The position numbers were made by a program, and so were the translations under genes. From NCBI RefSeq assembly GCF_055900595.2, contig NZ_CM148325.1: a stretch of 64,000 bases of DNA. The stretch is one strand, 5' to 3'. The notes under the pieces were generated by a model. That model had not been told where the DNA came from and ran no database searches. It saw only the letters and a program-made list of their open reading frames with translations. How positions within the stretch are numbered: position 1 is the stretch's first letter; the number at the start of each line of letters is the position of its first letter. Below, piece by piece: positions 1 through 64,000 of this stretch.

Positions 1-46
1 TTTTTGGCAGGGTGATAATGCCCGGCGTCACCGGGCAAGTGCAGAG

Positions 47-1111
47 TTACTTAATGAATGGGCGGGTCAGCAGACCGACAGGGCCAGTGGTGTACCAGCG
101 ACGGTTGCCGCGACTGCGTGAGTCGCGCCCAACGGCCTGCGTCAGGCGGTCGAGGATAATGGCGAGGATCACAATCCCGACGCCGCCAACGGTGGCAAGG
201 CCCATATCCAGACGACCGATACCGCGAAGTACCATCTGACCCAGCCCACCGACGGCAATCATCGAGGCAATGACCACCATAGAAAGGGCCAGCATCAGCG
301 TCTGGTTAACACCCGCCATAATGGTCGGCATCGCCAGCGGTAACTGAACTTTGAACAGCATCTGCCGCGGGCTGGCACCGAATGAGCGCGAGGCTTCAAT
401 TAAATCCGCCGGAACCTGGTTAATACCAAGAATCGTCAGACGGATAATCGGCGGCAGAGCAAAGATTATAGTCACCACTACGCCCGGCACGTTGCCGATG
501 CCAAACAGCATGACGATTGGCACCAGATAAACAAACGCTGGCGTGGTCTGCATGGCATCAAGCAGTGGACGAATAATTTTCGCCGCTCGCGGACTTCTCG
601 CCAGCCAGATCCCCAATGGCAAACCGATGACGATACAGAACAGTAGGGCGGTTAACACCAGCGCCAGAGTGACCATTGCCTGCGACCATGCACCGATTGC
701 GCCGATAGCAATCAGCGAAATCAGCGTCGCCACGCCCATTCCGATGCCGGAAATCTGCCAGGCGATGAGAGCGAAAACGATAATCGCCACCGGTGCGGGC
801 ATACCCAGCAGCAATTGCTGGAAACCGTTAAGTATGTAATCGACCGGAACGCGCACGCCCTGGAAGACCGGACGGAAATGGGTAACGACCCAGTCGATCC
901 CTTCAGTTACCCAACTGTCAAGCGGGATCAGCGTTTTATGGAACGGATCGAGAATATTAAAATGCTCGACGTTTGGTGCAGGCGTACTGGTCAGCCAGTC
1001 AGCGCCACCGCCGTCAGTCGGTGCAGTCGCCGGTGTACCCCAGGCGTCTGCAGATTGTGCAGCACTGTCCGCCGCTGGCGTGGTATCCCACGGATTATTT
1101 TGATCAGCCAT
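47..1111 (-). CDS. proW: Glycine betaine/proline ABC transporter permease ProW
   Basis: 354-aa ORF, multi-pass membrane protein with ABC permease signature; sits in proV-proW order as in the proU operon. Confidence 0.9.
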
Positions 1112-2306
1112 TATTTACCCCCTCACGATCTAAAGCGCGCAGCAGCATTCCTTTCGAAATGATGCCGACATACTGTTGGTCCTCGTCGACCACGGGCACC
1201 GCACAGGGCGCTTGTCCGACATGAGAGAGCAACTCGCTAAGAGGCGTTTGCGCATCGACTGCTAATGGCGCATCAATCAGCGCCGCATCAAGACCTTGCT
1301 GCTGCGTTAACGCGGTTTTAAGCGAATCGATAGACACTGCACCGACAAATCTATTACCGCGTTCGATAACGTAGCCATATTCGCGATCTTCATCCTGCAA
1401 TAATTTCAGTGCAGAACGCGGGCCGAAGCCGGGGGTTTTACGAATTAAGCCGTTCGGTGTACGACGGGCAATATCTTTTGCACTGAACACCTGGCTAATA
1501 TCGACGCCACGGAAGAAGGTTCGGACATAATCATTCGCCGGATTATTGAGAATTTCATCCGGTGTGCCAACCTGCACCACTTCACCATTTTGCATAATGG
1601 CAATTCGGTCGCCAATACGCATAGCTTCGTCGAGATCGTGAGAAATAAAGACAATGGTACGTTGATGTTTCGCCTGTAATTTTACCAGCTCATCCTGCAT
1701 CTCAGTGCGAATTAATGGATCAAGCGCCGAGAAGGCTTCGTCCATTAATAATATATCCGGATTAATTGCTAATGCGCGTGCTAATCCGACGCGTTGACGC
1801 ATCCCACCAGAGAGCTCGTCCGGGTAGCTATGGGCATAATTTTCCAGCCCGACCTGACGCAGTGCATCAAGGGCTTTTTCCCGGCGTTCTTCGGCATTAA
1901 TTCCGGCCAATTCCATACCGAATGCAGTATTGTCCAGCACGGTCATATGCGGCATTAAGGCAAAGGACTGGAAGACCATCGCAATCTTTTTTCTGCGCAC
2001 CTCACGGAGTTCGGCGTCGGATATTTTGGCAATATCCACACCATCAATCAGCACTTGCCCGCGGGTGGGTTCAATCAGGCGATTGAGAAGGCGTACCATT
2101 GTGGATTTACCCGAACCGGATAATCCCATGATGACAAATATCTCGCCTTCTTCAATGGCCAGACTGGCGTCTTTTACGCCAAGCGATAGCCCGGTTTTTT
2201 CCAGAATTTGTTCTTTTGAAAGTCCTTGTTCGATATATTTGAACGCTCGCTGAGGATGCTCGCCAAATATTTTATAGAGATTTTTAATTTCTAATTTAAT
2301 TGCCAT
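1104..2306 (-). CDS. proV: Glycine betaine/proline ABC transporter ATP-binding protein ProV
   Basis: 400-aa ORF with Walker A (GLSGSGKST), ABC signature (LSGGMRQRV) and C-terminal CBS domains; overlaps proW start. Confidence 0.9.
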
Positions 2307-2661
2307 GCAATAGAAAGATTCCTGTTATTTGTTTATGTCGATACATTACCCAATGGAAATAGTCACTTTTTTCTACCCTAACATACTGAGAATCTGAGGC
2401 AACCCCTGATGGCAAATGTGGCATGAATATTGATGCGAGCAAATCGCCGGAATTTCCCATGATATAAGGGCTGAGAGCAAATCGAGAAAGTTGATATTTT
2501 TTTGTCATAGATAGCGAAAAAACGCCTGAATATTGTGGTTTCAGGCGAATAATGCAACAGAGTATCAGTGTAGATCACCACAAAATATTTGCGTGATAAA
2601 AAGCTATTTGGCAGGAATTATTTCCCTACTGTGGTTGGTGATATTTTTGAAAATAACACAC
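2307..2661 (-). promoter_or_regulatory. proU (proVWX) promoter / osmoregulatory upstream region
   Basis: AT-rich intergenic region immediately upstream of proV; assignment by position and established knowledge of proU, motifs not individually mapped. Confidence 0.45.
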
Positions 2662-3630
<969 letters not shown>

Positions 3631-5775
3631 TTAAAGCGCGCAGGAGACGCAGCCTTCAATTTCAGTACCTTCCAGCGCCATCTGACGCAGGCGGATGTAG
3701 TAGAGCGTTTTGATACCTTTACGCCAGGCATAAATCTGCGCTTTGTTGATATCGCGAGTGGTGGCGGTATCAGGGAAAAACAGCGTCAGCGACAGTCCCT
3801 GATCGACATGGCGAGTCGCTTCGGCGTAGGTGTCGATGATCTTTTCTGCGCCGATTTCGTAAGCGTCCTGATACAGCGCCAGATTCTCGTTAGTCATAAA
3901 TGGGGCAGGGTAGTAAACGCGTCCTGTTTTGCCTTCTTTGCGTATCTCTACTTTCGCCACAATCGGATGAATACTCGACGTGGCATGGTTGATATAAGAG
4001 ATGGAGCCGGTTGGCGGCACTGCCTGGAGATTCTGGTTGTAAATGCCATAGCGCATCACGTCGTCGCGCAGTTGCGCCCACATTTCGCGGGTAGGTAACG
4101 TGATACTGCTACGAGCAAACAACTCGCCAACTTTCGCCGTTTTCGGTTGCCAGTTACCTTGCAGATATTGGCTAAAATATTCACCGCTGGCATAGCGTGA
4201 CTGTTTGAACCCGGCGAAGGTTTCACCGCGTTCGCGCGCCAGCAACATTGAGGTACGCAGCGCGTGCCAGGTGATGGTGTAGAAATAGAGATTGGTGAAA
4301 TCCAGTGCTTCCGGCGAACCATAGGCGATGCCTTCTCGCGCCAGGTAACCGTGTAAATTCATCTGCCCCAGCCCGATGGCGTGTGAGGCGGCATTTCCGG
4401 CTTCGATGGACGGCACGCTGCGAATATGACTCATATCTGACACCGCAGTTAAACCGCGTACGGCGATCTCTACCGTGCGGGCAAAGTCGGGGGAATCCAT
4501 GGTGTGGGCAATATTCAACGAACCTAAATTGCAGGAAATATCATGGCCTGTGCGGGCATAGTCGAGATTCTCGTCATACTCTGAGGCGCTGTTAACCTGC
4601 AAAATTTCTGAGCAGAGATTGCTCATATTTATACGCCCGGCAATAGGGTTAGCACGGTTAACCGTGTCTTCATACATGATGTAGGGATAGCCGGATTCAA
4701 ACTGGATCTCCGCCAGCCGCTGGAAGAAATCACGGGCGTTGATGTATTTTTTGCGGATGCGTTCATCGGCAACCAGTTCGTCATAGTGTTCGCTGATGGC
4801 GATATCGGCAAACGGCTTGCCATAAACTCGCTCAACGTCATAGGGCGAAAACAGCGCCATCTTCGCATTCTCTTTTGCCAGATGGAAGGTGATATCCGGG
4901 ATAACCACGCCCAGCGACAGTGTTTTAATGCGGATTTTCTCGTCGGCATTTTCCCGCTTTGTATCGAGAAAACGCAGAATATCGGGATGATGAGCATGTA
5001 AATAGACTGCGCCAGCACCCTGACGAGCGCCGAGCTGGTTGGCATAAGAAAATGCGTCCTCCAGCATTTTCATCACCGGAATCACGCCAGAGGATTGATT
5101 TTCAATACGTTTAATTGGTGCGCCCGCTTCCCGCAGATTCGACAGCAAAAATGCCACGCCGCCGCCGCGTTTCGACAGTTGTAGTGCGGAATTTACTGCC
5201 CGGCCAATCGACTCCATATTGTCTTCAATACGCAGCAAAAAACAGGAAACCAGTTCGCCACGCTGCTGTTTACCGCAGTTGAGGAATGTCGGTGTTGCAG
5301 GCTGAAAGCGTCCTGACAGCATCTCATCGGTCAGTTGCGTCGCCAGTGTTTCATCGCCTTGTGCCAGCGTCAGCGCCACCATCGTGACTCGATCGGCAAA
5401 ATCTTCCAGATAACGCTTACCGTCGAATGTCTTCAACGTATAGCTGGTGTAAAACTTCCATGCTCCGAGGAATGTCTGAAAACGAAAACCGCTGGCGTGT
5501 GCGTGGGCAAACAGTGTAATGACAAAATCGCGAGAGTAGCGGTTGAGGACGTTTTCATCATAGTAACCTTCGTTGACCAGCCAGTTCAGGCGCTGCTGCT
5601 GGCTACTGAAGGTCACACTGTTCGGGCGTACATGCGTCGCCATAAAGGCGTCAACGGCCTGGCGATCTTTATCGAACTGAATGCGACCTGCGCTATCGTA
5701 AAGGTTAAGCATCGCATTCAGAGCGTGGTAATCCATCGTTTCCTGCGTCAGGCGTTCTGCGGTTGTCGTTGCCAA
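3631..5775 (-). CDS. nrdE: Class Ib ribonucleotide reductase alpha subunit NrdE
   Basis: 714-aa ORF with RNR large-subunit motifs and C-terminal redox cysteines (CVSCAL). Confidence 0.9.
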
Positions 5776-6158
5776 AATTCGGTTACTCCTTTACGAACGT
5801 TTTCGATATCGCTTTGCGTACCCATGAGTTCAAAGCGGTACAGCCACGGCACGCCGCATTTCCGGGCTATCACATCTCCGGCGCGGCCATACGCCTCACC
5901 AAAGTTGCGATTACCCGAAGCAATAACGCCGCGAAGCAACGCCCGGTTGTGCTCGTCGTTTAAAAAGCGAATTACCTGTCGTGGCACCGCGCCAGCCGTA
6001 CCGCCGCCGCCGTAAGAGGGCACGATCAGGATGTAAGGCTCGTCTACCTGAATCCGTTCCCGCTCATTGAGCGGGATGCGCACCGCGGGCAGTCCTAAAC
6101 GTTCGATAAAACGCTGCGTATTTTCGGAGCTGCTGGAAAAGTAGACGAGTTGGCTCAT
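5748..6158 (-). CDS. nrdI: Flavodoxin-like RNR stimulatory protein NrdI
   Basis: 136-aa ORF overlapping nrdE start, as in nrdHIEF. Confidence 0.85.
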
Positions 6159-6400
6159 GCACTGGCCGCGTGTGGCGCTGGATGCAGACGATTGATCATG
6201 TCCGGGCGGAAACCAGACCAGCTAAGATCGCCTGCAATCACTACCGGCAACTGACGAAAGCCCTGAGCACGTAACGCTTCCGCCGCTTCAGGAACGCGAT
6301 CGACATTAATCATTTCAAAATCAAAGCCCCGGTTTTCCATCGCCCGTTTGGTGGCGTGGCACTGAACGCAATCGTTACGAGTGTAAATAGTAATGCGCAT
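6155..6400 (-). CDS. nrdH: Glutaredoxin-like protein NrdH
   Basis: 81-aa ORF with CVQC redox motif ([18 protein letters not shown]). Confidence 0.9.
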
Positions 6401-6608
6401 GATTCGTATTTCCGTTTAAAATGAAGATACGGCGCGATGATACGCGTCGGGTTGTCTCTCTGTTGATACAGAGATACTAGATGTAGTTGAAAAAAGATTC
6501 AACCATACAAGATATGGGAATTTTAGATTGATTACACCACCGATGAATGGCTCAACGGGGTAGGGGATTTTGTGTTTTTTTGCCGGGTGATTGCCCGGCA
6601 TCAGGAAG

Positions 6609-7040
6609 TTACATCCGCATGGAAACGGCCAGGCGGTTAAAGCAATTCATCAGCCCGATGGCAAATGTTAAGTCGCTGATTTCTGCTGCGCTGAAATGCT
6701 CAAGCAAAGGCTGATAAACGTCGTCTTCCGCATGGGTTCGGGCAATATCGGTCACCGATTCCGCCCATGCCAGCGCCGCCCGCTCGCGATCGTCAAAATG
6801 ATGGCTTACGCGCCAGCCTGCCAGGGCATCCAGCTTATGCTGCGGCACACCGGATTTGCGTAATGCTTTGCTGTGCATCTCCAGACAAAATGCGCAACCA
6901 TTGATTTGCGAGACGCGCAAATAAACTAACTCCATCAGCGTAGTTTCCAGCGTGCTATTTTCCAGCGCCGTTTTGGCCTGCACCAGCGCGTTATATACCG
7001 TTGGGCTAAGTTCGTAGTAAGGCTGACGTAATGTAGTCAT
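6609..7040 (-). CDS. Carboxymuconolactone decarboxylase (AhpD-like) family protein
   Basis: 143-aa ORF with the CMD/AhpD-type motif NGCAFCLEMH. Confidence 0.7.
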   Translation of the reverse strand: MTTLRQPYYELSPTVYNALVQAKTALENSTLETTLMELVYLRVSQINGCAFCLEMHSKALRKSGVPQHKLDALAGWRVSHHFDDRERAALAWAESVTDIARTHAEDDVYQPLLEHFSAAEISDLTFAIGLMNCFNRLAVSMRM

Positions 7041-7127
7041 ACAGTTTCTCCTCTTATTAACGCCCGCAATGTAGCACTATAATGGACTGCTAAAGAGAGC
7101 CATAAATTACCTAAAAAAGCAGACCAT

Positions 7128-8462
7128 ATGCCGCGCTATCAGGATATCGCCCGTCAGTTAAAAACGGCTATTGAGCAAGGGGAACTGAAACCCGGCGCAA
7201 GGCTACCTTCAAGTCGTACCTGGTCGCAGGAACTGGGGATGTCTCGATCCACTGTCGAAAATGCGTATGCTGAGCTGGTGGCGCAAGGATGGCTGATCAG
7301 GCGGGGACAGGCTGGCACATTTGTCAGTGAGCAGATATATCCACAACAATCTACTGTACAAGTTGTGGCTTTTGCCGGTGAAAGTCAGCAACCGTTGCCA
7401 TTTCAAATGGGATTACCCGCACTCGATCTCTTTCCGCGAGAGCTGTGGGCGCGGGTGATGGGGCGTCGCCTTCGTACCCAGACGCGCTTTGATTTGGCTT
7501 TAGGCGATGTCTGCGGTGAGGCGGCGTTGCGTGAGGCAATAGTTGATTACTTACGCGTTTCACGTGGGATTGATTGTCAGCCAGAGCAGGTCTTTATCAC
7601 TCACGGTTATGCGGCCTCAATGGCTTTAATTCTGCACGCGCTGGCGAAACCGGGAAACGGGATGTGGATGGAAGATCCCGGCTTTCCACTGATTCGCCCG
7701 ATTGTCACTCGCCACGGTGTGGAAATTTTGCCTGTGCCGGTTGATGACAACGGACTGGATATCACAAGCGGAATACAAAATTATCCTGATGCGTGTTTTG
7801 CCCTGATAACACCAGCACACCAAAGCCCGCTGGGTGTGGCGCTCTCTTTAGCGCGCAGGCATCAGATACTGGAATGGGCAGAGCGTAGTCAGGCATGGAT
7901 TATTGAAGATGATTATGACAGTGAGTTTCGCTATCACGGTAAGCCGTTACCGGCGTTAAAAAGTCTCGATGCACCGCAGCGGGTAATTTATGCCGGAACA
8001 TTCAGCAAAGCACTATTTCCTGCATTGCGCTGTGCGTGGCTGGTGGTGCCGGTGAAGCAAATTGCACAATTCCGCCACCAGGCGTCACTGGCTCCATGTG
8101 CGGTACCTGTTCTATGGCAGAACACACTGGCAGACTTTCTTCGCGAGGGGCATTTCTGGCGGCATCTGAAGAAAATGCGTCAGCATTATGCTCAACGTCG
8201 GCAATGGATTGAGCAAGCGTTGACGCAGCAGGGATTTCAGGTTGTGCCGCAGAAAGGTGGTATCCAGATGGTGATCAGAATGATGGGCGATGATATTGCC
8301 CATGCGCGTAAAGCCAATGCTGCAGGCCTTGCGGTGCAGGCACTTAGCGACTGGCGTATCCGCTCAAGTGGGGAAGGTGGATTACTTCTCTCTTTTACCA
8401 ATATCGTTAACGAAGGTATGGCGCGACAGGTAGCACAACAATTACGTAAAGCCTTAAGCTAA
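7128..8462 (+). CDS. MocR/GabR-type regulator (GntR wHTH fused to PLP-dependent aminotransferase-like domain)
   Basis: 444-aa ORF; N-terminal GntR-like HTH, C-terminal fold-type-I aminotransferase region with candidate PLP lysine (TFSKAL). Confidence 0.75.
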   Translation: MPRYQDIARQLKTAIEQGELKPGARLPSSRTWSQELGMSRSTVENAYAELVAQGWLIRRGQAGTFVSEQIYPQQSTVQVVAFAGESQQPLPFQMGLPALDLFPRELWARVMGRRLRTQTRFDLALGDVCGEAALREAIVDYLRVSRGIDCQPEQVFITHGYAASMALILHALAKPGNGMWMEDPGFPLIRPIVTRHGVEILPVPVDDNGLDITSGIQNYPDACFALITPAHQSPLGVALSLARRHQILEWAERSQAWIIEDDYDSEFRYHGKPLPALKSLDAPQRVIYAGTFSKALFPALRCAWLVVPVKQIAQFRHQASLAPCAVPVLWQNTLADFLREGHFWRHLKKMRQHYAQRRQWIEQALTQQGFQVVPQKGGIQMVIRMMGDDIAHARKANAAGLAVQALSDWRIRSSGEGGLLLSFTNIVNEGMARQVAQQLRKALS

Positions 8463-8463
8463 A

Positions 8464-8490
8464 AAACCCCGAAATCAGGCTTCGGGGTCA
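8464..8490 (-). terminator. Rho-independent terminator downstream of ygaM
   Basis: Minus-strand hairpin CCCCGAA/TTCGGGG followed by a T-run. Confidence 0.55.
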
Positions 8491-8518
8491 AAGACGCGTA
8501 TTTATTATCATTGTTGCA

Positions 8519-8848
8519 CTACGATTTGCGCATGCTTAACAGTGCGCCGATAAAAATACCTACCGCAGCTGCTGTACCCACGCTACACCAGGGTCTTTCA
8601 CGAACAAAAGAATCCGCGCAGCCAACGGCATCGCGCGCGGCTTGCTGGACGCGAGTACGACCATGCATTCGCGCTCTGGTTTCTTTCAGTAGAGCCTGCG
8701 CTTTACTACGAGCGGCTTCGGCTTCCCCTTTGGCGTCGCTGCCCCAGGACTTCAATACAGATTCGAGACTGTCAGCCAATTGATTGACATCATTCTGGAT
8801 ATCCTGCACGCCATCATCGACGTCGTTGCGGTTCGGTCGGTTAAACAT
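8519..8848 (-). CDS. ygaM: DUF883/ElaB-family membrane-anchored protein YgaM
   Basis: ORF 8519..8860; start at MFNRPNRND gives 109 aa (alternative upstream start at 8860); C-terminal transmembrane anchor. Confidence 0.8.
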   Translation of the reverse strand: MFNRPNRNDVDDGVQDIQNDVNQLADSLESVLKSWGSDAKGEAEAARSKAQALLKETRARMHGRTRVQQAARDAVGCADSFVRERPWCSVGTAAAVGIFIGALLSMRKS

Positions 8849-8999
8849 ATGATCCCCCATTAGAATTCGATGTAATTTTTAGTGTAGACCATAATTTTCT
8901 TAACTGAGGTTCATCGCGGCTTTATGGACTTTTCTGAAAGCGTTGTGAATGCGCAATCAGGTAAGGTAGGCCCGCGGTTGATAATAACGAGGATCAAAT

Positions 9000-9344
9000 A
9001 TGTATTTACGACCAGACGAGGTGGCGCGCGTACTTGAAAAAGTCGGTTTTACTGTCGATGTGGTAACTCAGAAAGCTTATGGTTACCGCCGTGGGGAAAA
9101 TTATGTCTATGTTAATCGCGAAGCACGAATGGGACGTACCGCTCTGGTAATTCATCCAACATTAAAAGAACGCAGTTCAACACTGGCTGAACCCGCTTCC
9201 GATATTAAAACTTGCGATCATTACCAGCAATTTCCGCTCTATTTAGCGGGTGAACGTCATGAGCATTACGGTATCCCACATGGCTTTAGTTCGCGTGTTG
9301 CGCTTGAACGTTATTTGAATGGTTTATTTGGCGAAGCCAGTTAA
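9000..9344 (+). CDS. ygaC: Uncharacterized protein YgaC (DUF2002)
   Basis: 114-aa ORF in conserved position between ygaM and alaE. Confidence 0.8.
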
Positions 9345-9380
9345 AGACGCGACTGGCGATGCCAGTCGCGAAAGGAAGGG

Positions 9381-9830
9381 TCAGGCTTTTACCTGCTGGT
9401 AACGGCTGACTTTAAACAGTCGGCGGCAATAATCGAGGAAGTAGCCATAAACCGCCCCCATCAACATCGAAACAACGATGTTTGAACTGACCGCCGCCAT
9501 AATCTGATGCCAGTCTGCGCCCACCACTAACAAGATCGCCACATACACCGGTGACTGGAACGTCACATACGCCAGGATATCCGCCAGATTTTTTACCCAG
9601 CCCGACGGACTAACTTTGCGTGCCGCGCGCATAAACAGATCGCGGTACATACCGTATGGCCATGCAATTAAGATGTTCACCGGAATCGCTACCAATCTGG
9701 AATAAAGAGACTGTTCGAAGCTCATTCCGGAGAGGAAAACTTCAATACACATGTTCACGACAGAACAGTAAACAACCATCGCGAACGTATCTGCAACTGC
9801 ATGACGCAAGCGTGACTGCGGTGAGAACAT
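9381..9830 (-). CDS. alaE: L-alanine exporter AlaE
   Basis: 149-aa small membrane protein at the ygaW/alaE position upstream of stpA. Confidence 0.8.
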
Positions 9831-10497
9831 GCTAATGCTCCTTAATAAAAGCGTAATGGGACGTTAATAGAGATGAAAGCAGTGGATCTCATTGCCATCT
9901 GCATTTTCGCATAGCGTATATCGCTGGCTATTACTAATCAATTAGTGAAAAATTTTTATTTAATCTGTTTTTGTAGATAAAATATTCCGTAGCGGCGCGT
10001 TTTTTGTACATTGTGGATTTTTACATGCTGATATGATTTATTTTCAATTAAATCAATTAGATATGCACTTATCTTTATTTTCACTAATGAAAGTTTGGGG
10101 GTGAGGTAACGCTATAAGCGTAGAGAGTTCGGTGTATGCAGTGACTGGGTCATTTTCAGCATTTTTTATGCCAGACAATGTACATTAACAGCAGAAAGCA
10201 CCAGTGAGTGATGTTTATTTTTATTCGTATATATTGCATTTTTATTCGATTTGGTTTTATCAGGCTTTCGGGATTAGCGAGCAGAGAGCGCCGCTCTGTT
10301 CACCAATAACCGAAATTACTCATCAAATTGGCTAATATATAATCTTGAAATTATTCTGAGAGTTTCAGAAAATAACAGCTGAAATAATCTCGTGCAGGAC
10401 TGTAAATAGATTAAATTTTGTGGAAATATAATAAGTGATCGCTTACACTACGCGACGAAATACTTTTTTGTTTTGGCGTTAAAAGGTTTTCTTTATT

Positions 10498-10902
10498 ATG
10501 TCCGTAATGTTACAAAGTTTAAATAACATTCGCACTCTCCGTGCGATGGCTCGCGAATTCTCCATTGACGTTCTTGAAGAAATGCTCGAAAAATTCAGGG
10601 TTGTCACTAAAGAAAGACGTGAAGAAGAAGAACAGCAGCAGCGTGAACTGGCAGAGCGCCAGGAAAAAATTAGCACCTGGCTGGAGCTGATGAAAGCTGA
10701 CGGAATTAATCCGGAAGAGTTACTGGGTAATAGCTCTGCTGCTGCACCACGCGCTGGTAAAAAACGCCAGCCGCGTCCGGCAAAATATAAATTCACCGAT
10801 GTTAACGGTGAAACTAAAACCTGGACCGGTCAGGGCCGTACACCGAAGCCAATCGCTCAGGCGCTGGCAGAAGGTAAATCTCTCGACGATTTCCTGATCT
10901 AA
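10498..10902 (+). CDS. stpA: H-NS paralog, DNA-binding protein StpA
   Basis: 134-aa ORF with H-NS-family N-terminal coiled coil and C-terminal DNA-binding motif (TWTGQGRTP); long AT-rich upstream region. Confidence 0.9.
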
Positions 10903-10948
10903 TTACTGAGGCCGGATGTCGCTGCTATGGCGCGTCCGGCGTCGCTTC

Positions 10949-11473
10949 TCAAGCTTGTTGGTTCCACGGCATCTTATCTAACAACCTTGCCATCCCACAA
11001 AAACCGCTAATTCCTGCAAACAGTAACCCGGCACCAACAAAGCCACTTAATAAGAAGAAACCACTATTTACGGTATAACCCAGTACAACGCCGATTAATA
11101 TTAAACCACCCGCGGCGATCTGCACCTGGCGCATTAACGGCAAGGGTTGAGACTTATTTACCGCAACTGGCAATCCTGCTTTTTTCCAGCCATCAATCCC
11201 ATCTTCGAGTAAAAAGATTTCTGCGGGTGCGGCAATCGCTGCTAATTTATCGGCGTTATTACTGGTGCGTTTACCTGCCTGGCAGTGGAAGATAATTTGC
11301 TCACGACGTAATTTAGCCGGAAGACCTGACTGTTCGAGCACAGATAATGGAGCCAAATCTGCTTCAGGAATATGTTCACGAAGATATTCATCAGCATCAC
11401 GAATATCGATTAACTTTGCGCCGCGTGCGATTAATTCTTGTGCATCATGCGGCGAAATGGTTGTCAAAGCCAT
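10949..11473 (-). CDS. ygaP: Rhodanese-domain inner membrane protein YgaP
   Basis: 174-aa ORF; rhodanese active-site cysteine (FHCQAGKR) plus C-terminal transmembrane helices. Confidence 0.8.
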
Positions 11474-11482
11474 AGTGACTCC

Positions 11483-11788
11483 TTACGGACAATAGACATT
11501 TTTCAGGGTGGCGATAATGGCATTTACCGCCTCATTTTTAATGGAATATAGAATGCGTTGGGCATCCCGTTGGCTGTCGATAAGCCCTTCGTCTCGCATA
11601 CGAGCGAGATGCTGTGATGTCGCAGAGGCACTCAATCCGGTAATGCGCGTCAGCTCTCCCGCGCTGGTACCGGGGGAACCGCTAAGCATGCACAGAATCA
11701 GCAACCGTTTAGGGTGGCTCATTGCTTTCAATAAGGCCGCTGCCTGTTCGGCACTGGCCTGTAATTGCGCGAGTTCAGTCATAGTCAT
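11483..11788 (-). CDS. ygaV: ArsR/SmtB-family transcriptional regulator YgaV
   Basis: About 100-aa wHTH protein directly upstream of ygaP; start may be a few codons downstream of the ORF start. Confidence 0.8.
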   Translation of the reverse strand: MTMTELAQLQASAEQAAALLKAMSHPKRLLILCMLSGSPGTSAGELTRITGLSASATSQHLARMRDEGLIDSQRDAQRILYSIKNEAVNAIIATLKNVYCP

Positions 11789-11964
11789 TTAAGTGTTTTC
11801 TAAATTAAGTAAACTCTAAACTAAAAATACAACATATGCCAGCATCAGCAGCGTAAATGAGAGTAAAAGCGTAAGCTGAAACTGGCAGGCTCCGCTAAAA
11901 TTACTACGCTTAAGAGATAAAATCTCTTTTTAAACAATGAGTAATTTTCTTATAGGGAGTACAT

Positions 11965-12123
11965 ATGGGTTTCTGGAGAATCGTCATCACCATCATTCTG
12001 CCGCCGCTCGGCGTGCTGCTCGGTAAAGGGTTCGGTTGGGCGTTCATTATTAATATTCTGCTGACACTGCTTGGGTATATCCCCGGTTTGATTCACGCGT
12101 TCTGGGTGCAAACCCGCGATTAA
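11965..12123 (+). CDS. yqaE: Small Pmp3/UPF0057-family membrane protein YqaE
   Basis: 52-codon ORF read by hand (MGFWRIVITIILPPLGVLLGKGFGWAFIINILLTLLGYIPGLIHAFWVQTRD); below the ORF-track size cutoff. Confidence 0.8.
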   Translation: MGFWRIVITIILPPLGVLLGKGFGWAFIINILLTLLGYIPGLIHAFWVQTRD

Positions 12124-12206
12124 ACCTGTCCTCACCCCCGCGGCGTTAACGCGCCGCGTTCCTCTGCTACACTTTCTGAGTGTTTCCGTTAACGAATGAG
12201 GTAGCT

Positions 12207-12656
12207 ATGGGTCTGTTCAATTTTGTGAAAGATGCCGGAGAAAAACTCTGGGACGCGGTTACAGGTCAGCACGATAAAGACGATCAGGCGAAGAAGGTGC
12301 AGGAGCATTTGAACAAAACCGGTATACCTGATGCCGATAAAGTGAATATTCAAATTGCCGACGGCAAAGCGACGGTCACTGGTGACGGCTTAAGTCAGGA
12401 GGCGAAGGAGAAAATCCTTGTTGCGGTGGGGAATATTTCCGGTATTGCCAGTGTCGATGATCAGGTGAAAACGGCGACACCAGCCACTGCCAGCCAGTTT
12501 TATACCGTTAAGTCTGGCGACACTCTGAGTGCCATTTCCAAACAGGTCTACGGTAACGCCAATCTGTACAATAAAATCTTCGAAGCGAATAAACCGATGC
12601 TAAAAAGCCCGGATAAAATTTACCCGGGGCAAGTGTTGCGTATTCCTGAAGAGTAG
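12207..12656 (+). CDS. ygaU: Potassium-binding protein Kbp (BON + LysM domains)
   Basis: ORF 12180..12656; likely start at [14 protein letters not shown]-terminal LysM motif ([18 protein letters not shown]). Confidence 0.8.
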
Positions 12657-33693: not shown

Positions 33694-35355
33694 TTACGCC
33701 GCAAGCAGTTCTTTCGCATTCGCCAGTGTGTTACGTGTGACTTCACTGCCACCAAGCAGGCGCGCCAGCTCTTGTAACCGCGCTTTTTTGTCCAGCGACT
33801 CCATATGCGTTTCTGTCATCGCACCATCGGTTTCTTTGCTGACAAAATAGTGTTGATGACCACATCCCGCGACTTGTGGCAGGTGGGTAACACACATCAC
33901 CTGAGTTGATTCGCCGAGTTGACGCAGCAGTTTGCCGACAACTGCCGCTGTTGGACCGCTAATCCCTACATCCACTTCATCAAAAATCAGTGCCGGGGTT
34001 TCCATTTTACGCGCTGTGATGACCTGAATTGCCAATGCGATGCGGGACAATTCACCACCAGATGCGACTTTGGCAATAGGCTGCATTGGCTGACCTGGGT
34101 TGGTGGTTACCCGAAACTCAATACGATCAGCGCCGTCAGCGCCCAGGTGATGCTCGTCAAATTTAACATCAATCGTAAACTGCCCATGCGGCATAGAGAG
34201 TGCATGCATACTGTCGGTGATCAGCTGTGCCAACTCATTTGCATAATGCTGGCGTTGCTGGTGTAACGCGCGCGCCGTTTCCAGTGCCTGCTGATGATGT
34301 TTCGTTACCGCCAGCGCGAGCGTTTCTTGTGAGTCGGCCTGATCGTCCAGTTGCTGCTGCTCTTCCAGTAGCGACTGGTAATACTGTGGCAATACCTCAG
34401 GGCTGACGTGATGTTTACGTGCCAGCGAAATCTGTTTTGAGATGCGCTGTTCAAGTTCAAACAGTCGGTTGGGATCGAGATCCAGACGATCGCAGTAGTG
34501 GCGCAGTTCGTCGCTGGCTTCAACAATCTGGATGGTAGCTTCTTCCAGCATATCAAGTACGCCGGACAGTTTGCTGTCCATGCCAATCAATTCGCTCACC
34601 AGTTGTTTAGCCGTGTAAAGCTGGCTTTGCAGGTTTGCGTCTTCGCCGTCGGCCATTAATGCCAATGCATTCTGGCTGGTGGTCAGTAATTGACCGCTGT
34701 TCGCCAGACGTTTGTACTCTTCGTCGATTTGCTCAAACTCTCCGGGCTGCGGATTAAATTCGTTAAGTTCTTTTAATTGGTATTGCAGCAGCTCCGCACG
34801 AGCGGCGCGTTCCTGACTTAACTGTTGATGATGAGCGAGGTCGCGGCAGCTTTGATGCCACAACTGATAACGTGCGGTCATTTCCTGAAGCAGAGAGGTT
34901 TCATTAGCATAGCCATCAAGCAGGAATTTTTGGTGCTCGGGTTTGGTGAGTAATTGATGGGCGTGCTGACCATGGATCTGAATGAGCAACTGGCCCAGTT
35001 CGCGCAGTTGTGACAGTGGAACAGCTGTACCGTTGATAAAACCACGAGAGCGACCATCGCTACTGATTACGCGACGAAGCAGGCATTCACGGCCATCTTC
35101 CAGTTGGTTTTCTTCCAGCCAGCGCAGTGCTGCGGGTGTATCTTTCAGAGAAAAACGGGCGCACAGATCTGCGCGAGCAGCTCCGGTACGCACCATGTCG
35201 GCTTCAGCGCGACCGCCGAGACAAAGGCCCAGGGCATCTATTGCAATAGATTTACCCGCGCCAGTCTCGCCGGTGATTACGGTCATGCCGCTGTGAAAAT
35301 CAATCTCAAGCTCACGAACGATAGCAAAGTTGCTGATGGTCAGTTGTGCCAACAT
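33694..35355 (-). CDS. recN: DNA repair protein RecN
   Basis: 553-aa SMC-like protein with N-terminal Walker A (GETGAGKS) and a long coiled coil. Confidence 0.9.
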
Positions 35356-35381
35356 AGTTGTTTTCCTGTATGAAAAACCAT

Positions 35382-35423
35382 TACTGTTATTGTGTACAGT
35401 ATAAACTGGTTTTATATACAGTA
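35382..35423. promoter_or_regulatory. Two tandem LexA (SOS) boxes in the recN promoter
   Basis: TACTGTTATTGTGTACAGTA and AACTGGTTTTATATACAGTA (CTG-N10-CAG cores) just upstream of the recN start. Confidence 0.8.
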
Positions 35424-35440
35424 AAGAGGCTGGCGTAAAA

Positions 35441-37036
<1,596 letters not shown>

Positions 37037-37090
37037 TTTCTGCTTTCGTAATAAATCACGGCCCAGCATGCGAATGCCGGGCCGTTTTCG

Positions 37091-38353
37091 TTACTCCGCC
37101 ACACTCTCACGCAGCGGTTTCACAGGAAAAACTTTTACCTGCTTAATCATATTGTCCTGTACATCGAGAATATCGATATCGTACTCGCCAATACGCACGC
37201 GAGTTCCTGCGACAGGAATTTCTTCCAGTACTTCAAGAATGACGCCATTAACCGTGCGGGCATCATCTTCCGGTAGATGCCAGTTAAAGGCTTTGTTGAT
37301 TTCCCGCACGTTGGCAGTGCCATCGATAATCACCGAACCGTCGTTTTGCGGCGTGACCTCTTCGGCGAGCGTTGGCGACATCGACGTGGTGAAATCACCA
37401 ACAATCTCTTCGAGAATATCTTCGACCGTCACCAGCCCCTGAATGTCTCCATACTCGTTGACGACCAGGCCGACTTTCTTTTTGTTACGCTGAAACTTCA
37501 CCAACTGTGTGCTGAGCGGCGTACCCTCCGGGACAAAATAGATCTCGTCCGCGGCGCGTAGCATGGTTTCTTTGGTGAACTCTTTTTTCTCCGACATGAG
37601 TCGCCAGGCTTCACGCACACGCAGCATACTGATGGCGTCGTCCAGCGAGTCACGGTAGAGCACGATGCGTCCGTGAGGTGAGTGGGAGAGTTGGCGGAGA
37701 ATCGATTTCCAGTCATCGTTGATATCAATACCGATAATTTCACTACGTGGCACCATGATGTCATCGACGGTCATTTTTTCCAGATCGAGTACCGACAACA
37801 GCATATCCTGATTGCGACGGGAAATTTGTGACCGCGATTCGTGCACAATGGTGCGTAATTCTTCTTTGCTTAAAGAGCCACTGACCACGATATCGGTTTT
37901 GATGCCCATCATGCGCATTAACATGCGGGTAATAGCGTTTAGCAACCAGACCAGCGGCATCATCAAAATTTGCAGCGGTGCCAGCAGAAAACTACTTGGA
38001 TAGGCGACTTTTTCCGGGTACAGCGCGGCAATGGTTTTCGGCAATACTTCAGCAAAAACCAGTACGACAAAAGTAAGCACACCAGTCGCAATTGCCACGC
38101 CCGCATCCCCGTACAAACGCATCCCCACAATAGTGCCGAGCGCGGAGGCAAGAATATTGACCAGGTTATTGCCGATTAACACCAGGCTTATCAGGCGGTC
38201 TGGCTTACGCAGCAATTTTTCGACACGTTTGGCCGAGCGATTACCCTGTTTCGCCATATGCCGCAGACGATAGCGGTTGAGGGTCATCATTCCGGTTTCG
38301 GACCCGGAAAAATAGGCTGAAATGACCACCATGATGATCAGAATAATGATCAA
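37091..38353 (-). CDS. yfjD: CNNM/CorC-family membrane protein YfjD (DUF21 + CBS pair + CorC_HlyC)
   Basis: 420-aa ORF with N-terminal TM domain and CBS/CorC-type C-terminus. Confidence 0.8.
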   Translation of the reverse strand: MIIILIIMVVISAYFSGSETGMMTLNRYRLRHMAKQGNRSAKRVEKLLRKPDRLISLVLIGNNLVNILASALGTIVGMRLYGDAGVAIATGVLTFVVLVFAEVLPKTIAALYPEKVAYPSSFLLAPLQILMMPLVWLLNAITRMLMRMMGIKTDIVVSGSLSKEELRTIVHESRSQISRRNQDMLLSVLDLEKMTVDDIMVPRSEIIGIDINDDWKSILRQLSHSPHGRIVLYRDSLDDAISMLRVREAWRLMSEKKEFTKETMLRAADEIYFVPEGTPLSTQLVKFQRNKKKVGLVVNEYGDIQGLVTVEDILEEIVGDFTTSMSPTLAEEVTPQNDGSVIIDGTANVREINKAFNWHLPEDDARTVNGVILEVLEEIPVAGTRVRIGEYDIDILDVQDNMIKQVKVFPVKPLRESVAE

Positions 38354-38397
38354 CGTGGTAGTAGATATGTGTTCCAGGGGAAACTCCTTTTCTGGGG

Positions 38398-39189
38398 TTA
38401 GCTGATTAACTGCTGGACAATTCGGCTACCGAAGTAGGCCAGTGTCAGAATGACCGCTCCCGCAACGTTAAACCAGACGACGCGGCGTCCACGCCATCCT
38501 TCATGATAATGTCCCCACAGCAGCACAATATAGACAAACCACGCCACGATAGAGAGCACGGCCTTGTCGATATTTTCCATGCTAAATAAGTTGTGCATGT
38601 AGAAGAGACCAGTGCAAAGAGTGAGCGTTAACAGCACCACGCCAATCTGCGTGATGTGGAACATTTTACGCTCGATACTCATCAACGGCGGCATTTCTTG
38701 GTTAAACGCCAGCTTCTTGTTCTTCAGTTGGTAATCAATCCACGCCAGTTGTAATGCATACAGAGCGGCGATAATCAGCGTGGCATAGGAAAAGAGCGAT
38801 AAGCCAATGTGAACCAGCATCCCAGGCGTTGCTTCCAGATGGGTGATGTATTCATTGGGCATAAAGGTGGCCAGCGCCAGGTTGATAAGCGCAAAGGCAT
38901 AGACAATGGGTAGCAGTAACCAGCCACGATTGCGGGAAGCCACGATGGTCATTACCGTACAGATCATCAAACTGACCAGCGAACCAACGTTCAGTAAGCT
39001 GAGGTTTTGTCCGCTATCACCGTCGGGCAAGATACGGGCTTCCAGAGCGATTGCGTGGCAGACCAGCGCGATGACCGCAGAAATAATAGCCATGCGCCGC
39101 CAGCCGCCGTTTTTTTGCAGCAGACCGGGAACAATCAGCGCAAGACTGACGGAGTAGGCGACAAGCGCGAGCAGAGCAAAAACGGGCAT
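38398..39189 (-). CDS. ypjD: Inner membrane protein YpjD (cytochrome c assembly-like)
   Basis: ORF 38398..39264; probable start at MPVFALLALVAYS; polytopic membrane protein divergent from ffh. Confidence 0.75.
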   Translation of the reverse strand: MPVFALLALVAYSVSLALIVPGLLQKNGGWRRMAIISAVIALVCHAIALEARILPDGDSGQNLSLLNVGSLVSLMICTVMTIVASRNRGWLLLPIVYAFALINLALATFMPNEYITHLEATPGMLVHIGLSLFSYATLIIAALYALQLAWIDYQLKNKKLAFNQEMPPLMSIERKMFHITQIGVVLLTLTLCTGLFYMHNLFSMENIDKAVLSIVAWFVYIVLLWGHYHEGWRGRRVVWFNVAGAVILTLAYFGSRIVQQLIS

Positions 39190-39355
39190 AGTAATGTCGA
39201 CAGTTTGAGCAATAAGAAAGAGAAGCAGTATAGCGTCAGGTGAACGCTGCTCCAACCGTTGCATAACAACAAAGACGCCTTCATGTTATACTGCGGCAAA
39301 ATACTGATGATGTGTCGCGATTGCGGCCAACCGTTTCCACCCCAGGCGAGAGACA

Positions 39356-40717
39356 ATGTTTGATAATTTAACCGATCGTTTGTCGCGCACGCTGCGCAAT
39401 ATCAGTGGCCGTGGACGCCTCACTGAAGACAACGTAAAAGATACGCTGCGCGAAGTGCGCATGGCGCTGCTGGAGGCGGACGTCGCCCTGCCGGTAGTGC
39501 GTGAGTTTATCAATCGCGTAAAAGAGAAAGCGGTTGGTCATGAAGTTAATAAGAGCCTGACGCCGGGGCAGGAGTTCGTCAAAATCGTCCGTAACGAACT
39601 GGTTGCGGCGATGGGCGAAGAGAACCAGACCCTGAATCTGGCTGCGCAACCGCCAGCGGTGGTACTGATGGCGGGCCTGCAAGGTGCCGGTAAAACAACC
39701 AGCGTGGGCAAGCTCGGTAAGTTCCTGCGTGAGAAGCACAAGAAAAAAGTGCTGGTGGTTTCTGCCGACGTTTATCGTCCGGCGGCAATCAAACAGCTGG
39801 AGACGCTGGCAGAGCAGGTGGGCGTTGATTTCTTCCCTTCTGATGTTGGTCAGAAGCCGGTTGATATCGTTAACGCGGCGCTGAAAGAAGCCAAACTGAA
39901 ATTCTACGACGTGCTGCTGGTGGATACCGCCGGTCGTCTGCACGTTGACGAAGCGATGATGGACGAGATCAAACAGGTCCATGCATCGATTAATCCGGTT
40001 GAAACCCTGTTTGTGGTTGATGCCATGACTGGTCAGGATGCGGCCAATACGGCAAAAGCATTCAATGAAGCGTTACCGCTGACCGGTGTGGTACTGACTA
40101 AAGTCGACGGCGATGCTCGTGGCGGTGCGGCGCTCTCGATTCGTCACATCACTGGCAAACCGATCAAATTCCTCGGTGTTGGCGAGAAAACCGAGGCGCT
40201 GGAGCCGTTCCATCCGGACCGCATCGCTTCCCGTATTCTCGGCATGGGCGACGTACTGTCGCTGATCGAAGATATCGAAAGCAAAGTTGACCGCGCGCAG
40301 GCAGAGAAATTAGCCAGCAAGCTGAAAAAAGGTGACGGCTTCGATCTCAACGATTTCCTTGAGCAACTGCGCCAGATGAAAAATATGGGCGGCATGGCTA
40401 GCCTGATGGGCAAACTGCCGGGCATGGGGCAGATCCCGGATAACGTCAAGTCGCAGATGGACGATAAAGTGCTGGTGCGTATGGAAGCCATCATCAACTC
40501 GATGACGATGAAAGAGCGCGCTAAGCCAGAAATCATCAAAGGTTCGCGTAAACGCCGTATCGCTGCCGGTTGCGGTATGCAGGTGCAGGACGTTAACCGT
40601 CTTCTGAAACAGTTCGACGACATGCAGCGCATGATGAAGAAAATGAAGAAGGGCGGGATGGCGAAGATGATGAGAAGTATGAAGGGGATGATGCCGCCGG
40701 GATTTCCTGGTCGCTAA
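39356..40717 (+). CDS. ffh: Signal recognition particle protein Ffh
   Basis: 453-aa ORF; SRP GTPase domain (GLQGAGKTT) and Met-rich C-terminal M-domain. Confidence 0.95.
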   Translation: MFDNLTDRLSRTLRNISGRGRLTEDNVKDTLREVRMALLEADVALPVVREFINRVKEKAVGHEVNKSLTPGQEFVKIVRNELVAAMGEENQTLNLAAQPPAVVLMAGLQGAGKTTSVGKLGKFLREKHKKKVLVVSADVYRPAAIKQLETLAEQVGVDFFPSDVGQKPVDIVNAALKEAKLKFYDVLLVDTAGRLHVDEAMMDEIKQVHASINPVETLFVVDAMTGQDAANTAKAFNEALPLTGVVLTKVDGDARGGAALSIRHITGKPIKFLGVGEKTEALEPFHPDRIASRILGMGDVLSLIEDIESKVDRAQAEKLASKLKKGDGFDLNDFLEQLRQMKNMGGMASLMGKLPGMGQIPDNVKSQMDDKVLVRMEAIINSMTMKERAKPEIIKGSRKRRIAAGCGMQVQDVNRLLKQFDDMQRMMKKMKKGGMAKMMRSMKGMMPPGFPGR

Positions 40718-40775
40718 ATGACCTTATGCGACAGAGTTATTAACTGCTGATTGCATTTTCTCCAGAAATCAGTAA

Positions 40776-41102
<327 letters not shown>

Positions 41103-41120
41103 TCTGTCACGGTGGTCATG

Positions 41121-41669
41121 ATGAGCAAACAACTCACCGCGCAAGCACCTGTTGATCCCATCGTTTTGGGAAAAATGGGTTCGTCTTACGGTATTCGTGG
41201 GTGGCTCAGAGTGTTTTCTTCCACCGAAGACGCCGAAAGCATTTTTGACTATCAGCCCTGGTTTATCCAGAAGGCGGGTCAGTGGCAGCAAGTCCAGCTG
41301 GAAAGCTGGAAGCACCACAATCAGGACATGATCATCAAGCTGAAAGGCGTTGACGATCGTGATGCGGCGAACCTGCTGACGAATTGTGAAATTGTCGTGG
41401 ATTCATCGCAGTTGCCTCAGCTTGAAGAGGGTGACTACTACTGGAAAGACCTGATGGGCTGCCAGGTAGTAACCACTGAAGGCTACGATCTCGGTAAAGT
41501 CGTCGATATGATGGAAACCGGATCTAATGACGTTCTCGTCATTAAGGCAAACCTGAAAGATGCGTTTGGTATCAAGGAACGTCTCGTACCGTTCCTCGAT
41601 GGGCAGGTTATCAAGAAAGTCGATCTCACTACTCGTTCAATCGAAGTAGATTGGGATCCTGGTTTTTAA
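41121..41669 (+). CDS. rimM: 16S rRNA processing protein RimM
   Basis: ORF 41112..41669; start at [10 protein letters not shown]; rpsP-rimM-trmD-rplS operon order. Confidence 0.9.
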
Positions 41670-41699
41670 ACCACCGGATAAACGGTAAAAGACGGCGCT

Positions 41700-42467
41700 A
41701 TGTGGATTGGCATAATTAGCCTGTTTCCTGAAATGTTCCGCGCAATTACCGATTACGGGGTAACTGGCCGGGCAGTTAAAAATGGCCTGCTGAGCATCCA
41801 GAGCTGGAGTCCTCGTGACTTCACGCATGACCGGCACCGTACCGTGGACGATCGTCCTTACGGCGGCGGACCGGGGATGTTAATGATGGTGCAACCTTTA
41901 CGGGACGCCATTCATGCAGCAAAAGCCGCGGCGGGTGAAGGCGCAAAGGTGATTTATCTGTCACCGCAGGGGCGCAAGCTTGATCAAGCAGGCGTCAGCG
42001 AACTGGCAACGAATCAAAAATTGATTCTGGTGTGCGGTCGCTACGAAGGTATAGATGAGCGCGTGATCCAAACCGAAATTGACGAAGAATGGTCAATCGG
42101 CGATTACGTTCTCAGTGGTGGTGAGTTACCAGCAATGACGCTGATTGACTCCGTTTCCCGGTTTATTCCGGGAGTACTGGGACATGAAGCCTCGGCAACG
42201 GAAGATTCCTTTGCTGAAGGATTGCTGGATTGCCCGCACTATACGCGGCCTGAGGTGTTAGAAGGGATGGAAGTTCCGCCAGTGTTACTGTCGGGCAACC
42301 ATGCCGAGATACGTCGCTGGCGTTTGAAACAGTCGCTGGGCCGTACCTGGCTTAGAAGACCTGAACTTCTGGAAAACCTGGCTCTGACTGAAGAGCAAGC
42401 AAGGTTGCTGGCGGAGTTCAAAACGGAACACGCACAACAGCAACATAAACATGATGGGATGGCGTAA
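41700..42467 (+). CDS. trmD: tRNA (guanine37-N1)-methyltransferase TrmD
   Basis: 255-aa SPOUT-family methyltransferase. Confidence 0.9.
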
Positions 42468-42505
42468 GCCCCCGAGATATCAGTTTACCCAGGATAAGAG
42501 ATTAA

Positions 42506-42856
<351 letters not shown>

Positions 42857-42886
42857 GATTTCGCTTAAGCGACATCCTGTTAAGAA

Positions 42887-42916
42887 GGGCTGGCCAATTG
42901 GCTGGCCCTTTTTTTA
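42887..42916 (+). terminator. Rho-independent terminator of the rpsP-rimM-trmD-rplS operon
   Basis: GGGCTGGCCAATTGGCTGGCCC hairpin followed by TTTTTTT. Confidence 0.8.
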
Positions 42917-42932
42917 TCTGTTTGCTCGTGTT

Positions 42933-43415
42933 TTAAGGGGTAGTAATCACTACTGCGACGCGGCGGTTCTCGGCGCGGCCCTGGGCGGTCTTGTTACTGG
43001 CTATGGGATATTTTTTTCCTAAACCCTGTGTGGTGAGGTTGCTGCGCGAAATTTGTCCACCTATAGCCCATGCATCGGCCACAACATTCGCCCGTTTCAA
43101 TGATAAGGCTTCGTTGTAACTGTCTTCACCATAGTTGTCGGTGTGTCCATCCATACGGGCATGCGTTAGCCCTGTCGAGGCCAATTTGGCTGCCATGGTT
43201 TGGATCTGTTGCTGGCTTTCCGGGAGCAATTTGTAGTCATTTTTTGCGAACAGAATGGCATCTGATAATCCCAGCGACCAGTCGCCGGCGGATTCAGTAA
43301 ATCCATAAGATTGCATAGCGGCAACTTGCTCAGGAGTAAACTTTCCCTGAGGGGACTGGCAGCCAGTCAGTACTAGCGAGGTGAAAATCAGGGGTGCTAC
43401 CAGGTGCTTTATCAT
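42933..43415 (-). CDS. yfiB: OmpA-domain outer membrane lipoprotein YfiB
   Basis: 160-aa ORF with lipobox LTGC and C-terminal OmpA-like peptidoglycan-binding motif. Confidence 0.85.
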   Translation of the reverse strand: MIKHLVAPLIFTSLVLTGCQSPQGKFTPEQVAAMQSYGFTESAGDWSLGLSDAILFAKNDYKLLPESQQQIQTMAAKLASTGLTHARMDGHTDNYGEDSYNEALSLKRANVVADAWAIGGQISRSNLTTQGLGKKYPIASNKTAQGRAENRRVAVVITTP

Positions 43416-43430
43416 ATCGATATATCCTTG

Positions 43431-44657
43431 TTATCTCACCAGCTTTTCGGCACGCTGGTGTTTGGCCTGATACATATTGTGATCGGCCAGCTCTTGTAAT
43501 TTTTCCGCAGAGGCATGCTCAATGGTCATCGCGTAACCAATGCTTAATGTCATGGTGGTCTGATGACCATTATGAAGATCAAACGGGCGATTAAAGATTT
43601 GTGTCAGTGCTGAGCATATCCGCTGCACTTCAGATTCCGACTGTACACCATAGAGCACCATCGCGAATTCATCGCCGCCTATGCGGTATGCTTTATGTTG
43701 CAGCCCGCCAAATTCTGCTAACCGTTTTGCTACCTCAATCAAGACCCGATCGCCCGTCGCATGACCCCAGGTATCGTTGATATATTTAAAATTATCGCCA
43801 TCAAGAAACAGTAACGCCGACGTTTTTCTGGCGTCGGAACTGCTCATCAACGTGTTGATGCCGCTACGAAACGCAGCCCGGTTCGCCAGCCCGGTTAATG
43901 GGTCATGTAGCGCGGTACGTAGCAGCTGCGCATTTTTAGCCTGTAAGCGAAGCTGCCACTCTTCCATTTCATCCAGCAGACTGTTGAAGTCGAGAGCGAA
44001 GCGGTGAAACTCAGCGATACGTTCTTCCGAAACTCGTCGGGAAAAATTGCGGTTGGAACGCACATCATGTACGACATCGGTGATATTTTTCAGCGCTTCC
44101 ACCAGGCCATTGTGCAAATGGCGGGTGAGGGTAATTGCGATGCCTGATGCCAGCAGAATACAACCGGTCAGGACAGCGAGCGAAAACCAGATAAAATGGC
44201 TGATTGAACTGTCGCGAGCGGTTAAGCGTACTTCGCCAATGGTTTCACCATTGTGACGAATCGGCTGAGTGATGGGGGCAGGGAAGAGCCAGTGGCTTAT
44301 GAAATTGCTGAAAGTATCGCCTGGATCCTTACGGGTGTAATGCCAGGATGCCAGAATATTTTGCTGCTTATCACGCACTTCTGCAGTTGAAAATTGCCCT
44401 TGCTTCCCCAGCGCTGCCAGTGTTTGAGTTGCTGCAGGGCCATCGGCAAAAACGACCGCTGCTTCCAGACTGTAAGTCATTGTTGCTGCTGTCAGTGCCA
44501 GGTTTTTTTGCGCGTACTGTTTCAGGGTCAGCACCGAGGTCACGGAAAGCAGCAACCAGATCAGCATCATAGTGATAAATATGCTGGTCATACTGATGTT
44601 GCGTAATGCTCTTTTAAACGTGGGGCGCTTATTAAGAGAATTATCGTTATCCATCAT
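43431..44657 (-). CDS. dgcN: Diguanylate cyclase DgcN/YfiN (TM-HAMP-GGDEF)
   Basis: 408-aa ORF with GGDEF active site (RIGGDEF). Confidence 0.9.
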
Positions 44658-45165
44658 TTTTCTTCCGTGCGAGCATTAAGACATCTGGGTTCACCTTTAC
44701 ACCGCTACGCGATAAGGCATCCAGGTTTACGGCAAATCTGACGTCATTATTGTGGATGATCAGACAAAAGGCGCTGCCAATAATGCACTCGGCATTTTGT
44801 TCGGCAATTAATAATAACGCCTTTGACGGATATTGTTCGGTTAATTCCATCTGGAATGTTGGTGACTCGTTGCCAAAATAAAAACCATTGCAGCCTGATA
44901 TCATCGCCTCTTGTTGAGAGTGAATGATGACAGGCAGATAAGGCAAAGATGTCGCGCCATTCTCTTGTAGGGCGGTACTAAAACGTGAAGATGAAAAGAT
45001 ACATAACTTTGGTAGGCCTGATAGCGCAGGCCAGCGAGTGTAACTGACAATACCGGAAACCATCGTACGCACGTTTTTCGCAACGTCTGAAGGTTCCTGA
45101 GCGAGTATTGGTGCTCCCGTCAGGAGGAGAATCAGCAGTAAGAACAGACGATGAGAAAAACGCAT
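44647..45165 (-). CDS. yfiR: Periplasmic repressor of YfiN, YfiR
   Basis: 172-aa ORF with signal peptide, first gene of yfiRNB. Confidence 0.85.
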
Positions 45166-45315
45166 TCAGGGATCCTCACCATCTTCGCTTGCAATGCATC
45201 GATAATTTTTCAGAATGCTCATTAAAATATCATTTTTTTATGCAGTCGTCATCAGAGTGGGAAATAAAAAATAATAAGTAAAATCTCATGTTTAATTTAT
45301 TGTTGGGGGGGTTAA

Positions 45316-45681
45316 TTAATTTAATCGTATTGTGCTGGCATTCTCATCAGCCCCTTTTTGCCATACTTCATGCAGTTGGCTGGCATTTTCAACATTGTTG
45401 CAGCTGGCAGGAAAGCTTTTACCGGAAAGTCCTCGGGCATAAGTAAAATCGGTCTGGCAAGTTTTCTTTTGTCCTTCGGCATATCCTTTAAGGTATAGAC
45501 CGCGATCCGCCTGTGAATCGCTAAATGCATCGTCATCTTTTATGGCGTTGCCCGATATCGCATCTTCCATACCAACATCATACCAGTCGGTGCTGGTCAA
45601 GGTTGGCGCGTGAGTATAAGGATCAATCTGACATCCGCTAACCAGTAAAGCCAACAAGGGGGCGATAAACTTTTTCATCAT
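45316..45681 (-). CDS. yfiL: Lipoprotein YfiL
   Basis: ORF 45316..45720; likely start MMKKFIAPLLALLVSGC (lipobox). Confidence 0.7.
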   Translation of the reverse strand: MMKKFIAPLLALLVSGCQIDPYTHAPTLTSTDWYDVGMEDAISGNAIKDDDAFSDSQADRGLYLKGYAEGQKKTCQTDFTYARGLSGKSFPASCNNVENASQLHEVWQKGADENASTIRLN

Positions 45682-45890
45682 TTCTTTCTCCTTTTTCAAA
45701 GCATAGCGGATTGTTTTCAAAGGAGGTGTAAATTTATTTATACATAAACAAGGGTTAAAAGCGCGAATAAATTGCCTGTGTAAAGAAAAATGTACGATAT
45801 ATGGATTGAAAACTTTACTTTATGTGTTATCGTTACGTCATCCTCGCTGAGGATCAACTATCGCAAACGAGCATAAACAGGATCGCCATC

Positions 45891-46961
45891 ATGCAAAAAG
45901 ACGCGCTGAATAACGTACATATTACCGACGAACAAGTTTTAATGACTCCGGAACAACTGAAGGCCGCTTTTCCATTAAGCCTGCAACAGGAAGCCCAGAT
46001 TGCTGACTCGCGTAAAACCATTTCAGATATTATCGCCGGGCGGGATCCTCGTCTGTTGGTAGTATGTGGTCCTTGTTCCATTCATGATCCGGAAACTGCT
46101 CTGGAATATGCTCGTCGATTTAAAGCCCTTGCCGCAGAGGTCAGCGATAGCCTCTATCTGGTAATGCGCGTCTATTTTGAAAAACCCCGTACCACTGTCG
46201 GCTGGAAAGGGTTAATTAACGATCCCCATATGGATGGCTCTTTTGATGTAGAAGCCGGGCTGCAGATCGCGCGTAAATTGCTGCTTGAGCTGGTGAATAT
46301 GGGACTGCCACTGGCGACGGAAGCGTTAGATCCAAATAGCCCGCAATACCTGGGCGATCTGTTTAGCTGGTCAGCAATTGGTGCTCGTACAACGGAATCG
46401 CAAACACACCGTGAAATGGCCTCCGGGCTTTCCATGCCGGTTGGTTTTAAAAACGGCACCGACGGCAGCCTTGCAACGGCTATTAACGCTATGCGCGCCG
46501 CCGCCCAGCCGCACCGTTTTGTTGGCATTAACCAGGCAGGGCAGGTTGCGTTGCTACAAACTCAGGGGAATCCGGACGGGCATGTGATCCTGCGCGGTGG
46601 TAAAGCGCCAAACTATAGCCCTGCGGATGTTGCGCAATGTGAAAAAGAGATGGAACAGGCGGGACTGCGCCCGTCTCTGATGGTAGATTGCAGCCACGGT
46701 AATTCCAATAAAGATTATCGCCGTCAGCCTGCGGTGGCAGAATCCGTGGTTGCTCAAATCAAAGATGGCAATCGCTCAATTATTGGTCTGATGATCGAAA
46801 GTAATATCCACGAGGGCAATCAGTCTTCCGAGCAACCGCGCAGTGAAATGAAATACGGTGTATCCGTAACCGATGCCTGCATTAGTTGGGAAATGACCGA
46901 TGCCTTGCTGCGTGAAATTCATCAGGATCTGAACGGGCAGCTGACGGCTCGCGTGGCTTAA
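45891..46961 (+). CDS. aroF: Tyr-sensitive DAHP synthase AroF
   Basis: ORF 45822..46961; start at [15 protein letters not shown] gives 356 aa. Confidence 0.9.
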
Positions 46962-46971
46962 GAGGTTTATT

Positions 46972-48093
46972 ATGGTTGCTGAATTGACCGCATTACGCGA
47001 TCAAATTGATGAAGTCGATAAAGCGCTACTGAATTTATTAGCGAAGCGTCTGGAACTGGTTGCTGAAGTTGGCGAGGTGAAAAGCCGCTTTGGACTGCCT
47101 ATTTATGTTCCGGAGCGCGAGGCATCTATGCTGGCCTCGCGGCGTGCAGAGGCGGAAGCTCTGGGTGTACCGCCAGATCTGATTGAGGATGTTTTGCGTC
47201 GGGTGATGCGTGAATCTTACTCCAGTGAAAACGACAAAGGATTTAAAACGCTTTGTCCGTCTCTGCGTCCGGTGGTTATCGTCGGTGGTGGCGGTCAGAT
47301 GGGACGTCTGTTCGAGAAGATGCTGACGCTCTCGGGTTATCAGGTGCGGATTCTGGAGCAACATGACTGGGATCGAGCGGCTGATATTGTTGCCGATGCC
47401 GGAATGGTGATTGTTAGTGTGCCCATTCACGTTACTGAACAAGTTATTGGCAAATTACCGCCTTTACCGAAAGATTGTATTCTGGTCGATCTGGCATCGG
47501 TGAAAAATGGACCATTACAGGCCATGCTGGCGGCGCATGATGGTCCGGTGCTGGGGTTACACCCGATGTTCGGCCCGGACAGCGGTAGCCTGGCAAAGCA
47601 AGTTGTGGTCTGGTGTGATGGACGTAAGCCGGAAGCATACCAATGGTTTCTGGAGCAAATTCAGGTCTGGGGCGCTCGGCTGCATCGTATTAGCGCTGTC
47701 GAGCACGATCAGAATATGGCGTTTATTCAGGCACTGCGCCACTTTGCTACTTTTGCTTATGGGCTGCACCTGGCAGAAGAAAATGTTCAGCTTGAGCAAC
47801 TTCTGGCGCTTTCTTCGCCGATTTACCGCCTTGAGCTGGCGATGGTTGGGCGACTGTTTGCCCAGGATCCGCAACTGTATGCCGACATTATTATGTCGTC
47901 AGAGCGTAATCTGGCGTTAATCAAACGTTACTATAAGCGTTTCGGCGAGGCGATTGAGTTGCTGGAGCAGGGCGATAAGCAGGCGTTTATTGACAGTTTC
48001 CGCAAGGTGGAGCACTGGTTCGGCGATTACGCACAGCGTTTTCAGAGTGAAAGCCGCGTGTTATTGCGTCAGGCGAATGACAGTCGCCAGTAA
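46972..48093 (+). CDS. tyrA: Bifunctional chorismate mutase / prephenate dehydrogenase TyrA
   Basis: 373-aa ORF downstream of aroF. Confidence 0.9.
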
Positions 48094-48100
48094 TAATCCA

Positions 48101-48128
48101 GTGCCGGGTGGCGTGTTTCACCCGGCAC
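48101..48128. terminator. Shared palindromic terminator between convergent tyrA and pheA
   Basis: Perfect 10-bp inverted repeat GTGCCGGGTG ... CACCCGGCAC between the two stop codons. Confidence 0.6.
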
Positions 48129-48135
48129 GATTTCA

Positions 48136-49296
48136 TTATGCCGGATCGACTGGTACCACATTCTCGCTTGGGTAACAGCCCAGGACTTTCATCGAGCGAG
48201 TGATTTCACCTAGCTCTTTCAACGCCTGTTGCATTTCCGCTGATTCCAGATTGGCCTGAATATCCAGATAAAACATCTCTTCCCACGGGTTTCCGTGAAT
48301 CGGGCGTGATTCCAGACGGGTCATAATCAGACTGTGATTGCGCAGTACCAGCAACGCTTCAACCAGTGCACCAGCATGTTGTCCGGTCGCCATTAACAAC
48401 GTCGTTTTCGCCGGAACCTGGTCAGAAACGTTAATGGCTTTACGTGCCAACACCACAAATCGGGTGAAGTTTTGTCGCTGATTCGCTTCAATACGCTCCA
48501 GTACCTGCAAACCGTACAAAGTGCCGCCAGCTTCGCTTCCCAACGCAGCAACATGCGGTGATTTTGCCTGTGCAACCTTTTCCATTGCCGCAGACGTACT
48601 TTCGGTATATTCAATCTTCCAGTGCGGATAACGATTAAGGAATTTGCTGCATTGCTGGAATGGCTGCGGATGGCTGTAGACCGTATTGATGGCGGATAAA
48701 TCAGTAGTGCCGGAGACCAACAAACAATGATCGATAGTTAACGTCATCTCGCCAACAATCGACAAACTGGTATGTTGCAGCAGATCGTAAACGTCGTTTA
48801 TGGCACCGGAGCTGGTATTTTCAATCGGTACGACGGCATAGTCGGCCTGGCCGGTTTCCACCTGATTAAAAATATCGGCAAATTTGGCGCAGCCACTTTC
48901 AATGAATTGCTCAAAGTGACGCGCAGCGTACTGACGAGCGGCAAGATGTGAATAGGAGCCTTTGGGGCCGAGAAAAGCGATGCGTGCTGAGTGCGGATTA
49001 ATTTGATTGAGATGTTGCTGGAGCAGTGCCTGCTGAGTTAATACGGAATCTTCAATGATGAGCTGGAACAGGCGAGTAATGTAATGGGCGTCCAGATGGT
49101 GCGCTTTACCGAGCGTAATTAATCTTTCCAGCAAATCGCGTTCGCGATCAATATCACGTACCGGGCGATGAGAGAGCAGTTTGGCTTTTCCCACCTCGAC
49201 GGCCAGTTCGCGCCGCTCTGCCAGTAATGCTAATAATTTTTCATCCAGCGCGCTGATTTTCTCTCGCAGCGCCAGTAACGGGTTTTCCGATGTCAT
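48136..49296 (-). CDS. pheA: Bifunctional chorismate mutase / prephenate dehydratase PheA
   Basis: 386-aa ORF with C-terminal ACT domain. Confidence 0.9.
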
Positions 49297-49308
49297 AGTG
49301 TTGCCTTT

Positions 49309-49337
49309 TTGTTATCAATAAAAAAGGCCCCCCGGTT
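49309..49337 (-). terminator. pheA attenuator terminator
   Basis: Minus strand GGCCTCCCAAACCGGGGGGCC hairpin then TTTTTT, between pheL and pheA. Confidence 0.75.
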
Positions 49338-49394
49338 TGGGAGGCCTTATTGTTCGTCTTCGCATTCTGTTTCACACGACGAAACGCCTCCCAT

Positions 49395-49442
49395 TCAGGG
49401 GAAGGTAAAAAAGAATGCGAAGAAAAACGGTGTGTGTTTCAT
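49395..49442 (-). CDS. pheL: pheA leader peptide PheL
   Basis: Hand-read 15-codon ORF [15 protein letters not shown] containing seven Phe codons. Confidence 0.85.
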   Translation of the reverse strand: [15 protein letters not shown]

Positions 49443-49494
49443 GTTTGTTTCCTTAAGTGACTTCAGTACAGTACCCGTACTGTTTTCACGCTGT

Positions 49495-49521
49495 CAACAA
49501 AAAACGCGCCCGAAGGCGCGT
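49495..49521 (-). terminator. Rho-independent terminator of raiA
   Basis: Minus strand ACGCGCC-TTCG-GGCGCGT hairpin followed by a T-run. Confidence 0.7.
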
Positions 49522-49545
49522 TGGCGATACACTCAATATAAAGGA

Positions 49546-49941
<396 letters not shown>

Positions 49942-50146
49942 TCAAAATGTGTGATGGAAATCTCATAATTTTGTCACTTTTTGTCAACGAATCTTTTTTG
50001 TGAGAAATCGCAGGAAGAGGTGTTTTTTTACTTGAGGAATATCTCAAAGCGAGCCATATTTGATGAGATCGATAGTGACTAAATCGCTTCAGTTTCACAA
50101 CTAACAGAATAAAAAAACGGCAGCTCAAGGCTGTAATGCCAGTCAG

Positions 50147-50858
50147 TTAAGCAACTGACTGGCTCTTTTTCGGGGCTGTGGGGTATTTCCAGGGCCTCTC
50201 CTTTACCACTCTCGGGAAGGCCCTTTCCCTTCTTGTCGGTAATTTCACTGGTTGTCCCATACTTGCAAGATCGCGCATCAGCTCCGGTATACGTCCCGGT
50301 GAAGCGCATGGCGTCCGTCATCGACGTCAGCAGATGGCTGGTCAGTTCCATCTGGCAGACCATTTTGACCTGCGGGTAGAGCGCCGGGTTCTCGGCATGT
50401 GTCTGGCGGGGGAAGGCTGCATCGTTCTCTGGTGTATCCGGTGTGCGCCAGAACACACCATCGATGGCCAGCAGGGTCAGGCCGCACCAGTGCGGATGCA
50501 GCGTGGCGTTATGCCAGAGCTGCGCTGTTTTCGTGAACACGCGTCGGACAGCCTCACTTCCCAGGCGCTGGCGGGCCTGAATAACGGCACTGGGGGCAAC
50601 GAAGGGGCGATTGCCTGGCAGCATGATGTCCAGGCGATTCACAATCTGGTGAAGAGGTTCTTTACGCTCAAGCGCCATGCCAACAATACACCAGACCATC
50701 ATTTCGAGGGGAAGACGGCGCTTGCGTAGCGTTACAGTACCTGATTCGGCAAGGCAACGAGAGATGAGTTCGGGGTCGAGGTAATCCCCCAGAAAAGTCA
50801 GTGGGTTACGCAGAGAATCGTAACGGGATACCAAATCAAGGGCCTGTCCAATGAGCAT
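50147..50858 (-). pseudogene. IS4 transposase (InsG-like) pseudogene, two internal deletions with frameshift
   Basis: N-terminal ~185 aa match recalled IS4 transposase, then a jump at a repeated HLLT motif; the IS4 C-terminus (PELMRDLASMGQPVKLPTRRERAFPRVVKERPWKYPTAPKKSQSVA*) is present in another frame ending inside the terminal IR. Confidence 0.7.
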
Positions 50859-50909
50859 AAATAAATATCCTCCGGCATAGCCGGAGGTTTTTCAAATGCG
50901 CCTGTAAGG

Positions 50910-51625
50910 CTCTGTTACCAGCCGCGCCCTAACAGGCGCATACGATCTGACATTTGCATTCAACTTCGTTACTTACGGCCCGTAAACGGGCTGCCCGGAT
51001 ATGGAATCGATAACTGCTCCCCCATTTTATCCTCTTCAAGCTGGTGCTTTATGTAGTCCTGTATCTTCGCCGTGTTCTTACCCACCGTATCGACATAGTA
51101 CCCTCGGCACCAGAACTCCCTGTTTCTGTATTTGAATTTCAAATCCCCAAACTGCTCGTAAAGCATCAGACTGCTTTTCCCTTTCAGATATCCCATAAAG
51201 CCGGATACGCTCATTTTGGGTGGGATTTCCACAAGCATATGGATATGATCTGCGCAGCACTCTGCTTCCAGAATCCGTACGCTTTTCCACTCACACAGCT
51301 TTCTCAAAATACTGCCTATCGCCCTACGCTTCTCTCCGTAAAACGCCAGTCTTCGGTATTTCGGCGCAAAAACTATGTGATATTTACAGTTCCAGCGGGT
51401 GTGCGCTAAGCTCTTTTCGTCCCCCATTGGGACCCCCTTTTGATTTCTTGTTTGACACTTGCAGTTGCCAGACCGCAAGGTGTTTTAACAAATCAAAAGG
51501 GGTTTTAATAACTGGCTCAAAGCTGAAAGCTTTCCGGAACCCCCAGCCTAGCTGGGGGTTTTCTGTGCACAAAAAAATCCGGAAACGAGTGAGCGTTTCC
51601 GGATTCTTACACAGCCACTGAATCG
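50910..51625 (-). mobile_element. IS200-like element nested in the IS4 5' region (approximate boundaries)
   Basis: Contains the Y1 transposase gene plus IS200-type hairpins (TCCGGAAACG..CGTTTCCGGA + T-run and CCCCAGC-CTAG-GCTGGGG) upstream of tnpA; ends estimated, not mapped. Confidence 0.5.
50969..51427 (-). CDS. tnpA: IS200/IS605-family Y1 (HUH) transposase TnpA
   Basis: ORF 50969..51478; start at MGDEKSLAHTRWNCKYHIVFAPKYRR gives 152 aa with HUH motif (ADHIHMLVEIPP) and catalytic Tyr region. Confidence 0.85.
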   Translation of the reverse strand: MGDEKSLAHTRWNCKYHIVFAPKYRRLAFYGEKRRAIGSILRKLCEWKSVRILEAECCADHIHMLVEIPPKMSVSGFMGYLKGKSSLMLYEQFGDLKFKYRNREFWCRGYYVDTVGKNTAKIQDYIKHQLEEDKMGEQLSIPYPGSPFTGRK

Positions 51626-51692
51626 GTCAACTGATCCTTAACTGATCGGCATTACAGCTCAAGGGCTGCCGTTTTTTTATTTCAATCTTCTG

Positions 51693-52430
51693 TTATGTAT
51701 TGCTGCTGTTAGCAGCGATAATCTTCGCTACCTTTTCAGCTTGCGCATTCATCTGCATCTGACGGTATGCATTTTCCATCAGCGGCAGCGCATCACGCGT
51801 AGCCTGGGTATCCGGATAGTCGCGCAACATGCCTTCTACGCGGTTAACGACAGCAACCCATGCACCACGTTCTGTATAATACTCGGCAACGGAGTATTCA
51901 TATTTCGCCAGACGATCTTTCAGGAATACCAGACGTTTGGTGGCATCGGTGGTGTACTGACTGTTCGGATAGCCGCGCACCAGTTTGGAAAAGTCACTAA
52001 ACGCAGCTCGTGCATGTTGAGGATCGCGATCGCTACGGTCAACGCCAAAGAACCCTTGCAGCGCACTGTCATCCAGCGCCATATTGGTCAGGCCACGCAT
52101 GTACATGACATAATCGATATTCGGATGGGTCGGGTTAAGGCGAATAAAACGATCGATGGCAGCCTGTGCTAACGGCAAATCGGCGTTTTTATAGTAGGCG
52201 TAGATGAGATCCAGCTGCACCTGCTGCGAATACGGACCAAACGGATAGCGATTATCTAACGCTTCCAGTTGCGTTATTGCCTGTCTCCAGTTACCGTCCT
52301 GCAGCTTTTGTTGTGCAGTCGCGTAAATTTCATTTGGCGGATTATCAGGTACTTCTTCCTTTGACCCCGAGCAACCCGCCAAAAACAGGCTTAGTGTGGC
52401 GGCTGCCACCAGATATTTCATGCGCGTCAT
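51693..52430 (-). CDS. bamD: Outer membrane protein assembly factor BamD (YfiO)
   Basis: 245-aa TPR lipoprotein with lipobox LAGC. Confidence 0.9.
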
Positions 52431-52564
52431 GACGTTTTGACTTTCCTCAAAATGTAATACGGGAGATTCTCTGTTCCTGCTCCCGGTTAAGACCAGCTAC
52501 AATAGCACACTATATTAAACGGCAAAGCCGTAAAACCCCAACGATAAACGAAGAAGCAGTATAT

Positions 52565-53545
52565 ATGGCACAACGAGTACAGCTCACTGCAACGGTGTCC
52601 GAAAACCAACTCGGTCAACGCTTAGATCAGGCTTTGGCCGAAATGTTCCCGGATTATTCACGTTCGCGAATAAAAGAATGGATCCTCGACCAGCGCGTGC
52701 TGGTTAACGGCAAAGTTTGTGATAAGCCGAAAGAAAAAGTATTGGGTGGCGAGCAGGTGGCCATCAACGCTGAGATTGAAGAAGAAGCGCGTTTTGAACC
52801 GCAGGATATCCCGCTGGATATCGTCTATGAAGATGAAGATATCATCGTCATTAATAAACCACGCGACCTGGTGGTACATCCTGGCGCGGGTAACCCGGAT
52901 GGCACGGTACTGAATGCGTTGCTTCATTATTATCCGCCCATTGCCGATGTACCGCGTGCGGGCATCGTCCATCGTCTGGATAAAGACACCACCGGCCTGA
53001 TGGTTGTGGCAAAAACCGTTCCGGCTCAGACGCGTTTAGTCGAATCTTTGCAACGGCGTGAAATTACTCGTGAGTATGAAGCGGTGGCAATTGGTCATAT
53101 GACCGCTGGCGGTACAGTAGATGAACCAATCAGCCGCCACCCGACCAAACGTACTCACATGGCGGTGCATCCGATGGGTAAACCGGCGGTCACTCACTAT
53201 CGCATCATGGAACACTTCCGTGTGCACACGCGTCTGCGGTTGCGTCTGGAAACCGGACGTACGCACCAGATCCGCGTGCATATGGCCCATATCACTCATC
53301 CGCTGGTGGGCGATCCGGTTTATGGCGGCCGTCCGCGTCCGCCAAAAGGTGCTTCGGAAGCGTTTATCTCCACGCTGCGTAAGTTTGACCGCCAGGCGCT
53401 TCATGCAACCATGCTGCGTCTTTATCACCCGATCTCCGGCATCGAAATGGAATGGCATGCGCCTATTCCACAAGATATGGTGGAGCTGATTGAGGTGATG
53501 CGCGCCGATTTCGAAGAGCATAAGGATGAAGTGGACTGGTTATGA
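52565..53545 (+). CDS. rluD: 23S rRNA pseudouridine synthase RluD
   Basis: 326-aa ORF with S4 domain and RluA-family catalytic motif (HRLDKDTTG). Confidence 0.9.
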   Translation: MAQRVQLTATVSENQLGQRLDQALAEMFPDYSRSRIKEWILDQRVLVNGKVCDKPKEKVLGGEQVAINAEIEEEARFEPQDIPLDIVYEDEDIIVINKPRDLVVHPGAGNPDGTVLNALLHYYPPIADVPRAGIVHRLDKDTTGLMVVAKTVPAQTRLVESLQRREITREYEAVAIGHMTAGGTVDEPISRHPTKRTHMAVHPMGKPAVTHYRIMEHFRVHTRLRLRLETGRTHQIRVHMAHITHPLVGDPVYGGRPRPPKGASEAFISTLRKFDRQALHATMLRLYHPISGIEMEWHAPIPQDMVELIEVMRADFEEHKDEVDWL

Positions 53546-54273
53546 GTAAGCTGATTGTCCCGCAGTGGCCGCTGCCAAAAGGTGTTGCGGCCTGTAGCTC
53601 TACCCGTATCGGCGGCGTGAGCTTGCCGCCGTATGACTCGCTCAACCTCGGTGCCCATTGTGGCGATAACCCGGATCACGTCGAGGAAAATCGTAAGCGA
53701 CTTTTTGCTGCGGGCAATTTGCCTTCAAAACCGGTCTGGCTTGAGCAGGTACACGGCAAAGATGTGCTTAATCTTACTGGCGAACCTTATGCCTCAAAAC
53801 GAGCGGATGCCTCTTATAGCAATACGCCCGGCACGGTTTGCGCCGTGATGACGGCTGACTGCCTCCCTGTGCTGTTTTGCAATCGAGCGGGAACGGAAGT
53901 CGCCGCCGCTCATGCTGGCTGGCGTGGACTGTGCGCAGGCGTGCTGGAAGAGACGGTTTCCTGTTTTGCTGATAATCCCGAAAACATTCTCGCCTGGTTA
54001 GGGCCGGCAATTGGTCCACGCGCGTTTGAAGTGGGAGCGGAGGTTCGCGAGGCGTTTATGGCAGTAGACGCCAAAGCGAGTGCAGCTTTCATTCAGCATG
54101 GAGATAAATATCTGGCGGATATTTATCAGCTTGCCCGGCAGCGTCTGGCGAACGTTGGTGTTGAGCAAATTTTCGGCGGCGACCGTTGTACATATACGGA
54201 AAATGAGACATTCTTCTCTTATCGTCGCGACAAGACCACCGGTCGTATGGCAAGTTTCATTTGGCTGATATAA
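53542..54273 (+). CDS. yfiH: Purine nucleoside phosphorylase / laccase-domain protein YfiH (PgeF)
   Basis: 243-aa ORF overlapping the rluD stop. Confidence 0.85.
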   Translation: MSKLIVPQWPLPKGVAACSSTRIGGVSLPPYDSLNLGAHCGDNPDHVEENRKRLFAAGNLPSKPVWLEQVHGKDVLNLTGEPYASKRADASYSNTPGTVCAVMTADCLPVLFCNRAGTEVAAAHAGWRGLCAGVLEETVSCFADNPENILAWLGPAIGPRAFEVGAEVREAFMAVDAKASAAFIQHGDKYLADIYQLARQRLANVGVEQIFGGDRCTYTENETFFSYRRDKTTGRMASFIWLI

Positions 54274-54335
54274 CCTAAAGAATCAAGACGATCCGGTACG
54301 CGTGATTTTCTTTTCACATTAATCTGGTCAATAAC

Positions 54336-54363
54336 CTTGAATAATTGAGGGATGACCTCATTT
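54336..54363 (+). promoter_or_regulatory. sigma32 heat-shock promoter of clpB
   Basis: CTTGAA (-35), 14-bp spacer, CCTCATTT (-10), about 40 bp upstream of the clpB start. Confidence 0.65.
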
Positions 54364-54402
54364 AATCTCCAGTAGCAACTTTGATCCGTTATGGGAGGAG
54401 TT

Positions 54403-56976
54403 ATGCGTCTGGATCGTCTTACTAATAAATTCCAGCTTGCTCTTGCCGATGCCCAATCACTTGCACTCGGGCACGACAACCAATTCATCGAACCACTTCA
54501 TTTAATGAGCGCCCTGCTGAATCAGGAAGGGGGTTCGGTTAGTCCTTTATTAACATCCGCCGGCATCAATGCTGGTCAGTTGCGCACAGATATCAATCAG
54601 GCATTAAATCGTTTACCGCAGGTTGAAGGCACTGGCGGCGATGTCCAGCCCTCACAGGATCTGGTGCGCGTTCTTAATCTTTGCGACAAGCTGGCGCAAA
54701 AACGTGGTGATAACTTTATCTCGTCAGAACTGTTCGTTCTGGCGGCACTTGAGTCTCGCGGCACGCTGGCCGACATCCTGAAAGCAGCAGGGGCGACCAC
54801 CGCCAACATTACTCAAGCGATTGAACAAATGCGTGGAGGTGAAAGCGTGAACGATCAAGGAGCTGAAGACCAACGTCAGGCTTTGAAAAAATACACTATC
54901 GACCTCACCGAACGAGCCGAACAAGGCAAACTCGATCCGGTGATTGGCCGTGATGAAGAAATTCGCCGTACCATTCAGGTACTGCAACGTCGTACTAAAA
55001 ATAACCCGGTGCTGATTGGTGAACCAGGCGTTGGTAAAACAGCCATCGTTGAAGGTCTGGCTCAGCGTATTATCAATGGCGAAGTGCCGGAAGGGTTGAA
55101 AGGCCGCCGCGTACTGGCGCTGGATATGGGCGCGCTGGTGGCTGGGGCGAAATATCGCGGTGAGTTTGAAGAGCGTTTAAAAGGCGTGCTTAACGATCTT
55201 GCCAAACAGGAAGGCAACGTCATCCTGTTTATCGACGAATTACATACCATGGTCGGCGCGGGTAAAGCCGATGGCGCAATGGATGCCGGCAACATGCTGA
55301 AACCGGCGCTGGCGCGTGGTGAATTGCACTGCGTAGGTGCCACGACACTGGACGAATATCGCCAGTACATCGAAAAAGATGCTGCGCTGGAACGTCGTTT
55401 CCAGAAAGTGTTTGTTGCCGAGCCAACCGTGGAAGACACCATTGCTATTCTGCGTGGCCTGAAAGAACGTTACGAACTGCACCACCATGTGCAAATTACT
55501 GACCCGGCAATTGTTGCAGCTGCGACATTATCTCATCGCTACATTGCTGACCGTCAGCTGCCGGATAAAGCCATCGACCTGATCGATGAAGCAGCATCCA
55601 GCATTCGTATGCAGATTGACTCAAAACCAGAAGAACTCGACCGACTCGATCGTCGTATCATCCAGCTCAAACTGGAACAACAGGCGTTAATGAAAGAGTC
55701 TGATGAAGCCAGTAAAAAACGCCTGGATATGCTCAACGAAGAACTGAGCGACAAAGAACGTCAGTATTCCGAGTTAGAAGAAGAGTGGAAAGCTGAGAAA
55801 GCGTCGCTTTCTGGTACGCAGACCATTAAAGCGGAACTGGAACAGGCGAAAATCGCCATTGAACAGGCTCGCCGTGTGGGTGATCTGGCGCGGATGTCTG
55901 AACTGCAATATGGCAAAATTCCAGAACTGGAAAAGCAACTGGAAGCCGCAACGCAGCTCGAAGGCAAAACTATGCGTCTCTTGCGTAATAAAGTGACCGA
56001 CGCCGAAATTGCTGAAGTGCTGGCGCGTTGGACGGGGATTCCGGTTTCTCGCATGATGGAAAGCGAGCGCGAAAAACTGCTGCGTATGGAGCAAGAGCTG
56101 CACCATCGCGTTATTGGTCAGAACGAAGCGGTTGATGCGGTATCTAACGCTATTCGTCGTAGCCGTGCGGGGCTTGCTGACCCGAATCGCCCGATTGGTT
56201 CATTCCTGTTCCTCGGCCCAACGGGTGTGGGGAAAACTGAGCTTTGTAAGGCGCTGGCGAACTTTATGTTTGATAGCGACGAGGCGATGGTCCGTATCGA
56301 TATGTCCGAGTTTATGGAGAAACACTCGGTGTCTCGTCTGGTTGGTGCGCCTCCGGGATATGTCGGTTATGAAGAAGGTGGCTACCTGACCGAAGCGGTG
56401 CGTCGTCGTCCGTATTCCGTCATCCTGCTGGATGAAGTGGAAAAAGCGCATCCGGATGTCTTCAACATTCTGTTGCAGGTACTGGATGATGGGCGTCTGA
56501 CTGACGGGCAGGGGAGAACGGTCGACTTCCGTAATACGGTTGTCATTATGACCTCTAACCTCGGTTCCGATTTGATTCAGGAACGCTTCGGTGAACTGGA
56601 TTATGCGCACATGAAAGAGCTGGTACTCGGTGTGGTAAGCCATAACTTCCGTCCGGAATTCATTAACCGTATCGATGAAGTGGTGGTCTTCCATCCGCTG
56701 GGTGAACAGCACATTGCGTCGATTGCGCAGATTCAGTTGAAACGTCTGTACAAACGTCTGGAAGAACGTGGTTATGAAATCCACATTTCTGACGAGGCGC
56801 TGAAACTGCTGAGCGAGAACGGTTACGATCCGGTCTATGGTGCACGTCCTCTGAAACGTGCTATCCAGCAGCAGATCGAAAACCCGCTGGCACAGCAAAT
56901 ACTGTCTGGTGAATTGGTTCCGGGTAAAGTTATTCGCCTGGAAGTTAATGAAGACAGGATTGTCGCCGTCCAGTAA
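54403..56976 (+). CDS. clpB: Disaggregase chaperone ClpB (Hsp100)
   Basis: ORF 54391..56976; start at [11 protein letters not shown] gives 857 aa; two AAA+ modules ([18 protein letters not shown]) separated by a coiled-coil middle domain. Confidence 0.95.
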
Positions 56977-56982
56977 TGATAA

Positions 56983-57008
56983 AACGAGTCCTTCGGGGCT
57001 CGTTTTTG
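56983..57008 (+). terminator. Rho-independent terminator of clpB
   Basis: ACGAGTCCTTCGGGGCTCGT hairpin followed by TTTTT. Confidence 0.75.
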
Positions 57009-57090
57009 TCTATAAATTAGACGGAAAAGACTATATTCAAGATGTTTTGCCTGAAAAATGAGCGAACGATAAAGTTTTTATATTTTTCGC

Positions 57091-57118
57091 TTGTCAGGCC
57101 GGAATAACTCCCTATAAT
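57091..57118 (+). promoter_or_regulatory. rRNA operon promoter P1 with AT-rich UP element
   Basis: TTGTCA (-35), 16-bp spacer, TATAAT (-10), preceded by A/T-rich tract. Confidence 0.75.
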
Positions 57119-57208
57119 GCGCCACCACTGACACGGAACAACGGCAAACACGCCGCCGGGTCAGCGAGATTCTCCTGAGAATCTCGACAGAGAAAAGCAA
57201 AAAAATGC

Positions 57209-57236
57209 TTGACTCTGAAGCGGGAAAGCGTATTAT
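57209..57236 (+). promoter_or_regulatory. rRNA operon promoter P2
   Basis: TTGACT (-35), 16-bp spacer, TATTAT (-10). Confidence 0.75.
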
Positions 57237-57273
57237 GCACACCCCGCGCCGCTGAGAAAAAGCGAAGCGGCAC

Positions 57274-57286
57274 TGCTCTTTAACAA
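57274..57286 (+). promoter_or_regulatory. rrn leader boxA antitermination element
   Basis: TGCTCTTTAACAA matches the boxA consensus. Confidence 0.8.
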
Positions 57287-57417
57287 TTTATCAGACAATC
57301 TGTGTGGGCACTCGAAGATACGGATTCTTAACGTCGCAAGACGAAAAATGAATACCAAGTCTCAAGAGTGAACACGTAATTCATTACGAAGTTTAATTCT
57401 TTGAGCATCAAACTTTT

Positions 57418-58959
<1,542 letters not shown>

Positions 58960-59044
58960 CCTTAAAGAACTGTTCTTTGCAGTGCTCACACAGATTGTCT
59001 GATAGAAAGTGAAAAGCAAGGCGTCTTGCGAAGCAGACTGATAC

Positions 59045-59120
59045 GTCCCCTTCGTCTAGAGGCCCAGGACACCGCCCTTTCACGGCGGTAACAGGGGTTC
59101 GAATCCCCTAGGGGACGCCA
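59045..59120 (+). tRNA. gltW: tRNA-Glu (UUC) in the 16S-23S spacer
   Basis: GTCCCCTTCGTCTAGAGGCCCAGGACACCGCCCTTTCACGGCGGTAACAGGGGTTCGAATCCCCTAGGGGACGCCA. Confidence 0.95.
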
Positions 59121-59314
59121 CTTGCTGGTTTGTGAGTGAAAGTCGCCGACCTTAATATCGTTAAAGATGACTTACGAGTCATGTTTAAGATATTTGCTCT
59201 TTAAAAATCTGGATCAAGCTGAAAATTGAAACACTGAACAATGAAAGTTGTTCGTGAGTCTCTCAAATTTTCGCAACACGATGATGAATCGAAAGAAACA
59301 TCTTCGGGTTGTGA

Positions 59315-62219
<2,905 letters not shown>

Positions 62220-62312
62220 ACAACGCCGAAGATGTTTTGGCGGATTGAGAGAAGATTTTCAGCCTGATACAGATTAAATCAGAACGCAGAAGCGGTCTGA
62301 TGAAACAGAATT

Positions 62313-62432
62313 TGCCTGGCGGCCTTAGCGCGGTGGTCCCACCTGACCCCATGCCGAACTCAGAAGTGAAACGCCGTAGCGCCGATGGTAGTGTGGGGTC
62401 TCCCCATGCGAGAGTAGGGAACTGCCAGGCAT
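62313..62432 (+). rRNA. rrfG: 5S ribosomal RNA
   Basis: 120 nt, TGCCTGGCGGCCTTAGCGCGGTGGTCCCACCTGACCCCATGCCGAACTCAG ... GGAACTGCCAGGCAT. Confidence 0.95.
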
Positions 62433-62446
62433 CAAATTAAGCAGAA

Positions 62447-62473
62447 GGCCCAGTCGGAAGACTGGGCCTTTTT
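62447..62473 (+). terminator. rRNA operon rho-independent terminator
   Basis: GGCCCAGTC-GGAA-GACTGGGCC hairpin followed by TTTTT. Confidence 0.85.
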
Positions 62474-62479
62474 GCATGG

Positions 62480-62545
62480 TGCAGAAAACCATGCCGGATG
62501 CGACGCTGGTGCGTCTTATCCAGCCTACGCTCCCACATAAGCTAG
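62480..62545. repeat. REP-like extragenic palindromic element
   Basis: GCCGGATGCGACGCTGGTGCGTCTTATCCAGCCTAC resembles the REP consensus. Confidence 0.55.
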
Positions 62546-62762
62546 ATTCAACAGCGAATACGGCTTCCCCAAATTGCCCACTTAAATACTTCCTCCTTAC
62601 CAGAAATCTATCCTTAAGCTCCTTAATAACCATTTTCCTGCTAACTAAATTCATGGTTAAGGTTGCATAATGATACGCAACAAATGTATAACATTTTCTT
62701 TACCAAAAAATAAACAACAGCGACCGACAAAAGCATCGGATTACGGCAGGAGACATAATGGC

Positions 62763-64000: not shown

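What the first reader, a model, noticed from the sequence alone, without database searches (positions are those of the whole stretch)
6457..6474. Perfect 6-6-6 inverted repeat in the nrdH upstream region
TCTCTG-TTGATA-CAGAGA lies about 60-75 bp upstream of the nrdH start, in the region expected to hold nrdHIEF control sites. It does not match the Fur box or the NrdR box as I remember them, so it may be a binding site for another regulator, or a chance palindrome. It also lies close to the variable AhpD-like/MocR junction.
Basis: seen in the sequence. Interest (0 to 1): 0.25.

Follow-up and report, generated by a model that had tools for sequence, protein, structure and literature searches.

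The report
Quasi-palindrome over the nrdHIEF start site
The reported inverted repeat is real, but it is the core of a 24-bp near-palindrome lying on the probable transcription start of the E. coli nrdHIEF operon, found only in Escherichia and best explained as ordinary promoter DNA shaped by hairpin-templated mutation rather than as a new regulator site.

Summary
The palindrome is present at 6457-6474 and lies 57-74 nt upstream of nrdH, which is on the minus strand. It is larger than reported. It is a perfect 7-4-7 repeat inside a 24-bp 10-4-10 quasi-palindrome (6454-6477) with one mismatch.

It starts at the last base of NrdR box 2 and of the -10 hexamer TAGTAT. Its centre holds the predicted +1, so the upstream arm is not transcribed from this promoter.

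It matches no Fur, NrdR, IscR, LexA, FNR or CRP consensus. K-12 has it identically, so it is unrelated to the AhpD-like/MocR indel, whose junction is at least 100 bp away.

Across 80 Enterobacteriaceae species the flanking -35, NrdR box 2/-10, a downstream GC hairpin and the Shine-Dalgarno (SD) block are conserved. The palindrome columns are the least conserved, and only Escherichia carries the repeat. E. albertii has a perfect 10-4-10 in a register shifted by 1 nt.

Within E. coli it is the most polymorphic local segment. Two alleles break it. Two others correct the single mismatch, one from each arm, and one of these occurs on both upstream haplotypes.

This fits quasi-palindrome template-switch mutagenesis rather than a conserved operator. 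Interest is low.

The parts
6457..6474 (.). The reported inverted repeat. It is a perfect 7-4-7: TCTCTGT-ATCA-ACAGAGA on the nrdH (minus) strand.
6454..6477 (.). 24-bp quasi-palindrome, 10-4-10 with one A x G mismatch (6475 x 6456): GTaTCTCTGT-ATCA-ACAGAGAgAC on the minus strand.
   Evidence: Natural alleles A6475C and G6456T make it perfect.
6474..6479 (-). -10 hexamer TAGTAT of the nrdHIEF promoter (inferred). Its last base is the first base of the 7-bp arm, and its last four bases lie in the 10-bp arm.
   Evidence: TTGAAT-17 nt-TAGTAT read. CATCTAGTAT is invariant in 82 loci.
6497..6502 (-). -35 hexamer TTGAAT (inferred), embedded in the IscR type II site.
   Evidence: PMC8561392. Best IscR type II match at 6523..6498.
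6474..6489 (-). NrdR box 2, CAACTACATCTAGTAT.
   Evidence: K-12 oligo in PMC12176259. Identical in the window.
6505..6520 (-). NrdR box 1, TTCCCATATCTTGTAT in this haplotype. K-12 has TTGCTATATATTGTGT.
6467..6467 (-). Predicted transcription start. It is an A, 7 nt downstream of the -10 element and preceded by a T. It is the first base of the 4-nt centre of the palindrome. Alternatives are A6464 and A6463.
   Evidence: Inference from the TSS-selection rules in PMC5730371. No experimental TSS could be retrieved.
6430..6449 (-). Conserved GC hairpin in the nrdH leader, CGACGCG-TATCAT-CGCGCCG. It is not part of the palindrome and is listed for context.
6155..6400 (-). nrdH coding sequence, the first gene of nrdHIEF.

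Best explanation
The repeat is ordinary core-promoter DNA of nrdHIEF that happens to be self-complementary.

Anatomy:
- The upstream arm is the end of the -10 hexamer and of NrdR box 2, plus the pyrimidine-rich discriminator.
- The 4-nt centre carries the transcription start.
- The downstream arm is the initial transcribed sequence, about +5 to +14.

The symmetry is specific to Escherichia. It is most likely created and maintained by quasi-palindrome template-switch mutation, in which a stalled polymerase copies one arm from the other and so makes imperfect repeats more perfect. It is probably not maintained by a protein that reads it or by an RNA hairpin.

Shown here: the position relative to NrdR box 2; the lack of conservation outside Escherichia; the high polymorphism within E. 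coli; and the alleles that perfect the palindrome from either arm.

Inferred: the -10/-35 assignment, the +1 position, and template switching as the mutational cause.
For: 1. Position. NrdR box 2, as defined by the K-12 oligo in PMC12176259, ends exactly at the first base of the repeat (sequence). TTGAAT-17 nt-TAGTAT is kept in all 82 loci. TSS rules (PMC5730371) put +1 on A6467, in the centre of the repeat.

2. No known motif. Fur 10/19, LexA 11/20, IscR type II 14/24, FNR 7/10, CRP 6/10, NrdR 38 against 60-66 for the real boxes. IscR's site overlaps the -35 element (PMC8561392). There is no second copy of the motif in the window.

3. Not conserved across genera. The palindrome columns are the least conserved in the 82-sequence alignment. 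The helix is paired in 43.9% of cells. Genera other than Escherichia have a best repeat of 2-4 bp there, which equals the shuffle expectation. RNAalifold predicts no helix there.

4. Within E. coli. The palindrome 30-mer is changed in about 9.7% of 5426 genomes, against 5.6% for the box 2/-35 30-mer and 0.8% for the GC-hairpin 30-mer. 248 genomes carry a pair-breaking A6459T.

5. Signature of templated mutation.
- The single mismatch is corrected from one arm by G6456T (129 genomes) and from the other arm by A6475C (10 genomes).
- G6456T occurs on both upstream haplotypes.
- E. albertii differs from E. coli at 6 of 115 positions. Five of these lie in the 24-bp element, and together they give a perfect 10-4-10 shifted by 1 nt.
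- Literature: quasi-palindrome mutations make repeats more perfect (PMC7202029), and perfect repeats in proteobacteria are attributed to preferential correction by template switching (PMC5941160).
Against: - No experimental TSS could be read. Jordan 1996, Monje-Casas 2001, Torrents 2007 and Martin & Imlay 2011 are not held, so +1 is inferred.
- E. albertii keeps a perfect palindrome through five changes (9 of 10 strains), and two E. coli alleles perfect the repeat. Selection for symmetry could produce the same pattern, so a function is not excluded.
- Allele counts are counts of genomes, not of independent mutational events.
- About 138 variant genomes were not typed.
- Template switching itself was not demonstrated. 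Only its expected footprint was seen.
Confidence: 0.6

Rival explanations
1. Pure coincidence with no mutational bias. A (TC)n-type discriminator and a (GA)n-type initial transcribed region happen to be complementary, and the variants are ordinary neutral substitutions.
For: - Repeats of this size are common: 33 perfect 6-6-6 repeats in the window, and 41 centres with quasi-palindromes as good as this one.
- Observed/expected is only 1.07-1.39 for 6-7 bp arms in MG1655.
- The arms are low-complexity. Other genera have TCTCTCT or TCCTTTT followed by ACACACAC at the same place.
Against: - Only 2 of the 72 possible single substitutions in the 24 bp would perfect the palindrome, and both are among the four alleles identified. 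By my arithmetic this has a probability of about 0.002 for four random alleles.
- Five E. albertii changes jointly give a perfect 10-4-10.
- A quasi-palindrome this good appears in only about 0.2% of composition-matched shuffles of this 38-nt segment.
Confidence: 0.17
2. A functional DNA or RNA hairpin specific to Escherichia. One form is cruciform or non-template-strand hairpin formation at the start site that tunes open-complex formation or promoter escape. Another is a stem-loop in transcripts that read through from the upstream gene.
For: - The symmetry, rather than the sequence, is kept between E. coli and E. albertii, and the register shifts.
- The predicted stem is stable if formed: RNA -7.7 and DNA -5.3 kcal/mol for the 7-4-7 core.
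- In this haplotype a gene in the same orientation (CMD/AhpD-like, 6609-7040) lies upstream with no canonical terminator.
Against: - From the nrdH promoter itself the 5' arm is not transcribed, because +1 is inferred to lie in the centre.
- Pair-breaking alleles persist in at least 248 genomes, and E. whittamii has a mismatch.
- The structure is absent from all other genera, which share the same promoter architecture.
- Arms of 10 bp are short for cruciform extrusion in vivo (my own knowledge).
- Term-seq shows only the ygaM terminator 3' end upstream of nrdH in K-12.
Confidence: 0.12
3. An operator for an unidentified dimeric repressor that sits over +1 and adds a further layer of nrdHIEF control in Escherichia.
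For: - An 18-24 bp dyad centred on the start site is the classic geometry of a repressor operator.
- nrdHIEF is known to integrate several regulators: NrdR, Fur and IscR.
Against: - There is no match to any consensus tested and no second copy in the window.
- The half-site spacing differs by 2 bp between E. coli and E. albertii.
- The repeat is absent from other Enterobacteriaceae, which share the NrdR, IscR and -10 architecture.
- It is the most polymorphic local segment in E. coli.
- No paper held in the library prints or discusses this sequence.
Confidence: 0.07
4. An extension of the NrdR operator, that is, extra contacts or a third box downstream of box 2.
For: - The repeat abuts box 2 directly and overlaps it by 1-4 bp.
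- The A6475C allele changes a base of box 2.
Against: - The NrdR score is 38 against 60-66 for the real boxes.
- The nrdAB and nrdDG oligos show no comparable dyad after their box 2.
- NrdR boxes come as pairs separated by a 15-bp linker (PMC12176259), equivalent to 31-32 bp between boxes. This dyad follows box 2 with no spacer.
- Box 2 is invariant across genera while the dyad is not.
Confidence: 0.04

Closest known systems
Quasi-palindrome (QP) template-switch mutational hotspots in E. coli (Lovett-laboratory lacZ QP reporters, PMC7202029; genome-wide correction of inverted repeats, PMC5941160)
   Same: - It is an imperfect inverted repeat with a short spacer.
- Natural alleles convert it to a perfect repeat, from either arm.
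- One perfecting allele occurs on two haplotypes.
- A clustered multi-base change in E. albertii preserves the symmetry.
   Different: - Here the evidence is only population and comparative sequence. No mutation rates or genetic dependencies were measured.
- Pair-breaking alleles are as common as perfecting ones.
NrdR box pair of the nrdHIEF promoter (PMC12176259; Rodionov and Gelfand consensus, quoted from my own knowledge)
   Same: It is a palindromic element in the same promoter and directly adjacent to box 2.
   Different: - The sequence is unrelated.
- There is no partner at 31-32 bp.
- It is not conserved, whereas box 2 is invariant in 82 loci.
Operators centred on the transcription start, of the kind used by LacI/TetR-type repressors (general knowledge)
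   Same: It is an 18-24 bp dyad overlapping -10 to +14.
   Different: - No cognate protein is known.
- It is not conserved.
- The half-site spacing varies within the genus.
LexA SOS box, CTGT-N8-ACAG (general knowledge)
   Same: It contains CTGT....ACAG.
   Different: The spacer is 4 nt rather than 8, and the match to the 20-mer consensus is 11/20.
5'-terminal stabilising stem-loops of mRNAs, such as the ompA leader (general knowledge)
   Same: It would be a stable hairpin at the extreme 5' end if both arms were transcribed.
   Different: The inferred +1 lies in the loop, so the 5' arm is absent from the nrdH transcript.

Membership tests
NrdR box | Match to the 16-bp palindromic NrdR consensus | tested here: not met
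   Using position counts from the six E. coli boxes, the palindrome scores 38, against 66 for box 2 and 60 for box 1.
NrdR box | Boxes occur as a pair separated by a 15-16 bp linker (31-32 bp apart) | tested here: not met
   The dyad follows box 2 with no spacer. The true pair is 6520-6505 and 6489-6474.
NrdR box | Conserved upstream of nrd operons across species | tested here: not met
   Box 2 is invariant in 82 loci, while the palindrome columns are the least conserved.
Fur box | Match to the 19-bp consensus GATAATGATAATCATTATC | tested here: not met
   The best overlap is 10/19, equal to the best background matches in the region. The literature places Fur sites upstream.
IscR type II site | Match to AWARCCCYTSnGTTTGMnGKKKTKWA, with the -35 element embedded in the right half-site | tested here: not met
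   The palindrome scores 14/24. The best match in the region, 16/24, is at 6523..6498 over the -35 element, as described in PMC8561392.
LexA SOS box | CTGT-N8-ACAG spacing | tested here: not met
   The spacer is 4 nt and the match is 11/20.
Conserved cis-regulatory site (phylogenetic footprint) | Sequence or pairing kept in orthologous promoters of related genera | tested here: not met
   The three central pairs form in about 11-17 of 82 sequences. The best repeat outside Escherichia is 2-4 bp, equal to the null.
RNA hairpin, terminator or leader structure | Both arms are transcribed | tested here: inconclusive
   +1 is inferred at A6467, in the centre, from TSS rules. No experimental TSS was available.
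RNA hairpin, terminator or leader structure | Covariation, or membership of a known RNA family | tested here: not met
   No Rfam match. RNAalifold predicts no helix. There is no U-tract after the stem.
Quasi-palindrome template-switch hotspot | Imperfect inverted repeat with a short spacer | tested here: met
   10-4-10 with one mismatch.
Quasi-palindrome template-switch hotspot | Mutations that make the repeat more perfect, templated from either arm | tested here: met
   A6475C in 10 genomes and G6456T in 129 genomes correct the same mismatch from opposite arms. G6456T is on two haplotypes.
Quasi-palindrome template-switch hotspot | Raised mutation rate that depends on the partner arm and on replication or exonuclease genotype | not testable with these tools
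   This needs fluctuation or mutation-accumulation experiments.

The most novel reading that the evidence does not exclude
The 24-bp dyad is a functional, Escherichia-specific switch at the nrdHIEF start site. It would be either an operator for an unidentified repressor or a supercoiling-sensitive hairpin. Its symmetry would be under selection, which would explain why E. albertii rebuilt it in a new register and why E. coli lineages repeatedly perfect it. This would add an unrecognised layer to control of the class Ib ribonucleotide reductase.
Probability: 0.08. Interest if true: 0.45.

Novelty: new member of a known kind. Interest (0 to 1): 0.15.

Why it matters
The biological stakes are small.

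- It removes a candidate 'extra regulator site' from a well-studied promoter.
- It places the repeat precisely: it abuts NrdR box 2 and the -10 hexamer and spans the probable +1.
- It offers a neat natural example of a quasi-palindrome whose single mismatch has been corrected from both arms in wild E. coli lineages. One of those corrections (A6475C, in ETEC H10407) falls in the -10 hexamer and NrdR box 2 and could alter nrdHIEF expression in that lineage.

If the symmetry proved functional, it would reveal genus-specific control of the manganese-dependent backup ribonucleotide reductase.

Tried and rejected
Experimental TSS:
- I tried Torrents 2007, Monje-Casas 2001, Martin & Imlay 2011, Thomason 2015, Kroeger 2012 and 2013, and Seo 2014. 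None is held.
- The Cappable-seq GTF is truncated before 2.8 Mb.
- The supplements of Kim 2012, Mendoza-Vargas 2009 and Conway 2014 contain no nrdH TSS.
- A full-text search for the sequence itself found nothing.

Other checks that led nowhere or were rejected:
- Rfam scan: only a noise hit.
- Attenuator idea: Term-seq shows no 3' end in the leader.
- Junction or att-site idea: rejected, because K-12 has the identical repeat and the indel junction is at least 100 bp upstream.
- LexA, FNR and CRP resemblance: rejected on spacing and score.
- A variant count with the mismatch 2 nt from the query end was uninformative, because BLAST trims the end. I replaced it with the exact 28/30-mer design.
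- The weak internal sigma-70-like match whose -35 overlaps the repeat is not above the shuffle expectation.

Full report
**Observation.** The window is E. coli: 5421 of 5426 complete genomes match the region. nrdHIEF lies on the minus strand, with nrdH at 6400..6155, nrdI at 6158..5748, nrdE at 5775..3631 and nrdF at 3621..2662. The reported TCTCTG-TTGATA-CAGAGA is at 6457-6474, 57-74 nt upstream of the nrdH ATG. The outer loop bases also pair, which gives a perfect 7-4-7, TCTCTGT-ATCA-ACAGAGA. Beyond one A x G mismatch the arms continue to a 24-bp 10-4-10 quasi-palindrome, GTaTCTCTGT-ATCA-ACAGAGAgAC, at minus-strand 6477..6454.

**Chance.** Repeats of this class are common.
- The window has 33 perfect 6-6-6 repeats (naive expectation 15.6) and 10 perfect 7-4-7 repeats (3.9).
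- It has 79 repeats with 7-bp arms and loops of 3-8, against 24.5 +/- 5 in shuffles. Quasi-palindromes as good as this one occur at 41 centres.
- The chance of one in the 208-bp intergenic region is 1-6%, depending on how narrowly the class is defined.
- In MG1655 non-coding DNA the observed/expected ratio for 6-7 bp arms is only 1.07-1.39 (PMC5941160).

**Position relative to known control elements.**
- The K-12 NrdR-binding oligo in PMC12176259 reads ACTAT-[TTGCTATATATTGTGT]-GGTTGAATCTTTTTT-[CAACTACATCTAGTAT]-CTCTG. In the window, box 2 is therefore 6489..6474, the linker is 6504..6490 and box 1 is 6520..6505. The repeat begins at the last base of box 2.
- TTGAAT (6502..6497), a 17-nt spacer and TAGTAT (6479..6474) form a sigma-70 promoter. 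Its key bases are invariant in 82 aligned loci.
- NrdR boxes are described as overlapping the core promoter (bioRxiv 10.1101/2025.03.28.645925).
- The IscR type II site has the -35 hexamer embedded in it (PMC8561392). My scan places the best IscR match at 6523..6498.
- Published Fur sites lie further upstream.
- TSS-selection rules give a modal start 7 bp downstream of the -10 element, on a purine preceded by a pyrimidine, with pyrimidine-rich discriminators shifting the start downstream (PMC5730371). These rules put +1 at A6467, or at A6464 or A6463. All three lie in or beside the 4-nt centre of the dyad.
- On this inference the upstream arm is the end of the -10 hexamer plus the discriminator, and the downstream arm is about +5 to +14. 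A transcript from this promoter cannot contain both arms.
- I could not retrieve an experimental TSS. The attempts are listed under Tried and rejected.

**Motif comparison.** The dyad matches nothing better than background does: Fur 10/19, IscR type II 14/24, LexA 11/20 (CTGT-N4-ACAG, not N8), FNR 7/10, CRP 6/10, and NrdR 38 against 60-66 for the two real boxes. There is no second copy in the window, no Rfam hit, and no held paper that prints the sequence.

**Relation to the variable junction.** K-12-type strains have the identical sequence from the -35 element to the ATG. In MG1655 the dyad is at 2,800,649-2,800,666, with the nrdH ATG at 2,800,723. The CMD(AhpD-like)/MocR pair lies upstream of nrdH in 43 of 80 species loci, so it is an old presence/absence polymorphism. 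The two haplotypes become alignable again at CACAAAATCCCCTACCCCGT, which puts the indel junction at least 100 bp from the dyad.

**Conservation across species.** I fetched nrdH loci from 80 Enterobacteriaceae species and aligned the region from the -35 element to the ATG (A1).
- Invariant or nearly invariant: the -35 TTG, CATCTAGTAT (box 2/-10), a GC-rich stem (GACGCG...CGCGCC) and the SD/start block GGAAATACGAATCATG.
- The dyad columns are the least conserved in the alignment.
- The helix is paired in 43.9% of cells, and its three central pairs form in about 11-17 of 82 sequences.
- RNAalifold predicts no helix there.
- Only Escherichia has a repeat. All other genera show 2-4 bp, equal to the shuffle null. 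They carry TCTCTCT or TCCTTTT followed by ACACACAC in its place.

**Variation within Escherichia.**
- E. coli and two unnamed Escherichia species share the 10-4-10 with one mismatch. E. whittamii has an extra mismatch.
- E. albertii has a perfect 10-4-10, TATCTCTCTG-GTAA-CAGAGAGATA, shifted by 1 nt. It is present in 9 of 10 strains.
- Five of the six E. coli/E. albertii differences in 115 nt fall inside the 24 bp.
- The TCTCTG/CAGAGA spacing is 6 bp in E. coli and 4 bp in E. albertii. The same dimeric protein is therefore unlikely to read both.

**Variation within E. coli.** I used exact 28/30-mer searches of 5426 genomes. The dyad segment is changed in about 9.7% of genomes, the box 2/-35 segment in about 5.6% and the GC-hairpin segment in about 0.8%. 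The alleles identified (bases given on the minus strand) are:
- A6459T, 248 genomes, breaks a pair.
- G6458A, seen in one sampled genome, breaks a pair.
- G6456T, 129 genomes including Nissle 1917 and ATCC 25922, corrects the mismatch and gives a perfect 10-4-10.
- A6475C, 10 genomes including ETEC H10407, corrects the same mismatch from the other arm and alters the -10 hexamer and NrdR box 2.

G6456T lies on both upstream haplotypes. Only 2 of the 72 possible single substitutions would perfect the dyad, and both are among the four alleles seen. By my arithmetic the probability of that for four random alleles is about 0.002. These counts are of genomes, not of independent events, and about 138 variant genomes remain untyped.

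**Interpretation.**
- Three things argue against a conserved regulator site: the absence outside one genus, the high polymorphism and the variable half-site spacing.
- Three things match quasi-palindrome template-switch mutagenesis: the bias towards perfecting changes from either arm, one of them on two haplotypes, and the concerted re-registration in E. albertii.
- That mechanism makes imperfect repeats more perfect (PMC7202029). It has been proposed to explain the excess and persistence of perfect repeats in proteobacteria (PMC5941160).
- Selection for symmetry (a functional hairpin or operator) would leave a similar footprint and is not excluded. The persistence of pair-breaking alleles speaks against strong selection.

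**Verdict.** The 'other regulator' reading is not supported. The element is ordinary promoter DNA with an Escherichia-specific quasi-palindromic form. Interest is low (0.15).

Noticed in passing
window 6430-6449 (minus strand), about +19 to +38 of the predicted nrdH leader: A GC-rich hairpin, CGACGCG-TATCAT-CGCGCCG, is conserved across Enterobacteriaceae. The stem sequence is kept in about 73-76 of 82 loci and the loop varies freely. One A.C mismatch is conserved and becomes A-U in 8 loci. Compensatory changes occur in L039/L074, L071 and L077. It is the least polymorphic local 30-mer in E. coli, changed in 0.8% of genomes. It has no Rfam match, and no Term-seq 3' end was reported in the leader. 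Its function is unknown, and it looks more constrained than the reported palindrome.
   Followed up: partly
window 6398-6425 (minus strand): The SD/start block ...TTTTAAAYGGAAATACGAATCATG is nearly invariant in 82 species loci. That is more conserved than a ribosome-binding site usually needs to be.
   Followed up: no
window 6505-6585 and 6609-8462: Two old haplotypes exist upstream of nrdH. One has the CMD(AhpD-like)+MocR genes (43 of 80 species loci, and this window). The other has ygaM directly adjacent (K-12). NrdR box 1 differs between them (TTCCCATATCTTGTAT here, TTGCTATATATTGTGT in K-12). A 37-38-nt segment upstream of box 1, where a Fur site has been proposed, cannot be aligned between them. 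K-12's Fur-like AAATGATAATAAATAC next to the ygaM stop is more than 2 kb from nrdH in this haplotype, so Fur and IscR control may differ between haplotypes.
   Followed up: partly
window 6475 (minus-strand A); ETEC H10407 and 9 other genomes: The natural A-to-C allele changes the -10 hexamer from TAGTAT to TAGTCT and changes the penultimate base of NrdR box 2, while perfecting the quasi-palindrome. It might alter nrdHIEF expression in that lineage.
   Followed up: partly
window 6575-6598 (minus strand): A perfect 6-6-6 hairpin, GCCGGG-CAATCA-CCCGGC, lies just after the CMD gene stop. On the gene's strand it is followed by A7 rather than a T-run, so it is not a canonical terminator in that direction.
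   Followed up: no
L086 (E. coli P276M, NZ_CP044293.1): This strain has a rearranged nrdH promoter in which box 2 and the -10 element are replaced, and nrdH is annotated as a truncated pseudogene.
   Followed up: no
window 6437-6466 (minus strand): A weak sigma-70-like match (-35 TCAACA, 18 nt, -10 TATCAT) lies inside the leader and overlaps the downstream arm. It is no more than shuffles give: 1 found against 1.4 expected.
   Followed up: yes
PMC2892513 (Salmonella Typhimurium nrdHIEF): Mutating NrdR box 2 had no effect on nrdHIEF expression in Salmonella, while mutating box 1 derepressed it. This is odd if box 2 overlaps the -10 hexamer as inferred here. The mutation may also have damaged the promoter.
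   Followed up: no

What the first reader, a model, noticed from the sequence alone, without database searches (positions are those of the whole stretch)
6609..8462. Divergent MocR-type regulator / AhpD-like gene pair inserted between nrdH and ygaM
A 444-aa GntR-HTH/aminotransferase-fold (MocR/GabR-like) regulator is divergently transcribed from a 143-aa carboxymuconolactone-decarboxylase/AhpD-family gene across an 87-bp shared intergenic region (7041..7127). This is the typical layout of a MocR regulator with its target. From memory, ygaM and nrdH are adjacent in K-12 with nothing between them, so this about 1.9 kb looks like a strain-variable module. Neither the effector nor the AhpD-like substrate is evident.
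Basis: partly seen in the sequence, partly recalled or inferred. Interest (0 to 1): 0.45.

Follow-up and report, generated by a model that had tools for sequence, protein, structure and literature searches.

The report
Ancestral MocR regulator/AhpD-like gene pair
This is an ordinary, already catalogued two-gene unit (a PLP-type MocR regulator next to the AhpD-like redox enzyme gene it most likely controls) that is ancestral at this site in enteric bacteria and was deleted in E. coli K-12, not inserted in this strain.

Summary
A 143-aa CMD/AhpD-family gene (6609..7040, -) and a 444-aa MocR-type regulator gene (7128..8462, +) diverge across an 87-bp spacer between nrdH and ygaM. K-12 lacks both genes. 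1276 of 5426 complete E. coli genomes carry them, always at this chromosomal site.

The word "inserted" is wrong. The order nrdI-nrdH-CMD-MocR-ygaM-ygaC is shared with E. albertii, Citrobacter, Pseudocitrobacter, Cedecea, Pluralibacter, Pseudescherichia and Rahnella. Published tables list the Salmonella LT2 orthologue (STM2803). G+C is normal and both genes are under purifying selection. K-12 therefore carries a clean deletion of about 1.87 kb.

The spacer holds a conserved three-box operator: ATGGaCTG (inverted), AGAGCCAT and CAGACCAT (direct), at fixed spacing with an A6 tract. It occurs in 26 of 33 related divergent pairs, never in shuffles, and nowhere else in the window. The spacer is 87/87 identical between E. 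coli alleles whose flanking genes have dS 0.27-0.41.

Suvorova & Rodionov (2016) already predicted this regulog (Spro_3719/STM2803 controlling COG2128). The effector and the substrate remain unknown, and the RefSeq label "PdxR" is not supported by context. Interest is low.

The parts
6582..6599 (-). GC-rich hairpin (GCCGGG-TGATTG-CCCGGC) 10 nt after the CMD stop codon. It is the probable end of the CMD transcript. In Escherichia it lacks a U-run.
   Evidence: Read from the sequence. A hairpin at the same place, with different sequence, occurs in all genera examined, and it is a canonical hairpin plus T-run terminator in Pseudocitrobacter and Rahnella. The consensus scan did not call it a terminator.
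6609..7040 (-). CMD/AhpD-like gene, 143 aa. It has the Cys49-x-x-Cys52-x-x-x-His56 motif and Glu37.
   Evidence: ORF. Pfam CMD 3.6e-20. TIGR00778 ahpD_dom scores 52.5 bits against a cut-off of 27.8. The best solved relatives are P. aeruginosa PA0269 (2ijc/2o4d, E 1e-31) and Atu0492. dN/dS is 0.05-0.08.
7048..7053 (-). Ribosome-binding site of the CMD gene (GAGGAG on the - strand).
   Evidence: These columns are nearly invariant (CTCCTC on the + strand) in the 20-sequence alignment A1.
7068..7073 (-). Candidate -10 element of the CMD promoter (TACATT on the - strand). No -35 match is present. This is inferred.
   Evidence: The T, A and final T of the TAnnnT pattern are invariant columns (A31, T35, A36 in A1). 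The consensus scan calls no promoter in the spacer.
7078..7083 (+). Candidate -10 element of the mocR promoter (TATAAT), overlapping box 1. This is inferred.
   Evidence: TAT(A/G)AT is conserved in 19 of 20 sequences of A1, and the remaining sequence has TAGTAT. The consensus scan does not call it because the -35 match is weak.
7082..7089 (+). Operator box 1, ATGGACTG. It is the inverted copy of box 3.
   Evidence: Invariant or nearly invariant columns in A1. Part of the three-box pattern found in 26 of 33 related spacers and 0 shuffles.
7096..7103 (+). Operator box 2, AGAGCCAT. It is a direct repeat of box 3, with starts 24 bp apart.
7113..7118 (+). Conserved A6 tract between boxes 2 and 3. 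It may contribute intrinsic DNA bending.
   Evidence: Columns A76-A81 are invariant or nearly so in A1. An A/T-rich tract guides DNA bending in the PdxR operator (PMC10450172). The role here is inferred.
7120..7127 (+). Operator box 3, CAGACCAT. It abuts the mocR start codon.
   Evidence: The full 46-bp pattern 7082..7127 is unique in the 64-kb window even with 3 mismatches allowed, with 0 matches expected by chance.
7128..8462 (+). MocR-type regulator gene, 444 aa. It has a GntR winged helix-turn-helix (aa 4-66), a short linker, and an aminotransferase-like domain (about aa 99-441). The PLP lysine is K294 (codon 8007..8009).
   Evidence: The best solved relatives are B. clausii PdxR 7pq9 (2e-63) and B. 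subtilis GabR 4n0b (2e-56). K294, R301 and the DDY motif are invariant or nearly so in 32 orthologues. dN/dS is 0.08-0.12.
8465..8489 (-). ygaM terminator hairpin. It starts 3 nt after the mocR stop codon and is retained in K-12. The right-hand deletion breakpoint lies just before it.
   Evidence: Terminator scan. K-12 versus window alignments.

Best explanation
This is a self-contained, chromosomally ancestral regulator/target unit.

Shown:
- The two genes have the families stated.
- Both are intact and under purifying selection.
- Their shared 87-bp spacer carries a strongly conserved 46-bp three-box site: box 1 inverted, boxes 2 and 3 direct, gaps fixed at 6 and 16 nt, and an A6 tract.
- The unit sits between nrdH and ygaM across Enterobacteriaceae.
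- About three quarters of E. coli, including K-12, carry one shared deletion of about 1.87 kb that removes just the two genes.

Inferred:
- A MocR dimer with PLP bound at K294 occupies the boxes.
- Box 1 overlaps the mocR -10 element, which would give autorepression.
- Boxes 2 and 3 lie at about -39 and -63 of a CMD promoter that has a -10 but no -35.
- The regulator therefore most likely activates the CMD gene when an effector changes which pair of boxes it uses (outer inverted pair versus direct pair), as shown for PdxR and GabR.
- Activation rather than repression is only slightly favoured, about 55:45.
- The CMD protein is a PA0269-type CxxC thiol oxidoreductase or weak peroxidase.
- In more distant relatives the same regulator faces a GNAT, azoreductase-like and CMD operon, so the theme is detoxification of an oxidant or electrophile.
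- The effector is not GABA-like, because both carboxylate-binding arginines of GabR are replaced.
For: Families.

E. coli distribution and empty site. All 21 sampled module-less genomes show the same 245-247-bp junction.

Synteny in at least 8 other genera.

Published regulog 'Spro_3719 - Enterobacteriales' (STM2803, CKO_04020, Klebsiella, Serratia) with COG2128 as the only target, and the parallel PA0268 group: PMC5320631 supplement.

Operator:
- Alignment A1 shows invariant boxes.
- The three-box pattern is found in 26 of 33 divergent pairs out to Pseudomonas and Burkholderiales. Shuffles gave 0 hits, and 588 kb of the same loci gave 0 hits.
- The pattern is unique in the window.

Constraint:
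- The spacer is 87/87 identical between the window and O157:H7 alleles.
- CMD dS is 0.27 and MocR dS is 0.41 between the same alleles.
- dN/dS is 0.05-0.12.

PLP site conserved, with GabR R207 and R430 replaced by L188 and D408.

Normal G+C.

GNAT, azoreductase-like and CMD operons in relatives.

PA0269 has weak cysteine-dependent peroxidase activity: PMC3141380.

A layout of two direct boxes plus one inverted box is the commonest MocR motif (PMC5320631). It is also the layout of the 48-bp PdxR operator (PMC10450172).
Against: - There is no experimental evidence for binding, for the direction of regulation, for the effector or for the substrate in any orthologue.
- The consensus promoter scan calls nothing in the spacer, so both promoters are inferred from conservation alone.
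- Only this 64-kb window and the flanks of the related loci were scanned for further operators, so additional targets elsewhere in the genome are not excluded.
- The boxes are too short to be picked up as repeats within the single sequence. Their reality rests on cross-species conservation.
Confidence: 0.75

Rival explanations
1. The 1.9-kb pair is a horizontally acquired insertion into an ancestrally adjacent nrdH-ygaM junction.
For: K-12 and about 76% of complete E. coli genomes lack it. E. coli alleles of the pair are unusually divergent, with 91% nucleotide identity and MocR dS 0.41. That divergence could reflect imports from other Escherichia lineages by homologous recombination.
Against: The same position and orientation occur in E. 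albertii, Citrobacter, Pseudocitrobacter, Cedecea, Pluralibacter, Pseudescherichia and Rahnella, and in Salmonella according to published tables. G+C is normal. There are no direct repeats, integrase, IS or tRNA at the borders. All matches are chromosomal and none is on a plasmid. The flanking genes (nrdE at 94%) are also deeply divergent, so the divergence is regional and not specific to the module.
Confidence: 0.07
2. The regulator is PdxR, as newer RefSeq annotation calls it. On this reading it is a PLP-responsive regulator of vitamin B6 synthesis or salvage, and the AhpD-like neighbour is incidental.
For: NCBIfam NF052282 'PdxR' (equivalog) scores 405.9 bits against a cut-off of 320. The best solved relative is B. 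clausii PdxR. Like PdxR, the protein lacks GabR's carboxylate-binding arginines. The operator layout resembles that of PdxR. PLP itself could therefore be the only ligand.
Against: No pdxST or salvage gene is adjacent. The conserved partner across 33 loci is a CMD gene. The only operator copy in the window lies in the spacer shared with the CMD gene. Suvorova & Rodionov place STM2803 in the group 'Spro_3719', apart from all their PdxR groups, with COG2128 as its target. From established knowledge, E. coli makes PLP by the PdxA/PdxJ route, and K-12 does so without this regulator.
Confidence: 0.1
3. The regulator's main targets lie elsewhere in the genome, and the divergent CMD gene is only one minor member of the regulon.
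For: Some related MocR regulogs have several targets, such as AcpD, GNAT, Bcp and DsbD-like genes. Only 64 kb of this genome could be scanned.
Against: The published genome-wide reconstruction lists COG2128 as the sole target for every enterobacterial member. No second operator was found in the window or in 588 kb of related loci. The regulator and the CMD gene are lost together in K-12.
Confidence: 0.12
4. The AhpD-like gene works with the downstream class Ib ribonucleotide reductase operon nrdHIEF, either by transcriptional read-through or as a redox partner of the glutaredoxin-like NrdH.
For: The gene is on the same strand as nrdH and 208 bp upstream of it. This adjacency is conserved across Enterobacteriaceae. 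The Escherichia hairpin after the CMD stop has no U-run.
Against: A hairpin follows the CMD stop in every genus and is a canonical terminator in some. Outside Enterobacterales the CMD-MocR pair is not next to nrd genes. K-12 runs nrdHIEF without it. The NrdR-box and promoter region of nrdH is intact in both haplotypes.
Confidence: 0.05

Closest known systems
MocR regulog 'Spro_3719 - Enterobacteriales' (Salmonella LT2 STM2803, C. koseri CKO_04020, Klebsiella, Serratia Spro_3719) of Suvorova & Rodionov 2016, PMC5320631
   Same: Same orthologous regulator and same predicted single target (COG2128, the AhpD/CMD family). The chromosomal neighbourhood is the same in Salmonella (STM2803/STM2804 lie near stpA). 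The operator is of the repeated-box type.
   Different: No E. coli member was listed there, because only K-12, which lacks the genes, was in their genome set. That work is in silico only. I did not see the motif they derived, so agreement with the three boxes found here could not be checked.
PA0268/PA0269 of Pseudomonas aeruginosa (PA0269 structures 2IJC and 2O4D; PMC3141380)
   Same: PA0269 is the closest solved relative of the CMD protein (E 1e-31, full length, same CxxC...H motif). PA0268 is a MocR-type regulator predicted to control it.
   Different: It belongs to a different orthologous group of regulators, at about 45-49% identity. Its regulon also includes a cupin (COG1917). Only weak H2O2 reduction has been shown for PA0269, and its physiological substrate is unknown.
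PdxR of Bacillus clausii (7PQ9; cryo-EM complexes 7ZLA, 7ZN5, 7ZPA, 7ZTH; PMC10450172)
   Same: Same MocR architecture, and the best solved relative (2e-63). It is divergently transcribed from its target. Its operator is about 48 bp, with two direct motifs and one inverted motif and an A/T tract, compared with 46 bp here. The PLP lysine is conserved.
   Different: Its target is pdxST (PLP synthase), whereas the target here is an AhpD-like gene. Identity is only about 30-35%. The protein here is 34 aa shorter, with a shorter linker. [quoted passage not shown]
GabR of Bacillus subtilis (4N0B)
   Same: It is an autorepressor and activator bound in a divergent spacer, overlapping its own promoter and lying upstream of the target promoter. 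Its PLP lysine K312 aligns with K294 here.
   Different: GabR's GABA-carboxylate ligands R207 and R430 correspond to L188 and D408 here. There is no gabTD neighbour. GabR uses two direct repeats 34 bp apart.
Mycobacterium tuberculosis AhpD
   Same: It shares the CMD/AhpD fold domain and the CxxC, His and Glu proton-relay residues (PMC3141380).
   Different: The match to TIGR00777 'ahpD' is far below its cut-off (30 bits against 192). No adjacent ahpC is present. The protein here is a small single-domain form of the PA0269 type.

Membership tests
MocR subfamily of GntR transcription factors | N-terminal GntR-type winged helix-turn-helix domain | tested here: met
   Pfam GntR PF00392, aa 4-66, E 1.5e-16.
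MocR subfamily of GntR transcription factors | C-terminal fold-type I aminotransferase-like domain | tested here: met
   Pfam Aminotran_1_2, aa 126-388, E 5.8e-26. Full-length alignment to PdxR and GabR structures.
MocR subfamily of GntR transcription factors | Conserved PLP-binding lysine and the phosphate- and pyridine-binding residues | tested here: met
   K294 aligns with GabR K312 and R301 with GabR R319, and the IIEDDYDSEF motif is identical. K294 and the aligned D-Y-D residues are invariant in 32 orthologues; R301 is conserved in 31 of 32 (Q in one).
MocR subfamily of GntR transcription factors | Operator of two to four direct and/or inverted boxes in its own upstream region | tested here: met
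   Three conserved boxes at 7082..7127.
MocR subfamily of GntR transcription factors | PLP binding and ligand-dependent DNA binding | not testable with these tools
   This needs purified protein (spectroscopy, EMSA).
PdxR (MocR-like vitamin B6 regulator) | Score above the curated cut-off of the NCBIfam PdxR equivalog model | tested here: met
   NF052282 scores 405.9 bits against a cut-off of 320.
PdxR (MocR-like vitamin B6 regulator) | Adjacent to, and controlling, pdxST or B6 salvage genes | tested here: not met
   The divergent neighbour is a CMD gene in the window and in 33 related loci. Published regulon tables place the orthologues outside all PdxR groups.
GabR (GABA-responsive MocR) | Arginines that bind the effector's carboxylate (R207, R430), and a gabT/gabD neighbour | tested here: not met
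   The aligned residues are L188 and D408. No gabTD genes are nearby.
AhpD-like / CMD family (PF02627) | CMD domain | tested here: met
   Pfam CMD, aa 13-94, E 3.6e-20. TIGR00778 ahpD_dom scores 52.5 bits against a cut-off of 27.8.
AhpD-like / CMD family (PF02627) | Catalytic CxxC with the His and Glu of the proton relay | tested here: met
   C49-A-F-C52-L-E-M-H56 and E37 are read from the translation. They align with the PA0269 active site (PMC3141380).
AhpD-like / CMD family (PF02627) | Thiol-dependent peroxidase or disulfide-reductase activity with a defined partner (AhpC, lipoamide) | not testable with these tools
   No ahpC is adjacent. Only weak activity is reported for the relative PA0269.
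gamma-Carboxymuconolactone decarboxylase (PcaC) | A match to a PcaC equivalog model, and a pca (beta-ketoadipate) gene context | tested here: not met
   No PcaC model is among the NCBIfam hits. The neighbours are nrdH and ygaM.
Horizontally acquired genomic islet | Atypical composition, mobility genes or flanking repeats, and absence from the same site in sister taxa | tested here: not met
   G+C is 52.5%, like the neighbouring genes. There are no repeats or mobility genes. The pair is present at the same site in at least 8 other genera.

The most novel reading that the evidence does not exclude
The regulator may not sense a metabolite in the usual MocR way. It may instead sense a PLP-reactive oxidant or electrophile through chemical modification of its bound PLP, as proposed for cyanide and MpaR in P. 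aeruginosa. It would then switch on a thiol-based detoxifying enzyme. Because the unit is present in O157:H7 and about a quarter of E. coli but deleted in K-12, it would be a strain-specific stress defence that model-strain work has missed.
Probability: 0.12. Interest if true: 0.5.

Novelty: already known. Interest (0 to 1): 0.2.

Why it matters
The practical value is small.

- **Direction of the event.** The finding corrects a natural misreading. Absence from K-12 reflects a K-12-lineage deletion of an ancestral enterobacterial unit, not an acquisition by this strain.
- **Experimental handle.** It gives a concrete 46-bp operator (7082..7127) with base-level conservation, which anyone wishing to characterise this uncharacterised MocR/AhpD-like pair could test directly.
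- **Annotation.** The RefSeq product name 'PdxR' on this gene in E. coli is probably an over-transfer.
- **Open biology.** What the regulator senses, and what the CxxC enzyme reduces, is still unknown for the whole orthologous group, including the Salmonella and O157:H7 copies.

Tried and rejected
- **Within-sequence repeat search.** A search of the spacer found only a chance 7-mer and the CATATG palindrome. The boxes are too short for this, and cross-species footprinting was needed.
- **Consensus promoter and terminator scan.** The scan called no promoter in the spacer and no terminator after the CMD gene. The promoters are therefore inferred from conservation only.
- **Rfam search.** A search of 6100..9000 at E up to 1 gave nothing.
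- **Full-text literature searches.** Searches for MocR with carboxymuconolactone decarboxylase, and for MocR with AhpD, gave no paper. The link was found only in the supplementary tables of PMC5320631.
- **Read-through into nrdHIEF.** I considered this and set it aside, because a hairpin follows the CMD stop in every genus.
- **NrdR box.** I considered that K-12 had lost or altered an NrdR box at the left breakpoint. By eye, the box appears retained in both haplotypes with small differences in the sequences printed.
- **Balancing selection.** The deep divergence between E. coli alleles is not specific to the module. nrdE is also only about 94% identical between strains.
- **Not attempted.** I did not predict structures, because close crystal structures exist for both proteins. 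I did not run a whole-genome operator scan of a module-bearing strain, because this is not feasible with 50-kb fetches.
Full report
**Observation**

An ORF at 6609..7040 on the minus strand encodes 143 aa. An ORF at 7128..8462 on the plus strand encodes 444 aa. They are separated by 87 bp, 7041..7127.

The small protein has one Pfam CMD domain (PF02627, 3.6e-20). It also passes the NCBIfam AhpD core-domain model (TIGR00778, 52.5 bits against a cut-off of 27.8). The large protein has a GntR helix-turn-helix domain (aa 4-66) and a class I/II aminotransferase domain, which is the MocR architecture.

The neighbours are nrdIH on one side and ygaM-ygaC-alaE-stpA on the other.

**Strain variability**

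A megablast of 6401..8518 against 5426 complete E. coli genomes found at least 80% of the segment in 1276 genomes. It was always chromosomal and always present once. Nearly all other genomes matched only the flanks, which are 8% of the query.

In K-12 MG1655, nrdH and ygaM are 247 bp apart with nothing annotated between them. Every sampled module-less genome (rows H9-H29) shows the same 245-247-bp span. This points to one shared empty-site allele.

**Insertion or deletion**

Aligning the K-12 empty site to the window shows near-identity up to about 6515. Recognisable homology continues to about 6575-6600. Identity resumes at about 8463, just before the ygaM terminator hairpin. The difference is therefore a clean indel of about 1.87 kb that removes the two ORFs and almost nothing else. 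It has no flanking direct repeats, IS remnants, integrase or tRNA.

A scan of one genome per species found the regulator at 62-91% identity with the same neighbours, nrdI-nrdH-CMD-MocR-ygaM-ygaC. The species were Escherichia albertii, several Citrobacter, Pseudocitrobacter, Pseudescherichia vulneris, Cedecea, Pluralibacter gergoviae and several strains labelled Enterobacter. Rahnella also has the arrangement, at 47% identity.

Published tables add Salmonella LT2. STM2803 is the regulator (PMC5320631 supplement). STM2804 is described as a gene of unknown function about 5 kb from stpA (PMC3723669).

G+C of both genes is 52.5%, like their neighbours. Both genes are under purifying selection, with dN/dS of 0.05-0.12 against O157:H7, E. 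albertii and Citrobacter alleles.

The unit is therefore ancestral at this site, and K-12-like strains carry a deletion. The rest of the description is.

**The operator**

A repeat search within the single sequence finds nothing useful. An alignment of the spacer from 20 Enterobacteriaceae (A1) shows sharply conserved blocks:

| Element | Sequence | Coordinates |
|---|---|---|
| CMD ribosome-binding site | CTCCTC on the + strand | 7048..7053 |
| Promoter-like block | TAgCACTATaAT | 7072..7083 |
| Box 1 (inverted) | ATGGaCTG | 7082..7089 |
| Box 2 (direct) | AGAGCCAT | 7096..7103 |
| A6 tract | AAAAAA | 7113..7118 |
| Box 3 (direct) | CAGACCAT | 7120..7127 |

Box 1 is the reverse complement of box 3, and box 2 is a direct copy of box 3. 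Box 3 abuts the mocR start codon. The gaps are fixed at 6 and 16 nt.

A loose pattern for the three boxes at this spacing matches 26 of 33 spacers between divergent CMD and MocR genes. The matches include relatives in Massilia, Budvicia, Hafnia, Derxia, Terasakiispira, Burkholderia and Herminiimonas. It matched 0 times in 200 shuffled sets and 0 times in the other 588 kb of the same loci. The exact enterobacterial pattern is unique in the 64-kb window even with three mismatches allowed, where 0 matches are expected.

The whole spacer is 87/87 identical between the window and the O157:H7 allele. The flanking CMD and MocR genes of those two alleles differ at dS 0.27 and 0.41. At those rates, some two dozen changes would be expected in a neutral spacer.

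**Comparison with known MocR operators**

Suvorova & Rodionov report that two direct boxes plus one inverted box is the commonest MocR motif structure, found in 32% of regulons. The B. clausii PdxR operator is a 48-bp segment with two direct motifs, one inverted motif and an A/T-rich tract that guides DNA bending. Holo-PdxR clamps the outer inverted pair, and the apo form also uses the direct pair (PMC10450172).

The site found here is 46 bp. It has an outer inverted pair (boxes 1 and 3), an inner direct box (box 2) and a conserved A6 tract, so it has the same layout.

**Promoters (inferred)**

TAT(A/G)AT at 7078..7083 is conserved on the plus strand and overlaps box 1. This suggests the mocR -10 element and hence autorepression.

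On the minus strand, the invariant T, A and T of TACATT (7068..7073) fit a -10 element for the CMD gene. The position 17 bp upstream of it has no -35 match. Instead, box 2 lies at about -39 and box 3 at about -63.

This is the geometry of an activator-dependent promoter, as with GabR at gabT. The consensus scan calls no promoter in the spacer. That agrees with weak -35 elements, but it also means the promoters are not independently supported. I rate activation against repression of the CMD gene at about 55:45.

**The sensor domain**

In the alignment to GabR, K294 matches the Schiff-base lysine K312 and R301 matches R319, and the IIEDDYDSEF motif is identical. K294 and the aligned D-Y-D residues are invariant in 32 orthologues; R301 is Q in one of them. 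PLP binding is therefore likely.

GabR's two effector-carboxylate arginines, R207 and R430, correspond to L188 and D408 and are variable among orthologues. A GABA-like ligand bound in the GabR manner is therefore unlikely. PdxR also lacks these arginines.

**The enzyme**

The CMD protein has C49-x-x-C52-x-x-x-H56 and E37, which is the AhpD proton-relay set. Its closest solved relatives are P. aeruginosa PA0269 (2IJC/2O4D, E 1e-31 over the full length) and Atu0492. PA0269 forms a hexameric ring and shows weak H2O2 reduction that is blocked by thiol alkylation (PMC3141380). No PcaC (true decarboxylase) model matched.

In Pseudomonas, Azoarcus, Pectobacterium and a betaproteobacterial MAG, related MocR genes face an operon that ends in a CMD gene. 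Upstream of it lie a GNAT acetyltransferase gene, a flavodoxin-fold azoreductase-like gene, or both. This matches the COG1182/PF00583/COG2128 regulons in the published tables. It points to a redox or electrophile-detoxification role. Neither the substrate nor the effector can be named from sequence.

**What is already known**

The pairing is catalogued. PMC5320631 lists COG2128 (AhpD/CMD) as a MocR-regulated gene 53 times. It defines the regulog 'Spro_3719 - Enterobacteriales', which contains STM2803, CKO_04020, a Klebsiella gene, Ent638_0497, ECA2654 and Spro_3719. COG2128 is listed as the regulated gene for all of these; a second Erwinia member of the regulog, ECA3744, has PF00583 (GNAT) instead. 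A parallel PA0268 group covers PA0269.

E. coli was represented there only by K-12, which lacks the genes. RefSeq annotates the E. coli copies as 'carboxymuconolactone decarboxylase family protein' and 'PLP-dependent aminotransferase family protein'. In newer records the regulator is named 'pdxR'.

The PdxR name follows from an NCBIfam equivalog hit above its cut-off (405.9 against 320). It is contradicted by gene context and by the published grouping. I regard it as an over-transfer of a name, although PLP alone acting as the ligand is not excluded.

**Verdict**

The feature is real and correctly described, but it is ordinary. It is an orthologue of an already predicted MocR/AhpD-like regulog. 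It is ancestral in Enterobacteriaceae and was lost by deletion in most E. coli.

What this analysis adds is the direction of the event, the breakpoints, a base-resolution operator with strong comparative support, and a caution about the PdxR label. Interest is 0.2.

Noticed in passing
L082 5063-5211 (E. coli O157:H7 strain 9234, between the mocR stop and ygaM): The O157:H7 haplotype has about 93 extra bases here. They include a REP-like palindromic unit (CCCCTGATGCGCTATGTTTTTCAGGCCTGTAGGCGGACAAGGCG) that is absent from the window and from K-12.
   Followed up: no
L083 2229-2230 (E. coli strain 8178); equivalent to window 7131..7717: A 587-bp deletion removes mocR codons 2-197, and RefSeq annotates the gene as a pseudogene. 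The CMD gene and boxes 1-3 remain. This strain is a natural regulator-null variant and a sign of ongoing decay of the unit in some lineages.
   Followed up: partly
window 3631..9830 compared with L001, L082, L084, L019: The whole nrdE-ygaM region carries deeply divergent alleles within E. coli. nrdE is only 94.4% identical to K-12. mocR is 89.7% identical between the window and O157:H7 (dS 0.41). The adjacent nrdI, nrdH and ygaC have dS 0.07-0.14. Only 15 of 5421 genomes are at least 99% identical to the window across 6401..8518.
   Followed up: partly
window 7128..8462; RefSeq records NZ_CM129039.1 and NZ_CM143909.1: Newer PGAP annotation names this gene pdxR ('MocR-like pyridoxine biosynthesis transcription factor') because of NCBIfam NF052282. 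The conserved neighbour and predicted target is an AhpD-like gene, not pdxST, so the name is probably over-transferred.
   Followed up: yes
L021 2352-3874, L023, L038, L074 (Pseudomonas, Pectobacterium, Azoarcus, Mixta): In more distant relatives the MocR gene faces a longer operon of a GNAT acetyltransferase, a flavodoxin-fold azoreductase-like protein and the CMD protein. Enterobacteriaceae keep only the CMD gene.
   Followed up: partly
window 6582..6599 and the equivalent positions in L003-L040: A hairpin follows the CMD stop codon in every genus. Its sequence differs but pairing is preserved (loop and stem changes among the window, O157 and E. albertii). In Escherichia it is followed by an A-run rather than a U-run, so termination before the nrdH promoter may be incomplete.
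   Followed up: partly
L004, L005, L006 (Citrobacter), about 5333-5460: No ygaM homologue was detected by tblastn between mocR and ygaC in three Citrobacter species, although ygaM is present in the other genera. This looks like a separate local gene loss at the same locus.
   Followed up: no
window 8519..8860: The mechanical ORF list gives ygaM as 113 aa, starting at the ATG at 8860. RefSeq annotates the gene as 330 bp including the stop codon, starting at the internal ATG at 8848.
   Followed up: no

Follow-up and report, generated by a model that had tools for sequence, protein, structure and literature searches.

The threonine codon-4 allele of the pheL leader peptide in an Escherichia coli genome

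The pheL element analysed here is almost certainly a normal Escherichia coli pheL-pheA transcription attenuator, carrying the species-typical and ancestral Thr4 (ACA) allele of the leader. It lies in a stretch of 64,000 nucleotides (hereafter the window) of contig NZ_CM148325.1 (RefSeq assembly GCF_055900595.2), for which a first-pass annotation had reported a pheL with Thr instead of the K-12 Ile at codon 4 and had taken this residue for a strain marker. The difference from K-12 is borne out by translation and codon-by-codon comparison, and the marker reading falls: Thr4 is almost uninformative for strain identity because ACA/Thr is the majority allele in E. coli and is also the state of four other Escherichia species. 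Both this form of the peptide and the leader RNA have existing entries, RefSeq WP_001386991.1 and Rfam RF01859. We accord the Thr4 finding very little biological weight and regard it as ordinary natural variation. Its lesson is one of reference bias: at this position K-12 departs from the species norm, and a sequence that 'differs from K-12' is not thereby unusual.

The pheL leader and its attenuator

Read on the minus strand from 49442 to 49395, the leader opens with ATG AAA CAC ACA CCG, continues through TTT TTC TTC, GCA, TTC TTT TTT and ACC, and closes with TTC CCC TGA, an ending that places it in the UUC_CCC_UGA group of enterobacterial pheL leaders. Translation of the plus strand of 49395-49442 gave no sensible product. 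Seven of the codons in the ORF encode Phe (FFF-A-FFF-T-F) and the start of pheA is found 98 nt past the pheL stop, in agreement with the group delineated by Gurvich et al. 2011 (a short ORF upstream of pheA that has, within 60 nt, five or more Phe codons in frame, of which two or more are neighbours). A query of 311 nt around pheL found a match in 5,425 of 5,426 complete E. coli genomes, where the matching positions are annotated as raiA, Phe leader region/pheL and pheA. The same 311 nt are 100% identical to NZ_CP098223.1, in which the ORF is annotated as pheL (WP_001386991.1, 'pheA operon leader peptide PheL'). The coordinates of the leader, its neighbours and its sequence differences are collected in Table 1.

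The leader RNA was recognised by cmscan as RF01859 over the full model (positions 1-125 of 125), with a score of 132.2 bits (E=2.1e-25) against a gathering score of 55. Its predicted full-length fold has an energy of -51.7 kcal/mol (z = -5.6 for the window; about -5 to -6 versus shuffles for both alleles) and contains both the 1:2 hairpin and the terminator, the latter with a predicted energy of -18.6 kcal/mol. By masking region 1 (as if occupied by a ribosome halted at the Phe codons) and leaving out region 4, we obtained a predicted 2:3 antiterminator of -23.3 kcal/mol. An intrinsic terminator between pheL and pheA is thus predicted together with alternative antiterminator and pause structures, the arrangement that marks the group of Gurvich et al. 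Together with the Phe-codon runs, the ending and the position upstream of pheA, these structures give the window all the defining features of the enterobacterial UUC_CCC_UGA pheL group (PMC3082878) and of RF01859.

Ribosome-mediated attenuation of pheA, in which read-through rises when charged tRNA-Phe becomes limiting, is described as established for K-12 in Gurvich et al. (PMC3082878), and the near-identity of the two leaders leads us to infer the same mechanism for the window. A ribosome would translate the seven Phe codons of pheL ahead of pheA; with Phe-tRNA scarce it would stall on these codons and the 2:3 antiterminator would form, while a ribosome that runs to the UGA stop would allow the 3:4 terminator to form before pheA.

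Table 1. Positions of the pheL-pheA leader elements, neighbouring genes and sequence differences in the window
Feature	Position	Strand	Details	Basis
pheA	48136..49296	-	bifunctional chorismate mutase/prephenate dehydratase; leader-regulated gene	Pfam CM_2 + PDT; annotation in matching genomes
Phe leader RNA (Rfam RF01859)	49318..49443	-	pause hairpin 1:2, antiterminator 2:3, terminator 3:4	cmscan
Attenuator intrinsic terminator	49324..49348	-	AAGGCCTCCC-AAACC-GGGGGGCCTT then T-run; 10-bp GC-rich hairpin	terminator scan
Terminator loop base	49335	-	window C (AAACC); K-12 T (AAAUC)	alignment
pheL	49395..49442	-	phe operon leader peptide ORF; 15 codons + TGA	translation; annotation in matching genome
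Codon 4 SNP, second base	49432	-	window C, ACA (Thr); K-12 T, ATA (Ile); column 129 of the 311-nt alignment	
Upstream base, third K-12 difference	49464	-	window G, K-12 A; 22 nt upstream of pheL ATG; column 97 of the 311-nt alignment	alignment
-35 hexamer of pheL-pheA promoter	49492..49497	-	TTGACA	read from sequence
raiA terminator	49503-49522		adjoins pheL promoter	terminator scan
raiA	49546..49887	-	neighbour upstream	Pfam Ribosomal_S30AE; annotation
Truncated IS4-family transposase gene	50079-50858	-		Pfam Nterm_IS4
IS200/IS605-type tnpA	50969-51478	-		Y1_Tnp

Codon 4 in E. coli and its relatives

For the comparison with K-12 we fetched the pheL of MG1655 (NC_000913.3, 2737599-2737646; b2598, NP_417089.1) and aligned it over the 311 nt. 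The two share the gene order raiA-pheL-pheA-tyrA, the TTC_CCC_TGA ending, every stem, the predicted folding energies and 47 of the 48 bases of the ORF, the single exception being codon 4, which in K-12 is ATA and not ACA. The K-12 peptide given in the first-pass annotation is the one that NC_000913.3 encodes, and its statement that the run of Phe codons is intact holds down to the choice of codon at all seven. Outside the ORF, K-12 departs from the window at two further bases of the leader region (A versus G at 22 nt upstream of the start codon and U versus C in the terminator loop), neither of them mentioned in the first-pass annotation, which are taken up below.

Allele counts were made with 35-nt queries centred on the SNP, searched against the 5,426 complete E. 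coli genomes with a 28-nt megablast word, and since the other allele is unable to seed a word of this length, the number of matches approximates the number of carriers. At codon 4 we counted ACA/Thr in 3,993 of the 5,426 genomes (74%) and ATA/Ile in 1,392 (26%), percentages that, like those given below, describe the database rather than nature, as laboratory derivatives of K-12 and clinical lineages are over-represented among the complete genomes. The other 41 genomes have different variants (e.g., ACG in EC42405) or no match. Exact matches to a 62-mer at the same site were found in 3,560 genomes for the window allele and in 1,383 for the K-12 allele. Among the carriers of ACA/Thr are O157:H7, UTI89 and BL21, all of them annotated with WP_001386991.1 and hence with a peptide identical to that of the window, and ATA/Ile is carried by the K-12 derivatives MG1655 and XL1-Blue as well as by the ETEC strain H10407. 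The pheL of Shigella flexneri 2a has the same nucleotide sequence as that of K-12, according to Gurvich et al. 2011 (PMC3082878). Judged by these counts, it is the K-12 Ile that is the marker, and Thr tells almost nothing about strain identity.

The wider variation of the leader was assessed by a scan of the GTDB species, each represented by a single genome, for loci built like pheL, with codons 3 and 4 left free; it yielded 116 loci (Enterobacterales species). P5, the Phe codons and T13 are invariant across these loci by construction, as the search pattern fixed them; the pattern placed no constraint on Ala9 or on the C-terminal Phe-Pro, which are nevertheless near-invariant. The residues found at codon 4 are T, L, V, I, F, Q, H, A and S (at least nine amino acids, through 23 codons) and codon 3 is as variable; elsewhere the peptide is constant. 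The free variation of codons 3 and 4 is in line with Gurvich et al. 2011 (PMC3082878), who state that all pheL positions vary save the AUG, the regulatory Phe codons and UUC_CCC_UGA.

All four non-coli Escherichia recovered in the scan have Thr at codon 4, namely E. albertii (ACT), E. whittamii (ACG), Escherichia sp. E1V33 (ACG) and Escherichia sp. MOD1-EC7003 (ACA), so that the K-12 Ile would be a derived minority state. The most parsimonious scenario on these sequences is that Thr is ancestral in Escherichia and that the K-12 ATA derives from ACA by one C-to-T transition. This polarity rests on the four Escherichia species, because the loci returned by the scan include none from Salmonella, E. 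fergusonii or E. coli itself, whose sequence is an exact fit to the search pattern; the collection of species scanned thus seems to have gaps, and absence from it should not be over-read.

Two of the loci deserve separate mention. In Erwinia rhapontici H1 (around 2185) pheL is longer than 15 codons and has an extra FFT unit, giving an 18-residue peptide. A pheL of enterobacterial type was also encountered in CACSKA010000005.1, labelled Chryseobacterium sp. 18061 (Bacteroidota), which is probably a mislabelled or contaminated assembly.

Regulatory bearing of the codon 4 difference

The expectation of the first-pass annotation that regulation is probably unchanged accords with our results. A structural effect of the leader SNPs was sought in the full-leader, antiterminator and terminator folds and no change was found, the dot-bracket structure and energy of the full leader being identical between the window and K-12, and the antiterminator and terminator energies being the same for both alleles. 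In the predicted fold codon 4 is unpaired, in a 5' segment that lies outside all stems, with stem 1 beginning 4 nt after it. As it is thus located 5' of stem 1 and before the regulatory Phe codons, and belongs to the pair of codons (3 and 4) that evolve freely, we infer that the Thr/Ile difference would be effectively neutral for regulation. A bearing of codon 4 on the +1 frameshift at CCC_UGA was also considered. Gurvich et al. (PMC3082878) regard this frameshift as incidental and report that its wild-type level is reached once the three codons preceding CCC_UGA are wild-type; the only further effect that they report (2-fold) is that of Pro at position -10 (codon 5), codon 4 being position -11.

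Two other readings of the difference were weighed against this one. A one-base difference in a short region with many T runs might raise the suspicion of an error in sequencing or assembly, yet the change is a substitution at a site without a homopolymer, the region around it is identical to NZ_CP098223.1 over its whole length, and the recurrence of the ACA-bearing 35-mer in 3,993 independent complete genomes rules such an error out, so that we give this reading practically no credence. The other concerns the K-12 codon. AUA is rare in E. coli and is read by a minor tRNA-Ile, and in K-12-type strains it could slow the leading ribosome before stem 1, altering its arrival at the Phe codons or the release of the paused polymerase and leading either to a different basal expression of pheA or to a weak isoleucine/tRNA-Ile2 input. 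The geometry of the leader would permit this, as stalling at codon 4 would leave a ribosome extending onto the start of stem 1, and basal pheA expression does depend on the behaviour of the ribosome on pheL, according to PMC3082878. Set against it are the breadth of amino acids and codons tolerated at this position across the 116 species with no sign of constraint, the fact that both alleles are common among E. coli lineages that are successful, and the lack of any difference between the predicted structures, and we consider a functional role of this kind very unlikely. A small kinetic difference between ACA and ATA in the arrival of the ribosome at the Phe codons is the only functional angle that we find conceivable, and neutrality of the Thr/Ile difference is the reading that we retain.

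Lineage markers in the pheL neighbourhood

For strain typing at this locus, the informative features are the rare loop C, the upstream G and, above all, an IS4/IS200 insertion. The first of these qualifies a further claim of the first-pass annotation, that the attenuator hairpin is intact: all of its stems are indeed unchanged, and the U-to-C substitution in its loop had gone unreported. In exact 61-mer matches the window C at 49335 occurs in 110 genomes (about 2%) and the K-12 T in 4,629; E. albertii and EC42405 have the same C, and it fits the RF01859 consensus at the terminator loop ('Acc'), which the K-12 U does not. The substitution also exchanges one residue (I to T) in the non-conserved +1-frame extension of pheL, an extension argued to be functionless by Gurvich et al. 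2011 (PMC3082878).

At 49464 the window G was matched exactly (61-mer) in 685 genomes (about 13%) and the K-12 A in 4,700, the G being common to E. albertii, E. whittamii and Escherichia sp. E1V33. This base lies 28 nt past the 3' end of the TTGACA hexamer and, going by the position of that hexamer alone, probably falls between the -10 element of the pheL-pheA promoter and its transcription start. A simple consensus scan found no full promoter at pheL, owing to a weak -10; the cloned promoter fragment of Gurvich et al. (PMC3082878) starts at exactly TTGACAGCGTGAAAACAGTAC. Most genomes with the WP_001386991.1 peptide carry the K-12 bases at both 49464 and 49335. The G and the C look like older states retained in a less common E. 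coli lineage. On the minus strand, the opening ~150 nt of pheA show four more substitutions relative to K-12 (49144, 49171, 49216 and 49228).

The interval between bamD and raiA spans ~270 bp in K-12 and ~1.8 kb in the window (49888-51692), the ~1.5 kb of extra sequence being the site of the two transposase genes of Table 1. The bamD-IS-raiA junction was found in 8 of the 5,426 complete E. coli genomes (Z0117EC0005, E400634, E500002, E600003, 100117, 100248, AST85 and E200086), and by this distribution the IS4/IS200 insertion is a real lineage marker of the pheL neighbourhood. Z0117EC0005 is the only genome among the matches listed that is identical to the window across the whole 311-nt leader region. 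The neighbourhood differs again in E. coli EC42405 (NZ_CP043414.1), where codon 4 is ACG (Thr) and a phage integrase gene (1-56), not raiA, stands directly upstream of pheL, which suggests a prophage or island in the raiA-pheL interval.

What the first reader, a model, noticed from the sequence alone, without database searches (positions are those of the whole stretch)
50121..51668. Deleted IS4 carrying a nested IS200-like element, inserted in the loop of the raiA/bamD palindromic terminator
The flanks reconstruct an almost perfect palindrome, AAAAAAACGGCAGC-TCAAGG-GCTGCCGTTTTTTT, split by the element, with the loop-proximal 13-14 bp duplicated as direct repeats (CAGCTCAAGGCTG / CAGCTCAAGGGCTG) as expected for an IS4 target duplication. 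The IS4 transposase reading frame shows two internal deletions, one at a repeated HLLT motif, and an intact IS200-type tnpA sits in the IS4 5' region. The insertion separates bamD, an essential gene, from half of its presumed terminator and places IS hairpins and outward-reading sequence next to raiA.
Basis: partly seen in the sequence, partly recalled or inferred. Interest (0 to 1): 0.5.

Follow-up and report, generated by a model that had tools for sequence, protein, structure and literature searches.

The report
Decayed IS4 with nested IS200
This is a dead, twice-deleted copy of insertion sequence IS4 sitting in the loop of the bamD terminator of E. coli, a site that IS4 occupies in about 7% of complete E. 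coli genomes. An intact IS200 later landed inside it, so the finding is real and well read but ordinary.

Summary
Window 50134-51654 is an IS4 element in sense on the minus strand, like raiA and bamD. It is bounded by IS4 inverted repeats and by a 13/14-bp target duplication that splits a 17-bp perfect palindrome, the bamD terminator.

The IS4 part is an 809-bp relic. It lacks 336 bp (between 14-bp repeats, the HLLT codons) and 281 bp (between GCGCTTC repeats), so the second Asp and the Glu/YREK catalytic region are gone.

A 712-bp IS200 with an intact 152-aa TnpA sits between the T7 run that follows the IS4 5' hairpin and the IS4 ATG.

Among 5,426 complete E. coli genomes:
- 5,007 have the empty palindrome.
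- 336 carry IS4 at this exact site in this orientation, and 70 in the opposite orientation.
- 31 carry the 336-bp deletion and 18 carry both deletions.
- About 8 also carry the IS200.

An 809-bp relic without IS200 exists in the same flank allele, so IS200 most likely came last. Both placements fit the elements' habits: IS4 goes into AAA..hairpin..TTT palindromes, and IS200 goes just 3' of terminator T-runs.

The IS4 5' hairpin plus U7 probably replaces the split terminator. Nothing new in kind; low interest.

The parts
49546..49887 (-). raiA (context). It is intact, and the 233-bp upstream region between the duplication and the raiA ATG is untouched.
   Evidence: ORF list. RefSeq annotation of a near-identical locus gives WP_000178456.1.
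50108..50133 (.). raiA-side arm of the split bamD terminator palindrome. It includes the left 13-bp target duplication CAGCTCAAGGCTG (50121-50133).
   Evidence: inverted pair I2, 17 nt, 100%.
50134..50858 (-). IS4 relic, 3' portion (IS4 nt 85-1426 minus 336 and 281 bp). It carries the 3' inverted repeat at 50134-50151 and a frameshifted transposase pseudogene at 50147-50858.
   Evidence: Alignment to intact IS4. NCBIfam NF033592 scores 120.8 bits over residues 25-180 only. PGAP calls it 'IS4 family transposase, frameshifted'.
50301..50307 (-). Junction of the 281-bp deletion: the single remaining copy of GCGCTTC (IS4 nt 972/1253). The deletion causes a frameshift and removes the YREK/Glu region.
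50325..50338 (-). Junction of the 336-bp in-frame deletion: the single remaining copy of GCCATCTGCTGACG (IS4 nt 605/941, HLLT codons). The deletion removes the second catalytic Asp region (DKGY).
50859..51570 (-). IS200 (712-bp variant), nested between the IS4 T7 run and the IS4 ATG. It has no target duplication.
   Evidence: It is 100% identical over all 712 bp to other copies in the related genome Z0117EC0005 and many others.
50969..51427 (-). IS200 tnpA, intact 152-aa Y1 (HUH) transposase.
   Evidence: NCBIfam NF033573 scores 144.4 bits against a cutoff of 55. It is annotated as WP_000502112.1.
51437..51560 (-). IS200 left end, comprising the tnpA 5'UTR / art200 (STnc490) locus and the left-end hairpin terminator (51538-51560).
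   Evidence: Rfam RF01405 scores 146.4 bits. Hairpin fold is -18.7 kcal/mol. Terminator function is taken from PMC4513863.
51571..51654 (-). IS4 5' end (84 bp). It holds the 5' inverted repeat (51637-51654), a promoter-like site (51630-51603), and a hairpin (51577-51604) followed by a T7 run (51571-51577).
   Evidence: -22.4 kcal/mol, z -5.8; inverted pair I5.
51655..51681 (.). Right 14-bp target duplication CAGCTCAAGGGCTG (51655-51668) and the bamD-side arm of the palindrome.
51693..52430 (-). bamD (context). It is intact, and its stop codon lies 25 nt upstream of the duplication.
   Evidence: WP_000197686.1.

Best explanation
The element is an immobile fossil of one old IS4 insertion into the loop of the intrinsic terminator that follows bamD. 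That palindrome (AAACGG-N13/14-CCGTTT) is a natural IS4 hotspot.

The copy then decayed in place:
1. A 336-bp slippage deletion occurred between 14-bp repeats.
2. A 281-bp deletion occurred between GCGCTTC repeats.
3. Last, an active IS200 inserted just 3' of the T-run that follows the hairpin in the IS4 5' end. This is the kind of site IS200 uses elsewhere.

What is shown:
- The anatomy of the element.
- The existence of each intermediate form at the same site.
- The population counts.
- The target contexts of IS4 and IS200.

What is inferred:
- The order of events.
- That the relic cannot move. It lacks two of the three catalytic regions, and the closest genome holds no other IS4 end.
- That bamD transcription now stops at the IS4 5' hairpin/U7 and the IS200 left-end terminator, leaving raiA on its own promoter.
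For: Anatomy.

Same-site series, all in the same orientation:
- Intact 1,426-bp IS4 (AF39).
- 1,089-bp form with only the 336-bp deletion (Z1323HEC0423, 382634_2f).
- 809-bp form with both deletions and no IS200 (EC42405, with the window's own flank allele, and 2013C-4282).
- 1,521-bp form with IS200 (7 genomes at 100% identity).

All deleted forms share IS4 variant bases 68C, 89T (His2Leu), 102C, 109T and 1310-11CA.

Counts:
- Both junctions present in 336 genomes.
- Opposite orientation in 70 genomes.
- Empty site in 5,007 genomes.
- 336-bp deletion junction in 31 genomes, one copy each.
- Both deletions in 18 genomes.
- IS4/IS200 junction in about 11 genomes.

The IS200 is 100% identical to other copies, with 17 places in the related genome. 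Five of five of those copies examined, including the one nested here, have their left end directly after a hairpin plus T-run.

Other IS4 targets seen have the same arms: the adhE terminator, the IS200 left-end hairpin and fiu.

There is no second IS4 end in Z0117EC0005 (places_in_record = 1).

Substitute terminators: and PMC4513863.
Against: - The order 'IS200 last' assumes no precise excision, yet IS200/IS605 elements can excise precisely. The IS200-free 809-bp forms could in principle be revertants.
- The same 281-bp deletion occurs in a different IS4 relic, in the adhE terminator, in about 1,000 genomes. It may therefore not have arisen in situ.
- Variant bases are shared in a reticulate way among the relics, so recombination between strains or copies has blurred the lineage.
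- No transcript data were available. The statements about termination are predictions.
Confidence: 0.88

Rival explanations
1. The deleted IS4 already carrying IS200 arrived as one unit. It would be a non-autonomous composite mobilised in trans by an intact IS4 through its two good inverted repeats.
For: Both IS4 inverted repeats are intact. Full-length IS4 carrying IS200 at the same internal position exists at two other loci with their own target duplications: fiu, and inside another IS200 near glcA.
Against: The same 809-bp relic without IS200 sits at the same site in the same flank allele. The deletion junctions occur once per genome and only at this locus. The IS200 nested at fiu and glcA is a different variant (IS200C, about 3-4% divergent) with different T-run junctions, which points to independent insertions. 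The closest genome has no other IS4.
Confidence: 0.03
2. The 281-bp deletion did not arise in this copy. It was copied in by ectopic gene conversion from the IS4 relic in the adhE terminator. Alternatively, both relics descend from a circulating 281-bp-deleted IS4 derivative.
For: The identical deletion (IS4 nt 980-1260) is in a 1,145-bp relic between adhE and tdk in about 1,029 genomes, including Nissle 1917. Relics at both loci share rare IS4 variant bases.
Against: Forms with only the 336-bp deletion exist at the bamD site, so a founder carrying the 281-bp deletion would need later repair. Strain 2013C-4282, which has both deletions, shows only one match and so carries no adhE relic. The repeat is an 11-of-12 match (GCGCTTC[C/A]CCGG), which makes recurrent slippage plausible. 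The junction base also differs between Nissle and the others.
Confidence: 0.25
3. The relic is retained because it has been co-opted. For example, its hairpins or the IS200 RNAs might tune bamD termination or raiA expression.
For: The relic has persisted long enough to collect about 12 substitutions and two deletions. IS200 5'UTR-derived RNAs have regulatory roles in Salmonella (title and abstract of PMC5435999, seen). The IS4 5' hairpin can stand in for the terminator.
Against: 92% of genomes lack any insertion here. IS4 is found in both orientations. The relic shows progressive loss of sequence with no conserved core beyond the ends. IS200 is present in only about 8 genomes.
Confidence: 0.04

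Closest known systems
IS4 of Escherichia coli (IS4 family, IS4 subgroup; the K-12 insG element)
   Same: 18-bp terminal inverted repeats TAATGCC.... The 809 retained bp are about 98.4% identical to an intact 1,426-bp IS4. The target is a palindrome with conserved arms, and the target duplication is long. PMC2266710 notes striking arm specificity in the IS4 subgroup.
   Different: It lacks 617 bp, including the second Asp and the Glu/YREK region, and is frameshifted. It carries a foreign IS between its 5' hairpin and its ATG. The two duplication copies differ by one G.
IS200 (IS200/IS605 family; Salmonella/E. coli IS200, IS200C, Yersinia IS1541)
   Same: About 710 bp with no inverted repeats and no duplication. 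It has the left-end hairpin terminator, the STnc490/art200 locus and a 152-aa Y1 transposase. It sits immediately downstream of a terminator-like hairpin and T-run (PMC4513863). The bioRxiv preprint 10.1101/2025.07.22.666184 reports terminators over-represented just upstream of IS200/IS605 elements.
   Different: It is 712 bp rather than the 707 bp quoted for Salmonella, and about 3-4% divergent from IS200C. Here the 'terminator' it landed behind belongs to another IS.
IS4 relic in the adhE terminator (adhE-tdk intergenic region; from memory this is the K-12 insZ pseudogene region)
   Same: It is the same IS4 subtype (68C, 89T, 102C, 109T) with the identical 281-bp deletion. It is also inserted in the loop of a terminator with AAACGG...CCGTTT arms.
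   Different: It is at a different locus, has a 12-bp duplication, and has neither the 336-bp deletion nor an IS200. It is present in about 1,000 genomes.
IS elements that target palindromes (REP-targeting ISs)
   Same: Insertion is into a structured, palindromic extragenic sequence (PMC1525189, listed).
   Different: The target here is a unique gene terminator rather than a repeated REP family.

Membership tests
IS4 (element and family) | Terminal inverted repeats of IS4 (18 bp, TAATGCC[G/A][A/G]TCAGTTAAG) at both ends | tested here: met
   50134-50151 and 51637-51654. They are identical to the ends of intact IS4 copies in five other loci.
IS4 (element and family) | Single ORF encoding a DDE transposase with the Y(2)R(3)E(6)K motif (definition in PMC2266710) | tested here: not met
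   Only the N-terminal 180 residues align (NCBIfam NF033592, profile positions 3-154 of 332). The DKGY and YSHRWEIELGYREIK regions fall inside the two deletions. It is therefore a pseudogene relic of IS4, not a functional member.
IS4 (element and family) | Nucleotide identity to reference IS4 over the retained sequence | tested here: met
   13 differences in 809 aligned bp against the intact IS4 of strain AF39.
IS4 (element and family) | Target duplication of about one helical turn (11-13 bp for IS4, from memory) flanking the ends | tested here: met
   13 bp on the left and 14 bp on the right here. Relatives show 13/13 and 14/14 at this site, 12 bp at fiu and adhE, and 11 bp in IS200.
IS200 (IS200/IS605 family) | Y1 HUH transposase TnpA of about 150 aa | tested here: met
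   NF033573 equivalog scores 144.4 bits against a cutoff of 55. The motif HIH, within ADHIHMLVE, is readable in the ORF.
IS200 (IS200/IS605 family) | No terminal inverted repeats and no target duplication; subterminal hairpins; a left-end terminator hairpin; the art200/STnc490 locus | tested here: met
   The IS4 sequence is uninterrupted across the insertion and no bases are duplicated, with a few bases of ambiguity in the T-run. Rfam RF01405 scores 146.4 bits. Hairpins are shown.
IS200 (IS200/IS605 family) | Transposition activity of this copy | not testable with these tools
   Only indirect evidence: 100% identity to many other copies at different loci.
Rho-independent (intrinsic) terminator of bamD | GC-rich hairpin followed by a U-run directly downstream of the gene | tested here: met
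   The rejoined site folds at -23.4 kcal/mol (z -8.2), and the common allele at -17.7 kcal/mol. It lies 11-12 nt after the bamD stop codon.
Rho-independent (intrinsic) terminator of bamD | Demonstrated termination of transcription in vivo | not testable with these tools
   No transcript data were available.

The most novel reading that the evidence does not exclude
IS4 and IS200 each carry the other's preferred landing pad. IS4 inserts into the loop of the IS200 left-end terminator hairpin, a junction present in 321 genomes. IS200 inserts behind the hairpin and T-run of the IS4 5' end, in at least three independent contexts. The two elements would thus repeatedly trap and inactivate or insulate one another.

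In addition, IS4 seems to cut at a fixed distance from the two target arms (AAACGG / CCGTTT). The duplication length (11, 12, 13 or 14 bp) then follows the spacing of the arms rather than a fixed stagger. Neither point was found stated in the papers searched.
Probability: 0.3. Interest if true: 0.35.

Novelty: already known. Interest (0 to 1): 0.15.

Why it matters
It matters little for biology at large. It is a clean worked example of how an insertion sequence dies in place, with every intermediate still present in sequenced strains. It also shows that the bamD terminator is a recurrent IS4 target, occupied in 406 of 5,426 genomes and in both orientations.

Practical value:
- The site and its decay states could serve as lineage markers.
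- The nested IS200 is a live recombination substrate. In strain E200086 it mediated a roughly 137-kb inversion reaching to rpoS.
- Annotators should read 'IS4 family transposase, frameshifted' here as a fixed relic, not as an active element next to an essential gene.

Tried and rejected
- Literature support for the IS4 target consensus that I recall as AAA-N20-TTT (Mayaux et al. 1984, from memory) could not be retrieved. Only the general statement on arm specificity in PMC2266710 was found. The arms were therefore read directly from six insertion sites.
- The consensus terminator scan did not report the IS4 5' hairpin or the rejoined bamD terminator. I think this is because the upstream A-run pairs with the T-run and consumes the tail. 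Folding was used instead.
- Mobilisation of the composite as a unit was considered and rejected (see rivals).
- A second IS4 or IS200 copy inside the 64-kb window was looked for and not found.
- The exact IS200 left boundary cannot be fixed to the base because every copy abuts a T-run. The 712-bp span is the part identical between copies.
- The origin of the 13/14 mismatch (G-run slippage versus recombination of the bamD-side flank) was not resolved. The window's bamD-side flank allele was seen only in 10 genomes that carry the relic; the closest empty site is 96.2% identical.
- ISfinder itself could not be queried.

Full report
**Context**

The window is Escherichia coli chromosome. The local gene order is pheA-pheL-raiA-[element]-bamD-rluD, with ssrA and an rRNA operon also in the window. 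raiA (49546-49887) and bamD (51693-52430) are both on the minus strand. Transcription therefore runs bamD, then the element, then raiA. A 6-kb stretch around the element differs at one base (50040) from strain Z0117EC0005.

**Check of the observation**

The element 50134-51654 (1,521 bp) is bounded by the IS4 inverted repeats; the repeat finder reports 22 nt at 91%. Immediately outside lie CAGCTCAAGGCTG (50121-50133) and CAGCTCAAGGGCTG (51655-51668). Outside those lie two arms of 17 nt that are 100% complementary (50108-50124 and 51665-51681).

Rejoining the flanks gives AAAAAAACGGCAGC-TCAAGG-GCTGCCGTTTTTTT. This folds at -23.4 kcal/mol, with z = -8.2 against shuffles. The empty site is real:
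- 5,007 of 5,426 complete E. coli genomes have it unoccupied.
- The common allele is ...CAGCTCAAGGCTGCCGTTTTGTG.

**Anatomy**

I aligned the element to intact 1,426-bp IS4 copies. The IS4 part is 809 bp.
- It lacks 336 bp between two copies of GCCATCTGCTGACG (IS4 nt 605 and 941). These are the two His-Leu-Leu-Thr codon runs. The deletion is in frame, and its junction is at window 50325-50338.
- It lacks 281 bp between two copies of GCGCTTC (nt 972 and 1253). This deletion shifts the frame, and its junction is at window 50301-50307.

Together the deletions remove the DKGY and YSHRWEIELGYREIK regions, that is, the second Asp and the Glu/YREK part of the catalytic site. NCBIfam recognises only the N-terminal 180 residues. 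The retained sequence differs from an intact IS4 at 13 positions, including His2Leu.

A 712-bp IS200 (50859-51570) lies between IS4 nt 84 and the ATG at nt 85. Nt 84 is the end of a T7 run that follows a -22.4 kcal/mol hairpin. The IS200 is in the same orientation as the IS4. It has:
- an intact 152-aa Y1 transposase (NF033573, 144 bits);
- the left-end hairpin;
- the STnc490/art200 locus (Rfam, 146 bits).

**Population survey**

- The exact 1,521-bp structure at this locus is in 7 genomes. An eighth, E200086, has it split by an inversion.
- Both IS4-flank junctions are present in 336 genomes.
- The opposite orientation at the same site is in 70 genomes, including IAI39 and CE10.
- Duplications are 13/13, 14/14 or 13/14, according to the GG or GGG loop allele.
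- The intact copy examined (AF39) is of a different IS4 subtype from the relics.

The site has therefore been hit several times and is a hotspot.

**Decay series**

Several forms exist at this one site, in this orientation:

| Form | Length | Example strains |
|---|---|---|
| Intact IS4 | 1,426 bp | AF39 |
| 336-bp deletion plus a 1-bp deletion | 1,089 bp | Z1323HEC0423, 382634_2f (E2348/69 also has this deletion junction) |
| Both deletions, no IS200 | 809 bp | EC42405, 2013C-4282 |
| Both deletions plus IS200 | 1,521 bp | the window's lineage |

The 336-bp junction occurs in 31 genomes and the double junction in 18. Each occurs once per genome. All deleted forms share the variant bases 68C, 89T, 102C, 109T and 1310-11CA. 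EC42405 has the window's own unusual bamD-side flank allele but no IS200.

The simplest history is one IS4 insertion, then the 336-bp deletion, then the 281-bp deletion, then IS200. The IS200 is 100% identical to other copies in the same lineage, with 17 places in Z0117EC0005. That fits a recent arrival.

**Why these sites**

The IS4 insertion sites read here all have A-run/T-run arms around a palindrome:
- AAACGG|N13-14|CCGTTT (bamD terminator);
- AAACGG|N12|CCGTTT (adhE terminator);
- AAAACCCC|N11|GGGGTT (IS200 left-end hairpin);
- AAACGCA|N12|ACGTTT (inside fiu).

This agrees with the arm specificity noted for the IS4 subgroup in PMC2266710.

Four further copies of this IS200 variant, and the IS200C copy downstream of hisIE, have their left end directly after a hairpin and T-run (amtB-tesB, hcxB, pckA-envZ, yqjG, hisIE). 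The IS4 5' hairpin plus T7 is one more such site. A recent preprint reports terminator-like sequences strongly over-represented just upstream of IS200/IS605 elements (10.1101/2025.07.22.666184).

IS200 nested at the same IS4 position occurs in two other contexts, with a different IS200 variant and different T-run junctions.

**Consequences (inferred)**

The relic cannot transpose on its own, and the closest genome has no other IS4 end.

bamD has lost the downstream half of its terminator. The IS4 hairpin and U7 lie 51-84 nt past the insertion point, and the IS200 left-end bidirectional terminator follows (PMC4513863).

The raiA upstream region (233 bp) is intact. Both proteins are identical to those of empty-site strains.

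**Verdict**

The feature is a known kind of thing. It is already annotated in RefSeq as an IS4 pseudogene plus IS200 tnpA, and it lies at a commonly occupied hotspot. Interest is low. The side observations on mutual targeting of IS4 and IS200 and on the shared 281-bp deletion are the only mildly new points.

Noticed in passing
window 50108-50133 and 51655-51681; loci L002, L008-L011: The bamD terminator loop is a recurrent IS4 hotspot. 336 genomes carry IS4 in the window's orientation, 70 in the opposite orientation, and 5,007 are empty. Duplications of 13 and 14 bp follow the GG/GGG loop allele.
   Followed up: yes
L017 1561-2705 (Nissle 1917) and L018 (H22), adhE-tdk intergenic region: A second IS4 relic (1,145 bp) sits in the adhE terminator loop in about 1,000 genomes. 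It carries exactly the same 281-bp deletion and the same rare IS4 variant bases as the bamD relic. Recurrent slippage, gene conversion and a mobilised deletion derivative were not distinguished.
   Followed up: partly
L017 about 1548-1560 versus L018 about 1548-1560: In Nissle 1917 the left copy of the 12-bp duplication reads CCCCAGAAGGGG. This is the reverse complement of the right copy CCCCTTCTGGGG, which strain H22 has on both sides. It looks like a template-switch inversion within the quasi-palindrome.
   Followed up: no
L005, L006, L007 (IS4 ends flanked by CAGCTAGGCTG): IS4 is inserted in the loop of the IS200 left-end terminator hairpin with an 11-bp duplication. This is seen at three different IS200 copies, and the junction is present in 321 genomes, including CFT073. 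Together with IS200 landing behind the IS4 5' hairpin, each element targets the other.
   Followed up: partly
L013-L016 (IS200 copies near tesB/amtB, hcxB, envZ/pckA, yqjG): Every copy of this 712-bp IS200 variant examined has its left end directly 3' of a terminator hairpin and T-run.
   Followed up: partly
L019 and L020 (strain E200086, NZ_CM128605.1 about 1,144,881-1,146,294 and about 1,282,366-1,283,171): The element is split by a roughly 137-kb inversion. One side reads rpoS-IS200-IS4 relic-raiA; the other reads bamD-IS4 5' end-IS200-marR-like gene. This implies recombination between the nested IS200 and an inverted IS200 downstream of rpoS.
   Followed up: yes
L008 1-2000 (strain EC42405, upstream of raiA): In this strain raiA is flanked by an ATP-dependent nuclease gene and a truncated DNA methyltransferase gene where pheL-pheA lie in the other strains. 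This suggests an island or rearrangement on that side of raiA.
   Followed up: no
window 51630-51603 (minus strand): A promoter-like site, TTGACC-16 nt-AAGAAT with an extended TG, lies inside the IS4 5' end upstream of the hairpin. It may be the IS4 transposase promoter, now cut off from its ORF by IS200.
   Followed up: no
window 51665-51700 versus L003/L009: The bamD-side flank (GCCGTTTTTTTATTTCAATCTTC) is a divergent allele seen only in the 10 genomes that carry this relic; the closest empty site is 96.2% identical. Variant bases inside the relic are shared in a mosaic pattern between strains. This points to recombination across the locus.
   Followed up: partly
window 50800-50892 (+): A weak Rfam match (29.9 bits against a gathering score of 315) to Yersinia sRNA Ysr202 overlaps the IS200 right end. 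It probably reflects IS1541/IS200 sequence within that family's seed and not a gene.
   Followed up: no
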